DNA of 64,000 bases from positions 211,648-275,647 of the forward strand of contig JAJYLR010000001.1 in NCBI GenBank assembly GCA_021787535.1. Direction: 5' to 3'. Shown here in pieces: positions 1 through 64,000 of the stretch. The position numbers and the translations under genes are program-made. The notes under the pieces were generated by a model. It was not told the DNA's origin. It was given only the letters and a program-made list of their open reading frames with translations, and searched no databases. Source of the stretch: a bacterium (GTDB taxonomy: Bacteria; Patescibacteriota; CPR2; UBA1875; JAJYID01). The stretch's first letter is position 1, and each line of letters begins with the position of its first letter.

Positions 1-195
1 CGCTTAAAAGAGCTTGGCGAATCAAACTAGGGGTTGAGTGTGGATAATCCATTTCGCTTCTCATTATAATGTTTTTGTGCTATAATTTATCTCCCAAAAC
101 AAGGCAGCGGAGGGGTTTCGGCTGTTTTTGTTTTGGGTGTACGTTGTAACAATGCGACATAATCCAAAAATCCAAGATGGAAGTGAGGTGAAACG

Positions 196-1263
196 GTGGA
201 GTATACGGACAAAGAATTGCAGGCAAGAGAGATGCGCAAGTCGGATGAGAAGATCAAAGACATCATAACTGCAACGGACTTGTCTAAGGATCATATTAAG
301 GCTTGCACAAAAGACATCTGGGAGGCGAAACAAACAGAACGTTTAAGAAAGAAGCAAAAGGCCCAGGAACTTTTCAAACTCGGAGTTGCGAGAAAAGAAA
401 TTAGAGCTCAGCTTGAAATCGGCGAAAATGCTCTACGAAATTATCTTCGCGACTTCGTAGGACCTAAACTTGACTTTGATTCCTTGCGAGAAGAAGTCAG
501 AGAAGAGTTTGTAACGTTAGCGGAGAAGATTATGGCGGATCCGTCAGATCATCCTGGGACAAGTATTACTGCTGTAATTTCCAAGAAATTTCCAGAAGTA
601 TCCAAGGCCTTTATAAAAGATCATGTGAAAGATCTCTACAAAAGGCTTAAGTTTATAGACTGCAAAGAAGGAGATTGGACTGATCCCAAAACTGGCAAAA
701 GGTATGTCAACAAGCATTTTCTGGTAGAACACCTTGACTGGTGTGAAACGCAGGTATTCAAATGCTTGGCTAATGAGAGTGTAGGATATAAGGAATTCTA
801 CACTAACAGTAAAACAAGCCCTGTCAGCAGGTTTTATGGTTATGAGGAGCTGAAAGCTAAATCACCTCGGATCAGGGAGCGATTGGCAAAGATAGAGGAG
901 GTCACTGAAAAAATCTCTAGGGATGGTTCTCTAGAGAAGCTTCTCAAGACATACGAACCGCAACTGAAAGTTCTCTGCGTTATGCTGGATTGGCAAAACA
1001 GAGAGGGTTACTGGCCAAGTAACCGGCAGATTGCCGACTTTCTAGGTGAAACGGTAGGTGATGTAAAAAATCATGTAAATGGGCTTGTAAAAGCTGGTAT
1101 TATCACTGTGGAATGGGCATATAAGGGCGATGTGAAAAGTCAGAAGGTAGTAAAAGTTCATTCAGGACCTCCTTCGCTTATCACGGTACCAATAACTTGT
1201 CCTCATTGTGATCATGCTTTTCAAAGGGCCAGGGATTATGTTGAAAACGGGGCTGAGCCGTAG
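196..1263 (+). CDS. Hypothetical DNA-binding protein (N-terminal HTH-like segment, C-terminal LexA-type winged HTH, CxxC)
   Basis: GTG start after GAGGTG SD; GYWPSNRQIADFLG...VKNHVNGLVKAGII resembles the LexA DNA-binding domain; CPHC near C-terminus; no peptidase domain seen. Confidence 0.6.
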   Translation: MEYTDKELQAREMRKSDEKIKDIITATDLSKDHIKACTKDIWEAKQTERLRKKQKAQELFKLGVARKEIRAQLEIGENALRNYLRDFVGPKLDFDSLREEVREEFVTLAEKIMADPSDHPGTSITAVISKKFPEVSKAFIKDHVKDLYKRLKFIDCKEGDWTDPKTGKRYVNKHFLVEHLDWCETQVFKCLANESVGYKEFYTNSKTSPVSRFYGYEELKAKSPRIRERLAKIEEVTEKISRDGSLEKLLKTYEPQLKVLCVMLDWQNREGYWPSNRQIADFLGETVGDVKNHVNGLVKAGIITVEWAYKGDVKSQKVVKVHSGPPSLITVPITCPHCDHAFQRARDYVENGAEP

Positions 1264-1420
1264 AAATATTGGCGGTTCAGCCCCTAAGGGGCCAAAAAGA
1301 CCTCTTTTTTTTGTTAAAAATGTTATTGACCGGGAGCTTGGCTTTTCTATAAAATTGAAAGGTATAATAAATTTTAAAACTTTCCAAAGTTTGTATACTT
1401 TGGGGGTGAAAGGAGGAGAG

Positions 1421-1600
1421 ATGATAGAAGACATGATCAACCAGATTGGTCCGGATGACGACGAAGAAGAAATGACTGAAGAAATGCCGGAAGAAGAAGC
1501 AACAGAAGAAACAAGTGAAGAAGGGGAAGAAAATACTGACGGCGGAGAAGAAGAAGGAGAAGGCGAAGAAGAAGCTGAGGAATCTGAAGAGGAAATGTAG
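1421..1600 (+). CDS. Small highly acidic protein (59 aa)
   Basis: AGGAGG SD at 1411 before ATG 1421; Glu/Asp-rich ORF; terminator directly after. Confidence 0.7.
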   Translation: MIEDMINQIGPDDDEEEMTEEMPEEEATEETSEEGEENTDGGEEEGEGEEEAEESEEEM

Positions 1601-1606
1601 TTTCTT

Positions 1607-1640
1607 AAAAAAAATGGTCCCTCTCGGGCCATTTTTTTTG
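1607..1640 (+). terminator. Intrinsic terminator
   Basis: aaaaaaatggtcc-ctctc-gggccattttttt hairpin with T-tract. Confidence 0.7.
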
Positions 1641-1701
1641 TTATGTAAAACATATCCCTTTTTGCTATTTCATTTTAAGAATTTGTGATAAAATATGCCT
1701 T

Positions 1702-2139
1702 ATGCAAATTATACTGCGAAATTACAAGGACTCTGATTTTCAAGCTGTCAAACAAAATATTATAGACGGAGGCATTTTTGATCCTGTCCGAGATACCAGG
1801 GAAAATTTAAGAAAAAAAATTAAATATGATCCGGAATCCATTATCATCGCAGAAAAGGATGGTGAACTAGTCGGTAACGTTTTTTTCTTTGAAGACGGTT
1901 GGGCGGCCCACCTTTTCAGATTAGTGGTCAGAGAAGATTATCGCGGCAAGGGTGTGGCCCAAATGTTAATGAATGAAGCTGAAAGAAGATTAAGGGACAG
2001 GGGCATAAAACAGCAGATTATGTTTGTCAATGAAAAATCCCCTCGCTTAATCGAACACTACAAAAAACAAGGTTATAAGGCCATCGGAACATATAGATTT
2101 ATGAGAAAGGTATTTAATGGTGAAAATTATAACAGTTAA
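1702..2139 (+). CDS. GNAT family N-acetyltransferase
   Basis: LVVREDYRGKGVA acetyl-CoA motif; YKKQGY near C-terminus. Confidence 0.85.
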   Translation: MQIILRNYKDSDFQAVKQNIIDGGIFDPVRDTRENLRKKIKYDPESIIIAEKDGELVGNVFFFEDGWAAHLFRLVVREDYRGKGVAQMLMNEAERRLRDRGIKQQIMFVNEKSPRLIEHYKKQGYKAIGTYRFMRKVFNGENYNS

Positions 2140-2173
2140 GGAAAAATTAGATAATTATAATTAAAAGGATATT

Positions 2174-2608
2174 ATGGTAGAACCAAAATTATCAAAGTCT
2201 TCAAAAGGAGAACCAATGCATTTTTCTGTTGGTGCTCTTATCGAAAAAGATGGCAAATATCTACTGATAGATCGGATGAATCCTCCATTTGGATTTGCTG
2301 GTATAGGCGGACATGTGGACGAAGGTGAAGAGGACACTATTAAAGCTTTAAAAAGGGAGGTCAAAGAAGAGAGCGGACTTACAGCGACTAAGTGTACTCT
2401 GGTTTGTGAGGAAGAAATACCGGGCAACTTTTGTAAAAGAGGAATAAATACGCATTATTGGTATTTATATAAATGTGAAACGACTGGAGAGGTGGTTCAA
2501 AATACTAAGGAAACTAAGTCTATCGGTTGGTACTCACCGGCAGAAATGAAAAAACTAGAGCTTGAACCGGTTTGGGACTATTGGTTTAAAAAGTTAGAAA
2601 TTATATAA
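2174..2608 (+). CDS. NUDIX hydrolase
   Basis: GGHVDEGE...ALKREVKEESGL Nudix box. Confidence 0.9.
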   Translation: MVEPKLSKSSKGEPMHFSVGALIEKDGKYLLIDRMNPPFGFAGIGGHVDEGEEDTIKALKREVKEESGLTATKCTLVCEEEIPGNFCKRGINTHYWYLYKCETTGEVVQNTKETKSIGWYSPAEMKKLELEPVWDYWFKKLEII

Positions 2609-2765
2609 TGGCAAAATCGTTGTAACAAGTTACTGATATGGATATTTAGACTGAAAATTTTGATTTAATAGTTATAATATTGTAAAATATCTTATATTGA
2701 AGGGAGGAGAAATCCTCTTTTTTAAAAAGCACTTTCAAATCCTGCTACTTTAAAGGAGGCAGAAG

Positions 2766-3299
2766 ATGCCACACAAGATATCCGTTAGTTTATTAGAAAT
2801 CCTGAGCAAGGCACTCAATCCAAGCGGAAGAAAGGATGATATCGAAAAAACAGAGAAATTTTTGGAAGGTCGCCTGAAAGATCAAATGGTTTATGGTGAT
2901 GAACTCCATATCGCTGTCATATCAAATTTAATAAACTTTCGTTCTTTGGAAGGATTCAACAAGGACGAGATGACTTTCTCCTGGGGTTGGAACGAGCATT
3001 CGACGGATATCTGGCCTAGGAAAGGATGTATCATTCTCTGTAAAACGAGAGCTGTCGGAGATCCGAAGTGGATGCGCGGCATGCTGGAACCGTTTAAAAT
3101 TATCTCTCCGGAAGAATGGGAGACTGAGATTCAGAGACAGATTCCGAAAGCCAAAGCAAGGTGCCATGGAAAAGAGCTCTCAGACTGTGAGCTCAGGGAA
3201 GAGGCCAAGAAAATGGCGATAGCTGAGATCAACATGATGCACCACGGCTACGGCCAGATCATTCCGCTCTTTGTAGGTCCTTTTAAGGAAACGGATTAG
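2766..3299 (+). CDS. Hypothetical protein
   Basis: AAGGAGG SD, upstream TGTAAAAT, downstream terminator; no motif recognised. Confidence 0.65.
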   Translation: MPHKISVSLLEILSKALNPSGRKDDIEKTEKFLEGRLKDQMVYGDELHIAVISNLINFRSLEGFNKDEMTFSWGWNEHSTDIWPRKGCIILCKTRAVGDPKWMRGMLEPFKIISPEEWETEIQRQIPKAKARCHGKELSDCELREEAKKMAIAEINMMHHGYGQIIPLFVGPFKETD

Positions 3300-3321
3300 T
3301 CATATCACCTCAAAATATCAA

Positions 3322-3349
3322 AAAGGGCGGCGCTTTCGCGCCGCCCTTT
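3322..3349. terminator. Bidirectional intrinsic terminator
   Basis: aaagggcggcgc-tttc-gcgccgcccttt between convergent genes. Confidence 0.8.
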
Positions 3350-3357
3350 AACATTAT

Positions 3358-3825
3358 CTACTTTCTTTCCTTTTCTCTCAAATCCCTTTGAATATCGCGT
3401 TTGATATCTTTTCTCTTGATTGTTTCGCGTTTGTCGTGGAGCTTTTTGCCTCGGCCGAGGCCGATCTCTACTTTTACGAAACCTCTTTTTAAATAAACTT
3501 TAGTTGGTACAAGGGTCAGACCTTGGGTTTTAGATTTGCCGATGAGCGACGAGATTTCCGACCTTTTCAGAAGCAGTTTACGCGATCTGGTTGGCTCTTG
3601 TTCTATATTTGCCGCCTGTTTATAGGGAGAAATATGGGCATTCGTTAAAAACACTTCCTCGCCTTTGACGGTGGCGAAGGATTCCTTGATCGAAATCTGG
3701 CCCGCTTTGACTGACTTGACTTCCGGACCGGTCAGGACGATGCCGGCTTCATAAGTTTCCAGGATTTCATAGTCAAATCGGGCTTTTTTGTTTGTCGCTA
3801 TCACTTTCATGTTGGACATATTCAT
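3358..3825 (-). CDS. smpB: SsrA-binding protein SmpB (true start probably 3819)
   Basis: NKKARFDY, EAGIVLTGPEVKS, RKLLL, GKKLHDKR motifs. Confidence 0.97.
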   Translation of the reverse strand: MNMSNMKVIATNKKARFDYEILETYEAGIVLTGPEVKSVKAGQISIKESFATVKGEEVFLTNAHISPYKQAANIEQEPTRSRKLLLKRSEISSLIGKSKTQGLTLVPTKVYLKRGFVKVEIGLGRGKKLHDKRETIKRKDIKRDIQRDLREKERK

Positions 3826-3842
3826 ATTATACTATAATGTAT

Positions 3843-3910
3843 TGTCATCCTGAACTTGATTCAGGATCCAGATTTATTTATATAGATTCCGGATCAAGTC
3901 CGGAATGACA
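3843..3910. repeat. TGTCAT...ATGACA palindromic element (full dimer)
   Basis: tgtcatcctgaacttgattcaggatc ... gattccggatcaagtccggaatgaca; related copies at 43203 and 50746. Confidence 0.85.
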
Positions 3911-3917
3911 AAAAATT

Positions 3918-5594
3918 ATGAACGATGAACTGAAAAAATCTATTTATGAAGCGGTAAAAGCTCAGCAAAAAAGTTGCGGGTGCAGTTTTGATATTCCTGA
4001 AATCGAAATCGAAAATCCGAAAGATCCGAAGTTTGGGGATTTATCGACTAATATTGCGATGAAGATAGGCAAGATGCAGGGAAAGAATCCGATGGCGATT
4101 GCCGAGAATTTGGTGAAAGGACTGGATTCCCGCCTTCGCGGGAATGACAAAAAAGGGGGCCAGAATGATAAATTGGGCGGAATGATCAAGAAAGTGGAAG
4201 CGGTGAAGCCGGGATTTATCAATTTTTATTTCAGCCTTGATTATTATCAGGGAAAAGTTAGGGAAATTTTATCAGCTGGTCGAAAATATGCCGATTTAAG
4301 TATTGGAAAAGGGCAGAAGGTGCAGGTTGAGTTTATTTCGGCAAATCCAACCGGACCGCTGACGCTGGCAAACGGGCGAGGAGGTTTTAGCGGTGATGTC
4401 CTTGCTAATGTTTTCAAAAAAGCCGGGTTTAAAACTGAACGGGAATATTATGTCAATGACGGCGGAAATCAGGTAAAGGTTCTCGGGGATTCTATTTTAG
4501 CCGCAGCAAAACTAGTTCCTAACAAAGAAGATAATTACCGTGGCGATTACATTGAGAAATGGGCAAAAGAACATTATGGTGAATGTGCAGAGCTAAAAGA
4601 TAATTCATTTGAACTTGGCAAGATTGCCGCAAAAGATATTTTAGAAACCTTAATTCAGCCGGTTATTGGGAAAATGGGAATCGAGTTTGACAGCTGGTTT
4701 AGTGAAAAAGAGATGACCGGACGGGGTGAGGTAGATGAGACAATTCAGTTTTTAAAAGATAATCATCTGACAAAGTCTGAAGACGATGCTCTTTGGATGA
4801 AGACCACTGAGTTTGGTGACGACAAAAATCGGGTTTTGGTAAAAAAAGACTGTGAAAAGACATATTTTGCAAATGATATTGCCTATCACTACGACAAATT
4901 CGCGAAAAGGAAATTCGACAAAGTGATTGACCTCTGGGGTGCCGACCATCACGGTTATGTCGGTCGGATGCAGGCGGCTGTTGAAGCGATGGGCTTTGCC
5001 GGAAAGCTGGATATAGTGATTTTCCAAATGGTTCGACTCATAAAGGATGGTAAGGAATACAAGATGTCCAAGCGAAAGGGTACTTATGTGACCATAGATG
5101 AATTATTTGATCTCATTGGCATCAAAGATGCCGCCGATGTCGTCCGTTTCTTCTTCATTTCTAAGGGATTTGACACGCATATGGACTTTGATCTTGATCT
5201 TGCCAAAGACACTTCCGAGAAAAACCCGGTTTATTATGTGAAATATGCATCAGCTAGAGTGAATGGTATTTTGCGCAATGCAAAAGAAGATTTCTCTGCA
5301 GTAAATCTGAAATTAATTAAAGAACCGGCGGAACTTGACCTAATTAAAAAACTGTCAGAGTTGCCGGAGCTGGTAGAGCAAGTCGCCACCGATAAAAAAT
5401 ATCCGGTGCACAAGTTTACCTATTACATTACGGAAGTTGCGGAGAAATTCCACAGGTTCTATCACGACTGCAGGGTGATTTCGGACGACGCGGAACTAAC
5501 CAAAGCCAGATTGGCGCTTGTTGCCGCCACAAAGAATGTCCTGGAAATAACGGGAGAAGACATTCTCGGTATTGACATGCCGGAGAGGATGTAA
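3918..5594 (+). CDS. argS: Arginine--tRNA ligase
   Basis: VEFISANPTGPL, WGADHHGY, KMSKRKG, NPVYYVKYA, DMPERM C-terminus. Confidence 0.97.
   Translation: MNDELKKSIYEAVKAQQKSCGCSFDIPEIEIENPKDPKFGDLSTNIAMKIGKMQGKNPMAIAENLVKGLDSRLRGNDKKGGQNDKLGGMIKKVEAVKPGFINFYFSLDYYQGKVREILSAGRKYADLSIGKGQKVQVEFISANPTGPLTLANGRGGFSGDVLANVFKKAGFKTEREYYVNDGGNQVKVLGDSILAAAKLVPNKEDNYRGDYIEKWAKEHYGECAELKDNSFELGKIAAKDILETLIQPVIGKMGIEFDSWFSEKEMTGRGEVDETIQFLKDNHLTKSEDDALWMKTTEFGDDKNRVLVKKDCEKTYFANDIAYHYDKFAKRKFDKVIDLWGADHHGYVGRMQAAVEAMGFAGKLDIVIFQMVRLIKDGKEYKMSKRKGTYVTIDELFDLIGIKDAADVVRFFFISKGFDTHMDFDLDLAKDTSEKNPVYYVKYASARVNGILRNAKEDFSAVNLKLIKEPAELDLIKKLSELPELVEQVATDKKYPVHKFTYYITEVAEKFHRFYHDCRVISDDAELTKARLALVAATKNVLEITGEDILGIDMPERM
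4122..4186. repeat. Palindromic element half-copy plus two degenerate tails inside argS
   Basis: ctggattcccgccttcgcgggaatgaca read as LDSRLRGND; identical to intergenic copy 61176-61203. Confidence 0.85.
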
Positions 5595-5630
5595 GATAAT
5601 TCAAAGTTCTTACATAATCATAAGGAGAAT

Positions 5631-6791
5631 ATGTCCTTCCAAAGAACAAAAAATATTAATCTATCTCCTATTAAACAAATTGAATTAAAGGCCTCTCAAA
5701 TACCAGATGTCATTTCTCTAGCACAAGGTATACCTTCTTTTGATACTCCTGAAGTCATTAAGAAAGCTGCTGTAAAAGCTTTGAGTCGAGGTGATGTGGC
5801 GAAGTACTCATTGACACTTGGTCTGCCTGACCTTAGAGAAACGGTTGAAGAGAAATTGGCAAAAGAGGGGATGCTGTATGATTTCCAAAGTGAAATATTA
5901 GTTACAGTTGGTTCAATTGAAGCAATCACCGCTTCGCTAATAAGTATGATTAGCAAGAATAAAGACGAAATACTGCTTTTTTCTCCTTGTTATACTTCTT
6001 ATCAGGAGGCAGTCAAGGTAGCTGGAGGAAAGCCGGTCTTTGTTAACTTGGATGAAGATCGAGATTGGCAGATCGATATTGATAACCTCAAGAAAAAAAT
6101 ATCTTCTAGGACAGCGGCTATTCTCTTTGCTAATCCAAATAACCCAACCGGCTCGGTTTTTCCAAAGAAAGATCTAATTGTTTTGGGAGATCTAGCGTTA
6201 AAACATGATTTCTTCATCATTCTCGATGAAGTATACAAGGATTTTATTTATGATAATCTTCACTTCTTCACTCTTGCCTCTATTTCAAAATTGAGAGAAA
6301 AGATTATAAGAACATTTAGCTTTTCAAAGGCCTACGCTATGACTGGTTGGCGTATAGGATTTTTACACTCCGATGAGGAAAACGTGAAAGAAATCGTCAA
6401 AGTTCATGATACAATGGTCACTTGCGCACCGGTAATTTCACAATATGCGGCAATTGGTGCCTTTGATTATGCAGAGAGAGAAATAGATGAATTTCGTAAA
6501 AAGTTCACATCCAGGCGAGAGCTTGCTTGCAGGCACTTAGATAAGTTATCTAATTTTTTCAGCTATCAAAAACCAAGCGGATCCTACTTTGTATTCCCTA
6601 AACTTTTAAATGAATCCGATTCTTGGAAGTTTACTCTGGACCTTTTGGAAAAAGCACATGTGGCGGTGGTTCCCGGTGTTGCCTTTAGTCCAAGCGGAGA
6701 AGGTTATATACGGATCAACTTTGGAAGAGAAGAAAAAGATATTACAGCAGCATTTAAAAGGATAGAAAAATATTTAAAAAACAAAAAATGA
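5631..6791 (+). CDS. PLP-dependent aminotransferase class I/II
   Basis: NPNNPTG, DEVY, SFSKAYAMTGWRIG. Confidence 0.92.
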   Translation: MSFQRTKNINLSPIKQIELKASQIPDVISLAQGIPSFDTPEVIKKAAVKALSRGDVAKYSLTLGLPDLRETVEEKLAKEGMLYDFQSEILVTVGSIEAITASLISMISKNKDEILLFSPCYTSYQEAVKVAGGKPVFVNLDEDRDWQIDIDNLKKKISSRTAAILFANPNNPTGSVFPKKDLIVLGDLALKHDFFIILDEVYKDFIYDNLHFFTLASISKLREKIIRTFSFSKAYAMTGWRIGFLHSDEENVKEIVKVHDTMVTCAPVISQYAAIGAFDYAEREIDEFRKKFTSRRELACRHLDKLSNFFSYQKPSGSYFVFPKLLNESDSWKFTLDLLEKAHVAVVPGVAFSPSGEGYIRINFGREEKDITAAFKRIEKYLKNKK

Positions 6792-7525
6792 AAAGGCAAT
6801 CATTGAAAACCATAGTGCAGCAAATACTGAAATGGCAGGCAAAAGCGTATATTCGAGTTAAAGGGCCGATTGTTATCATTGTCGCCGGAACAAATTCCAG
6901 ATATTGGATAAAAGAAAAGGTGTTAGAGGGATTGAAAGAAAAAGGGTGTGATGCAAGAGCTAATAGGAAAAATTTTAATGCTGAAATAGGGCTTCCGTTA
7001 TCAATCTTGGGCTTAGAATCAGGTGAGGGAGACTTTTATAAATGGAGGAAGACTCTTATACAAGGATTTAAGAGGATATTTCAAGGGGTGTCTCGCGAGT
7101 ATTTGGTTCTAGAAGCAGCTATCGACCGCCCTGATGACATGAAATATTTGCTTGGTATCACTAAACCTCAGGTAGTTATTTTGACAACCATTACTATGAT
7201 ATATCAAGAAAACTTTGATGATCTCGATAGCATAGCTCAAGAATATAGGACTTTGGTTGCAGCAATTCCTACGGGTGGAAAACTTATACTTAATCGTGAT
7301 GATGAAAGAATTGTAAAATTATCGAGATATTTTCAAGGCGTAGTGATCACATATGGCTTTCATCAAGAAGCTGATTTTAAAGCCACTGAGGTTAAAAAAG
7401 AAATCGATGGACAACTCTTTCTATTAAACTCAAAAAATAAAAGATTTACTAAAAAAATACCTCAATTTGGCAAACATCACGTTTATGCTGAACTAGTGAA
7501 AGAGATTGTGCAAGAGATTATTTAA
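6788..7525 (+). CDS. Truncated Mur-ligase-like protein (central domain, degenerate P-loop)
   Basis: NFNAEIGLPLSIL, LVLE, LILNRDD, TYG typical of MurF-like central domain; ATGA overlap with aminotransferase. Confidence 0.7.
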   Translation: MKRQSLKTIVQQILKWQAKAYIRVKGPIVIIVAGTNSRYWIKEKVLEGLKEKGCDARANRKNFNAEIGLPLSILGLESGEGDFYKWRKTLIQGFKRIFQGVSREYLVLEAAIDRPDDMKYLLGITKPQVVILTTITMIYQENFDDLDSIAQEYRTLVAAIPTGGKLILNRDDERIVKLSRYFQGVVITYGFHQEADFKATEVKKEIDGQLFLLNSKNKRFTKKIPQFGKHHVYAELVKEIVQEII

Positions 7526-9842
7526 TCTCAAAACTTAATACTTTATCTTTTGTTGCGGCGTAGACGGTATTGCCTGCTATACAAGCGCCTCTTAGATCAG
7601 AGAAATCACCGGCTGTGTATCTGCCTTTGTAGGAGCCGTCTTTGCCGATCACGACAATAGATTTGTCCGACTTTGATCCGGCTAGAATATATTTGGTGTC
7701 ACTATCGGTGTAGATGAAGTCGGCCGATGATAAGCTGATTGGAATATCCTTGACTGAAAAATCTTGTTTCTTGCCGGAGGTAAACTTGAGAATATCTCCG
7801 GTATGCGTTAAAACATAGATATCAGAGTCAATCTTAAGCGAAGCCGGGTCAGCCATATCTCCTGAATTTGACAAATACTGCGACCCTTTGCTATAGCCGC
7901 TTGATGTCCTTGTGTGCTTGTAAATCTGGTCTTTAGCCAATAAATAAAGATTTGTGCCGTATGAGTCGATTGCCAGGGCTTTTTCCCAGCCGTCTGAAGT
8001 AGATTTTTGGGTGATCGAATCGTCCGTAGTATCGAACTCATACACAGCCGGTTTGTCCGTTAAAATTTCTAATGTCTTAATCTTATCCAGGGTTGCCGCT
8101 CCTATCACATTGCCTTCCATCTTGCCGCTTGACAGTACTTGTGAAGATCTTTTGGACTTTGTTTCCACTTTTGAAATGGCGCCGTTTTTGGACACGGCGT
8201 ATAAAACATTGCCGATTTCATATACTCCTGCGACATCGGCTTGACTGCCTGACAGGTCAGCCAAAACAGCCGCATTGGCCTGGGTAGTTTGAGTAAGGGT
8301 ATTAAGCTGGTTTTCAATTGCTGCAAGCTTATCTTTGGCATCTTTGGCGTAAAACTTGCTGTTTACCAAACCTTGGGCGATTTTTTCGGCATCGGTCAAG
8401 TCAGATGCGGCCTTGGCTTTTTCGTTTTGGCCGATCAGTGAATTTGCTTCAGCTATCTTTGCGTCGATTTCCTGAAGCTGAGCCTTCTGGGCTTTTCTAG
8501 CTTTAGCATCGCCCTGTCCTGCCTTTGTTATAAAAATATAACCGGCAAAAATCACAAGTATAATAATGCCGATGGCCAAATATTGGTTTTTCTTTAGTTT
8601 AACTTTCGGCAGTTTTTTCTTGGTTTTCTTAAAGTTAGCTAGCTGAGTGGCGGAACCGTAGAGTGAACCAAGGTTGTTTAAAATAGTGCTTTTAGTTTTT
8701 TCAAATCTTGCTTTGTTCGGTGACTCATCGCTTTCCTTAATGCGAATTTCTGATTTATAAGCCGGGACTTCGACCTTTTCTTTTGCTTTTAACAACGCTT
8801 CTTTTTCTGCTATGCCATGAGTGGCTTCAAATTCTTCAAGCTTAGGCACTTCCTCTGTTTCAAATCCATCAATTTTTTCATCGGTATCAGCTAAGATATT
8901 GGAAATATCTTTTTTCTTGCTTGCGCGCCTATCATAGATCTCACCTGATTTACCCTTTAGAAAGGAGAAAATTTCCTTTGTTTTTGGCAGTAAAGTATTG
9001 TTATAGAACTCGAGAATGGTTAGAGCGGCCAGCTTCAAATATTTCAAAATTTTTGCAAGCACCGTGCCTGATTTTTCAGCTAAAATCTCTTTCTTTGTTG
9101 TACCTTGCAGCCATATCTCTTCCGGCTCCTCATCCAAAGTTTCATTTGCCAAAGCTTCAGGCGTCATAAACTCTAGGATGATGGCGGCATTTTGCCCATA
9201 AGATCCGCCGACGCCTTCGATTAAGCTCGCTAAGTGGTTTATAGCTACTTTAGGATGATATTTTATAACATATCTTGAAACCTCATCTATTGAACATGAG
9301 GTTAATATTCCTGAAGAGAGAATGGAAATCCTGTCGCCTTCAGTCAGTTCTCCGCTTGTGATATTGACAAAGGTTCGAAGCGGATTGACACTGTCGCCGG
9401 CTAAGTCGTCGGTAATATGAATCTCCTTGCCGCTTCGATATAGATAAGCATTGGCTTTGCCGGCTTGGGTTATATGAATGGTATCATCGGCAAACACGGC
9501 CAAGATGGCATTCAGCTTGCCCATCCAGAAAGTATTGCCATTTCCCGTAAACTCGCCAAGTTCCTCATTAATCTTTGCCAGGGCATTTTCAAAGCTTTCA
9601 AGCGGGTCTTTATCCGGGTCTTGATAATATTCTCCGTGGAATGTATCGATAATGAGTTCAATTAAATCTTCGGAATGTTTGGGACTGCCGTTAACATCAA
9701 TCACAGCAAAAAGAATGCCATGCCTTCGTTCATCCGGGTCATCTGGATGATGTTCATAGGCAGTGCAAACATTGCTCGTTGATTTAAGTTTTTGCGACTC
9801 GCTAGCAAGCCGGGCCGTCCGAAGGGCTAGTTTTTTATTCAT
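7518..9842 (-). CDS. Membrane protein: PP2C-like N-terminal domain, single TM, C-terminal beta-propeller-like domain
   Basis: HITQAGKANAYLYR...GEL.EGD.I.I.S.G PP2C-like fold motif; hydrophobic YLAIGIIILVIFAGYIFI; repeated beta-blade-like segments. Confidence 0.6.
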   Translation of the reverse strand: MNKKLALRTARLASESQKLKSTSNVCTAYEHHPDDPDERRHGILFAVIDVNGSPKHSEDLIELIIDTFHGEYYQDPDKDPLESFENALAKINEELGEFTGNGNTFWMGKLNAILAVFADDTIHITQAGKANAYLYRSGKEIHITDDLAGDSVNPLRTFVNITSGELTEGDRISILSSGILTSCSIDEVSRYVIKYHPKVAINHLASLIEGVGGSYGQNAAIILEFMTPEALANETLDEEPEEIWLQGTTKKEILAEKSGTVLAKILKYLKLAALTILEFYNNTLLPKTKEIFSFLKGKSGEIYDRRASKKKDISNILADTDEKIDGFETEEVPKLEEFEATHGIAEKEALLKAKEKVEVPAYKSEIRIKESDESPNKARFEKTKSTILNNLGSLYGSATQLANFKKTKKKLPKVKLKKNQYLAIGIIILVIFAGYIFITKAGQGDAKARKAQKAQLQEIDAKIAEANSLIGQNEKAKAASDLTDAEKIAQGLVNSKFYAKDAKDKLAAIENQLNTLTQTTQANAAVLADLSGSQADVAGVYEIGNVLYAVSKNGAISKVETKSKRSSQVLSSGKMEGNVIGAATLDKIKTLEILTDKPAVYEFDTTDDSITQKSTSDGWEKALAIDSYGTNLYLLAKDQIYKHTRTSSGYSKGSQYLSNSGDMADPASLKIDSDIYVLTHTGDILKFTSGKKQDFSVKDIPISLSSADFIYTDSDTKYILAGSKSDKSIVVIGKDGSYKGRYTAGDFSDLRGACIAGNTVYAATKDKVLSFEIK

Positions 9843-10008
9843 TCCAAAAGCTTTTTATATGGCAAAGTGTAGCATGGTTTTGGGAGTTGTGCAATAAAGA
9901 CATGGCAGGTATTTGTCTACTGGAATAGGTGGTTTTCCGTGATAAAATGATAGAGAAGTTAAAAAGTCGGGAAGTTTTTAAGTTGCTAAGGAAAGAGATT
10001 TTTAATTT

Positions 10009-13000
10009 ATGGAAGATTTGCTGAAGGGTTTGAATAAAGAGCAGAAGGAAGCCGTTACTCACGACAAGGGACCTCTCTTAATCGTGGCCGGAGCCGGGAC
10101 AGGGAAAACGACTGTTATCACTCGGCGGATCGCCTGGTTAATCGCGCAAAAGCTGGCGTTACCTTCTGAGATTCTAGCCCTCACTTTTACCGATAAAGCA
10201 GCCGGTGAGATGGAGGAGCGGGTCGACGAACTTGTGCCTTACGGATTCGTCGACACCTGGATATCCACTTTTCACGCTTTCGGCGATCGTATTTTGCGCG
10301 ATCATGCTCTTGATCTCGGACTGACGACCGATTTTCGGGTTTTGTCCAAGCCGGAGCAAGTGATTTTCATGCAAGACAATTTGGAAGCCTTTGATCTAAA
10401 ATATTTCTCGCCGCTTGGCAATCCGACCAAGCACATCGATGCGCTTCTCGGCCACTTCTCAAAGCTGAAAGATGAAATAATTTCACCGGCCGAGTATTTA
10501 GGGTTTGCCGATAAGAAATTAAAGTCGGCTCAGGATTCTGACGAAAAACTCGAAGCGGAGAAGACGTTAGAAATTGCCAGAGCTTACGAAAGGTATCAGG
10601 AGCTGATGGCGGAAGCCGGCAATCTCGACTTCGGCGACCAGATAAATATACTCATTCATTTATTGAAAACCCAGCCGGCGATCTTGAAAAAATACCAGAA
10701 GCAGTGCAAATACATCTTGGTCGATGAATTTCAGGACACAAACTACGCCCAGAACGAACTACTGAAGTTATTAGCCGGGGGAAAGGATTCTGGTCAAGCC
10801 AAAATGACCCACGCACCGCTTCAGGGTGCGGGGCAGGCACAGGGTGGCCACGGAAATATCACAGTGGTTGGTGATGATGACCAGTCGATTTACCGTTTCC
10901 GCGGCGCCGCCATTTCAAACATTTTGCAGTTCCCGAAAGATTACCCGAGATGCAAGCAAATAGTTCTAACGGAAAACTACCGTTCGACACAGGCGATTTT
11001 GGACAGCGCCTATAAATTAATAAAACACAACAATCCTGATCGTCTGGAAGTGAAGAATAATATTGTGAAGAAGCTGACTTCCAGGTTTGACGCCGACTCG
11101 GTTGAACCGATCCATTTGCATTCAGACACCCTGACTGCTGAGACGGACCGGGTGGCGAAAATGATCAAAGAATATTTCGACGAAGGCAGATATTCGTTCA
11201 AGGACTTCGCTATTCTCTCGCGGTCGCGCCGAAACGCGGAAGATTTCATTCACGCTCTAAACCATTACGGCATTCCTTATAAATTCTCAGGTTCTTCCGG
11301 CTTATATTCTAGAGCCGAAATCCGCTTGTTAATAAATTTCGCCAAGGTTTTAATTTCATCCGGTGACAATCTGGCCTTCTATCATTTAATTACATCAGAT
11401 GTTTATGGAATGAATGTGTCGGAGGCGGTGAAACTAAATGAAATCTCACAGAAAAACAAACGAAGTCTGAATGATGTGGCGAACGCAATTAACTTTTCAA
11501 AATCAAAATCTGACTGGATTCCCGCCTCCGCGGGAATGACAGACGAGGCAAGGGCAATTTTAGATAGGGCATTGAAGGATTTGAAAAATTTCCGCGAAGA
11601 ATCAAAGAAGCTGACCGCCGGACAGGTGATTTACATGTTTTTGAAAGAAACGGGGTATTTGTCAAAACTAGTGACGGAGTCCGAGAAGAGCGCGGAGGCG
11701 CAAGTGGCCATCCAGAATATCGCCAAGTTTTTTGAAAGAATCGGTGATTTTGAAAAAGTCTCGGAGGATAAAAGTATTGTGAACTTCGTCCGTCACTTGA
11801 AAGCTCTGATGGATGCCGGTGATGATCCGGCAATGGCCGAGGTCGATCCGGATCTTGAGGCGGTCAGTGTGCTTACGGTTCACTCGGCTAAAGGATTAGA
11901 GTTTCCGGTAGTGTTTGTGGTCTCGCTTGTCTCGGACAGCTTCCCGACTCGCAAACGCGCCGAACAGTTGCCGATTCCGGAGGAATTAATTAAAGAGTCT
12001 TTACCGGAGGGCGACTGGCACCTGCAAGAAGAGCGGCGGCTCTTCTACGTCGGCATGACCAGAGCCAAAGAAATTCTGTACCTAACGAGCGCCGAGGATT
12101 ATGGCGGAAAGAGGGCGCGCAAGGTTTCCCAGTTCGTTCTGGAGGCGATTGATAAGCCGGCTTCGGCGAAAGAAAAGGTGAAGCTTGATAAAGTTGAGGT
12201 GATCAAGAGGTTCAAAAAGCGCGATGAGATTGTAATTCCCAAGAAATTCTACGATGGCAAGGGACTCTTAACCCTAAATCCGCATCAGATAGATGACTAT
12301 CTGTCATGTCCGAAGAAGTTTGAATATATCCATATTCTGCGTGTGCCGATCATGACCCACCACTCGGTGGTCTATGGTTCGGCAATACATAAGGCGATTG
12401 AAGCGTATTTTGTAGCGAAAAAAGCCGGCAAAAAGGTCAGTTTGGATGATTTAATAGAAGTCTTTAGCGCAAATTGGCGAAGCGAGGGATTTATTACCCG
12501 CGAACACGAGGACAAAAGGTTTAATCAGGGGAAGAAATCGCTTGGTGAATTTTTCGCCAGAGAAGAAGGCAAGAAGCCGCCGGAGGAAGTGGAAGCGAAG
12601 TTTGAAATACCGCTAAAGGATCTCAATGTGAAAATTCGCGGCCGATTTGATGCAGTATATGTCAAATGTAAAACGGAAAATGTTAAATGTGAACAAACCG
12701 AAATCCGCGACTTTAAAACTTCAGAGGTTGAGAATCAAGAGCAAGCAGACAAAAAAGCCAAGACGAATAGGCAATTATCAGTTTACGCGCTGGCCAAGCA
12801 AACCGAAACAGGTATCATCCCGGAAGTGTCGCTTTATTTCGTCGATTCGGGGTTGGTTGGGAAGGTTCAAAAGAAAGAAAAAGATCTAGACAAGGTTCGC
12901 GGGGAAATTGAGAAAGTAGTCGAAGGGATTAAAAAGGAAAACTTCAAAGCTTCTCCCGGATTTGGTGAGTGTTCGCGCTGCGCCTACCGAGAGATTTGTC

Positions 13001-13020
13001 CGTTTACACTATCGAAATGA
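10009..13020 (+). CDS. UvrD/PcrA-family helicase fused to C-terminal PD-(D/E)xK nuclease with 4-Cys motif
   Basis: AGAGTGKT, DEFQD, VGDDDQSIYRFRGA, TVHSAKGLEF, EERRLFYVGMTRA; CPKKF...GRFD...DFKT...CSRCAYREIC. Confidence 0.93.
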   Translation: MEDLLKGLNKEQKEAVTHDKGPLLIVAGAGTGKTTVITRRIAWLIAQKLALPSEILALTFTDKAAGEMEERVDELVPYGFVDTWISTFHAFGDRILRDHALDLGLTTDFRVLSKPEQVIFMQDNLEAFDLKYFSPLGNPTKHIDALLGHFSKLKDEIISPAEYLGFADKKLKSAQDSDEKLEAEKTLEIARAYERYQELMAEAGNLDFGDQINILIHLLKTQPAILKKYQKQCKYILVDEFQDTNYAQNELLKLLAGGKDSGQAKMTHAPLQGAGQAQGGHGNITVVGDDDQSIYRFRGAAISNILQFPKDYPRCKQIVLTENYRSTQAILDSAYKLIKHNNPDRLEVKNNIVKKLTSRFDADSVEPIHLHSDTLTAETDRVAKMIKEYFDEGRYSFKDFAILSRSRRNAEDFIHALNHYGIPYKFSGSSGLYSRAEIRLLINFAKVLISSGDNLAFYHLITSDVYGMNVSEAVKLNEISQKNKRSLNDVANAINFSKSKSDWIPASAGMTDEARAILDRALKDLKNFREESKKLTAGQVIYMFLKETGYLSKLVTESEKSAEAQVAIQNIAKFFERIGDFEKVSEDKSIVNFVRHLKALMDAGDDPAMAEVDPDLEAVSVLTVHSAKGLEFPVVFVVSLVSDSFPTRKRAEQLPIPEELIKESLPEGDWHLQEERRLFYVGMTRAKEILYLTSAEDYGGKRARKVSQFVLEAIDKPASAKEKVKLDKVEVIKRFKKRDEIVIPKKFYDGKGLLTLNPHQIDDYLSCPKKFEYIHILRVPIMTHHSVVYGSAIHKAIEAYFVAKKAGKKVSLDDLIEVFSANWRSEGFITREHEDKRFNQGKKSLGEFFAREEGKKPPEEVEAKFEIPLKDLNVKIRGRFDAVYVKCKTENVKCEQTEIRDFKTSEVENQEQADKKAKTNRQLSVYALAKQTETGIIPEVSLYFVDSGLVGKVQKKEKDLDKVRGEIEKVVEGIKKENFKASPGFGECSRCAYREICPFTLSK
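10785..10838. repeat. Palindromic half-element plus CCACGCAC...GTGCGGGG hairpin inside the helicase gene
   Basis: ggattctggtcaagccaaaatgac-ccacgcaccgcttcagggtgcggggcaggc; same composite intergenic at 32401-32441. Confidence 0.75.
11514..11541. repeat. Palindromic half-element inside the helicase gene
   Basis: ctggattcccgcctccgcgggaatgaca read as WIPASAGMT. Confidence 0.85.
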
Positions 13021-13042
13021 TTTTAGTATTTATGAAATAAGT

Positions 13043-13792
13043 ATGTCTAATCAAAGAATAATCCAAAACTGCAGAATTTTACTTTCTGCTTATGAAGATG
13101 GTAAGTTGGGGCAAACGGTAATGCCTGAAGATTCCAATCCTGGTTTTTCTAAAGCTCAAACCGAACAAAAATTAAGTTATTTTAGTTTGCCAATGAGTTT
13201 GAACTACCAAAGAAACAGTTATGAACTTTGGAAGTCGGCACTTAAAACTTATCAAGACAATTCAACAAAGGACGTCTTTGATGTAAAGACTGCTTCAAAA
13301 ATACCAAAGAACGATCTCAGAAAGAAGCTCACAAAGCATAAACTTGCTTTGCAGCCTAACAAGCACATAAACACTTGGCAGAAAATCTCAAAAACGGTTT
13401 ATGAGAATTGGGGTTCATTTGGTAGCCTACTGAATGATTGTGACAATGACTTTCTGAAACTCAGACAGGTTATTCAAAAAGATTATAAAAAAGGATTTCC
13501 TTATCTTTCAGGACCAAAGATTTTTAATTACTGGTCTTTTATACTTATGAGGTATTGTGATGTACCGCTTAGAAATGCGGAGTTTATAGAGATAGCTCCC
13601 GATACTCATATTACGAAGTGCTCGGTTATCCTAGATGTAATTACCGAGGAAGAGGCTGAGAGGCTGAACAAAGAAGAAATTTCTACAAGATGGAGAGAAA
13701 TGCTTACAGGTACAGGAATTAATCCAATAGATATGCATCCACCGCTTTGGTTTTGGAGTAGGAATGGGTTTATTCTTGAGTTAGATAATTGA
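13043..13792 (+). CDS. Hypothetical protein, possible HhH-type DNA glycosylase/lyase fold
   Basis: GFPYLSGPKI hairpin-like motif followed by IAPDTH; AT-rich; ATG 13043 preferred over the overlapping 12962 start. Confidence 0.5.
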   Translation: MSNQRIIQNCRILLSAYEDGKLGQTVMPEDSNPGFSKAQTEQKLSYFSLPMSLNYQRNSYELWKSALKTYQDNSTKDVFDVKTASKIPKNDLRKKLTKHKLALQPNKHINTWQKISKTVYENWGSFGSLLNDCDNDFLKLRQVIQKDYKKGFPYLSGPKIFNYWSFILMRYCDVPLRNAEFIEIAPDTHITKCSVILDVITEEEAERLNKEEISTRWREMLTGTGINPIDMHPPLWFWSRNGFILELDN

Positions 13793-13871
13793 GACATAGA
13801 ATCTTTGTGACACCTTGATTTGTGGTATAATTTAAGTAGTACATTCCATTTCTAGTCCTTGGGAGGACGCT

Positions 13872-14915
13872 ATGTATTACTCAAGTCTGGCGCCCTCTGA
13901 TATTTTGAGGGCTATTTTTTCATCTGTCAGGAACCGGGCATTTTCAAGGAAGCAAACTGCCGGCCAGAAGATTATGCTGGCAGTAGCGACCTTGGCTGTG
14001 TTTTGCCTCGTTCTGGCATTATCCGGACCGGCGGAAGCTGCTATCTTAGCGCTTGCGGTGTTTCTGGTGATGCGCTGGATTCATCTCGGAGTCTTTGACC
14101 TTGCCGGCGGAGTCGTATTTGCATTCGCGATTTTATATAGCTTAGTGCTGGCACTGGCCGGCAAAAGCTATGATCTGGCGTACAAGACAGTGCTTGGCAG
14201 GGTCCGGTGTGTAGACTTTCCCCCAAGGTTTCCCTATAACGCTCAGACATTTACGAATAGTCTGACCGGCAGTGAGATCAACTCGCGGGATGGTTTATGC
14301 GGCCCGAAGATGCCGACAAAACAGATCTTGAGCCCGAACTTGCTGACGGTGGCAAGGGCTATGGGAGCTGTTTTGCTTGTGGTATTCCATGGCATTAGCG
14401 CCGTAATCTTCCTTCCGGTCGCACTTGTTCTGGCATTGACCGACCTTTTTGATGGGGTTATAGCCAGGACTCAGGGGCGGATAACGGACTTTGGCAAACA
14501 TGCTGATCCGATCGCGGACAGGATGCTGCTTTTTGCCATCGCTACCTGGCTTTACTCTAGGAATCCGGAGTTCTGGGGTTTGGCTGCGGCAAGAATTATA
14601 ATGCCGGAAATGCCGGTTCTTCTGATTTTCGGAATTGCCTATATGGTGACAAGGAAATCGGTAGTGCCGAGAGCAGTTTTCTGGGGGAGGTTGAAGTTCG
14701 TGCTGTATCTGGTATCAGCCGGCAGCCTTTTTCTTGGAAACGTAAATCTGGCCTGGGTTTGCCTGAATGCGGGATGCATCTTTGCCTGGGTAGCGACAGC
14801 CAGCTACATCACCCGGTTTTACCAAGAGAGCCGAGGCAAGAGCATCTTTAACGGGATTCTTGAATGGCTGGTCCAATACTCCCCGCGAATTCAAGAAGAA
14901 CTGTACCTATCATAG
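13872..14915 (+). CDS. CDP-alcohol phosphatidyltransferase with N-terminal membrane extension
   Basis: PNLLT...DLFDGVIAR...TDFGKHADPIADR signature; GGAGG SD. Confidence 0.85.
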   Translation: MYYSSLAPSDILRAIFSSVRNRAFSRKQTAGQKIMLAVATLAVFCLVLALSGPAEAAILALAVFLVMRWIHLGVFDLAGGVVFAFAILYSLVLALAGKSYDLAYKTVLGRVRCVDFPPRFPYNAQTFTNSLTGSEINSRDGLCGPKMPTKQILSPNLLTVARAMGAVLLVVFHGISAVIFLPVALVLALTDLFDGVIARTQGRITDFGKHADPIADRMLLFAIATWLYSRNPEFWGLAAARIIMPEMPVLLIFGIAYMVTRKSVVPRAVFWGRLKFVLYLVSAGSLFLGNVNLAWVCLNAGCIFAWVATASYITRFYQESRGKSIFNGILEWLVQYSPRIQEELYLS

Positions 14916-14945
14916 GGCGCTCTAACGAGCGCTCTATTCTTTTGT
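14912..14945 (+). terminator. Intrinsic terminator
   Basis: atagggcgctc-taac-gagcgctctat followed by T-rich tract. Confidence 0.7.
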
Positions 14946-15026
14946 AAATATAAAATATGATAAATCAGAGGTTTTTTTATGGTATAATTCAGTGAACTAT
15001 CAACTCTTTTCTAGGAGGGATGAGTT

Positions 15027-15416
15027 ATGGCGATCCTTTTACGGGAGTTCCTCCCAGAAATGAATGATCTGGTGAGCGTTGATCATGTGAGAAAACCGCA
15101 CTTTGCGGTCTGCCGCATAAACCATTTTGTACAGGGAAGTTCCAGGTTTTATGTTGGCAGAGACGGAGGAGAAAATCTGGAAGTCGAGATTGACTTTCAG
15201 GCGTGGGCCGACTATTTCATGGCCTCGGCGATCTTAGGGTCCAAGCCCATATCTTTCGCTTTTCCTAAGCCCGAACCGGTTTTCGAGATTGAGCTTTTCA
15301 CAGAGGAAAACAGGTTTAATGAAGCAGAAACCATGGCAATTCAATCCTTTCTACACAAAAAGCTCGAGAGTTTTGGCCGTCCGGTTTATCTGATACCTTT
15401 GACTAAATCTTCTTAA
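15027..15416 (+). CDS. Hypothetical protein
   Basis: TGGTATAAT promoter, AGGAGG SD, own terminator. Confidence 0.65.
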   Translation: MAILLREFLPEMNDLVSVDHVRKPHFAVCRINHFVQGSSRFYVGRDGGENLEVEIDFQAWADYFMASAILGSKPISFAFPKPEPVFEIELFTEENRFNEAETMAIQSFLHKKLESFGRPVYLIPLTKSS

Positions 15417-15425
15417 CCGGTCTCT

Positions 15426-15458
15426 ATAGGGGCAGTGAAAGCGCTGCCCCTATTTTTA
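15426..15458 (+). terminator. Intrinsic terminator
   Basis: ataggggcagtg-aaag-cgctgcccctat plus T-tract. Confidence 0.8.
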
Positions 15459-15542
15459 TGGAACAAAAACTTTGACCGCAAGCTTGTTATATATTAAAAT
15501 GTTTTAGCACTGTCGGCCGCTACTATAACAGGAGGTGGATGA

Positions 15543-15875
15543 GTGAGTACACAAGTTTATCCTTTGAAAATTACCGGATTTATAAGAATTGCAGGCAAAT
15601 CTTTCACTTATTCAGCGAGAGCTGAGGGGTATGTCTGTGAAGGTATTCCATCACCTGCAGTGTTTGTTGTGGTAGAAGTAAATGACACGGCCTTTCTGAA
15701 AGTCTCAAATCATCGGAAAATCTTAGACAATCTGGTGGAGAAAGTCGAGTTTAAGGCAAAACAACTGTTTTACCAAGCAGTGAAGAAAGGTCATGACACT
15801 GATTTTATACCTATCATTCCTTATAGGACGCCGGTTATTCAGAATAGTTCTTTTGTTAGGAGGATTGATGAATGA
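15543..15875 (+). CDS. Hypothetical protein
   Basis: AGGAGGT SD, GTG start, TTGACC...TAAAAT promoter upstream. Confidence 0.6.
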   Translation: MSTQVYPLKITGFIRIAGKSFTYSARAEGYVCEGIPSPAVFVVVEVNDTAFLKVSNHRKILDNLVEKVEFKAKQLFYQAVKKGHDTDFIPIIPYRTPVIQNSSFVRRIDE

Positions 15876-16248
15876 GAGAACATTGAGGCCAGTGATTGAA
15901 CGTCTCGCTGTTGGCGGAAAAAAAGACTTGGCTCCTTATAAGGAAGGGTCTGTTAGATCTTTCAGTGTGAAGGTCAGGGGTTCTGCTCGTTTAATAGGAA
16001 ATGATGGTGGGGTACCGGAAATCATTTCTTTTGCCGGATCATATCGCGGCAGCCAAAGCGACAGACAAGGCAGAACCGTGATTGACTCTCAGTTGAAACC
16101 TCCTATCCAAGGTATTTACTTGGGATTTCAAGGTTCCAGCTGCCTGACGAGCGACGATCTGGACACTGTTTGTAACGATTTGATGGCAGAAATTCAGGAA
16201 GTCGCTGAAGAAGAGTTAATGATGAGCCAGCAAGTTTCTGATGTTTGA
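15868..16248 (+). CDS. Hypothetical protein
   Basis: AGGAGG SD before ATG 15868, overlapping previous stop. Confidence 0.6.
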   Translation: MNERTLRPVIERLAVGGKKDLAPYKEGSVRSFSVKVRGSARLIGNDGGVPEIISFAGSYRGSQSDRQGRTVIDSQLKPPIQGIYLGFQGSSCLTSDDLDTVCNDLMAEIQEVAEEELMMSQQVSDV

Positions 16249-16284
16249 CCTAACTTGTTAATCTAATGCCATTGATAGTGATAA

Positions 16285-16316
16285 GGCGGCGCGTAAGCGC
16301 CGCCATCTTCTTTTTA
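16285..16316 (+). terminator. Intrinsic terminator
   Basis: ggcggcgc-gtaa-gcgccgcc plus T-rich tail. Confidence 0.7.
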
Positions 16317-16341
16317 TTGCCTAAAGACGCAACCAGCTTGT

Positions 16342-19176
16342 ATGATTGGTAAGGAGGGTCTATTCTCCTTGGCTAAGTTGCGAAAGGACAAGGTGGAAGC
16401 TTATAAAATTCCTTTAAATAAAATCTATTCAGAACTTCACAGTTCTCCAAACGGTCTGACGCCATCTGAAGTTCATGACCGGCTTAAAAGCGACGGCAAA
16501 AATGAGATTAGAAAAGTCCGAAAAAGACCGATCATTTTTGATTTCATTGAACAATTTACAAATCTTTTTGCCTTAATCCTGATCTTTGCCGGTTTCCTGA
16601 GCCTATTGCTTCGAGATGCTCAGACCGCTATTGTTCTTTTCTTAATTGTTGTTGTGAATGCCATGATCGGCTTTTTCCAGGAGTATAAAGCTGAGCGTAC
16701 TATTGAAGCGCTCCAAAAAATTATTCCCCGAGAAACGGTTGTCAGGCGAAGTGGCAAAGACACGAAAATCGATGTTTCCGAAATTGTGCCCGGTGATTTG
16801 CTCATTATTCAGGCCGGAGATACTGTTCCGGCTGATTTGCGCCTGACCAAGGCCTACAATTTAAAGACAAATGACTTTGTTTTGACGGGGGAGAGCGCGT
16901 CCCAGGAAAAGTTTGCCGGAGATCTTCCGAGAGACAAGAACCGGAGATTAACAGACATTGATAATTGTCTCTACACAGGCATAGAGGTAACAGAGGGTTT
17001 TGCTGAGGGCATAGTTTTTGCAACGGGGATGAACACTGAGTTCGGCAAGATCGCTCATTTGACATCAAGCGTCAAAACTGAGAAAAGCCCGCTTCAAAAA
17101 GAGATTGATAATCTAGCAAAAAAAGTGACTAAGCTCATTAGTGTGATTTTGCCGGTAATGTTCGCCATATTCTATATTACAAACAAGGCCGGCTTTAATA
17201 TTGCAAACGCTTTTCAATTTTCTATAGGGGTGGCAAGCGCTCTCGTTCCCGAAGGACTGGTTGCCACCGTTTCTATAGCACTGGCGATTGGAGTTCAGCG
17301 AATTGCCAAAAAACAAGCTGTTATACGTAAATTGTCTTCGGTTGAAACGCTTGGAGCTTCTTCCGTCATTGTGACCGATAAAACCGGGACCCTAACCAAA
17401 AATGAAATGACTGTCAAAGAAATTTTTGTAAGTGGCCGCCAAATTCATGTGAGCGGAGTCGGTTACTCGGGAAAGGGGGATTATCTTTCTATAGAAAAGA
17501 AAGATAGCGTATTTAATATACAAAGAAATGAAGATTTCTTTTATGGGATGGTTCTTTGCAATGATGCAGAGATTGACTTTAATGAAAAGGGTGAAGCAAC
17601 GAAAAGTATTGGCGATCAGATGGAAGTAGCTCTCCTTGTTGCGGCCAGAAAGGCCGGATTCGATAAGGATGATGTTTTAAAAAAATTTCCCAAGATTTAT
17701 GAAGCGGCGTTTGATTCATCGAGAAGGATGATGAGCGTAGTCGTAGACTGCGGCCAAGGCGGAGCTGTCTACACAAAAGGTTCTCCGCTTGATGTTCTTG
17801 CAAGGTGTACTCGGATCTTTGATAGTGGAAAAGAAAGAACCCTTTCCCAGAAAGACATAGATTCTATAAAAACTAAAAATGATGAATTTGCCGGCCAAGC
17901 GATGAGAGTGTTGGCTATTGCTCGGAAAAATATTGAGGTGCGGGAAAAATATCAGGCAAGAGAGGTTGAAAACAATCTGGTTTTCCTCGGTTTAGCAGCA
18001 ATTATCGATCCGCCCAGAAAAAGCGTGCAAGGCGCTATCAAAGAATGCCGCCAGGCAGGTATCAAAGTATTTATGGTTACGGGCGACTATGGAGTTACCG
18101 CGGCCGCAATCGGCAAAAGGATCGGACTTGCTGCAGATCCGCGCGTTGTAACCGGTGATGATTTAAAACAAATGGATGACTTTGTGCTTGGGAAAATCCT
18201 GAATTTTGGCGAAGCCGGTTCTGACGGGATTATTTTTGCAAGAACTACGCCGGAAGACAAAATGAGGATTGTTCGAGTTCTTAAAAGCTACGGTTACATT
18301 GTGGCTGTGACCGGAGATGGGGTCAATGATGCGCCGGCTCTAAAAAGTGCCCATATCGGTGTAGCTATGGGTATAACGGGAACGGAAGTGTCAAAAGAAG
18401 CATCTGAAATGGTTCTTTTGGATGATGATTTTTCAGATATTGTTGCGGCAGTCAAAGAAGGCAGAGGCGTTTACGAAAATATCAAAAAAGTTATTTTCTA
18501 TAATTTTTCCGGAAATGCCGCCGAGTTTTTTACGGTTCTTTTTGGTTCGCTGCTCGGGGTAATCCCGATTTATGCCGTCCAGATACTTTTAATTGATCTT
18601 TGCGCCGATATTTTACCGTCATTTGCTTTAGCCCTCGACGGAATCGAAAAGGGAATCATGAAAAAACCGCCTAGAAATGCAAAGGGTAAGTTAATGGAGT
18701 TCAAGGATTTCCGAATGATTTCTCGAACGGGAATTATAATCGGTGCTTTATGTGTTTTAGTTTTCTTGGTTGTCATGTTGCGCGGAGGATGGCGCATAGG
18801 GCAGGCAATTTTTGAAAATAGGCTTTACTTTCAGGCAACCGGCGCAGCTTATGCTACCCTAGCGGTTTGCCAGATCTTTAATGCGATAGAGAGCCGATCT
18901 TTAGAGCTTGGTTTTTCAAAACTTGTTTTGGGCAATAAAAAACTGCTTGGCGCTATTGGTGTCTCAATATTCTTATTTTTAAACATTATTTATAATCCTT
19001 GGCTTGAGCCGTATGTCAAAACAGCACCGATTCAACTCTTCAACTGGATATTTATCATTTTAGCCGGCTTCATATTCCTTTTTTCAATAGAACTGAAAAA
19101 ATGGAAAATCAGAAGCGATAAAGAACATTCTGTAATAGAAGCGCTTCGTAAAGAGCTTTTTGATCAGCCGGTTTAA
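16342..19176 (+). CDS. Cation-transporting P-type ATPase (type II)
   Basis: TGES, PEGL, DKTGTLT, DPPR, GDGVNDAPAL; about 10 TM segments; start may be slightly downstream. Confidence 0.95.
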   Translation: MIGKEGLFSLAKLRKDKVEAYKIPLNKIYSELHSSPNGLTPSEVHDRLKSDGKNEIRKVRKRPIIFDFIEQFTNLFALILIFAGFLSLLLRDAQTAIVLFLIVVVNAMIGFFQEYKAERTIEALQKIIPRETVVRRSGKDTKIDVSEIVPGDLLIIQAGDTVPADLRLTKAYNLKTNDFVLTGESASQEKFAGDLPRDKNRRLTDIDNCLYTGIEVTEGFAEGIVFATGMNTEFGKIAHLTSSVKTEKSPLQKEIDNLAKKVTKLISVILPVMFAIFYITNKAGFNIANAFQFSIGVASALVPEGLVATVSIALAIGVQRIAKKQAVIRKLSSVETLGASSVIVTDKTGTLTKNEMTVKEIFVSGRQIHVSGVGYSGKGDYLSIEKKDSVFNIQRNEDFFYGMVLCNDAEIDFNEKGEATKSIGDQMEVALLVAARKAGFDKDDVLKKFPKIYEAAFDSSRRMMSVVVDCGQGGAVYTKGSPLDVLARCTRIFDSGKERTLSQKDIDSIKTKNDEFAGQAMRVLAIARKNIEVREKYQAREVENNLVFLGLAAIIDPPRKSVQGAIKECRQAGIKVFMVTGDYGVTAAAIGKRIGLAADPRVVTGDDLKQMDDFVLGKILNFGEAGSDGIIFARTTPEDKMRIVRVLKSYGYIVAVTGDGVNDAPALKSAHIGVAMGITGTEVSKEASEMVLLDDDFSDIVAAVKEGRGVYENIKKVIFYNFSGNAAEFFTVLFGSLLGVIPIYAVQILLIDLCADILPSFALALDGIEKGIMKKPPRNAKGKLMEFKDFRMISRTGIIIGALCVLVFLVVMLRGGWRIGQAIFENRLYFQATGAAYATLAVCQIFNAIESRSLELGFSKLVLGNKKLLGAIGVSIFLFLNIIYNPWLEPYVKTAPIQLFNWIFIILAGFIFLFSIELKKWKIRSDKEHSVIEALRKELFDQPV

Positions 19177-19220
19177 AACATTCTTGCACTCAGTTTAAAA
19201 ATCATGTAAAATATTTTCTT

Positions 19221-20624
19221 GTGAAAAAAACTAAAATTATAGCCACTCTTGGGCCATCCTCGGATGACCCAAAAATTATGGAAAAACTGATAGACGCGGG
19301 AGCCAATGTCTTCCGTATCAATTTTTCGCATGCCACAGAAGAGGAAAGGGTTGAAAGAGTTAAAGACTTAAGAGCAATCGAGAAGGCAAGCGGAAAACCG
19401 GTAACGATTTTACAGGATCTGCAGGGACCGAAAATACGCGTCGGTAAGATTGACGGTTCTATTGGATTAACCGAAGGAAAAGAAATTACTCTTACTATAG
19501 ATACACCGGCCTATGGCGAAGTTCCTGTTCAATATCAAGGTATAGTTAGCGACGTTGAACGCGGAAACCGTATTCTTCTGGTTGACGGAAAAATCGTTCT
19601 TGAAGTCATTTCAAAGGATAAGAAAAAGATTAGATGCAAAGTTAAAACCGGCGGCACGCTGATCTCAAACAAAGGAATTAATCTGCCGGACTCCAGCATT
19701 TCTCTGCCGGCTCTTTCCGAGAAAGATCTCTATGATTTAAAGTTTGGTCTGGCAAATGATTTCGACTACATTGCACTTTCATTCGTTAAGTCAGCAGATG
19801 ACATTTTGCATCTTAAAAACATAATCAAAAAAGCAGGAAAGAAGACCAAGGTGATCGCTAAAATTGAGCGTCACGAGGCCGTGAAAAACATCGATGAGAT
19901 TATTGAGGCCGCGGATGCGGTTATGGTAGCCAGAGGCGATCTGGGGATCGAAGTTTCTTTGGCTAGCGTTCCGCTTCTTCAAAAAACGATTATCGAAAAA
20001 TGCAATGCTGCCGGAAAGCCGGTGATAGTGGCAACCCAAATGTTAGATTCAATGGTGCGAAATCCGGTATCAACCAGAGCCGAGACGTCCGATATCGCAA
20101 ATGCTATTTTAGACGGAGCCGACGCGGTGATGCTTTCTGATGAGACATCTGTCGGCAAGTATCCGATAAATGCGGTAAAGGTCATGCGCAAAATCGCTTT
20201 GACAGTTGAAAAATGGTCCAATGACAGCCAGATTATCATCGGGGAAGACGCTATCAAAAAAATCGATTCTACCTCAGAAGCTATTGGAAAGAGTGCTTGT
20301 AAGCTGGCTTCGGAGATAAGAGCTAAGGTGATTATTAACGCAACTGCCAGAGGTAAAACGACTAAAAATGTTTCGAGATTCCGTCCGCACTGCCCGATAA
20401 TTTCTGTGACTCATACCTTGAAAACCGCCCGGGAGCTGAATCTGGTTTGGGGAGTTTATCCGTATGTTCTCAAATACAAAACTGTTCGGGAAATGAGCCG
20501 AAAATCTACGGAAATCGCTAAGTCACTAAAGCTTGTCAAGAAGGGTGATAAACTCGTGATAATCAGCGGTGAGGAAGTGGGCGTGGAAGGCGGTACGAAC
20601 ATGGTTAAAGTTAAAGAGCTCTAG
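19221..20624 (+). CDS. pyk: Pyruvate kinase
   Basis: KTKIIATLGP, DLQGPKIR, MVARGDLG, ATQMLDSM, DGADAVMLS. Confidence 0.97.
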   Translation: MKKTKIIATLGPSSDDPKIMEKLIDAGANVFRINFSHATEEERVERVKDLRAIEKASGKPVTILQDLQGPKIRVGKIDGSIGLTEGKEITLTIDTPAYGEVPVQYQGIVSDVERGNRILLVDGKIVLEVISKDKKKIRCKVKTGGTLISNKGINLPDSSISLPALSEKDLYDLKFGLANDFDYIALSFVKSADDILHLKNIIKKAGKKTKVIAKIERHEAVKNIDEIIEAADAVMVARGDLGIEVSLASVPLLQKTIIEKCNAAGKPVIVATQMLDSMVRNPVSTRAETSDIANAILDGADAVMLSDETSVGKYPINAVKVMRKIALTVEKWSNDSQIIIGEDAIKKIDSTSEAIGKSACKLASEIRAKVIINATARGKTTKNVSRFRPHCPIISVTHTLKTARELNLVWGVYPYVLKYKTVREMSRKSTEIAKSLKLVKKGDKLVIISGEEVGVEGGTNMVKVKEL

Positions 20625-20645
20625 ATCTTAAAAATAGAAAAGAGA

Positions 20646-20678
20646 AAAGGGCCGCGTTGACTTCATGCTGCCCTTTTC
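20646..20678. terminator. Probable bidirectional terminator
   Basis: aaaagggc...gcccttttc imperfect hairpin between convergent genes. Confidence 0.55.
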
Positions 20679-20698
20679 GGATTCTGGACGGAGTGAGA

Positions 20699-21061
20699 TT
20701 ATGAGATGGCTTTTCGAAACTCTGTTTCAAAGTTTTCCCGCAATAAAATGGGTAATTTGTTAAAATTTCTTGTCCACAGATTATACTTGTCGGCGAAAGC
20801 ATTTGCTTTTATAAGCACATCTGTAAGGATGCCATGAGTGGCTGCGTTCTCAAATTGCTCCAGAAAAAATTTCTTGACTTTGTTGCCCAGGTGATGAAGT
20901 AATAGGCAGAAGTCCCAGATTTTTTCGGTATATTCACCGAATATTGGTTCTTTGACTTGCTCAAAGATAGGCCAATCACACGGTCCAAACTCCGAAGGTT
21001 CTGTCTCCTGGCTGTTCTTTCGTATTCCCAATTCAGAACCCCTTTTTTTATCGTGGTGCAT
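20699..21061 (-). CDS. Hypothetical protein
   Basis: GGGGAGGA SD upstream of ATG on minus strand; fills intergenic gap. Confidence 0.55.
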   Translation of the reverse strand: MHHDKKRGSELGIRKNSQETEPSEFGPCDWPIFEQVKEPIFGEYTEKIWDFCLLLHHLGNKVKKFFLEQFENAATHGILTDVLIKANAFADKYNLWTRNFNKLPILLRENFETEFRKAIS

Positions 21062-21173
21062 CTATCCTCCCCTAGATAGATTTGCATTTCATAAGAAGTA
21101 TACAACAAAACCTTTAAACAGGCAAACGTTTCTGCTTCAAACTGAGCCAAAAAAGTGGTAAAATGTTCTGGCT

Positions 21174-21965
21174 ATGGATAAATATATTAAAGATTTAGAT
21201 AAAATCCTTTCCGAAGAGTTTCTTTCATTAAAAAAAGAGATTAAGAGCCAAAAGCTCGGGGTTCTTTTTTCCGGAGGAGTAGACAGTTCCCTTATTGCCA
21301 GGTTAGGCGAAGATACCGGACTAAACCCCATTCTTTACAGTTTCGGAACCGAAAAATCCAAAGACAGGCAGTTTGTTTTTGACTTTGCGAGCGATATGAA
21401 AATGCCGCTTGTTTTTGAAGAGGTTAAAACCGGTGAGATTGAAAAAAATATTCCATTGATTAGAGAAGAACTGGCTAAAATCGGCGAGGACCCGAATCCT
21501 ATGCAAGTCGCTCTTGCAGTCGGAGTTTATCTGGTTGGGAAAAAGGCAAAAGCAGACAATGTTAAATTTATGCTGTGCGGGCAGGGGTCTGATGAGCTTT
21601 TTGCCGGATACAAGAAATATGAGGGGTTAAAAGACGATGATTTGCAAAAATCTTTGGAGCGCGACATTGAATCTGTAATGAGATCGGATATCGCCCGCGA
21701 TGCCCATATGCTATCGCTTTCCGGCATTAAACTTTTCGCGCCGTATACCAGCCAAGAATTTATCGACTATGCCCTGAAAATCCCGCTTGAATATAAAGTT
21801 TCGGGCGATACAAAAAAATTTATAATTCGCAAAGTCGCGGAAAAACGCGGACTCCCCGACTATATTTGCGAACGTCCTAAAAATGCCATGCAGTATTCAT
21901 CCGGAATCCAGAAAGTTGTCTCAAAAGTTTGTAAAGCGGAAAGGCAAAATGGACAAACTGCTTGA
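21174..21965 (+). CDS. Asparagine-synthetase C-terminal (PP-loop ATP pyrophosphatase) domain protein lacking the glutaminase domain
   Basis: SGGVDSS PP-loop, GQGSDELFAGY, KFIIRK, RPKNAMQYSSG; no N-terminal Cys/Ntn domain. Confidence 0.85.
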   Translation: MDKYIKDLDKILSEEFLSLKKEIKSQKLGVLFSGGVDSSLIARLGEDTGLNPILYSFGTEKSKDRQFVFDFASDMKMPLVFEEVKTGEIEKNIPLIREELAKIGEDPNPMQVALAVGVYLVGKKAKADNVKFMLCGQGSDELFAGYKKYEGLKDDDLQKSLERDIESVMRSDIARDAHMLSLSGIKLFAPYTSQEFIDYALKIPLEYKVSGDTKKFIIRKVAEKRGLPDYICERPKNAMQYSSGIQKVVSKVCKAERQNGQTA

Positions 21966-23658
21966 AAAAGTAATTCAAGAATCCATTGGCCGAAAAATAG
22001 TTTCAGATGAGGATTTTCTAACTTTAATTAAAGAAAATTTCAAAGGCAAGTCTGAGGCGAAGTTCCCCTCAAATATTGAAATAAGGAAGAAGTACCGGTG
22101 CATGGTTAATAGAGGGATAATACCGCCAAGTCCGGCGCTGGAAAAAATATTGGTTACCAAAAAGATGCGTTCTCTCTCCGGTGTGGCTGTTATCACGGTC
22201 TTGACCAAACCTTGGCCGTGTCCGGGCAAATGCCTGTATTGCCCGGTTCAGGAAAACGTGCCAAAGAGCTATCTTGCAAGCGAACCGGCAGTGATGAGAG
22301 CGATTTTGTGCGAGTACGATCCCTACAAACAGGTGAAAGCTCGGCTAGATTCACTGGCACTAGAAGGCCATCCGACTGACAAGATTGAACTCATTGTTAT
22401 CGGCGGGACATTTTCAGTGTTACCAAGAGATTATCAGGAAGAATACATAAAGTTATGCCTCGATGCATTGAACGGTACAAAAAGCAAAGATCTAAACAAG
22501 GCAAAAAGGGCAAATGAAACAGCCGAGCATCGTCTAGTCGGGCTGACACTCGAAACTCGGCCTGACTATATTACGAAAAAAGAAGTTGAGCGGATGAGAT
22601 ATCTTGGTACGACAAGAGTCGAGCTGGGTGTGCAGTCTGTTTTTGATGAAGTTCTAAAATTTAACAAACGTGGTGCGACTAATGAAGATACAATTTGTGC
22701 GACGCAACTTTTGAAGGATGCGGGACTAAAAATCTGCTACCATATGATGCCCGGACTGCCGGATTCGGATTTAAAAAAAGACCTGGAAATGTTTAAAGTT
22801 ATTTTTACTGATCCGAGATTTCAGCCGGATTACGTAAAGATTTATCCCTGTATGGTAACGAAGGGTTCAGAACTTTATGAGTTTTGGAAATCCGGAAAGT
22901 ATAGGCCTTACACCGACAAGGAATTAGAAAGTTTAATCTGCGAAATTAAAAAGACCGTGCCATATCAAGTGCGGATCATGCGGCTTATTCGCGATATCCC
23001 TTCCACAGATATTGAGGCAGGTTCAAAAGTGACAAATTTACGGCAAAACGTGCAAAAGAAATTACAATCAGAAGGGGTGAGGTGTAAATGTATCCGCTGT
23101 CGGGAAGCGGGATTATTAAAGAAAGATGAAAAAGTAAAAAGTAAAAATTTCTCCTTTGTCATCCCGAGCGACTTCGCGGAGCGACGAGTCGAGGGATCCC
23201 TTCCAGAAAATGATCAATTCCTAATCTCTAATGGCCAATCAATCTCCAATGATCAAAAATCAAGAAGAATGGATTCTGGGCAAGCCAGAATGACATTGTT
23301 GCGTGATGAGTATGAGGCGAGTGGCGGAAAGGAATTTTTTTTGAGTTACGAGACGGGGGATAGAAGTGTCCTGTCCGCTCTTTTACGCTTAAGATTACCC
23401 GGCGAAACGTATTTGCCGGAGTTAAAAGATGCGGCTCTAATCCGCGAAGTCCATACCTATGGCCAGCAGATCGAAATCGGCAAAAGGGGCGATACTCAGC
23501 ACAAAGGGTTGGGCAAAAAATTAATTACGAAAGCTGAGCAGTTGGCGTGCAAAAACGGTTACAAAAAAGCTGCCGTCATCTCCGGGGTCGGTGTCCGTGA
23601 TTATTACCGAAAACTTGGTTATGAACTTGATGGTGAGTATATGATCAAATTGTTATAA
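21949..23658 (+). CDS. elp3: Elp3-family tRNA uridine(34) acetyltransferase (radical SAM + KAT)
   Basis: RSLSGVA, CPGKCLYCP, PKSY, GGTF, ETRPD, KIYP, RLIRDIP, CIRCRE, IREVHTYG, QHKGLG, ISGVGVRDYY. Confidence 0.93.
   Translation: MDKLLEKVIQESIGRKIVSDEDFLTLIKENFKGKSEAKFPSNIEIRKKYRCMVNRGIIPPSPALEKILVTKKMRSLSGVAVITVLTKPWPCPGKCLYCPVQENVPKSYLASEPAVMRAILCEYDPYKQVKARLDSLALEGHPTDKIELIVIGGTFSVLPRDYQEEYIKLCLDALNGTKSKDLNKAKRANETAEHRLVGLTLETRPDYITKKEVERMRYLGTTRVELGVQSVFDEVLKFNKRGATNEDTICATQLLKDAGLKICYHMMPGLPDSDLKKDLEMFKVIFTDPRFQPDYVKIYPCMVTKGSELYEFWKSGKYRPYTDKELESLICEIKKTVPYQVRIMRLIRDIPSTDIEAGSKVTNLRQNVQKKLQSEGVRCKCIRCREAGLLKKDEKVKSKNFSFVIPSDFAERRVEGSLPENDQFLISNGQSISNDQKSRRMDSGQARMTLLRDEYEASGGKEFFLSYETGDRSVLSALLRLRLPGETYLPELKDAALIREVHTYGQQIEIGKRGDTQHKGLGKKLITKAEQLACKNGYKKAAVISGVGVRDYYRKLGYELDGEYMIKLL
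23157..23295. repeat. Composite TGTCAT...ATGACA element with internal heptamer repeats, read in frame within elp3
   Basis: tgtcatcccgagcga...gtcgagggatccc, AATnnnn heptamers, ggattctgggcaagccagaatgaca. Confidence 0.8.
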
Positions 23659-23784
23659 ATTTGATTTTCATGGTATAATAAAGACATCGTTCAAAGGCGA
23701 AAAGTTGTCGTTTTAAAAAACGAAGCACTTGGACATCAAATAGTGGGTGCTTTTTTGGTTTACAACCCGGGAAAGGAACACAAA

Positions 23785-24168
23785 ATGGCAGGAATAGATT
23801 ACAATGATGCAAACGAACAAGAATTGCATATTTGTAATGGATGCGGGGCAGACGCTGTACAGATTGTCAAGGAGTATTGGATGAGTCAAGGCATTGTCAG
23901 GCTTCATTTGGAATGTGAAGCTTGTACCAGAAAAGCTTTTCCGGTTGTTTCCGTCAAGGAGGCAGATAAGCTGCGCTTAGCGATCCATAGACGCCGAGAA
24001 AATGCAAGACGAATACGGCAAAGAGCGGAAGAAGAGAGGCAACTATTTCTAAGTCTAGCGGATGTGGAAGCTAAGGGTGAAGCTTTTCTTGCGCAAAGGC
24101 ATGCGGACTTTGAAGCGTTCTATGCGAATTGGAAGAAAGAGCATCCTATCGACCCAATTGAAAGGTGA
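23785..24168 (+). CDS. Hypothetical Zn-ribbon protein
   Basis: CNGC...CEAC then helical charged tail; AAAGGA SD; own promoter and terminator. Confidence 0.6.
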   Translation: MAGIDYNDANEQELHICNGCGADAVQIVKEYWMSQGIVRLHLECEACTRKAFPVVSVKEADKLRLAIHRRRENARRIRQRAEEERQLFLSLADVEAKGEAFLAQRHADFEAFYANWKKEHPIDPIER

Positions 24169-24198
24169 AAAATAAAAGGGTGGCGGCAAGACCCGCAG

Positions 24199-24225
24199 GA
24201 AAGCCCTCAGGGGCTTTCTTTTTTC
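24199..24225 (+). terminator. Intrinsic terminator
   Basis: gaaagccc-tcag-gggctttc plus T-tract. Confidence 0.75.
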
Positions 24226-24392
24226 TTGACATAAGGTTTATAATATAAGCAGTCGCAAGGGGGTGCGTAGAGATAGATTGTTTTAACCCTTCGAAGAACC
24301 CGTAAAGTCTTCTATTTCTGCTAAATTCTAAATTCTAAAAACCCACAACCGCCTTAATAACGCAACAACGCAACTCTTTAAGGAGGTTTGCC

Positions 24393-24734
24393 ATGAGACG
24401 CGTGGCGGAACATTGTACAGACCTTAAGAATATTGATAGGTGTCCCATATGCGGATCGAGAGCTATCAGAATGACCGGCAGCTGCAGGGACGATCGAGAT
24501 CCGGTCTGGATGCTCCTCTTCTTTTGCCACGACTGCGAGGGCGCATACCCGCGCGGCCCGGTAACTTCAGAGCTGAAGGCGGAAATTGCAAGAAAGCATC
24601 TGAGTGAGGAGGGATGTGCCTCGGAGCAGGCGGACAAGGAAATGATGAGAGATGAGGAAGAACTTGCAAGATCTCGTGAGAAAGGGGAAGAATTGACGCT
24701 TGAAATGATGTTTCAAGAATTGGCCCGGAGGTGA
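24393..24734 (+). CDS. Hypothetical Zn-ribbon protein
   Basis: CPIC...CHDC; AAGGAGGT SD; TTGACA promoter at 24226. Confidence 0.6.
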   Translation: MRRVAEHCTDLKNIDRCPICGSRAIRMTGSCRDDRDPVWMLLFFCHDCEGAYPRGPVTSELKAEIARKHLSEEGCASEQADKEMMRDEEELARSREKGEELTLEMMFQELARR

Positions 24735-24744
24735 TCCGATATCT

Positions 24745-24774
24745 AGAGGAGACCCTTCGGGTCTTCTCTTTTTA
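24745..24774 (+). terminator. Intrinsic terminator (cUUCGg loop)
   Basis: agaggagacc-cttcgg-gtcttctct plus T-tract. Confidence 0.8.
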
Positions 24775-24871
24775 TAAACAAAAAAACTCCTTGCCAAATG
24801 TTTTTTGGCGGGGTAAAATGTTTTCGAAAAAGAAGAGACGGATATTTGAAACATAATTTGAGGGGGTTATC

Positions 24872-26548
24872 TTGCTTGGTAAAAAGCAAACAAAGTTTAT
24901 TTTTGTAACAGGCGGAGTCTTGTCAGGAATCGGCAAGGGAATATTTGCGGCCTCGGTTGGCAACATTTTAAAGAACCGAGGTTTTTCTGTGAATATTCAA
25001 AAACTTGATCCCTATTTGAACATTGATGCCGGAACTTTAAACCCCGGCGAACACGGAGAGGTATATGTCACCGATGATGGAGCGGAAACTGACCTTGATC
25101 TCGGGCATTATGAAAGATTTATTAATACAAACCTTACCAAAAAAAGCTCGATTATGAGCGGGCAGATTTATCAGGCGGTTTTTGAAGATGAAAGGAAAGG
25201 GAAATACCTTGGTAAAACAGTACAGGTAATTCCTCATCTGACCCAGAAAATCCAAGAGATAGTTCTCGATGCCGCAAAAGGATTTGATATTCATATAGCC
25301 GAAATCGGCGGTACGATCGGCGATCTTGAAGCAGTGCACTTTATAGAAGCTATTCGCCAGTTCAAAAGAAGAGTCGGAGCAGAAAATGTGATGTATGCCC
25401 ACTTGGTTTATTTGCCCTATCTGGAAGCATCAAAAGAGATTAAAACCAAACCGGCTCAAGGTAGCGTCCGAGATTTACTCGGACTTGGCATTCATCCGGA
25501 TATTATCGGAGCCAGGCATGACAAGCCGATTGAAAAAAATCATCTTAGAAAAATTGCTCTGTCGGCTGACGTTGATCAGGAAGCCGTAGTGCCGCTGCCA
25601 TTTGTGAAAAAAGTTTATGATGTTCCGGCTAATCTGGAAAAAGTGGGTCTTGCCGATTATATCTGCAAGAAACTAGAGTTAAAAAGCGCAAAACCTAGAA
25701 AGAACGGTTGGGAGAAGTTTATGGAAAACGCCGCCGACGCAAAAGGTGTAATAAAAATTGGTCTTGTGGCGAAATATCTGGCTAATGAGGATACCTATAA
25801 AAGTGTCAATGAAGCTCTGAAAAGCGCTTTCTGGGCTCAAAAGAAAAATGTGAAAATTGTTTGGATAGACAGCGAAGAGTTAGAAAAGAAAGGGGCGCAA
25901 CTTCTGAAAAGTTTGGAAGGAATAGTGATCCCGGGCGGTTTCGGCAATCGGGGTACCGAAGGCAAAATTATGGCCGCGAAATATGCCCGCGAAAACAATA
26001 TTCCATATCTAGGGCTATGCCTTGGGATGCAGATTGCGGTAATAGAGTTTGCGCGCAATGTTTTGGCCTGGCCAAGCGCAACGAGCGGTGAGTTTGATCC
26101 TAAAAGTAAAAAGCAAGTTATTCATATAATGCCTGAGCAAAGGAAAAATATGGATGAGGAAAACTACGGGGCAACGATGCGGCTTGGCGCATATCCATGC
26201 GTTCTAGACAAAGCATCCAAGTCTTATAAACTTTACGGGAAAGATAAAATTTCCGAAAGACATAGGCACAGGTATGAGTTTAACAATGATCATCGGGAAG
26301 AATTTGCCGGTGCAGGCATGCTTCTCGCCGGACTTTCACCGGATCACCATCTAGTGGAAATAGTGGAAATACCATCTCATAAATTCTTTGTTGCCTCACA
26401 GTTCCATCCGGAGTTTAAATCCCGCCCTGATATTCCACACCCGTTATTTCTTGGCTTTGCTGAGGCCTGTCTTGGCAAAGATACAAAAAGTAGAAAAATA
26501 GATCTCACGAAAATTGTTACTAAAGGCAAAGAAAAAGTCAGGGTCTAA
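24872..26548 (+). CDS. pyrG: CTP synthase
   Basis: FVTGGVLSGIGKG, DPYLNID, ETDLDLGHYERF, GLCLGMQ, ERHRHRYE, QFHPEF. Confidence 0.98.
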   Translation: MLGKKQTKFIFVTGGVLSGIGKGIFAASVGNILKNRGFSVNIQKLDPYLNIDAGTLNPGEHGEVYVTDDGAETDLDLGHYERFINTNLTKKSSIMSGQIYQAVFEDERKGKYLGKTVQVIPHLTQKIQEIVLDAAKGFDIHIAEIGGTIGDLEAVHFIEAIRQFKRRVGAENVMYAHLVYLPYLEASKEIKTKPAQGSVRDLLGLGIHPDIIGARHDKPIEKNHLRKIALSADVDQEAVVPLPFVKKVYDVPANLEKVGLADYICKKLELKSAKPRKNGWEKFMENAADAKGVIKIGLVAKYLANEDTYKSVNEALKSAFWAQKKNVKIVWIDSEELEKKGAQLLKSLEGIVIPGGFGNRGTEGKIMAAKYARENNIPYLGLCLGMQIAVIEFARNVLAWPSATSGEFDPKSKKQVIHIMPEQRKNMDEENYGATMRLGAYPCVLDKASKSYKLYGKDKISERHRHRYEFNNDHREEFAGAGMLLAGLSPDHHLVEIVEIPSHKFFVASQFHPEFKSRPDIPHPLFLGFAEACLGKDTKSRKIDLTKIVTKGKEKVRV

Positions 26549-26581
26549 GACTAACTCAAATAATTCTGCTATAATGAGCCA

Positions 26582-27061
26582 ATGCGAGATGACACTTGGC
26601 TTTTTCAAAAGTTAGACGAGATATGGGACGGGCATTTTTCGGATATCCCCCAGCATAATGATGTCATCATTAAGTTTGGTCGAAAAGCCAGGCAAAGACT
26701 TGGCTCGATTAAGCAAGAAACGAAAAGCATTCGAGATTTGGCCAACAAAAACCGCAAAACAATCATCACCATTAACGGCCTTTTTAAAGACCCGAACGTT
26801 CCGGAATACGTGATTACAGCCACGATTGCTCATGAAATGTGCCATTATGCTCATGGGTTTAGTTCACCGCTTGACCAGAGATTTGAAAATCCGCATCAGG
26901 GAGGAATTGTAACAAAAGAAATGAAAGTTCGAGGGTTTGCCAAGGCATTACAATTGCAGAAAAAATGGCTGAAAGAAGTCTGGCCGAGGTATTTGGAAGA
27001 AAACATGCCGGCGAGGCAGACCCGACAGAGGAGGAAGAGAATAGTGATTAGGTGGATCTAA
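26582..27061 (+). CDS. SprT-like HExxH metalloprotease domain protein
   Basis: IAHEMCHYAHG...PHQG. Confidence 0.65.
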   Translation: MRDDTWLFQKLDEIWDGHFSDIPQHNDVIIKFGRKARQRLGSIKQETKSIRDLANKNRKTIITINGLFKDPNVPEYVITATIAHEMCHYAHGFSSPLDQRFENPHQGGIVTKEMKVRGFAKALQLQKKWLKEVWPRYLEENMPARQTRQRRKRIVIRWI

Positions 27062-27067
27062 AGTTTC

Positions 27068-27122
27068 TGTCATCCTGAACGTAGTGAAGGATCTAGAGAT
27101 TCTTCGTTTCACTCAGAATGAC
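27068..27122. repeat. TGTCAT...ATGAC palindromic element (dimer)
   Basis: tgtcatcctgaacgtagtgaaggatct-agagattcttcgtttcactcagaatgac. Confidence 0.8.
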
Positions 27123-27135
27123 GGGTTGTTGAGAA

Positions 27136-27735
27136 ATGAACAATATAAAAATCAAAAGAATTATTAACGGAGCTGAAGAAGCGAACTGCTACCTGGTTGT
27201 CGCAGGTAATGAGCTTGTTGTTATTGACCCCGGCGATGAATCTGAGGAAATTATCCAAAAAATTGATGAGTTGGGTAAAATGAACTATAAATATATTCTT
27301 TTAACCCATGGGCACTTTGACCATGTGATGGCGGTCAATGATCTCAAAAAGAAATTTGGTTTTCAAGTGGTTATCGGCAAATACGATAAAGATATCAAAG
27401 GATTAAATGCCAAGTTTAACGTAGACGTACCGCAAACTGAGGTAGATATCACGGTTAGTGAAGGTGATGCATTGGACTTTGGAAATGAAAAAATAAAAGT
27501 TTTATCAACTCCCGGTCATACTAAGGGCAGTGTCTGTTACCTGATAGGCGATAATCTCTTTTCCGGCGACACCCTTTTCCCGCATCGGCACGGCCGGACA
27601 GACTTCGCGACCGGCAATCCGGAAGAGATGGATAAAAGCCTCAAAAGATTATTTGATTTACCTGGAAAAACAAAGGTATTCCCGGGGCATTATGAGGAAA
27701 CGACCTTAGGCGAGGCAAGAAAATATTTTAATTGA
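27136..27735 (+). CDS. MBL-fold metallo-hydrolase (glyoxalase II-like)
   Basis: THGHFDH, TPGHT, SGDTLF, PGH. Confidence 0.92.
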   Translation: MNNIKIKRIINGAEEANCYLVVAGNELVVIDPGDESEEIIQKIDELGKMNYKYILLTHGHFDHVMAVNDLKKKFGFQVVIGKYDKDIKGLNAKFNVDVPQTEVDITVSEGDALDFGNEKIKVLSTPGHTKGSVCYLIGDNLFSGDTLFPHRHGRTDFATGNPEEMDKSLKRLFDLPGKTKVFPGHYEETTLGEARKYFN

Positions 27736-27743
27736 GGTGATAT

Positions 27744-28010
27744 ATGCCGGTCAAGGGCAAAAAGATTAAAATTTTCAAAATATCAATTCACTGCAAGGTT
27801 TGTGACCAGCTTTTATATGTTTATCAGAAAGAAGGCCCGGGCTCGCTTGTGAAGTGTTACGTGGATAGAATTATAGAAGACCATACGAATGGGGACTTGA
27901 AATGCCCGTCTTGCGGACAGCCTTTTGCCCGAGAGACAATCATGCATTGTCGGCCGGTTCACAAAATTATTCAAGGCAAAGTTTACATAAAAGGACATGT
28001 GAAAAAGTGA
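27744..28010 (+). CDS. Small Zn-binding protein
   Basis: CKVC...CPSC; GAGGTG SD. Confidence 0.7.
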   Translation: MPVKGKKIKIFKISIHCKVCDQLLYVYQKEGPGSLVKCYVDRIIEDHTNGDLKCPSCGQPFARETIMHCRPVHKIIQGKVYIKGHVKK

Positions 28011-28046
28011 TGAAAAAATGTTGATTTTGAGGTATAATGAATTATT

Positions 28047-28673
28047 ATGAAGGTACTGATAATTTCACCACATCCGGATGACCTTGAGCTTTGGGCAGGA
28101 GGAACTGCCGCAAAACTGGTTAGCGAAGGATATCAAGTTCGGTCTATCATTCTTACCGATGGTCGTAAGAGCCCGCGTTCTTTTCAGTGTAGTGACGATG
28201 AAATGGCCAAAATTAGGAAAAAAGAAGGCACGCAAGCTCATCAGGTGTTAGGAATCAAAGATTTTGAATACTTTGGATTGCCAAATATCAAAAACGAAAA
28301 ACTTGTGGAAGATATCTTAAGAAAAGAGCTCGAAAAAGAATATGATGAGATCTATATGCCAGATCCGGGAGATGCGCATAGTACTCATGTTAAGGTTGCA
28401 GAAATGACCCTGGCATTGGCAAGAGTAATGAACATTAAAAGTGCTTTATGGTCATATGACGGGTGGAACTTTCTGCATAACCCGGATAAGTTTGTAGAAA
28501 TTGAAGATTTTCTGCCGGTTAAAGTTAAGGCGATAAAATGCCATAAATCACAAAATACAGATAAAAAATACTGGGAAGCGATGGAGAAATTTGCTAGGGT
28601 TCGGGCAATACTTATGGACCCCCATGAAATTACTGATGTAAAATATGCTGAGGCTTTTAAGAAACTCAATTAA
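28047..28673 (+). CDS. PIG-L/LmbE family deacetylase
   Basis: SPHPDD, DAHSTH, HKSQ, YAEAF. Confidence 0.9.
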   Translation: MKVLIISPHPDDLELWAGGTAAKLVSEGYQVRSIILTDGRKSPRSFQCSDDEMAKIRKKEGTQAHQVLGIKDFEYFGLPNIKNEKLVEDILRKELEKEYDEIYMPDPGDAHSTHVKVAEMTLALARVMNIKSALWSYDGWNFLHNPDKFVEIEDFLPVKVKAIKCHKSQNTDKKYWEAMEKFARVRAILMDPHEITDVKYAEAFKKLN

Positions 28674-28677
28674 TTAT

Positions 28678-28754
28678 CGGGGTGTGGCGCAGTTGGCTAG
28701 CGCGCAGCGTTCGGGACGCTGAGGTCGGAAGTTCGAGTCTTCTCACCCCGACCA
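28678..28754 (+). tRNA. tRNA-Pro(CGG)
   Basis: cggggtg/caccccg acceptor stem, cagcg-ttCGGga-cgctg anticodon arm, GTTCGA, encoded CCA. Confidence 0.96.
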
Positions 28755-28766
28755 AACTAAACTTTT

Positions 28767-29540
28767 TCAGTCCCACATCTTGTAGTACGGGTGGAAAATC
28801 CTCCAGCCGTTTTGTTTTGCTAGTTCTTCTTGTATATATTTTGTTTCAATTTCCTTGGGATGGGCATTTAAAGGTTTAGGGACATTCTGAAACCAAAGTA
28901 CCCCGAAGTCTTTCTTAAAAAATTTTAGTCCGAAAATCTTAGCATAAGTTGGATCTTTATATTCTAGCATCCCGATTTCTCTATTCTGGACAGTAAGAAA
29001 TTTCTCTAAGAAAATTTTTGGTAGAACTTCTAGTATATATAAACAGCACATCAATTGTTCGCCGTAATTATATTGATCTTTAATATATTTTTTGAAATTC
29101 AAATAATTTTTTCTGTGATTATACTCTGGGCTGGTCCAAGACCATCTAGACTCAATCTCTTCATTCAGCCGTCTTAAACCCGAAAAATAAATTTGATCCT
29201 TCCCTAGGCCTTGAAAAAGTTTTAGCAGACTATCTAGAACAAGCATATCCCATTGAATAACCACAATAGAGTCCCACTCCAGAGACATTCCTCTCTTGTT
29301 AAACCATTCCAGTATTGAAAGGTCACCATGGATCCATTTTCGCTTCTCGTCCTTACTTTTTGTAGTAAAAAAATCATCTAAGTACTTACCTAGTTTCTCT
29401 CGATAAAAAACCTCTTCTTGGTATTTACCGCCATAAAGGCCGAAAATTTTGAGATTGGGGTTATGTTTTTTCAATAGCTGGAGTCGGTTTTCACAAATCT
29501 CCGGTTCTTTGTAGAACCAAAATAAAATTGCTAATTTCAT
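28767..29540 (-). CDS. Hypothetical protein, possibly glycosyltransferase-like
   Basis: AT-rich; VVIQWDM DxD-like segment, C-terminal FHP; ATG 29540 preferred. Confidence 0.5.
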   Translation of the reverse strand: MKLAILFWFYKEPEICENRLQLLKKHNPNLKIFGLYGGKYQEEVFYREKLGKYLDDFFTTKSKDEKRKWIHGDLSILEWFNKRGMSLEWDSIVVIQWDMLVLDSLLKLFQGLGKDQIYFSGLRRLNEEIESRWSWTSPEYNHRKNYLNFKKYIKDQYNYGEQLMCCLYILEVLPKIFLEKFLTVQNREIGMLEYKDPTYAKIFGLKFFKKDFGVLWFQNVPKPLNAHPKEIETKYIQEELAKQNGWRIFHPYYKMWD

Positions 29541-29624
29541 GCTTGGAATGTTAACACAAAAAAGTGCTTTCAAAAACTGGTTTGTCTACTTGTTTACATT
29601 TTTTAATTACTTTATTATTAGGCC

Positions 29625-30662
29625 ATGGATCAGAATGTTGTTTTAATTTTGGCAGGGCTTATTATCGCCGGCTTTGTGGCGGTAGTTATTTTCATTAACA
29701 AGAAATTGGAAGCGATGAAGGGCAAAGAAGACAACTCGTCGCTCTTAATGCTCAACCAAAATCTGCAGGGCATGCAGGAGCGGCTGGACAAAACGACCGA
29801 AGCTATCCAAGATCAGTTTAAGTCCAGCGCCGGCATCATCCGTGATGTAACCGAAAAGCTGACCAAGCTTGAGGATACAAACAAGCAAATTGTCGGCATC
29901 ACCGATCAGCTTCAAGGGCTCGAAAATGTTCTGAAAAATCCCAAGCAGCGCGGCATCCTTGGCGAGTATTATCTGGAAACATTGCTCAAAAATTTGTTCC
30001 AACCGAACCAGTATCAGATGCAGTATTCCTTTAAAGACGGCGACATCGTAGATGCGGTTATAAAAATCAAGGACAAAATTATCCCGATCGATTCGAAATT
30101 TTCACTTGAAAACTACAACAAGATATTGAAAGAAAAGGACGAAACCAAAAGGGCTCAACTTGAAAAGCTATTTAAGCAAGATCTCAAAAACAGGATTGAT
30201 GAGACCTCAAAATATATCAAACCAAAGGAAGGGACTTTTGACTTTGCCTTTATGTTCATCCCGTCCGAAGGCATTTACTACGACCTTTTGGTTAATCAGG
30301 TAGGGGCGCTTAAAGTTAATACTCGTGACTTAATTGAATACGCATTCAAAGAGAAAAAGGTCATTATCGTTTCACCAACTTCATTTGCCGCTTACCTGCA
30401 AACTGTCCTTCAAGGACTTCGGGCGCTTACTATTGAGGAGTCAATCAAAGACATTGTGGCAAATATCCATAAACTCGGCAATCACCTGAGCTCTTATGAA
30501 ACCTACATGCAGAAAATGGGTTCAAATCTGGGGACGACCGTTGGGATGTACAACAAAGCTTACAAAGAGTTTGGCAAAATTGATAAGGATGTGACTAAAA
30601 TCACCGGCAAATCCATAGATGCGGAAGTGCTGGAGCTGGACAAGCCTCGAGAGAATGATTAA
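29625..30662 (+). CDS. rmuC: DNA recombination protein RmuC
   Basis: N-terminal TM, coiled coil, KQRGILGE, PIDSKF, DFAFMFIPSEG, VSPT. Confidence 0.93.
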   Translation: MDQNVVLILAGLIIAGFVAVVIFINKKLEAMKGKEDNSSLLMLNQNLQGMQERLDKTTEAIQDQFKSSAGIIRDVTEKLTKLEDTNKQIVGITDQLQGLENVLKNPKQRGILGEYYLETLLKNLFQPNQYQMQYSFKDGDIVDAVIKIKDKIIPIDSKFSLENYNKILKEKDETKRAQLEKLFKQDLKNRIDETSKYIKPKEGTFDFAFMFIPSEGIYYDLLVNQVGALKVNTRDLIEYAFKEKKVIIVSPTSFAAYLQTVLQGLRALTIEESIKDIVANIHKLGNHLSSYETYMQKMGSNLGTTVGMYNKAYKEFGKIDKDVTKITGKSIDAEVLELDKPREND

Positions 30663-30696
30663 TTAATAATAAAATTATAAAAATAAGGAGGAAGAA

Positions 30697-30834
30697 ATGC
30701 CACAATGCAGCGAGTGCTCTCATTATGAAGAGATTGACGAAACCAAGGGAGATTGCTTTGGCCACGAGGTAGCTGCCGACCGCGACAGTGAAGAGTGCCC
30801 AACTCAAGCCTTCGAACCGAGAGAAAACGAATAG
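30697..30834 (+). CDS. Small Cys4 protein (45 aa), absent from the ORF track
   Basis: AAGGAGG SD; MPQCSECSHYEEIDETKGDCFGHEVAADRDSEECPTQAFEPRENE. Confidence 0.7.
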   Translation: MPQCSECSHYEEIDETKGDCFGHEVAADRDSEECPTQAFEPRENE

Positions 30835-30891
30835 CTGCTTAAGCAACCGAGCCATAAGGTGAAGTTGAATTTGAGGCCGTGCTTAATTATT

Positions 30892-30914
30892 GATTCTGGC
30901 CAAGCCAGAATGAC
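30892..30914. repeat. Palindromic half-element
   Basis: gattctggccaagccagaatgac; same subtype as 23271 and 61144. Confidence 0.75.
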
Positions 30915-30961
30915 GAGGATTAAGTCTGGTTTCGGATATCCGATTTCCGACTCCGAACTAT

Positions 30962-30989
30962 TTGACAAATCCTTATCTTGTGCTAAAAT
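30962..30989 (+). promoter_or_regulatory. Sigma70 promoter
   Basis: TTGACA-16 nt-TAAAAT with extended TG. Confidence 0.7.
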
Positions 30990-30995
30990 ATTGGC

Positions 30996-31080
30996 ATAAA
31001 CACTTTGAAAGTTTTAGCAGAGTAGGTATTGGATCATAAGCAACCCCCTTGCTTGTGATCCTGTATTTACCCTGCTTTTT
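30996..31080 (+). ncRNA. Candidate small hairpin RNA
   Basis: 28-bp stem with 4 G-U pairs, CCCCC loop, T-tract; own promoter; no ATG. Confidence 0.5.
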
Positions 31081-31179
31081 AAATTGCACAATCAATTGCT
31101 GTATGTTATGATTCTTTTGGAAATGTTAAGGAGGGGCACATGTTTGTGGTCCTTTTCAATTTTGCACCGGGAGGTAAGC

Positions 31180-31581
31180 ATGGACTTCATGGCAATAATA
31201 ACACTTAGGGTTCGTGACGCGGCAAAGGTTCTGCCAGATAATATATTGGATGAACTCGAATCTGCTGCGGACTATGCGCCCATATATTACGAGGGAACAA
31301 AAATTATCAAAGTCACTTATTCCGGAAGTTCAGGAGGTGATTTTGGGTATACGGTGTATCAGGTGGTCATAGAAGATAATAACGCCGATCTGCCTTCCTG
31401 GCTTGAGGGCATTGACTATACGGTGAACCTCAAGAGCGTAAGTGTTGGTTCCAATCTGGGCCTGAGTTTGTCTATGGATAGTCAGAATAATGAGATTTCA
31501 TTCGCGGCATGGGGTTCAGATCTGAAGATGACTCAAGTTGCTTTCCGGTTCTTTGAATCATTGGTAGCCAGTCAAACCTAA
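31180..31581 (+). CDS. Hypothetical protein
   Basis: GGGAGGT SD; TTGCAC-17-TATGAT promoter at 31084-31112; hairpin terminator near 31590-31645. Confidence 0.65.
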   Translation: MDFMAIITLRVRDAAKVLPDNILDELESAADYAPIYYEGTKIIKVTYSGSSGGDFGYTVYQVVIEDNNADLPSWLEGIDYTVNLKSVSVGSNLGLSLSMDSQNNEISFAAWGSDLKMTQVAFRFFESLVASQT

Positions 31582-31661
31582 CTCGCCAAGAGAAACCTGT
31601 TCCGCACATGCGAAACCCGGGTTTCCGGGGCGGGTTTTCTCTTTGTTAGAAATTCAAATTA

Positions 31662-31688
31662 TAGATTCCCGTCTTCGCGGGAATGACA
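31662..31688. repeat. Palindromic half-element
   Basis: tagattcccgtcttcgcgggaatgaca. Confidence 0.85.
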
Positions 31689-31733
31689 AAAGGTAATTAT
31701 CAAGGGACGGACCCTTGGTAAAGGCCGTATCCT

Positions 31734-32273
31734 TTAGTAGATATATTCGCGCGCTCTTAATATCAATACGCAACTTGCCGCATGAGTTATTTCAGAATTT
31801 TCCATCATTTGGAGAACCTTTTTAAATGGCATTTTTATAATCCTTATTGACTCACTATCATCGGGATTTGACCCGGTTCTCTCCAAATTTCTTGCGAGAA
31901 ACAAGTAATTTTTAGAGTTTATAGCCGATGTGAAGGGGTCTATAAATCCCAAATCTACCCATTTGTCTGCTTGAATCCCAATCTCTTCCTTTAACTCGCG
32001 CCTCGCAGCTTCAAGAGGGGTTTCGTTTTCTTCTATCCCGCCGCTTACAACCTCGACGGAGAATCTTTCGATGGCGTGTTTGTATTCTTCGATTAGATAG
32101 ACTTCATTGTCATCGTCTATTGCCAGAACTGAGGAGCCTGGTTTCATTTCGACTTTCGTAAAATCTTTTTCAAGCCCGCTCTCAAAAACTATTTTGTCAC
32201 TTTGAAGAGATAGTAGGGAATTTTTATAAATTATCTCGTTAGCTTTTATTTTATAAGGCGGTTTTTTAGTCAT
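31734..32273 (-). CDS. NUDIX hydrolase (ADP-ribose pyrophosphatase-like)
   Basis: GGIEENETPLEAARRELKEEIG; ATG 32273 preferred. Confidence 0.9.
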   Translation of the reverse strand: MTKKPPYKIKANEIIYKNSLLSLQSDKIVFESGLEKDFTKVEMKPGSSVLAIDDDNEVYLIEEYKHAIERFSVEVVSGGIEENETPLEAARRELKEEIGIQADKWVDLGFIDPFTSAINSKNYLFLARNLERTGSNPDDSESIRIIKMPFKKVLQMMENSEITHAASCVLILRAREYIY

Positions 32274-32367
32274 GAACAAACTTTATCATAGATGTTGCAA
32301 ATTCTACATAATTTCTTATTGTCGTGCTTTGCAAAAATGCTTATAATTGAATGTAGAAATTATTATA

Positions 32368-32441
32368 TAGATTCCCGCCTGCGCGGGAATGACAAAGGAT
32401 GGCGGGAATGACCCACGCACCGTTAGATGTGCGGGGCAAGC
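32368..32441. repeat. Palindromic half-element, duplicated tail and CCACGCAC...GTGCGGGG hairpin
   Basis: tagattcccgcctgcgcgggaatgaca-aaggat-ggcgggaatgac-ccacgcaccgttagatgtgcggggcaagc. Confidence 0.8.
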
Positions 32442-32456
32442 AAGGAGTAGGATTTT

Positions 32457-32825
32457 ATGGCCTGGAAAAAATACATAAACGGGATGTTTTTTGGGGTACT
32501 TGGTCTTTCGCTTGCGCTTGTTCTGCTTGTTAACTTTGCCAGTCCGAGTATGGGTGCGATCACTTATGGCTCTTTCTTTATCCTCTTATTCTTGCTTTTG
32601 GTTTGTCTGGCGACCATACTGGGATTTTACGCTAGGCGGCGGCTGTCAAATAATGAAGTGCTCTATAAAAATCTGAAAAATGCATTTAGACAAGGTACGC
32701 TTATCGCATTATACTTAACTGTACTTTCGATCCTGAGGGCAGCCGAATTACTGAACTGGTGGGACGCAGCGCTCTTAATCGTTAGCGTCATATCATTCGA
32801 TATGTTTTTCAAGGAAAAAATGTAA
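32457..32825 (+). CDS. Small multi-pass membrane protein
   Basis: About four hydrophobic helices; AAGGAG SD; stop overlaps pheS start. Confidence 0.75.
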   Translation: MAWKKYINGMFFGVLGLSLALVLLVNFASPSMGAITYGSFFILLFLLLVCLATILGFYARRRLSNNEVLYKNLKNAFRQGTLIALYLTVLSILRAAELLNWWDAALLIVSVISFDMFFKEKM

Positions 32826-33850
32826 TGGAAATCGAAGTTATAAAAAAACAATTTAAAAAAGATCTTGAAAAAGCGGAATCAAAGAAAGATCTAGAAAACC
32901 TCAGGGTTGGTTATTTGGGCAGAAAAGGCAAGCTGACCGATGTACTAAAAAATATTTCCAAACTTCCGGTTGAGAAGAGAAAAGCAACCGGGCAAAGCGC
33001 CAATGCCTTAAAACTCGAGATTGAAAAGGTATTGAACCAAGAGATTAATGAACTTGCATCTAAGTCAAGAAAAAAACCGATTGATATTTCTGAACCGGGG
33101 GTGAAGTATCCGGATGGGCATATGCATCCTTTGACTCAATTCATCAGAAAGTCTATCGATATTTTTCAGTCGGTCGGCTTCCAAGTGGCTGAAGCGCCGG
33201 AGGTTGATATTGCCTATTATAATTTTGATTCTTTAAACGTGCCGAAAGACCATCCGGCTCGCGACTCTTTCGATACTTTTTATATTGAAGACGGCAGAGA
33301 TATTTCTGATGACAAAAAACTTCTTCTCAGGACTCATACCACTAATGCCGATGTGAGGTTTATGGAAAAAAGAAAACCGCCTGTCAGGATTATTATTCCG
33401 GGAAAATGTTACAGGCATGATACTATTGATGCCTCTCACGAAGCGACATTCTATCAGATGGACGGCTTATGCATCGGCGAAGGGATAAGGGTGACTGATC
33501 TTTTGGGTACGCTTAGGTATTTTGCAAAAAGCATTTTCGGGAGCGACGTGGATACGCGCGCCAGACCCCACTTTTATCCTTTTACTGAACCGAGTATTGA
33601 TCTTGATATTAGCTGCGTGCTTTGCAAGGGAAAGGGTTGTCCGGTTTGCAAACATTCAGGATGGCTGGAAGTGATGCCTTGCGGCATGATACATCCGAAA
33701 GTGCTCAAAAATATGGGTGTTGATCCGACAAAATATAGCGGTTACGCATTCGGATTTGGTATTGAAAGGTTAATGATGCTTTACTACGGCATCAATGATA
33801 TTCGACTTGGTTATACGAGTGATTTAAGATTTTTGGAGCAATTTTCATGA
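32825..33850 (+). CDS. pheS: Phenylalanine--tRNA ligase alpha subunit
   Basis: HPARDSFDTFY, LLRTHT, YPFTEPS, AFGFGIERL; CxxC-GCxxC insert. Confidence 0.97.
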   Translation: MEIEVIKKQFKKDLEKAESKKDLENLRVGYLGRKGKLTDVLKNISKLPVEKRKATGQSANALKLEIEKVLNQEINELASKSRKKPIDISEPGVKYPDGHMHPLTQFIRKSIDIFQSVGFQVAEAPEVDIAYYNFDSLNVPKDHPARDSFDTFYIEDGRDISDDKKLLLRTHTTNADVRFMEKRKPPVRIIIPGKCYRHDTIDASHEATFYQMDGLCIGEGIRVTDLLGTLRYFAKSIFGSDVDTRARPHFYPFTEPSIDLDISCVLCKGKGCPVCKHSGWLEVMPCGMIHPKVLKNMGVDPTKYSGYAFGFGIERLMMLYYGINDIRLGYTSDLRFLEQFS

Positions 33851-34167
33851 ATGAGATAGGTATGACAGATGAATACGATGAGGAGATGATAGAAAGTTTT
33901 CAAGAGGAAATGGCTGAAAAAATTCATTTAGGTGGAAGTGAGGACTTGAAATATATAGATGCCAAGCAACTTGGGAAAAATGAGATGCAAGCTTTCGGGT
34001 TATTGGAAAGACTAGACGATGGGCAGATTACCCTAGAAATGTTTCGGGACGAGATTAGTAGATATGAGGAAATTATTCAGATGAAAGAAGAGCGATTAGA
34101 AAGTCTTATACATTATTTTGCTTGGCTTAGAAATCAAGCCATGAAAAGTTTGGAGAAAAAACAATGA
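33847..34167 (+). CDS. Hypothetical acidic protein between pheS and pheT
   Basis: ATGA overlaps with both neighbours; AT-rich. Confidence 0.7.
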   Translation: MNEIGMTDEYDEEMIESFQEEMAEKIHLGGSEDLKYIDAKQLGKNEMQAFGLLERLDDGQITLEMFRDEISRYEEIIQMKEERLESLIHYFAWLRNQAMKSLEKKQ

Positions 34168-36512
34168 AAATACCGGTTAACTGGCTAAAAGAATATGTAG
34201 ATTTTGATCTTTCCGCAGAAAAACTGGCGGAAAAGCTGACTTTGTCCGGCTCGGAGGTTGATGAGATCCTTGGCGGTGCCAACTTTAAAAATGTTGCGGT
34301 CGGAGAGATTTTGGAGATCAAAAAACATCCGAATGCCGATAAACTTCACATCTGCCAGATAGATGTCGGCGAGAAAAAGCCCCGTCAGATAATTTGCGGC
34401 TCGCTTTTTACAGTTGATGTTGGTGATAAGGTGCCGGTTGCGCTTGCCTCCACAAAGGTTGGTCATTTAAAAATAGAAAAATCAAAACTTAGAGGTGTGG
34501 AATCATACGGTATGATCTGTTCGGACGAAGAGTTAGGCATTGAGGGTGGTGGTCTAACATTTTTTGACAAAAGAGTTAAAAACGGGACGGATATAAACAA
34601 GATTTTTGGTGCTAGTGCTGTTTTAGATATCGATCTTACGCCAAATCGTTCGGATTGCTACTCAATAATAGGAATGGCCAGGGAGACGGCGGCTACGCTT
34701 GGCATTAAATCAAAAATCGAGGAGCCAAAGGCGGTCAAAACGCAATCTGATAAAAAAATGAAGGTAGAGATTCAAGACAAAGATTTATGCCCAAGGTATA
34801 TTGCTAAAGTCATTGAGGGGGTCACGATTGCTCCTTCTCCGGATTGGATGCAAAAAAGATTAATTGCGTCTGGCATTCGGCCTATTAATAATGTTGTTGA
34901 TGTAACCAATTATGTTTTGCTCGAGTGGGGTCAGCCATTACACGCTTTTGATTTAGATAAGTTGGCCGGCAATAAAATTATCGTCCGAAAAGCAAAGAAT
35001 AAAGAAAGAATAGAAACTTTGGATGATACTTTTCGCGAGCTTGACCCAAAAGATTTAGTGATTGCAGATACAAGCGGTCCTATAGCTGTTGCCGGAGTGA
35101 TGGGAGGAGCAAGTACTGAGGTATCTTCCAGAACAAAAAACATAGTTTTAGAGTCAGCGAATTTTGACAGGGTTTCAATAAGGAAAACCGCGCAAAAGTT
35201 AAAACTCCGCAGTGAATCGTCCAGCCGTTTTGAGAAAGGTCTTCCTTTGCATTTGCAAGAGGTGGCGATAGAAAGAGCGGCACAGTTGATACTGGAATCG
35301 GCTGGCGGTGAAGCAGGTGAAAATGTTGAGGTCATTTCAGGACAAGTTGAGGTTGAGACGGTCAAGATGGACATCAAAAAATTTGAAAAATTTGCCGGCA
35401 TCAAAATCCCCGCAAAACAGATCTTGTCTATTTTAGCTTCTTTGGGTTTTGAATGTAAGCAAACAGGTGACACATTGAGCGCTAAAGTACCGTGGTGGAG
35501 GCTTGACGCGTCAATCCCCGAAGATTTGTATGAGGAAATAGCCAGAATTTACGGTTACAACAACATGCCGTCTACTTTGCCTGAAGGTGAGATACCGCTG
35601 CCGGATAAAAATCTAAAGCTTGAAATGCTCGCACAGATTAAAGAATTATTAGTCGGTGCAGGATTGAGCGAGGTGATCAACTACTCGTTTACCTCGAGAA
35701 AAAATATCGATCTTCTTTCAGGTGCTGAAAATACTCTGAAAATTACAAATCCGATTTCTCCTGAGTGGGCGTATATGCGTGCCGGACTTACGGGTTCGCT
35801 TCTTGAGAATATCGCGCTTAATCAAGACAATTATGGAAATATTCAAATATTTGAAGTCAGTAATGTTTATTTGAAGGATAAGGATCTATTCCAAGAAAAG
35901 AATTTGCTCGGCATCGGCATCAGTGGTTCAATAAAAAATGGAAGCTTGTTTTTTTCCATAAAAGGTATCTTGGAACTGATAGCAGAAAAGTTGAATGTAA
36001 AAGATATTAAACTGGAGGTTGCCAACATACAATTGCTCGAGGCGGGGCGCTCTGCTTCTATTATAGCTGATGGCCGGGTTATAGGTTATGCCGGAGAAGT
36101 CTCAGATCAAGCAAAGAAATTTTTTGGCATAAAACATGAGGCGGCAGTTCTAGAAATTGATATACAATTGCTTTTGAAGAGTTTTGGCAATGCGAAGCAA
36201 TATGAACCATTTTCCAAATTCCCAGTTTCAGAAAGAGATTTGACCATTGTTTTTGATGAGGAAGTTAAAATCTCGAAAATTTTAAAAGTCATCGACTCAT
36301 TAAATGTAAAAATCCTTGTAAAGCGGAAAGTTGCCGATATTTATCGCGGAAAAGAACTGGGCAGCGGCAAGAAAGCTGTCTCCGTCGGGTTGATTTATCA
36401 GTCGAAGGAGCGAACACTTGAAGAACAGGAAATAGAAAAAGCGCAAAAAGAAATCATAAAAAAAGTTAAGGAAAAGGTCGGAGGGAAAGTCAGAGGTGAA
36501 AAAGACAGCTAA
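34164..36512 (+). CDS. pheT: Phenylalanine--tRNA ligase beta subunit
   Basis: HPNADKL, TPNRSDC, NNVVDVTNY, RFEKG, DLYEEIARIYGY, FP.SERDL. Confidence 0.97.
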   Translation: MKIPVNWLKEYVDFDLSAEKLAEKLTLSGSEVDEILGGANFKNVAVGEILEIKKHPNADKLHICQIDVGEKKPRQIICGSLFTVDVGDKVPVALASTKVGHLKIEKSKLRGVESYGMICSDEELGIEGGGLTFFDKRVKNGTDINKIFGASAVLDIDLTPNRSDCYSIIGMARETAATLGIKSKIEEPKAVKTQSDKKMKVEIQDKDLCPRYIAKVIEGVTIAPSPDWMQKRLIASGIRPINNVVDVTNYVLLEWGQPLHAFDLDKLAGNKIIVRKAKNKERIETLDDTFRELDPKDLVIADTSGPIAVAGVMGGASTEVSSRTKNIVLESANFDRVSIRKTAQKLKLRSESSSRFEKGLPLHLQEVAIERAAQLILESAGGEAGENVEVISGQVEVETVKMDIKKFEKFAGIKIPAKQILSILASLGFECKQTGDTLSAKVPWWRLDASIPEDLYEEIARIYGYNNMPSTLPEGEIPLPDKNLKLEMLAQIKELLVGAGLSEVINYSFTSRKNIDLLSGAENTLKITNPISPEWAYMRAGLTGSLLENIALNQDNYGNIQIFEVSNVYLKDKDLFQEKNLLGIGISGSIKNGSLFFSIKGILELIAEKLNVKDIKLEVANIQLLEAGRSASIIADGRVIGYAGEVSDQAKKFFGIKHEAAVLEIDIQLLLKSFGNAKQYEPFSKFPVSERDLTIVFDEEVKISKILKVIDSLNVKILVKRKVADIYRGKELGSGKKAVSVGLIYQSKERTLEEQEIEKAQKEIIKKVKEKVGGKVRGEKDS

Positions 36513-38130
36513 AGCAAACTCGGTCGACTCGATCGCAAAGAAAAAGCCATTTTTAGGAAGAATTAAGAGTTCTTCTGGGGTTGATGTGAGTCAAAATCAA
36601 GCTAAGGTTTCAAAAGATACGCCAAAAATTTTGACGGGCAAAAAAAAGTTCAAATTTCTGGAATTTAAAAAGCAAAAGCTCTTCTCGATACAGGGTGTCT
36701 TGCTGATTTTATTTTTACTGCCGATATTTTTCTTTGGCACGGTCTCATATGCCTATGAATATCATAATGAAGGCAGAATCTATGATGGTGTTAATGTCTT
36801 TGGCATTGATGCCGGTGGGAAAACTCCTCAGGAACTAGGCAAGCTGATCGATGCGAAAATTGCTCATTATAAAGTAACGATACAGGGGCCGAATCAGAAG
36901 TTTGAGGCTGCATATAACGACCTCGGGATTAACTATGATAAAGAGAAAATCGTTGACACTGCTTATGAATATGGGCGAGACGGCTCTGTGTTCACCAACT
37001 TTCTCAACAGGGCTAAAAGATTCTTTTCCCAGTACCCGATTACTCTTGGTTCGCACACCTATGCTTTGAAAAAATATAATGTCAATCTTGCTTATAAGCT
37101 AGATGAGAAAAAAATGGATGGATATTTAAGCGGTTTGGAGTCCAAGATTAATGTGGATCCTCAGGATTCGCAAGTAACAGCCCAAGGCAGTTCGATGCAA
37201 GTAGTGCCGGCTGTGTTCGGGAGAAAGCTTGAAACCGCTGACCTAAAAAATCAGATTTTAGCCGCTTCACTGCACTTTAGTACTCAGCCCATTACGATGA
37301 AAACCAATGTTACATCTCCTGCAATCATGGACGACAAAACTCGCGCTCTGGCAGAAGAAGCGGACAAAATTACTTCAAAAAGCGTTATCCTAACTTATCA
37401 AAATAAGGCCTACAATCCGCCAAAAAGCATTCTTGTATCTTGGATTACATTTACACGGTCTAGCGATCAGGCAAATTGGCAAATGGTTATAGACCAATCA
37501 AAAATGGCTTCATATTTTAGTACAATCGGCAAAGATATCAATGTCTATTCTACGACTCAAAAAATCAGGGTTGAAAATGAAACTAAAGAAATTGTGACCC
37601 AAGAAGGAAAAGACGGACTGATTATTGACCAATCAGCGCTTGGCAGCCAGCTTGCGGCAAAACTGCAGACGGATTCACAGGTGAACATGGCAATCCCCAT
37701 GAAAGTCGATCATTTTCAGACTACAAAAGATTATGTAGTTGTTGCCGACTGGGATAAATATATTGATATCAACCTTTCAACCCAGCATATGGACGCCTAC
37801 TTGAAGGGCGGACAAAGAGTCGGCAGCTGGGCTATAACCAGCGGCCGGGATAGCTTGCCAACCCCGACGGGACAGTTTCTGATTTTAAGAAAAGCTTATG
37901 ATGTTTGTATGCCCAACCCGCCGAGTACTCAGCCTCTTTGCGGAATTCATTATGTCAGTTACTTTACAGGTTCGGGTGATGCTATCCACGAAGCATGGTG
38001 GAGAAGTTACTTTGGTGGACAAGATTATCACTGGGATGGATCGCATGGCTGCATCAATGCAACTTACTCTATTGCCCAATATATTTATAATTGGGCTCCC
38101 ATCGGCACGCCGGTCACTATCCATTACTAA
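36496..38130 (+). CDS. Membrane-anchored L,D-transpeptidase (YkuD-like catalytic domain)
   Basis: N-terminal TM; KYIDINLSTQ, TPTG.F, AIHEA...GSHGCIN, GTPV. Confidence 0.88.
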   Translation: MKKTAKANSVDSIAKKKPFLGRIKSSSGVDVSQNQAKVSKDTPKILTGKKKFKFLEFKKQKLFSIQGVLLILFLLPIFFFGTVSYAYEYHNEGRIYDGVNVFGIDAGGKTPQELGKLIDAKIAHYKVTIQGPNQKFEAAYNDLGINYDKEKIVDTAYEYGRDGSVFTNFLNRAKRFFSQYPITLGSHTYALKKYNVNLAYKLDEKKMDGYLSGLESKINVDPQDSQVTAQGSSMQVVPAVFGRKLETADLKNQILAASLHFSTQPITMKTNVTSPAIMDDKTRALAEEADKITSKSVILTYQNKAYNPPKSILVSWITFTRSSDQANWQMVIDQSKMASYFSTIGKDINVYSTTQKIRVENETKEIVTQEGKDGLIIDQSALGSQLAAKLQTDSQVNMAIPMKVDHFQTTKDYVVVADWDKYIDINLSTQHMDAYLKGGQRVGSWAITSGRDSLPTPTGQFLILRKAYDVCMPNPPSTQPLCGIHYVSYFTGSGDAIHEAWWRSYFGGQDYHWDGSHGCINATYSIAQYIYNWAPIGTPVTIHY

Positions 38131-38199
38131 GAGTTTGCGAAAGGTTTTGAAATTTGGTTAAGTTTGATAAAATAGAATGTGTTTTAAGGAGAAAACGAA

Positions 38200-38592
38200 A
38201 TGATTCCAAACAATAATCAACCGCTCGAGAATGCTGAATCTCAACCAACTTCGGCAGACGGGGTGCGCGAAAAACAAAGAGCGGAAGCCGCAGAACCTAT
38301 CAAACCGTCGCCGGCTCCCCGCAGCCAAACACAAAATAACCAGCCGGCTGATCTAAGCGCCTTGCAACAGACATCGCCTCCAACTCAGCCGCTTCAGCAA
38401 CCGGCAAATAATAATACCCCTGCCCAGTCCGTCGGCATAGCCGGCAAGGGCAGCGAGCCGTACATCAAAGCGGCGGAAAATGTTATGGAGAAAGACAAGG
38501 ATGATCCTTATCAGGAAGAAGAAGACCATGAAGATGTGCAGATTCAGTACCTGAAGGATAGGTTTGGGAAAGAAATAAAGAGAGGAGAATGA
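38200..38592 (+). CDS. Pro/Gln-rich protein with helical C-terminal domain
   Basis: AAGGAG SD; low-complexity N-terminus; KDDPY...YLKDRFGKEIK C-terminus. Confidence 0.7.
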   Translation: MIPNNNQPLENAESQPTSADGVREKQRAEAAEPIKPSPAPRSQTQNNQPADLSALQQTSPPTQPLQQPANNNTPAQSVGIAGKGSEPYIKAAENVMEKDKDDPYQEEEDHEDVQIQYLKDRFGKEIKRGE

Positions 38593-38604
38593 GGTGTTAG
38601 TTTT

Positions 38605-38632
38605 TGTCATTCCCGCGCAGGCGGGAATCCAG
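38605..38632. repeat. Palindromic half-element (opposite orientation)
   Basis: tgtcattcccgcgcaggcgggaatccag. Confidence 0.85.
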
Positions 38633-38871
38633 CCAGTTGATATAATATTTTTCTACTTTTTTAGAAAAAGTAGAGCAAAAAGCGCGATTAGACGGTCTCT
38701 CAAAGGTTCAAATAAGACTCGTTCATCTTTGAAAAACCACAACTCCTTATCAGTCGGGGATAAACCCAAGTGGTCTTTCCAAAGTATCACTCGTCTTATT
38801 CTCATCTTTTCGATCCGTGATAGTCGCAAGAGAGATACCATAATCTCGAAAATGATTTATAAATAACAGAT

Positions 38872-41382
38872 ATGTTTATCATTATAACAGGAGGGATTTT
38901 ACTCATTGTTGCAGCCGCGGCGGGCTTTATTTATTTCTATAAACGTACTAACGCATACAAGAAACAAATTGAAAGATCTCTGAAAATCGTTCCCTTAATG
39001 GTTCGGGTTCCGCGCGAAATGGGAAGTAAAGAAAAAGCCACCCAAAACCGAGATGATCGCGATGTCGGCCGGGAAATAATCTCATTTATGGAGACTTTCT
39101 ATGCTAATCTCTCTGTGATTTACAAAAGAGGTTTTAAAGATATCCATCATAATCTTCTTTATGGCCAGAGACACATTGCGCTTGAGATTATTGCTAAGGA
39201 CAAAGATATCTTTTTTTACATAGGCGTGCCTATTACCCTCCTGGATATGGTCGAAAAGATGCTCTCTTCGCAATATCCGGATTCAGTGATAGAGGAAGCG
39301 GAGGAGCATAATATTTTTTCAAAAGATTGGCGGAAAATGGGTGTCTGCGGCGGACAAATGAAGCTTTACAGATCTTTTATTTATCCCCTAAAAACTTATA
39401 AAACCATTGAAGCCGAGCCGCTGGAGTCTATTACTAACACCTTGGGCAAGCTTGAAATGGGAGAAGGGGCCGCTATTCAGATATTAATTCGTCCTGTACA
39501 TCCAAGAAAGATGTATAAAGGAAGAAACTTTGTTAAAAAATCTCAAAATCAAAAAAAAGGCGGCGGTTGGGCTGCGTCTTTTGCAAACACTTTGACTAAT
39601 AAAGATCAGAGTCCCCTAAATCAAGAGCCGGTCAGATTAACAGCCATGGAAGAAGAAGTAAATAAAGCGATTGAGGAAAAGGCGGGCAAACCGTCATTTG
39701 AGACAATTATTCGTTTTGTAGTTTCTTCGGGAACGCCGCATCGCAGTGAGATGATATTAAATGAGCTAAACGGTGCTTTTGCCCAGTTTAACGACCAAAA
39801 TCTAAACAGTTTTCGTTTTCGAAGAGAGCAAAACGTAAATCAATTGGTCACTGACTATATATTCAGATTTTTCGAGCATAAGATTTTTTCTGTCAAAAGG
39901 ATGTTTTTTGGCGGTTTCATTGGCCATAAAAACATTTTAAATACCGAAGAACTAGCCGGTATTTTTCATCTTCCGAACTATCTTATTTCTTCTCCCGGAA
40001 TCAAATGGCTGCCGGCAAGAAGAGTAGAAACTCCCTTAAATCTACCTAAAGAGGGCACCATTATTGCCAAAACTCATTATAGAGGCCAGGAAGAAACAGT
40101 GAGATTAGCTGAAAATGATAAGCGTCGCCACGTCTATATTCTAGGCCAGACCGGCACCGGCAAGACAACCACCATGTTAAACATGATTATCGATGACATT
40201 CATCACGGAAAAGGAGTGGCGTATATTGATCCCCATGGCGACGCTATCGATGATATTCTTGCTAAGATTCCCAAAGAAAGAGCTGAGGATGTAGTGATCT
40301 TTGACGCCGGTGATGTGGAGCGGCCGATGGGATTAAATATCTTCGAAGCGAAAACTATCGAACAGAAAGATCTGGTGATTCAGGAAGCGCTGCAAATCCT
40401 CTACCGGCTCTATGATCCGAACCATACCGGCCAGATCTTCGGGCCGCGTTTTGACCATTGGCTTAGGAATGCCGCCTTAACTTTGATGGCGGATCCGGAG
40501 GGCGGAACATTTATTGAAGTGCCGAAGGTATTTTCGGATGATAAATTCCTGGCGCATAAGCTGAAATATGTAGAAGATCCGGTAGTCAGAAGCTTCTGGG
40601 TTGATGAGATAGGCAAAACCAGCGACTACCATAAATCTGAGATGATGGGATACTTTATTGGCAAGTTTGGAGCATTCATGACCAACACCACCATGCGCAA
40701 CATTATCGGCCAGCCAAAATCTTCTCTAAATTTGCGCGAAATCATGGATACGAATAAGATTCTGCTTGTTAACTTATCTAAAGGGCGTATTGGCGAACTG
40801 AATATGCGTCTGCTTGGTATGGTTTTTGTTGTTAAACTGCAGATGGCTGCCATGTCGAGGGTGGAAATGCCGGAAGAAGAACGCAAAGACTTCTATCTTT
40901 ATGTCGATGAATTCCAGAATTTTCTCACGGAATCTTTTGCTCAAATTTTATCCGAGGCCAGAAAGTACAGATTATCCCTCATTGTGGCCAATCAGTTTAT
41001 CGGCCAGCTGACTGACGAGATCAAAAATGCAGTCTTTGGCAACGTAGGAACAATTATTAGTTTCCGCGTCGGTCCGGAAGATGCCGAGTTTATGTCCAAG
41101 CAGTTTGAACCGGTATTTACCCAGCAAGATTTAATTAATATCGAAAACTATAATGCGGCCATTCGCTTGATCATAAATGGCATACCATCCCGTCCGTTTA
41201 ATATCATCGGCTTCCCGCAAATTGGTGTGGCTGATCAGTCGGTGGGAAAAGCCATCCGAGAACTTGCTCGGCTTAAATACGGGCGTCCGCGGGAAATTGT
41301 AAACAGAGAAGTTCTGGCCCGCATGTCCATCGGATCCATGTCGACAGTTACAGAAACCATGCCGAGAGACACAGGGATCTAG
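38872..41382 (+). CDS. Membrane-anchored VirB4/TraD/HerA-like P-loop ATPase
   Basis: N-terminal TM; RHVYILGQTGTGKT, IDPHGD, YVDEFQNF, SEARKY, NQ, GNVGT. Confidence 0.88.
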   Translation: MFIIITGGILLIVAAAAGFIYFYKRTNAYKKQIERSLKIVPLMVRVPREMGSKEKATQNRDDRDVGREIISFMETFYANLSVIYKRGFKDIHHNLLYGQRHIALEIIAKDKDIFFYIGVPITLLDMVEKMLSSQYPDSVIEEAEEHNIFSKDWRKMGVCGGQMKLYRSFIYPLKTYKTIEAEPLESITNTLGKLEMGEGAAIQILIRPVHPRKMYKGRNFVKKSQNQKKGGGWAASFANTLTNKDQSPLNQEPVRLTAMEEEVNKAIEEKAGKPSFETIIRFVVSSGTPHRSEMILNELNGAFAQFNDQNLNSFRFRREQNVNQLVTDYIFRFFEHKIFSVKRMFFGGFIGHKNILNTEELAGIFHLPNYLISSPGIKWLPARRVETPLNLPKEGTIIAKTHYRGQEETVRLAENDKRRHVYILGQTGTGKTTTMLNMIIDDIHHGKGVAYIDPHGDAIDDILAKIPKERAEDVVIFDAGDVERPMGLNIFEAKTIEQKDLVIQEALQILYRLYDPNHTGQIFGPRFDHWLRNAALTLMADPEGGTFIEVPKVFSDDKFLAHKLKYVEDPVVRSFWVDEIGKTSDYHKSEMMGYFIGKFGAFMTNTTMRNIIGQPKSSLNLREIMDTNKILLVNLSKGRIGELNMRLLGMVFVVKLQMAAMSRVEMPEEERKDFYLYVDEFQNFLTESFAQILSEARKYRLSLIVANQFIGQLTDEIKNAVFGNVGTIISFRVGPEDAEFMSKQFEPVFTQQDLINIENYNAAIRLIINGIPSRPFNIIGFPQIGVADQSVGKAIRELARLKYGRPREIVNREVLARMSIGSMSTVTETMPRDTGI

Positions 41383-41543
41383 TCTATAAATAACTTTGAT
41401 TTCCTTTTGTTTTTCTATGTTTTGTGCTAAAATAATTTTGCATTAGGGAGGAGGGATTAAATATTCGACTCCCTTTTTGAGTTCCTGTTTAATCCCATCT
41501 TAGTAAAAATATTTCTGTAGCAATTCAACCTAAAGGAGTTTCG

Positions 41544-42929
41544 ATGACGGATGCAAGCAAGTTCACCTGCGTTAGTCCGATAGATTATCGGTATGACTCT
41601 CCGGAGTTGGGCGAGTACTTAAGTGAAGAGGCCTTCACTGAGTATAAGCTTCGTGCCGAGATAGCTCTTGTTGAGGCACTGACGGCTCGGGAAATCTGTC
41701 CATTAGAGGCAAGGAACGAGATTGTTGACGCTAAATGGCAGGTTACAGTCAAAGAGGTATATGAGGAAGAGGATCGCAATCACCACGATATCCGAGCGCT
41801 TGTGAACTGTATTCAACGGCGAGTGAGTGATCGCGCTAAGCCATATGTTCACATGTCGGCTACGTCTTTCGATATCTCAGATACGGCCAATGCGGCGAGA
41901 TACAAGGATGTAATGTTTGATGTTTTTCTTCCTAAGCTGAATCAGCTTGAAAAGGCGTTGATCGAACTGAGTTTGCGTGAGGCAAACACTGCTCAGATTG
42001 GCAGAACTCATGGCCAGCACGCTGTCCCGATCACCTTCGGCTTTGCCATTGCTCTCTATGTTGAACGAATCGGCGGCTGTATCGTGGAAATCAGGAAGGC
42101 AGCCGAACAGATAGTCGGTAAGTTTTCGGGTGCTGTCGGCGCTTACAATGCGTCCTCGCTTTTCTTTGACGATCCGAAGGCATTCGAAGCAGAGGTTCTT
42201 CAAGGGATGGGCCTTTTCCCGGCGGGGCATTCGACCCAGATTGTTCCTCCAGAGTCCAGAACTCGTCTCTTTAATGAGATCTGCATATTGGCGTCAGTTT
42301 TGGCTAATTTGGCCGACGACATGCGCCATCTACAGAGGTCGGAGATCGGCGAAGTAGGTGAGCCGTTCGAGAAGGATCAGGTTGGGTCATCGACAATGCC
42401 CCAAAAACAAAATCCTATCAACTTCGAGAACGTGAAGTCAATGTGGAAGATCGTTTACGGACTCCAGCAAACAATGCTACTCGATCAGATCAGCGAGCAT
42501 CAGCGCGATCTCACCAACTCGGCATCCGGACGGACCTACGTCGAGATTATTGGTTATACCTATTCTATGGTAAAGAGGATGATTCGGGTGATGAGTAGGA
42601 TAACTGTCAACAAGCAAAACATGGAGTGCAACCTTGCCAGTCAAGGTGAAGCGATCCTTTCTGAGCCGCTCTATATCATCCTTGCATCACTCGGTCACCC
42701 TGATGCCCACGAGAAAGTCAGGATGTTGAACCAGCGCGCTTACGCCGGTGAGGATAATTTCGTCAAGCTGATTCATTCGGACAAGGAGCTTGCACCCTAT
42801 ATTGCTCGGATGAGCGATGAGCAGAGAGTGATCCTTTCCGATCCGCACAAGTACACGGGTATATCGGCTGAAGCCGCTAAATCGACAGCAACCAGATGGA
42901 AAAAGAAGCTGAGGAGAATTGAACGGTAA
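41544..42929 (+). CDS. purB: Adenylosuccinate lyase
   Basis: SPIDYRY, HDI, GRTHGQHA, GSSTMPQKQNP, HQRDLTNS. Confidence 0.92.
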   Translation: MTDASKFTCVSPIDYRYDSPELGEYLSEEAFTEYKLRAEIALVEALTAREICPLEARNEIVDAKWQVTVKEVYEEEDRNHHDIRALVNCIQRRVSDRAKPYVHMSATSFDISDTANAARYKDVMFDVFLPKLNQLEKALIELSLREANTAQIGRTHGQHAVPITFGFAIALYVERIGGCIVEIRKAAEQIVGKFSGAVGAYNASSLFFDDPKAFEAEVLQGMGLFPAGHSTQIVPPESRTRLFNEICILASVLANLADDMRHLQRSEIGEVGEPFEKDQVGSSTMPQKQNPINFENVKSMWKIVYGLQQTMLLDQISEHQRDLTNSASGRTYVEIIGYTYSMVKRMIRVMSRITVNKQNMECNLASQGEAILSEPLYIILASLGHPDAHEKVRMLNQRAYAGEDNFVKLIHSDKELAPYIARMSDEQRVILSDPHKYTGISAEAAKSTATRWKKKLRRIER

Positions 42930-42957
42930 TCCATACTCCTTAATAAGCTGTTTTACG

Positions 42958-42986
42958 GAAGCCGCTTCGTGAGAGGCGGCTTTTTC
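42958..42986 (+). terminator. Intrinsic terminator
   Basis: gaagccgcttc-gtga-gaggcggcttttt. Confidence 0.8.
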
Positions 42987-43202
42987 ATTCAATTTAATAA
43001 AGATTTTCCTTGATTTTTCTTTGTTTTTGGCTTTAGTTTGTGCTAAAATAAATATAGTTGCGGAAGCAGCAAATTTTCAAAAAATCTCTCATTGACTCGG
43101 GGTGGTTGTAACTCATAAAAATACCTTGCTATAAGCAAAAAGAGGGATGTCCAAGGTTAGGATATTAGTTTAAGTTATGTTAATTTGAAAATTTGATTTT
43201 AA

Positions 43203-43229
43203 TAGATTCCGGATCTAGTCCGGAATGAT
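43203..43229. repeat. Palindromic half-element in gyrB leader
   Basis: tagattccggatctagtccggaatgat. Confidence 0.75.
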
Positions 43230-43231
43230 AG

Positions 43232-45292
<2,061 letters not shown>

Positions 45293-45293
45293 A

Positions 45294-45695
45294 ATGAATG
45301 AAACGGGTGATAAATTACATTCAAATGAAGTTGATAAAAAGGAAGCTTTAGCGATAGCAAAAACATTGCTTGTAACAACAGAAGGAAAAACAGTTCGGCT
45401 AATTGATGCGTGTGAGTACGTACTTCAATTGATAGAACAGAAAGATAAGCCCACTAAGAATGATCTTGAAGTTTTACATAAATTAGCAGAATTTATAGCA
45501 AATATTGTTGATAGAGGTAATAAAGTTGAATATCAAGATTTTAGGGAATATGCGAAGCTCGTAATGGATATAAAAAAAGGTGCAGGTATAGAAGTTGACC
45601 CAGACGAAGTTTATAAATTTACAGAAGTTAAAAAATTAGATGAATTATATGATAATTCTCCTAATACTGAACCAGTAATTAGGAATGAGGAATAA
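45294..45695 (+). CDS. Hypothetical protein between gyrB and gyrA
   Basis: AT-rich ORF with 1-nt gaps to both neighbours. Confidence 0.65.
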
Positions 45696-45696
45696 A

Positions 45697-48492
45697 ATGG
45701 CGGACGAAGAAAGACAAGAAAATTTGAATAACATAGGCAAAATCGAACCTCGTGACATTAACGACGAGATGCAGGAGAGCTATCTTGACTATGCCATGAG
45801 CGTGATTGTGGCTCGGGCTCTGCCTGACGTGCGAGACGGGTTAAAGCCGGTACATCGCCGAATTTTGTATGCCATGGACAAGCTCGGGGTTCGCTCGACT
45901 GCCAGGTATAAGAAGTCGGCAAACATTGTCGGTGAAGTTTTGGGTAAATATCATCCTCATGGCGATACGGCTGTTTATGACAGTATGGTTAGAATGGCGC
46001 AGGAGTGGAGCACGAGATATTTGCTTGTTGACGGCCAGGGAAATTTCGGTTCCATGGATGGTGACTCTGCCGCCGCTTACCGATATACGGAAGCAAAGAT
46101 GACAAAGGTTTCAGAGGAGCTTTTGGCTGACATTGATAAAGATACGGTTGACTTTGTGCCCAACTACGACGGGTCGCAGAAAGAGCCGCAAGTGCTGCCG
46201 GCAAAGGTGCCAAATCTTCTTTTGAACGGTCAGATCGGCATTGCTGTCGGCATGGCTACCGCTATTCCGCCGCACAACTTGGCAGAGCTTGTCGGGGCAA
46301 CGGCCGAACTCATTGATAATCCGGAAGCTACGGTTGAGGATTTATTAAGGCATGTCAAAGGTCCTGACTTTCCGACAGGCGGCATTATTTATAACGCAGA
46401 AGAGATCAAAAATGCCTACGCTACCGGACGGGGCAAAATAGTCGTCAGAGCTGTGGCCGAAATTGAAGAAAAGAAAAAAGGCGGCTTTCGAATCGTGGTC
46501 ACGGAAGTTCCGTATATGGTAAATAAGGCCACATTAATTGAAAAAATCGCTTCACTTGTCAAAGAAAAGAAAATTATCGGTATCAGCGATCTTCGCGATG
46601 AGTCGGATCGTAAAGGTGTCCGGGTTGTTGTGGAACTCAAAAAAGACGCTCATCCAAATAAAATCTTGAACCAACTCTTCAAAATGACGCAGATGCAGTC
46701 GGCCTTTCATGTCAACATGATCGCGCTGATCGACGGTATCCAGCCGAGGGTTCTGACGCTCAAAAATGTATTGGAAGAGTTTATAAAACACAGATTTGAA
46801 GTTGTCACTCGCCGGACTGAGTTTGAGCTGGCCAAAGCAAAAGCACGCGCTCATATCCTTGAAGGACTTTTGATTGCCCTTAAAAATATCGATGCTGTTA
46901 TCGAAACGATTAAAAAATCCAAAGATAAAGAAGTCGCCAAAGTGAATTTGATGAAGAGGTTCAAGCTGACGGAAATTCAAGCCCAGGCAATTCTGGATAT
47001 GCGGCTGCAGACACTGGCCGGGCTCGAGCGCCAGAAAATCCAGGACGAGTACGACGAACTTCAAAAATTAATCGCAAAACTTGAAGACCTACTGGCCCAT
47101 CCGAAAAAGATTTACGCTGTCATTAAGGACGAGCTCGCTGAAATGAAGGAAAAATACGGTGATGAGAGAAGGACTAAAGTGATTGAAGCCGGTATCGGCG
47201 AGTTTTCAGACAAAGACCTGATACCAAACGATGAGATGATTGTGACTATGACCAAGGGCAACTATATCAAAAGAATTCCGGTCACTACTTATCGGGTGCA
47301 AAACCGAGGCGGTAAAGGCGTAGTTGGCATGAAAACCAAAGAGGAAGACATCGTAACCCACATGATTTATACGCAGAATCACGATAATATGCTTTTCTTT
47401 ACGAACAAAGGCCGAGTGCTTCAGACGCTTGTTTATGAACTTCCGGAAGCTTCAAGGATTGCCAAAGGCCAGCCGGTAGTTAATGTTCTCCAGCTTGCTC
47501 CCGAGGAAGTGGTGACGGCGATTATTAATGATCCGGAGAAGCAAACCGGCAAATACTTAATGATGGCGACGAAAAAGGGGACTATCAAAAAGACCCCTAT
47601 GGAAAACTTTGTCAATATCAGAAAGAGCGGAATCATAGCCATAAATCTCGATAAAAATGACGAACTTAAGTGGGTCGAAATGACTGACGGTGATAGCGAC
47701 ATTATTATGGCTACCAAAAACTCACTGGCTATCAGATTTAACGAGAAAGATGTGCGTCCGATGGGCCGGGCTGCCCGTGGTGTCCGCGGCATTAAGCTAA
47801 AAGGCGGTGATGAAGTGGTCGGTATGGATAAGATCGTACCGGGTGGAGAGCTTCTGGTTGTGATGGAAAATGGCTACGGAAAGCGGACCAAGCTTGAGCA
47901 ATTTACACCGCACAGGCGAGGCGGTATCGGTATCAAAGCCGGAGTGGTGACTAAGAAAACCGGCTCTACTGTTGATGTTCGAGTCATTTCAAATGACCAG
48001 GGCGATCTTGTCATTGTATCTTCTCATGGTGTGGTTATAAGGACTCCGCTTGCCAATATTTCAAAGATCGGCAGAGCTACCCAAGGGGTGAGAATTATGC
48101 GCATCGATGATGGAGACAAGGTAGCGTCTGTAGCATCTATTGTGTCCAAAGAAGACGAGGATAATAACGGACAGCAGCAGATCCCTCTGGATAATGCTCC
48201 ACAAGACAAACCAAAGAGAACTCTGACACAAAAGAAAATTGCCAAAAACAATTCTCAAAAATCTGCCAAAACTGTTGCTAAAAAATCGGCAACCAAAAAA
48301 TCAGCCACACAAAAAGCGATGTTCAAGAACTCTGCCAAACCAAAACCGGCAGTTAAAAAACCTGCAGCCAAGAAACAAAGTTCGGCGCCAAAAGGCCAGT
48401 CAGTTGCTTTCAAAAAGACTGCTGTGAAACCTGCAAAAAAGTCCAAAAAAGCACCGGCAGGTTTTAAGAGAATGCAGGTCAGAAAGAAATAG
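45697..48492 (+). CDS. gyrA: DNA gyrase subunit A with basic C-terminal tail
   Basis: [26 protein letters not shown], GyrA-box QNRGGKG. Confidence 0.98.
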
Positions 48493-48597
48493 GAGAACGA
48501 TAGAATTATTGGAATTGTTGGTAGTATTAAAATGAGTAACAAACGATTCCAACAAGCGGAGCGATTCAACATTTTCCATATTCTTTAAAAATTTTTC

Positions 48598-48626
48598 TTG
48601 ACTTTTCTTCGGAGCTTTTTTATTAT
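48598..48626 (+). promoter_or_regulatory. Sigma70 promoter driving a long structured leader
   Basis: TTGACT-17 nt-TATTAT. Confidence 0.6.
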
Positions 48627-48750
48627 CGAAATACTTACACTTCTTTGGGCAAGCGTTCAAGGGAGATATAAAATATTAGCTCTCGAAAAAGAGCAGGTAA
48701 AAAAACAAAAATCAAAAAGCCGGTTCTAGCCGGAAAAAAATTAACATTTT

Positions 48751-48997
48751 AGATTTTGGAAGGTGAGGCTAAACTCTATGGGGGCGCCGTTTGCAGTAGT
48801 GGATAGGAATGGTCACCAGGCGTCTATGGGGTAGTCGATTTTGCTTTATTATAAGTAAAATTTGGCAAGCCAGTGGTGAAACCGATCACTTTTCCTCGAG
48901 TTGAATTTGTCTAAAGAATTTCTATTCTTTTTTGACATTTCATTCTGGAGGGAGGGTGATCGGTTTTAGTTTTGTAAAAAATCGAGCTTCCAAATCT
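48751..48997 (+). ncRNA. Candidate structured leader/ncRNA
   Basis: Closing stem agattttggaag/cttccaaatct enclosing several hairpins including the long stem 48879-48966. Confidence 0.45.
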
Positions 48998-49053
48998 TTT
49001 TCAAAACTTTATAAATAATCAAATCAAAACGGAGGGAACTAAGAGAGGAGAAA

Positions 49054-50703
49054 ATGAAGAAACTAAAAAATAAAATTAAAGATCTCAAAAAAGGACTGAC
49101 AATCTTTGCATTTCTCATGTTAGCCATTCAGACAGTTGCAGTGACAGGGGTTCCGGCAAAAACCATGGCAGCAACACCTTCTGTAAAAACAGTGGCTCCA
49201 TCAACCGTTGCCGATCATGTGGTTATCAGTGAAGTGCAAGTCGGTCAGACAGGCATGGCTGATAATGAATTTGTTGAACTTTATAATCCGACAGCAGCGG
49301 ATATTAATCTGCAGGCTAAAAGCTTGGCGCTGCATATTAAAAATAGTACCGGTTCTGATAGCAATAAACCTTTGACCTTCGCAAGCTCTATCATTAAATC
49401 AAATGGATTTTTTCTCATCGCTCCAAATAATTCTTACGCGACAACAATAGGGGCTGATGCGACTTATGCAGACTCCGGCAATATGCTAGTGGCTAACGGT
49501 TCGGTTTCAGTCAGCTATACGGATGGAAATGATATGGTTGGTTGGGGTACTCAGCCTGCAGGGGGATATGAAGGCACAGCTTACGCTCCTACTATTCCGG
49601 CAGACCAAAGCATTGAGAGAAAAGCAAATGCCAGTTCAACTTCTGCGACCATGGCTGTAGGCGGTGCAGATGAGAAGAAAGGCAATGCTTATGATACCGA
49701 TAATAACGCAAATGATTTTGTGGCAAGGGCTATCCCTGATCCGCAGAATTCTGCCAGTCCGATCGAAGACATTATTGCACCGACTGTTACAGTAAACTCA
49801 TTAATTACAAAAAACCAAATGCCTACACTGACAGGCACGGTTACAGATAACGGACAAGTTAAGACATTAGTTGTTGAAGTGAATGGCAAGACTTATAATG
49901 CAGCAATATTAGGTACGACTTGGACTGCTGATGTTACGGATAAATTAGCAGAAGGTACCTATGATGTAATAGCGACTGCGACTGATGCTGGTTATAATAT
50001 TGGATTGGATAATACTAAGGATGAGCTAACAGTTGACACAACTGCTCCGACATTTACAGCTACGACCAATCCGACAGTAGCCGGACCGGGAGTAAAGACA
50101 GTAGATATTACAGTCACCTCAAGCGAAGCGCTTGCCAAAGCACAACTTAATCCTAACGATGGAAAATTATACGAACTAATGCTGACTATTAACGGTGATG
50201 GCGCCCCTACTACGGTTTATCTCAACCATGATGCATCTGATCTGGCAGGCAAGACCTTCACTTATACTTACACAATTCAGTCCATTGCCCAAAATGAAAA
50301 AGTAACCATTGATACTATTGGTGATGACTTAGCCGGCAACGGCGGTGGCGGTCCTGCAATTGGTAATTTCGAGATTAATAATCTCTCACCGGTTACCACA
50401 GCTCCGACTGTCACACCTGCTGTTTCTACAGTAACAACTAACTCAGTGCCGGTTGTCCAGAATGATCAGGTAGGATCAAGTTCTGATCAAAGTGAAGTCA
50501 AAGCAGATAATACGTCAAAACCAAGCAATCAAAACAATTCAGATAACAACACAAACCAGAAAAAGACAGCAACAAAAGATCAGAAAAACGTTCCGCTGTG
50601 GGGAATCATATTCCTGCTGATTTTAGTCGGAATAGGCGGCTATCTCTTCTACTCGCAGAGTCCTGATAAGCCAAGCAAACCTAAGACTATTCGGAAGAAA
50701 TAA
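49054..50703 (+). CDS. Secreted surface protein: lamin-tail domain, Ig-like domains, C-terminal TM anchor
   Basis: Signal peptide; HVVISEV...EFVELYNPT...DMVGWG...SIERK...DTDNNANDF; DTTAP/D.AGN Ig-like repeats; TM plus basic tail. Confidence 0.85.
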   Translation: MKKLKNKIKDLKKGLTIFAFLMLAIQTVAVTGVPAKTMAATPSVKTVAPSTVADHVVISEVQVGQTGMADNEFVELYNPTAADINLQAKSLALHIKNSTGSDSNKPLTFASSIIKSNGFFLIAPNNSYATTIGADATYADSGNMLVANGSVSVSYTDGNDMVGWGTQPAGGYEGTAYAPTIPADQSIERKANASSTSATMAVGGADEKKGNAYDTDNNANDFVARAIPDPQNSASPIEDIIAPTVTVNSLITKNQMPTLTGTVTDNGQVKTLVVEVNGKTYNAAILGTTWTADVTDKLAEGTYDVIATATDAGYNIGLDNTKDELTVDTTAPTFTATTNPTVAGPGVKTVDITVTSSEALAKAQLNPNDGKLYELMLTINGDGAPTTVYLNHDASDLAGKTFTYTYTIQSIAQNEKVTIDTIGDDLAGNGGGGPAIGNFEINNLSPVTTAPTVTPAVSTVTTNSVPVVQNDQVGSSSDQSEVKADNTSKPSNQNNSDNNTNQKKTATKDQKNVPLWGIIFLLILVGIGGYLFYSQSPDKPSKPKTIRKK

Positions 50704-50712
50704 CTCAAAAAT

Positions 50713-50738
50713 AAAAAGACCCGTTTACGGGTCTTTTT
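50713..50738 (+). terminator. Intrinsic terminator
   Basis: aaaaagacccg-ttta-cgggtcttttt. Confidence 0.85.
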
Positions 50739-50745
50739 AAACATG

Positions 50746-50813
50746 GTCACTCTGAACCTGATTCAGAGTCTATACAGATAGAATTTGGATGCCGGATCAA
50801 GTCCGGAATGACA
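50746..50813. repeat. GTCA...ATGACA palindromic element (dimer)
   Basis: gtcactctgaacctgattcagagtc ... gatgccggatcaagtccggaatgaca; variant of 3843-3910 with paired changes. Confidence 0.8.
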
Positions 50814-50875
50814 TAAAGGTAATCCTAATTTTTTCTCGCTTGATTTGATCTTCTCTATAATTTATAATTTTTCCA

Positions 50876-51052
50876 ATGAGCGATAAAGACAAAAAAACTG
50901 AAGAGCACGAGGAAGAGGAAGGCCAGGAGCTATGCCCGAGATGCGGTAATCTGATGATACGAGAAGGTGGAGAGCTTGTCTGTTCTAGTTGCAGCGAGGA
51001 TATAGATTTCTTTGGTGATGACGAGGATGATCCCAGTAAAGATAAAAAATGA
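50876..51052 (+). CDS. Small acidic Zn-ribbon protein (58 aa), absent from the ORF track
   Basis: CPRCG...LVCSSC flanked by acidic stretches; TATAAT 7 nt before ATG; ATGA overlap with next gene. Confidence 0.75.
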   Translation: MSDKDKKTEEHEEEEGQELCPRCGNLMIREGGELVCSSCSEDIDFFGDDEDDPSKDKK

Positions 51053-51450
51053 ATTTTTTAAGCAGAATATTTTCTACAAACTATCTTTTTTCGGTAAATG
51101 AAAAATTTAAATATTGGTATATTTATTTACCTTTCTTTGGGATCCTAGTAGTCTTAGCATTTGCTGTCAATTTATTTCTCAAAAAAAGTGATGATTATAT
51201 CGCTAAGAAATCTTTTGCCAGGCAGTTTTTCTGGGTATATCTTTCTTGGGGAGTGATAGGGTTAGCATTCCTTTTTGCCCGTGCTCAGTATCTGCCGACA
51301 TTCGGATCAAGGTTCTTTCTATTTTTAGTGATCTTCTTCTTCATCCTTTCAAATATCTGGCTGGTGATTTATTACCAAAAATATACAAAAAAAGCACAGT
51401 TGAAACTTGCTGACAAAAAAAGAAAAGAAAAGTGGCTGAAGAAGAGATGA
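51049..51450 (+). CDS. Small membrane protein
   Basis: Three hydrophobic helices, basic C-terminus. Confidence 0.75.
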   Translation: MNFLSRIFSTNYLFSVNEKFKYWYIYLPFFGILVVLAFAVNLFLKKSDDYIAKKSFARQFFWVYLSWGVIGLAFLFARAQYLPTFGSRFFLFLVIFFFILSNIWLVIYYQKYTKKAQLKLADKKRKEKWLKKR

Positions 51451-51539
51451 AGGAGATGTTGAAAATGTGGGAAATGTTAGAGATAAAAACCAACAATTCC
51501 GACAAGTTTAGCGATTCAACAATTCCAACGCTTTAATCC

Positions 51540-51568
51540 TTGACTTATTGATTGTTTTGAACTAACAT
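51540..51568 (+). promoter_or_regulatory. Putative rRNA promoter
   Basis: TTGACT-17 nt-TAACAT upstream of boxA-like aactttgaaaact and the 16S gene. Confidence 0.6.
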
Positions 51569-51746
51569 ATTACAAGCATTTGAATACAAAAAAGGAGGGG
51601 TAACAAATCTGGCAACAGATAAGTGTTGTTTTATGCGTTGAATTCAAAGCAAAAGAACTTTGAAAACTGAAAAGTAGAGAAAACAAAGTCACGTCAATTT
51701 GAACGAGTATCACAACTCAAATTATCAGGAAAGCTTGTCTTTCCAC

Positions 51747-53282
<1,536 letters not shown>

Positions 53283-53536
53283 TAGGGAGATTACCGATTT
53301 ATCGGATTACTTCCAGGTCGAGTCCGTATTTATTACGGGCATGGACTGTGGCATTTTTCTCTACTTTCCAGATTTTCAAGGGTATAAAGAATTGATTTTC
53401 ATGCTAAAAACGGTTAAAATATTGTAGTGAAAAACCGTTTTTTGTTTTGTAAAATTTGAACATTGCCATTGATAATTTGTCTAGCATTCCTCTGCTACCA
53501 AACCAACAAGGATATTCGGATTTTGAATTTCATTTT

Positions 53537-53613
53537 GCGCGTGTAGCTCAGCTGGTTAGAGCGCCACACTGATAATGTGGAGGTCCCTGGTTCAAGTCCA
53601 GGCACGCGCACCA
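53537..53613 (+). tRNA. tRNA-Ile(GAT)
   Basis: gcgcgtg/cacgcgc acceptor stem, ccaca-ctGATaa-tgtgg, CCA. Confidence 0.96.
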
Positions 53614-53642
53614 TATCTAACATTTAAGATATAGGAGATGAG

Positions 53643-53882
53643 ATGGCATTATTACTAAGAATTGTCGTAAGTTTAGTGGTAATATTTATTGGAGTTGTTT
53701 TGCTTGCGAGGTCATATAAAGTTGTACATATGATCGGGACTAACAACTGGGCTGAACAGCATCTGGGATCGGGTGGAAGCTATACACTAGTAAAGCTCAT
53801 TGGTCTAGTATTTATCATTTTGGCTTTGCTGACAATGTTTGGTATCATTAAACCTTTTGACATAATATTTCCAAGCAAATAG
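53643..53882 (+). CDS. Small two-TM membrane protein between tRNA-Ile and tRNA-Ala
   Basis: AGGAG SD; two hydrophobic helices flanking WAEQHLGSGG. Confidence 0.75.
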   Translation: MALLLRIVVSLVVIFIGVVLLARSYKVVHMIGTNNWAEQHLGSGGSYTLVKLIGLVFIILALLTMFGIIKPFDIIFPSK

Positions 53883-53912
53883 AGACTAAAGTAATTTCAT
53901 TATTGAATTTAT

Positions 53913-53989
53913 GGGCCCGTAGCTCAGTTGGCTAGAGCGCCTCGTTTGCACCGAGGAGGTCGCAGGTTCGATTCCTGTCGGGTCCACCA
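53913..53989 (+). tRNA. tRNA-Ala(TGC)
   Basis: gggcccg/cgggtcc stem with G3:U70, cctcg-ttTGCac-cgagg, CCA. Confidence 0.96.
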
Positions 53990-54044
53990 AGTAATTATTT
54001 TATAAAAATGGCTTGATAGCCTTTTTTATATTAACTAAATTGAT

Positions 54045-55859
54045 ATGAATTTACGAAACGTAGCAATTATAGCTCACGTTGACCATGGCAAGACTACGCT
54101 TGTCGATGGTCTTTTAAAGCAGTCGAAAACCTTTCGCGAAAACGAGGCGGCTTTTTCTCAGGAGTTGATAATGGATTCAAACGATCAGGAGCGCGAACGC
54201 GGGATTACAATCCTCGCCAAAAACACAGCAGTCAAGTACGGCGACACAAAGATTAACATTATCGACACGCCGGGACACGCTGACTTTGGCGGAGAAGTTG
54301 AGAGAACTTTAAACATGGCAGACGGCGCTATCCTTGTCATTGACGCGCACGAAGGGCCGATGCCGCAAACCAAATTTGTTTTGAAAAAAGCGCTTGAGAT
54401 TGGTTTAAAGCCAATCGTGGTTATCAATAAAATAGACAAACAGAATGCTCAAATCGACAAGGTTATCAGTAAAACCCATGATCTTTTCCTGGATCTTGCC
54501 ACTGATGTCGATCAGCTTGAGTTTCCCATATATTATGCCATCGCCAGAGAAGGAAAAGCTTGGGAAAAGGCGCCTGGAAACATGGGCGAGAAAGCCGATC
54601 TGACTTGCATATTTGAGGCGATAGTAAATCACGTGCCGGCGCCGAAAGTTGAGGAAGGAACATTCCAAATACTCGTCACATCGCTTGAAAGCGACAGCTT
54701 CCAAGGTAAAAATGCTATCGGCAGGATAAAAAGAGGAAGCATTTCGCCCGGTAAAACCATTACATTAATCAAGAAAGACGGTACTACCGAGCAGGCCAGA
54801 GTCGATAAAGTTTATGTGGCCCAGGGCCTCAAAAAAATTGAAGTGTCCGAGGCGCCGGCCGGAGAAATCGTGGCTCTAACCGGGATCAAGAATGCCGGCA
54901 TCGGCGACACGCTGGCAGATAGTGACAATCCGGAAGCATTGCCAACTATTGAAATAGAAGAGCCGACGCTCAAAATGTCAGTTGCCGCCAACACTTCTCC
55001 TTTTGCCGGCAAGGAAGGCCAGTTTGTAACCGGGCGTCAAATTTTGGAGAGGATCAAAAAGGAACTAGAAACAAACGTTTCCTTAAAAATGGAAATGGGA
55101 AATGCCGGCGACTACATATTATCCGGACGCGGCGAACTGCATTTGTCGGTATTTATCGAGACGCTTAGGCGCGAAGGATATGAGCTTGAAGTAGGCAAAC
55201 CCCAGGTGATTACAAAAGAAATAGACGGTGTGAAATGCGAGCCAATGGAAGAACTGACTATTGACGTGGTAACCGAGCACGTCGGTGCGGTGACGGCAGA
55301 GATTGGCAGGCGAAAAGGCGTTCTTCTAAGCCAAGAGGAAAACTCGGACGGCACAACAAGATTGGTATTTGGAATATCTACTCGGGGAATTTTAGGTTTA
55401 AGGAATCAATTACTTACACTTTCCCGTGGAACAGCCATAATGAACTCAATTTTCACCAAGTTTCAGCCGGCCGGAGCCGCTATACCCAAGTTGCGAAACG
55501 GGGTACTTATTGCCAGCGAGTCGGGCAAAGCTGTGGCATATGGGCTAAACAATGCCCAAGGGAGAGGCATAGTTTTTATCAAACCTCAAACTCAGGTGTA
55601 TGAAGGTATGATAGTCGGGCTAAATTCCCGCGAGGGCGACTTGGAAATTAATGTGACCAAAGAAAAGAAGCTGACAAATGTGCGAGCATCAAGTTCTGAT
55701 GAAGCGCTGATCTTGACTCCGCCGACGATATTTACCCTTGAACAATCACTGGATTTCCTGGAGGATGATGAACTCCTTGAAGTAACTCCAAAGAACTTGA
55801 GGCTCCGTAAGAAAATCCTCAACAAAACCGCCAGAAAAAGATCGGGTATGAAAGTTTAG
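54045..55859 (+). CDS. typA: Translational GTPase TypA/BipA
   Basis: [51 protein letters not shown]. Confidence 0.96.
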
Positions 55860-55917
55860 TAGCTGGGCGCTGGTTAGTAAACTATAGTTTTTGGACAGAG
55901 ATAGGAGGATAATTTCT

Positions 55918-56400
55918 CTACAAAGCCTTTTTTAATTCATCAACCGATTTTCTAACTATATCTAATTGGTTTTGAGTTTTCATTTCTCTTCTCGCATAAT
56001 CCATAATCTCTTTTACTTCTTGCACCTTTCCTTTCCATCGTTTTAGCATCCAGGGGTGCCAAGGGAAAAGCCAGATATGGAAGTGAGAGGTCGAGGTATT
56101 CTCCTCCTGAATAACAGTGACATAAGATATTTTCAGGGCAGAGCGCATCACTTTTCTTAAATCGTGCAAAAATTTTGTTAGCTCTGTCAGTTCAGTGTCG
56201 TTCATTTCATCAATTGAAAGGACGTGCCTCTTTGATGCAATAATTACGAATCCTTCGATCGGATATTCAAGGTCTTGTTCGGCGACAAAGTTGTCTGTTT
56301 CTGCAATCCTTTCGATGGGCAGCTGAATGGTTCCGTTTTGGATCGAGCATGCGATGCAATCAATATTATGTGTTTTTCCTTTTATATCTACGATTTCCAT
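55918..56400 (-). CDS. HIT family protein
   Basis: CIAC N-terminus, KRHV, HFHIW motif. Confidence 0.8.
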   Translation of the reverse strand: MEIVDIKGKTHNIDCIACSIQNGTIQLPIERIAETDNFVAEQDLEYPIEGFVIIASKRHVLSIDEMNDTELTELTKFLHDLRKVMRSALKISYVTVIQEENTSTSHFHIWLFPWHPWMLKRWKGKVQEVKEIMDYARREMKTQNQLDIVRKSVDELKKAL

Positions 56401-56527
56401 ATATATTTACTTTATCATATTGTTCTCGATTTACACTAGAAGGATTCCTGATTTGGGTTGAGGAAATAAAACATAGACAAGAAGCTGGTTTTCGGAAATA
56501 ATTATAGGGTTGAAGGGAGGAAATAAA

Positions 56528-56992
56528 ATGCCATACAAAGTTGATTTTAAAAATGTATCTACGGTTGGCCTAGAGTCTTCACCGGTTGCGGAAGCGCTTG
56601 CCGGACTTAGGGCCAACGAAGCGCGTTATTTCAAGAATAAGTATAACCACGACTTTACTGTTGTGCCGGCCAGCGAAAGCCAGGACGTTATAGATTACGT
56701 GAACAGAATCTTGAAGGAAGAACGTGATATTGTATTTGCCGCCAAACCTCTGGAAACGTCACAGCTTCAAGTGGATAATATCAAGTGGACTCATGTATTT
56801 TATGAAGACGGCCTTGGGGTCAATGTCCTGTATACAATTGACAATCCGAAAAAGCGGGCAGTCGGCTTCAAGCTTTCCGAAGGTATGGAAGTACCGAAGG
56901 AGCTGGAAGGGAAATTCAAATTTGCCAGACAGAAGTCCAAACTGGCCGGAACCATCCGGGGTTCCTTCTTTGTTGTCAAAGGAGAATATTAA
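56528..56992 (+). CDS. Conserved hypothetical protein
   Basis: GGGAGG SD; ALAGLRANEARYF...KRAVGFKLS looks family-like; function unknown. Confidence 0.7.
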   Translation: MPYKVDFKNVSTVGLESSPVAEALAGLRANEARYFKNKYNHDFTVVPASESQDVIDYVNRILKEERDIVFAAKPLETSQLQVDNIKWTHVFYEDGLGVNVLYTIDNPKKRAVGFKLSEGMEVPKELEGKFKFARQKSKLAGTIRGSFFVVKGEY

Positions 56993-57060
56993 GGCCATAG
57001 TCAACTAGCTACTGTGAAAAGCTCGTTCTCGATGGCACTATAAATGGAGATTAACGCAAT

Positions 57061-57088
57061 AAAAGCGGCTCTTTCAAGAGCCGCTTTT
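57061..57088 (+). terminator. Intrinsic terminator
   Basis: aaaagcggctctt-tc-aagagccgctttt. Confidence 0.8.
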
Positions 57089-57170
57089 CCTTTTGTATTT
57101 TTAAACTTTAGAATTGAAAATCGTTAAAATATACGATGTTTTTTATTCAGTAAAGAATAAGATTAAATGC

Positions 57171-57482
57171 ATGGCAAAGATAGATTTCAGCCGGGATAAC
57201 TATAATATGTGCCTTTGCGGAGGCTGTCCGGTGAACTTAAGTTCTAAATGTGTGAAGATTCAGGAAGAAACTTTAGCTCAAGATTTTGAACGAATTGAAA
57301 AGGAGGGCACAATGCCATCCTCAGACAATTTTCCTGGTGTTTACTGTTCCATAGGCAGATCGGCTTGCGGAGATTTAAATAATGAAAGGCGCTGTCTCTG
57401 TCCGGGTTGCGCCGTCTACCTTGAAAACGATCTTAAAAGTTTTAAGTATTGTTTGGAGGGTAGCTCTGAAGAGGTTGGATGA
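57171..57482 (+). CDS. Cys-rich protein, DUF2769-like
   Basis: CxCxxCP...C...YC..G.S.C...CxCxxC.V...YC pattern. Confidence 0.7.
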   Translation: MAKIDFSRDNYNMCLCGGCPVNLSSKCVKIQEETLAQDFERIEKEGTMPSSDNFPGVYCSIGRSACGDLNNERRCLCPGCAVYLENDLKSFKYCLEGSSEEVG

Positions 57483-57871
57483 TGAAAGAAGTTGAACTTA
57501 ATCTAAATAATTATTCAAAATGCATTTGCCCGGAATGTCCTGTGCAGGGAGAAAGCAAATGTGTTTTTGCCAAGAGGGAGAACTGGGCTCGCGAAAGAAA
57601 AGCAGCCGGCAGAATATTAAAAGGATTTCCCGACCATCCGGAGGAATACGATATGGACATGGCCGAGGTCGAAAAAAGTGATTTTGGGAAAAAACAGGGT
57701 TTTCGAAAGCCGCAACCTCAAGAGATGATCGAGTTATATTGTTCTAAGCAAGTTGGTCGATCAAATTGCGCTGACCTTCAAAAAGGTGAAAGCTGCCAGT
57801 GCCCGACTTGCTCTGTTTGGGGATCACACGACTTGAATGACTACTACTTTTGTCTAAAGGATTATCAATGA
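57479..57871 (+). CDS. Cys-rich protein, DUF2769-like (tandem paralogue)
   Basis: CICPECP...C...YC...GRS.C...CQCPTCSV...YFC. Confidence 0.7.
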
Positions 57872-58206
57872 TAAAAATGCAGAGAGTTTATGATAAGAAT
57901 CAGGTTGAAGGTCACCGTATTTTAATTGATCGCATATGGCCGAGAGGTATTTCAAAGCAAGAAGCTAATCTCGATTTATGGCTGAAAGACATCGCCCCCT
58001 CTTCTGATTTGCGCAAGTGGTTCGGGCATGATCCTGCTCGATGGGAAGAATTCAAGAAACGGTATTTTTCAGAATTAGACGGGAAGCAAAAGGATATTCA
58101 AGTAATCTTGGATCTAGCGAAAAAAGGAAATGTTGTCTTGCTTTACGCCGCAAAAGATACCGAGTACAACAATGCGGTAGCTCTCAAGGAATACTTAGAC
58201 AAATAA
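57868..58206 (+). CDS. DUF488 (YeaO-like) protein
   Basis: RVYD...[14 protein letters not shown]...[15 protein letters not shown]...NNAVAL. Confidence 0.88.
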
Positions 58207-58244
58207 TAATCCAAACTTGAGCTAAACGTGCTATAATTGCCTTT

Positions 58245-58898
58245 ATGAAACTTCTACTGACATCTGATGGGTTGACTAATCAATCAATTTCGGAAACTTT
58301 TTTGAAATTGATTGGTAAAAACCCTTCAAAATCAAAGGTGGTTTTTATCCCGACCGCATCAAATATTATTGCTAAAGATAGACAGTGGATGGTCGATGAA
58401 TTTTTGAAGCTCAAGAAGCTTGGATTTTCATATGTTGATATGGTTGACATTGCTGCTATTGCAAAAGAAGATTGGGAACCTAGATTTAGCAGTGCTGATG
58501 TTTTGCTCTTTGCTGGAGGCAATCCGTTCTATCTGAAATATTGGTTTCAAAAGTCGGGTTTGGCAGACATTCTGCTTAAACTTATAGAAAATAAAGTGTA
58601 TCTTGGTGTAAGCGCAAGCAGTATGATAATAGGTCCGGATTTTCTTATTCAACCAAAACAACAATCTAAAAAATACTTGGAAAAGGGCAAGGAAACGATT
58701 GGTTTGGGAATCATTGACTACGCTATAATGCCGCACTATGAAGAGGGAAGCCAAGACGAGTCAACCGAAAAACATTTAAGAGGTTTTGCAAAAAAGGTTA
58801 AGTTTCCGATTTACGGGATTGATGACAATAGTGCGATAGTAGTTAATGGTGGTAAAAGGGAAATAGTTTCCGAAGGAAAATGGAAGAAATTCGAGTGA
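58245..58898 (+). CDS. Peptidase S51 (dipeptidase E-like, class I GATase fold)
   Basis: LLLTS.G, FIPTA, GGNPFYL, GVSAS nucleophile elbow, PHY. Confidence 0.85.
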   Translation: MKLLLTSDGLTNQSISETFLKLIGKNPSKSKVVFIPTASNIIAKDRQWMVDEFLKLKKLGFSYVDMVDIAAIAKEDWEPRFSSADVLLFAGGNPFYLKYWFQKSGLADILLKLIENKVYLGVSASSMIIGPDFLIQPKQQSKKYLEKGKETIGLGIIDYAIMPHYEEGSQDESTEKHLRGFAKKVKFPIYGIDDNSAIVVNGGKREIVSEGKWKKFE

Positions 58899-58968
58899 AG
58901 CTTTTACTGGCATCAATTAGTAGGCAGGGGTTTCATTCATACTCTGAATCCCATATACTATAACCATT

Positions 58969-59850
58969 ATGCCGTGGTATGCGATAGCGCTAGGTTCGGC
59001 ACTGACTGCCGGACTGTTTCAGATAGTTGAGAAAAAAGTTCTTTTGAAAGAGCATAGTTTATTTTTTCTGGTCACTTCCTCTTTTCTGATGCTTTTGTTT
59101 TCTCTGCCCATGATACCGGCAGGTTTTGTGGGCGCTCTCAGTTCGATAATGTTGGTTTATATTTTGATTAAATGTACTTTTGCTGTAGCTCTTTTTGTCC
59201 TCTGCGCCAAAACCATAAAACATATGGATATTTCTGAGTTTGGGCCGCTTATGAACTTGAGTCCGTTGGTGCTTCTGGTGCCGGCTACCCTCTTTCTTGG
59301 TGAAAAGCTAACCGTAATGAATTTCATGGGCATACTTCTGATAGTGGGCGGCGCCTATGTAGTGGAGCTAAAAGACGGCTGGAAAACGCCGCTCAGAAGA
59401 GCAGCTAAGGATAAATATGTTCATTATATATTTTGGTCTGCTATCTTTGTTGCTCTAGCAGCGTCAATGGACAAATTTATCCTGGCCAAGTCAGTTGAGA
59501 TAGATGTGAATACCTTTTTCTTTTATAACCGCCTGTTTATCGCTTTATTGCTTTTGGGCGCGTATTTTATTTTCAGGGATAAGAAACTTAAAGATAGTTT
59601 GCCGGTAACTTTTAAACGATCTTTTTGGTGGATTTTGATTGCTTCAATCCTGTTTATGGCCACAGATTATGTTTATTTTTCGGCTGTCGCTGTGCCGATA
59701 GCGATGGTTGCGCTTGTCATTCCCTTAAAAAGGATGTCGACACTGATTATGACGGTTTTTGGCGGTGAAATGTTTAAGGAAGATAATTTAGTTCGCAAAA
59801 CTGTAGCTTGTCTTATCATGATTGCCGGTGCTGCATTGATCGTGATATAG
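58969..59850 (+). CDS. EamA/DMT family transporter
   Basis: About ten TM helices in two repeats; LFLGEK, FKE motifs. Confidence 0.88.
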   Translation: MPWYAIALGSALTAGLFQIVEKKVLLKEHSLFFLVTSSFLMLLFSLPMIPAGFVGALSSIMLVYILIKCTFAVALFVLCAKTIKHMDISEFGPLMNLSPLVLLVPATLFLGEKLTVMNFMGILLIVGGAYVVELKDGWKTPLRRAAKDKYVHYIFWSAIFVALAASMDKFILAKSVEIDVNTFFFYNRLFIALLLLGAYFIFRDKKLKDSLPVTFKRSFWWILIASILFMATDYVYFSAVAVPIAMVALVIPLKRMSTLIMTVFGGEMFKEDNLVRKTVACLIMIAGAALIVI

Positions 59851-60060
59851 CTTTTCTTAATCTTTATGCTTTAAAGTGTTGACGGGACGGAGGAATTTCC
59901 TTTATAATAGAATATTCCGGTATGGGCAAACCGGAAGGGTACCTTATTATAAGCGATTTGAAGGAGGATAATTTCTGCCTAGCAGGCAATCGTTGCCAAA
60001 CTGAAATTGTCTGCTTGCTATGGAAACTACCTGAAGCCCCCAGCAGGGCGGAAAGGAAGT

Positions 60061-60591
60061 ATGCGGAATGTTATTAAACTGGTTATCCTATTTGGATTGC
60101 TGGTCGTAGTAACGGTTGGATTTTCAACGGCAAGCGCTCAAAAACCTGAAACCATCAATGGTAAGGATCAACTGATCAAGATGGAACAACAGATCTCTGA
60201 GCGTTTGGCAAGGCTGCAGTCTCAACTCGCTGCAGCTGCCCAAAAAGCCGAGCAAGAGAGGCAAGAAGCTGCCGTCAAAGCGGCGGCGGAACAAAAGCGC
60301 CAGGATGAAATTAACCGATATGGTGCTTGGGGTCCGGATATAGTCGATGCTGCTGCCATGTATGGACAAAGTCCTAGCGACCTGTATCTGGCCATGAACT
60401 GCGAAAGCGGCGGAGATCAACATGCAGATAATGGCGTAGATGAAGGGCTTATGCAGTTCGATCCCGGTACCTTTGCCGGTACTCCGTATGGCAAAAGCAG
60501 TATCTGGGACGGCCACGCTCAAATCTATGCTGCGGCATGGATGTGGTCAGTTGGACGCAGAGGAGAATGGCCCGTCTGCGGGCGTTTATAA
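60061..60591 (+). CDS. Secreted lytic transglycosylase (SLT/lysozyme-like) with coiled-coil stalk
   Basis: Signal peptide; CESGG catalytic Glu, GLMQF...TF, W..C. Confidence 0.8.
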   Translation: MRNVIKLVILFGLLVVVTVGFSTASAQKPETINGKDQLIKMEQQISERLARLQSQLAAAAQKAEQERQEAAVKAAAEQKRQDEINRYGAWGPDIVDAAAMYGQSPSDLYLAMNCESGGDQHADNGVDEGLMQFDPGTFAGTPYGKSSIWDGHAQIYAAAWMWSVGRRGEWPVCGRL

Positions 60592-60611
60592 TTCCTCGGA
60601 TGTCTGCTTAT

Positions 60612-60643
60612 GGGCGCTCCAAAGACGATCGGAGCGCCCTTTT
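60612..60643. terminator. Intrinsic terminator between convergent genes
   Basis: gggcgctcc...ggagcgccctttt. Confidence 0.75.
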
Positions 60644-60658
60644 CCTATTCAGTTAGAT

Positions 60659-61006
60659 TTAGAAATAACCTTGGCAGCAATTTGCCGATTTTTCGAGGCA
60701 AGGGCAACCCATCTGATTAAGCGCATAAATGCCGCTTTCAAGGTTTAAGACATTTTTGCCGACGTCGGACAGAAGCTTGGCGATGTGAGAGCTGCGGGCG
60801 CCACTTTTGCAAAGGAGAACAACTTTTTTGTTCCAAGCTATGTCATTCATTTTCAATGGAATGACCGACATAGGAATATTTTTCGAATCCTTAATTCTGA
60901 TTAAGGCATATTCGTCCGGCTCGCGGACATCAACAATTTCCAGTTCTTCTGGATTTGAATCGAATAATTCCTTAAATTCATTTGAGTTAATATTTGTAAC
61001 AGCCAT
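60659..61006 (-). CDS. Rhodanese-like domain protein
   Basis: DVREPDEY, NIP, CKSGARS. Confidence 0.9.
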   Translation of the reverse strand: MAVTNINSNEFKELFDSNPEELEIVDVREPDEYALIRIKDSKNIPMSVIPLKMNDIAWNKKVVLLCKSGARSSHIAKLLSDVGKNVLNLESGIYALNQMGCPCLEKSANCCQGYF

Positions 61007-61094
61007 AGAGAGTATTTAACCAAAGATTCATGTTCAAGTCCAGCATAAAGATCTAAATTACGCGCATTTTTAGAGAATGGCGTTTTCCATCCTT

Positions 61095-61203
61095 TGTCAT
61101 TCTGAATTTAATTCCCCTGAATTACGAAATACATTCTTTCTGCGTCATTCTGGCTTGGCCAGAATCAAAGATTGGCTGGATTCCCGCCTTCGCGGGAATG
61201 ACA
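61095..61203. repeat. Cluster of TGTCAT/ATGACA palindromic elements (hybrid dimer plus degenerate copy)
   Basis: tgtcattctgaatt...; gtcattctggcttggccagaatc ... ctggattcccgccttcgcgggaatgaca. Confidence 0.85.
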
Positions 61204-61316
61204 AATAAAGAAAGGGCTTTTGAATTCACAGATAAAGGCGTTGACACAGTATCTGATTACTGACTAAAATATCAATAGAGAAATAAAAATGCGGGGGTAA
61301 GATAAAAACTCAATCA

Positions 61317-62279
61317 TTGATAAATAAATTATTTGCGGCTGCTACCATTTTAGTCCTAGCGACTGTCTTTGTTCCTTATGTCCATGCTTCAGGCACGCTT
61401 ACTTCCATCTCTGACACGCTGAGCAGGTTAAAGATCTCAACCACAGCTAACCACACGATTACATTTACGACCCCGACGGGCATTGCAAACGGCAATACGG
61501 TGACGCTGACATTCCCTTCGTCGTCATTTACTATGGGCGCGTCGTTGACCGGCGTGACCATCGCAGATAATGGAGGAGCCGACAATGCCGTGACATCGGC
61601 CAGCTACGCTACAAACGTATTAACCATTACAGCTTCAGCTTCAAGCGTTGTTACAGCAGGACATACGGCAACGATCAAAATTCCTTCAGCTCAGATAACA
61701 AATCCGGGTATTGCGGCTACCTATATTATAACGATAGGCGGGACATTCGGAGATACCGGCAGTTTTGCGGCAGTGATTCTCTCGGATGATCAGATACCGG
61801 TGACGGCTAGCGTGGATCCTACTATTACCATGACCGTTGATAATACAACCTTGGCTCTAGGTACGCTTTCGAGTTCTGCCATTGCTACTACAAGTGAAAA
61901 TAATATTGTAGTTGGTACAAACGGCGCTCATGGCTACACCATTGCCGTAAAAGATGCAGGCAATGGCGCTAGTCCAGGGCTTTACAGTTCCGGCGCGTCC
62001 AAACTAGTTGCCTCTGCGACGGCGACGTTGGCAGCTGGTACGGAAGGATACGGCGCAAACTGCAACAAAACTAGCGGCAGCGGCAGCTGTTCCTTTGCCG
62101 ATGGATCGACTAATAATGTGACCGGACTCACTTTGGCTGGCGGGACATTTGCCAGCTATGCATCAACGCCGAGCGGAAATGATACCTTTAGGATCAGAGT
62201 CAAGGCAGCTATCGCTTCCAATACGCCGGCAGGATCTTATGCCGATACCTTGACTGTGATAGGGACGGCGAATTTTTAG
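61317..62279 (+). CDS. Secreted Thr/Ser/Ala-rich beta-sandwich surface protein (WxL-like C-terminus)
   Basis: Signal peptide ending VHA; VTASVDPTIT...GTN..HGY...TPAGSYADTLT..GTANF. Confidence 0.65.
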   Translation: MINKLFAAATILVLATVFVPYVHASGTLTSISDTLSRLKISTTANHTITFTTPTGIANGNTVTLTFPSSSFTMGASLTGVTIADNGGADNAVTSASYATNVLTITASASSVVTAGHTATIKIPSAQITNPGIAATYIITIGGTFGDTGSFAAVILSDDQIPVTASVDPTITMTVDNTTLALGTLSSSAIATTSENNIVVGTNGAHGYTIAVKDAGNGASPGLYSSGASKLVASATATLAAGTEGYGANCNKTSGSGSCSFADGSTNNVTGLTLAGGTFASYASTPSGNDTFRIRVKAAIASNTPAGSYADTLTVIGTANF

Positions 62280-62365
62280 GTTAGTTGATAAGTTTGTTAG
62301 TTTGTAAGTTACTAAGGTTTTAATTGATAAGTTTACTAAGTTGCTAAGGTCGGCAGGATTATTAA

Positions 62366-63370
62366 ATGGGTTTCGATTCGCATAGAAAAATATTGCTTTC
62401 ATTTGCTTGTTTTATAGCGGGAGTTTTTTTGATTTCCGGCACCTTTCTTACAAAGGCGGCAAGCGGCGGACAAGGACTGACTATCTCTCCGCCTATTAGT
62501 GAGTTCACCATCAAACCGGGCGAGAGCGTAACCAAAGATATTAAACTGACTAACCCGACGGATAAAGTTATCACCGTTACTCCCAAAGTGATGGATTTTA
62601 AAGCCAAGGGCGAAAGCGGGGAGCCGGCATTCTATGACGCCAGCGTTGAGGATTCGAGGTATTCTCTTTCAAAATGGGTAACCTTTACTCAGACGGAAAT
62701 AGCTCTGACGCCCCAGCAGGTGGTTGATTTTAAATATAGCATCAATGCGCCAAGTTCCGCCGAGCCGGGCGGGCACTACGGAGTGGTCTTTTTTGCTACC
62801 GACCAAAGCGTGCTTCAGGAGAACTCTTCCAATGTCACTCTAAACAGCATGGTTGGTTCGCTGCTCTTGGTAAAAGTTCCCGGTGACATTACCGAGAACG
62901 CCGCGCTTGACAGTTTTTCCGCTGATCAATTTATTTATTTAAGCGGCAGCCCGAAAATCGATACCTTAGTCAGAAATCTCGGCAATATCCACTTCAAGCC
63001 AGAAGGAGAAATTACCATTAAAAATATGCTTGGCAGCGAATCCGGTAAGTTGACCGTGAATGGGGAAGGTGGCAATGTTCTTCCTGATAGCGCCAGGAAG
63101 TTTGAAAATATTTGGAAAGATGGCAAGTTTCATTTAGGTCTTTATACCGCCAAAGTGCACCTAACTTACGGTGGTTCTGGCAAAACGCTCGACGGGTCTT
63201 TGACTTTCATAATCATTCCTTGGTGGATTTTGATTATTAAACTTGTTGTTCTGGCAGCAATTATAGCTCTCATTATCTGGCTGCTAATCCGAAGGCGCAG
63301 AAAGAAAAAAGCAGCTAAAAACATGCCGCAGCCGCCCCAAAACCCTCCGGGAAAAATCATTTTGCGCTAA
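62366..63370 (+). CDS. DUF916/WxL-interacting-protein-like membrane-anchored surface protein
   Basis: Signal peptide; ISPP...PGE...EPGGHYG...NLGNIH.KP.G...VLP.SAR; C-terminal TM plus RRRRKKK. Confidence 0.7.
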   Translation: MGFDSHRKILLSFACFIAGVFLISGTFLTKAASGGQGLTISPPISEFTIKPGESVTKDIKLTNPTDKVITVTPKVMDFKAKGESGEPAFYDASVEDSRYSLSKWVTFTQTEIALTPQQVVDFKYSINAPSSAEPGGHYGVVFFATDQSVLQENSSNVTLNSMVGSLLLVKVPGDITENAALDSFSADQFIYLSGSPKIDTLVRNLGNIHFKPEGEITIKNMLGSESGKLTVNGEGGNVLPDSARKFENIWKDGKFHLGLYTAKVHLTYGGSGKTLDGSLTFIIIPWWILIIKLVVLAAIIALIIWLLIRRRRKKKAAKNMPQPPQNPPGKIILR

Positions 63371-63591
63371 AACTTAGATACAACGATATGGTTATTTATA
63401 ATCCAGTAGCCATTTCGGGAATTTGTAGAAGCACTGATGTTTTTGCCTTTCTGGTAGACTGTGATTTGCTCGAGAACAACGGCGGAAACGTTAATTTGGT
63501 TTTCATCTTGAGCATAAGAAAAACTAGGCACAGCCAAGACCGAGCCGGCGGCAAAAATAAGCCCAAGGAATAAAAAAGAAGCGAGCTTCAA
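63367..63591 (-). CDS. Small secreted hypothetical protein
   Basis: GGAGGA SD before TTG; signal peptide ending SYA; INVSAVV...STNS..GY echoes the 61317 protein. Confidence 0.55.
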   Translation of the reverse strand: MKLASFLFLGLIFAAGSVLAVPSFSYAQDENQINVSAVVLEQITVYQKGKNISASTNSRNGYWIINNHIVVSKF

Positions 63592-63779
63592 GAAATCCTC
63601 CGCTACTCACTCACCCCATATTAAATTTTATACATCCATCCTGACTCTCAACAGGAATTGTATTGTACCAGAAAAGCATAAGTCTAGGAATAAGAATATC
63701 TGTTGAAAAAATGGGGAAAAGATTTGTTTTCTTTTTATGTTTGAACTAAAATTGTAAGCATAATGAGGGTGTTTGGGTG

Positions 63780-64000
63780 GTGAAGAAAGTAGATACAATC
63801 TTCAAAAGAGCGCCTCGTTTTGTCGTCCGTGAAGCGAGGATGGTTGTTTATAATGTAAATTTCCAAAAACATGCGGGAATAGGACTTGGCACGATTGTGC
63901 TGCTTGCTTTCTTTTGTTTGTCAATCTTTGGTTCTTCTTTTTTTGATACTAAAACTGCTGAAGCGGCGAATACCTGCACTTGGACCGGGGCGGTAAACTC
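63780..64000 (+). CDS. Start of a secreted protein (partial, runs off the window)
   Basis: Open frame from GTG 63780; hydrophobic segment, AEA cleavage-like site, then ANTCTWTGAVN. Confidence 0.6.
   Translation, partial: MKKVDTIFKRAPRFVVREARMVVYNVNFQKHAGIGLGTIVLLAFFCLSIFGSSFFDTKTAEAANTCTWTGAVN

Follow-up and report, generated by a model that had tools for sequence, protein, structure and literature searches.

A glutaminase-less asparagine synthetase-like protein encoded beside Elp3 is a candidate cm5U34 amide ligase in Patescibacteria

The window analysed here, the whole stretch of 64,000 nucleotides from a genome of Patescibacteria, carries a two-gene locus in which a short gene for an asparagine synthetase (AsnB)-like protein precedes and overlaps elp3:

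21136 to 21164, + strand: predicted sigma-70-like promoter with extended -10 (TG at 21156-21157, TAAAAT at 21159-21164), 9 nt before the ATG
21174 to 21965, + strand: ORF for a stand-alone AsnB-type synthetase (adenylation) domain, 263 aa, candidate cm5U34 amide ligase
21949 to 23658, + strand: elp3, encoding the Elp3 radical-SAM/KAT tRNA U34 carboxymethyltransferase, 569 aa, ATG start at 21949
23153 to 23295, + strand: in-frame insertion of genome-wide short repeats in elp3, ~50 aa between the radical-SAM and KAT domains

Since elp3 starts at 21949 and the AsnB-like gene ends at 21965, the two genes overlap by 17 nt (21949-21965). The ORF, its Pfam match and these coordinates bear out the first-pass annotation, which had described a 263-aa PP-loop protein without an Ntn glutaminase domain and with a 17-nt elp3 overlap. 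The split into two genes is genuine, as judged from the two other tandem loci (L004 and L084), where the AsnB-like gene also stops and overlaps elp3 by 8 nt, and from run X1, perhaps the source run, one contig of which spans 21185-21986 with 0 differences. Elp3 scores 577.5 bits against TIGR01211 (cut-off 350), and its radical-SAM cysteine motif CPGKCLYC and KAT motifs REVHTYG, QHKGLG and YYRKLGY are all found. With ≤2 mismatches allowed, a 23-nt part of the insertion gives 53 matches across the genome, and the insertion is no part of the pathway discussed here.

The -10 element previously noted at 21159 is present, in the pattern TG-n-TAAAAT and with a -35-like element at 21136 (9/12 matches). 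Promoter-like sites in the region show no excess over chance (8 found, 6.5 ± 2.5 expected), yet the same extended -10 recurs 9–11 nt upstream of the ATG at 3/3 tandem loci, including L004 and L084. The predicted promoter likely drives a leaderless transcript of both genes. The tRNA-Ala(UGC) gene, which had been suggested as a plausible substrate, does exist in the window at 53913, but it lies 30 kb off, directly after the 16S gene (51747-53281) and adjoining tRNA-Ile. It is an ordinary rRNA-spacer tRNA gene, and was rejected as evidence for a specific substrate.

The sole Pfam match of the 263-aa protein is Asn_synthase (PF00733, 127.6 bits, cut-off 21), with the motifs SGGVDSS at residues 33–39 and GQGSDELFAGY at 136–146. 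Its predicted structure (pLDDT 95) matches the ASNS synthetase domain with Foldseek TM-scores of 0.79–0.84, and the SGGxDS PP-loop, synthetase fold and catalytic Lys typical of the superfamily are all present, in common with E. coli AsnB (1CT9) and human ASNS (6GQ3/8SUE). Retained residues comprise PP-loop S33/G35/D37/S38, D64, D140, D172, R175 and K236, with equivalents of ASNS Asp-367, Asp-400, Arg-403 and Lys-466; in the bacterial clade, S33/G35/D37/S38 are invariant and K236 (human Lys-466) is found in 36/37 rows. Unlike AsnB and ASNS, the protein has no Ntn glutaminase domain, ends ~25 residues past the catalytic Lys, and has its own motif KxAxQY[SG] (236–242), a separate clade and linkage to elp3. 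No GATase domain was found in the protein, and PF13537 had 0 matches across the 97%-complete genome. Scores fall below AsnB/ASNS cut-offs (TIGR01536, 124.7 against 267.1 bits; PRK09431, 100.4 against 499 bits), and the aspartate-site residues Glu-364, Thr-336 and Arg-339 are missing: human T336/T337/R339/E364 align with M110/Q111/A113/Q137. Adenylation residues are retained and aspartate-binding residues lost. Gln occupies position 137 in 34/37 rows and Glu in 0/37. The substitution E364Q inactivates human ASNS (PMC6748925), and because Q137 occupies the same position, adenylation must proceed differently or on another substrate. The protein has no match to the QueC family PF06508 (profile comparison weak, E 0.39). 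Overall charge, considered as a sign of tRNA binding, leans only slightly to the basic side (median pI 8.8, with 7.6 for this protein), and some canonical AsnB C-termini reach the same basicity; complex prediction with Elp3 (score 0.00) gave no answer and carries no weight either way.

Adjacency to elp3 is not unique to this genome. It was found at 34 of 160 related loci (31 divergent, 2 tandem and 1 fused; one of the 34 duplicates another), and all 34 lie inside one bacterial clade of 37 loci. Two of the three unlinked members (L010 and L016) start ≤210 bp from a contig end, and the genome of the third (L021) has elp3 elsewhere. AsnB-like and Elp3 sequences are joined in the fusion L145/P0243 (816 aa); a second fusion (P0170, 723 aa) has its AsnB part in the DPANN-type clade, and no further AsnB fusion was seen in 8 long open frames checked around Elp3 in other genomes. 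Among 401 Patescibacteria, the short protein lies within 5 kb of elp3 in 6/6 genomes having it; in the control set of 67 genomes with other AsnB-like matches, 21 have Elp3 and 0 have the match within 5 kb of it. Viruses gave 4 weak loci only, and elp3 was near 0/123 archaeal-type loci. Thus the co-occurrence with elp3 by which the first-pass annotation proposed to check its reading is found, as adjacency in three architectures, as fusions and as an either/or relation with Trm9 in three phyla. Because related genomes are not independent, Fisher p-values make the association look stronger than it is, and many of the MAGs are incomplete.

Trm9 is the known cm5U-finishing enzyme and methylates cm5U to mcm5U. 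In 94 of 150 Patescibacteria genomes with Elp3, its orthologue is the divergent elp3 neighbour at a distance of ≤1.5 kb; the same holds for 0/6 of those with the short AsnB-like protein. By sequence this neighbour is a Trm9 orthologue of predicted activity: its best PDB match is 5CM2 (Trm9, E 2.5e-29), and equivalents of the yeast-essential residues R29, D72, H116, W145, W168, R241 and N271 are kept (in an alignment of 18, R, D, H, W and R are invariant in 18/18, one W is found in 16/18 and N in 17/18). The AsnB-like gene takes the Trm9 slot beside elp3. No full Trm9 was found in 37 genomes carrying it, among them this genome and 31 further carriers, and in the four Elp3-bearing relatives of the same family trm9 lies within 1.5 kb of elp3 (4/4), at the same pyk/pyrG-flanked locus in the two compared in detail. 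A Trm9-like match in G133 (E 4.6e-31) lacks Trm9 motifs and is unlinked; it was counted in the table of any Trm9 match, but rejected as Trm9. On the Elp3 tree, which left out rows with <380 aligned residues, the distribution of the AsnB partner takes 9 changes to explain, of which strongly supported branches force at least 7; AsnB-linked and Trm9-linked Elp3s are interleaved, and 0 loci hold both. Elp3 of this genome is placed among the Trm9-linked Elp3s from the same family, hence the AsnB-like/elp3 pair was not co-transferred. Neither gene was found in 28 Elp3-bearing Patescibacteria, which shows that a finishing enzyme can be dispensed with; 12 Patescibacteria have a Trm9-like match without Elp3.

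In Chloroflexota, the carrier G405, which is the centre of the sample and not a random draw, is without full Trm9, and a Trm9-like gene is present in 22/22 other Elp3 genomes (19 divergent-adjacent). An apparent 5/5 co-occurrence in this phylum was not accepted as a statistic: by their motifs G450, G474 and G498 belong to canonical AsnB, which leaves only G405 and G518 as family members. Of 94 Thermoplasmatota genomes with Elp3, 32 have only the AsnB-like gene, 51 only Trm9, 7 both and 4 neither, and the AsnB-like gene occurs in 0/17 Thermoplasmatota without Elp3. There the gene is unlinked to elp3, with neighbours including folC and purB, and some genomes have two paralogues. Reportedly, ncm5U occurs in T. 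acidophilum tRNA-Leu(UAG) (PMC6144793).

Phylogenetically, the family branches apart from canonical AsnB (support 95–99). For the larger tree 167/233 rows were kept. Duplicates, partial loci and loci at contig ends were left out, as were 5 rows of canonical AsnB that matched the domain over a short stretch and, by random draw, ~80% of long Bathyarchaeia-like loci; a second tree used 73 hand-picked rows. On these trees elp3-linked AsnB domains fall at three places, yet a single clade is compatible with the AU test (p=0.42). Independent origins were accordingly not upheld, and the case for repeated association relies on the Elp3 tree instead. Thermoplasmatota short forms group beside the bacterial clade, and among long relatives the nearest carry a Dph6 fusion. 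Archaeal proteins annotated as asparagine synthetase (GQG/GLG...KxAxQY; Bathyarchaeia, Thermoplasmatota, DPANN and Asgard) share the clade and the motifs; unlike the bacterial members, they are mostly unlinked to elp3, and in many the GATase domain persists, intact or degenerate, or there is a fusion to Dph6. Our literature search found no tested function for these archaeal proteins. Eukaryotic ASNSD1/YML096W may resemble this clade, and our search found no paper linking it to tRNA.

Elp3 makes cm5U34, and in this genome it is the only detected route to U34 C5 modification, since no MnmG was found. According to our model, intact Elp3 would first make cm5U34; the PP-loop domain would then adenylate the cm5 carboxylate with release of PPi, as its fold and conserved residues suggest, and free ammonia would attack the acyl-adenylate to give the amide ncm5U. 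Free ammonia is proposed as the nucleophile because there is no glutaminase domain. The ligase would thereby stand in for Trm9 of sister lineages, neutralising by an amide the carboxylate that Trm9 converts to the methyl ester mcm5U, and because MnmA is present in the genome, ncm5s2U would be expected on Lys, Glu and Gln tRNAs. The two-step wobble-U pathway proposed for this gene pair is supported by the elp3 linkage, the fusions and the Trm9 either/or relation in three phyla. The genomic context points to the substrate group, not to the nucleophile or the final product. Action of the protein on the cm5U carboxylate is highly probable, and an ATP- and ammonia-dependent cm5U34-to-ncm5U amide ligase is its probable function, as predicted from sequence. 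We found no enzymatic or nucleoside reports for Patescibacteria in the literature.

Different products from the same substrate may also be considered. Two adenylation rounds could carry cm5U through ncm5U to the nitrile cnm5U, as the PP-loop enzyme QueC makes the preQ0 nitrile by two such rounds. PF00733 is found in H. volcanii and M. jannaschii controls and not in S. acidocaldarius, in line with this route, though the matches are at the PF00733 level only. Against it, the fold is ASNS-like and not QueC-like, and to our knowledge AsnB-family chemistry ends at amides or lactams. Moreover, the Thermoplasmatota short forms adjoin the bacterial clade and the nucleoside reported for Thermoplasma is ncm5U; the nitrile product is therefore unlikely. 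PMC7694415 gives the route to cnm5U as unknown. If the enzyme joined some other amine to cm5U, for instance a polyamine or an amino acid, the result would be an undescribed wobble amide, and the missing glutaminase domain, absent from both protein and genome, would be accounted for. The remodelled pocket (M110/Q111/A113/Q137) and the amine nucleophiles used by the AsnB relatives beta-lactam synthetase and CarA are consistent with this. We consider it quite unlikely, as the GATase domain (PF13537) kept in many archaeal members points to ammonia, and the NAD synthetase of this genome (L003) is also of the glutaminase-less type, so that free-ammonia enzymes fit this cell.

Substrates other than tRNA are harder to reconcile with the data. 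Amidation by AsnB homologues extends to a range of substrates, peptidoglycan among them, and in archaea the relatives have no linkage to elp3 and frequently carry a Dph6 fusion; hence a protein, cofactor or cell-wall precursor might be amidated, with elp3 adjacency due to co-transfer or shared regulation. This would leave unexplained why the gene and Trm9 have replaced each other repeatedly at a single slot, the two fusions and the linkage-free either/or pattern in Thermoplasmatota, and the placement on the Elp3 tree argues against co-transfer, making such a substrate very unlikely. Database annotation and the best HMM matches (AsnB families) would suggest an ordinary ammonia-dependent asparagine synthetase making free Asn. 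This is highly improbable with a score far under the cut-off (124.7 against 267.1 bits), Q137 in place of the essential Glu-364, loss of the T336/R339 positions and separation from canonical AsnB. In addition, no AsnRS was found in the genome, which has a non-discriminating AspRS and GatB, so free Asn would be without a route into protein. The active-site residues and the lack of AsnRS thus speak against conversion of free Asp, which the first-pass annotation had named as an outcome that would refute its reading.

The proposed ligase activity has relatives in known systems. Trm9(-Trm112) acts with Elp3 in a second step on the same carboxylate and uses the same divergent elp3 slot in Patescibacteria and Chloroflexota, but its fold is unrelated, and SAM-dependent methyl esterification differs from the ATP-dependent amide formation proposed here. 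Dph6, the diphthine-ammonia ligase, is a PP-loop enzyme that likewise amidates a modification carboxylate of the translation machinery with ammonia, and is often fused to the AsnB-like family in DPANN archaea. It differs in PP-loop family (PF01902) and substrate (EF-2), and we know of no Dph6-like modification of the EF-2 counterpart in bacteria. QueC, TilS/TiaS and beta-lactam synthetase also activate their substrates by adenylation or with ATP before a nitrogen nucleophile attacks, and TilS/TiaS act on tRNA position 34, whereas PP-loop similarity of QueC and TilS to the 263-aa protein is weak (E above 0.1) and their substrates and products differ.

Papers from 2011–2024 describe the cm5U-to-ncm5U enzyme as not identified in any organism, and our search, mainly of open-access papers, found no earlier assignment of the AsnB-like protein to this role. 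A tentative and rather doubtful extension is that the whole KxAxQY clade, including archaeal asparagine synthetases, DPANN AsnB–Dph6 fusions and ASNSD1/YML096W, is the ncm5U synthase and cnm5U entry of all three domains. Under this extension, Patescibacteria would run a eukaryote-like wobble pathway (Elp3 with Trm9 or the ligase) instead of MnmEG. Our results also suggest that the asparagine synthetase label is wrong for many archaeal proteins. The candidate is small and single-domain, the pathway has only two genes and natural fusions exist, so one in vitro assay or knockout could test it. We found no literature on the elp3–trm9 pair in Patescibacteria; elp3/trm9 clustering has been noted for Sulfolobus, and the present data show this gene pair to be widespread in Patescibacteria and Chloroflexota.

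The AsnB-like/elp3 pair is a real, conserved module of G000, the genome carrying the window (945 kb, completeness 97%), whose relatives by protein are Patescibacteria.

19221-20624: pyruvate kinase gene (pyk), flanking the module on its upstream side
21174-21965: AsnB-like ORF, 263 aa
21949-23658: elp3
23743-24168: small Cys-rich ORF of CxxC type, bounding the module after elp3

The first-pass annotation had described a PP-loop ORF overlapping elp3 and lacking a glutaminase domain, and both points are borne out: the overlap is 17 nt, and GATase is absent from the AsnB-like protein and from the whole G000 genome. This protein is the AsnB synthetase domain alone (PF00733, 127.6 bits, under AsnB family cut-offs), and Elp3 scores above the TIGR01211 cut-off. 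The reported upstream -10 was also found, as an extended -10 lying 9 nt 5' of the AsnB-like ATG; because it recurs in both other tandem AsnB-like/elp3 loci, it suggests that the two genes form a single leaderless transcript.

Among 160 related loci from scans of GTDB genomes and metagenomes, elp3 adjoins the AsnB-like gene in 34 (31 head-to-head, 2 tandem-overlapping and 1 fused), all within one bacterial clade. The anticipated co-occurrence of the subfamily with elp3 thus holds in 34/37 loci of this clade, the fused one included. Two of its three remaining loci begin at contig ends, and L021 is truly unlinked, though elp3 is present elsewhere in its genome. No elp3 was found in the retrieved flanks of archaeal-type loci (0/123). 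Of all 126 loci lacking an adjacent elp3, 57 came with 2 kb or more of flank on each side. One AsnB-Elp3 fusion (L145/P0243, 816 aa) belongs to a cluster of 3 members, and a second has 723 aa (P0170, NCBI MFH1823542.1). Directly downstream of the fused gene lies a reverse-transcriptase-like ORF (L145:5028-6017, 329 aa, YMDD motif). In a sample of 401 Patescibacteria genomes, 151 of them with Elp3, the short protein lies within 5 kb of elp3 in 6/6 carriers; as a control, other AsnB-like hits occur in 67 Patescibacteria, 21 with Elp3, and 0 lie within 5 kb. Many 'Gammaproteobacteria'-titled loci have neighbours in common with those of Roizmanbacteria, and these titles are therefore probably mislabels.

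Where the AsnB-like gene is absent, the usual divergent neighbour of elp3 is a methyltransferase, whose top PDB match is 5CM2 (Trm9) and which conserves the residues that yeast Trm9 requires. Trm9 is present in 117 of 150 Elp3 Patescibacteria with listed coordinates, and in 94 trm9 lies within 1.5 kb of elp3, always on the opposite strand. It adjoins elp3 in 0/6 AsnB-like carriers of the Patescibacteria sample, was searched for and is absent in G000, and has a full-length match in 0/31 further carrier genomes (best match partial, 9.6e-25). All four Elp3-bearing family relatives of G000 keep trm9 within 1.5 kb of elp3; close comparison of two of them places it at the same pyk/pyrG-flanked locus. 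The G000 Elp3 groups with the Elp3s of these relatives. Mapped on a tree of 105 Elp3 sequences, the AsnB partner requires 9 changes, of which at least 7 are forced, and no elp3 locus in this set has both partners. Elp3 occurs in 23 of 121 Chloroflexota genomes; one is the AsnB-like carrier G405, and the other 22 all have a Trm9-like gene, divergent-adjacent in 19. The divergent pair is thus widespread (94/150 Elp3 genomes in Patescibacteria, 19/22 in Chloroflexota; loci L198-L237, L282-L301), and eukaryote-like mcm5U34 is therefore predicted in both phyla. In 94 Elp3-bearing Thermoplasmatota, where the genes are unlinked, 32 have the AsnB-like gene only, 51 Trm9 only, 7 both and 4 neither; the AsnB-like gene is found in 0/17 Elp3-less Thermoplasmatota. 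We give counts and do not rely on p-values, since related genomes are not independent. The either/or rule is not strict: both genes are missing from 28 Elp3-bearing Patescibacteria, and a Trm9-like hit occurs in 12 genomes that lack Elp3. Family f22 (17 genomes) is among the Elp3 genomes with neither gene (L270-L280); the 28 Patescibacteria might leave cm5U as it is or rely on a third enzyme to finish it.

The AsnB-like structure model (pLDDT 95) resembles the asparagine synthetase domains of human and E. coli, with TM 0.79-0.84. In alignment, the PP-loop of the protein is conserved, as are its counterparts of human ASNS Asp-367, Asp-400, Arg-403 and Lys-466 (D140, D172, R175, K236), whereas Glu-364 is Gln in 34/37 AsnB-like rows and Glu in none (0/37), and Thr-336/Thr-337/Arg-339 become Met/Gln/Ala-Ser. 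E364Q is reported to abolish activity of human ASNS (PMC6748925). A family motif, KxAxQY[SG], stands after the catalytic Lys. In trees, the family and archaeal proteins form one clade separate from canonical AsnB, and GATase-AsnB-Dph6 fusions are the nearest long relatives. We place the protein as a probable variant within the AsnB-like amide ligases rather than among asparagine synthetases. The GATase-AsnB-Dph6 fusions, ~700 aa long, are plentiful among DPANN archaea (P0122-P0167; P0388-P0504), one occurs in a Patescibacteria genome also having elp3-trm9 (L166, G171:C26:539-2581), and P0212 is an AsnB-Dph6-amine oxidase fusion of 1151 aa.

AsnB domains adenylate, then amidate, a carboxylate. 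Elp3 makes cm5U34, whose carboxylate is methylated by Trm9 (PMC6367351, PMC4678810). From the observed arrangement, family, residues and distribution we infer a mechanism in which the AsnB-like enzyme would very probably target this same carboxylate, because its gene has repeatedly taken the place of trm9 next to elp3, also occurs fused to elp3, and is complementary to trm9 genome-wide. The simplest product for an AsnB fold would be the amide, and conversion to ncm5U is what we consider reasonably likely; ncm5U is on record in Thermoplasma acidophilum (PMC6144793). The nitrile cnm5U, whose distribution is treated in PMC3895270 and PMC7668247, ranks after it as an improbable product, and another amide would be slightly less probable still. 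In H. volcanii trm9 mutants, cm5U is lost to an unidentified product (PMC6144793). Two Thermoplasmatota loci (L335, L337) have the short gene directly 5' of folC-like and endonuclease III-like genes (named from sequence) and a second paralogue elsewhere in the genome; one copy may have another substrate.

With ncm5U as the favoured product, the AsnB-like protein is a strong candidate for the long-missing ncm5U enzyme, and the candidacy may extend to eukaryotic ASNSD1/YML096W. ASNSD1 is listed as a prediction by similarity only (PMC9140057). Passages of PMC3110198, PMC10275265, PMC11571800 and PMC7694415 name no enzyme for ncm5U formation, and full-text searches, subscription papers and supplements aside, turned up no paper tying an AsnB-like protein to ncm5U or Elp3.

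The AspRS of G000 is non-discriminating and is accompanied by GatB, and AsnRS was not found in the genome; free Asn is therefore of no use in its translation. It has MnmA and 13 U34 tRNA genes, and MnmG was not found. The tRNA-Ala(UGC) of the window is an ordinary 16S-spacer gene, 30 kb from the module. Positions 51747-53989 hold the genes for 16S rRNA, tRNA-Ile and tRNA-Ala in that order, Rfam finds no 23S gene after them in the last 10 kb of the window, and the rRNA genes may be unlinked. The tRNA-Arg anticodons, GCG and TCG with no ACG, make an archaea-like set without inosine.

Around the module, a 120-aa ORF at 20699-21061 (-), divergent from it and with no Pfam match, may be variable between strains, since a related strain contig in sequencing run X1 skips 20655-21054. 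The elp3 gene holds an in-frame insertion of ~50 aa of short repeats (23153-23295), a 23-nt piece of which has 53 matches across G000. A terminator-like hairpin lies at 24197-24220. Two small CxxC-type ORFs (23743-24168 and 24393-24734), with no Pfam match, separate elp3 from pyrG, and similar ORFs are present in relatives with either elp3 partner.
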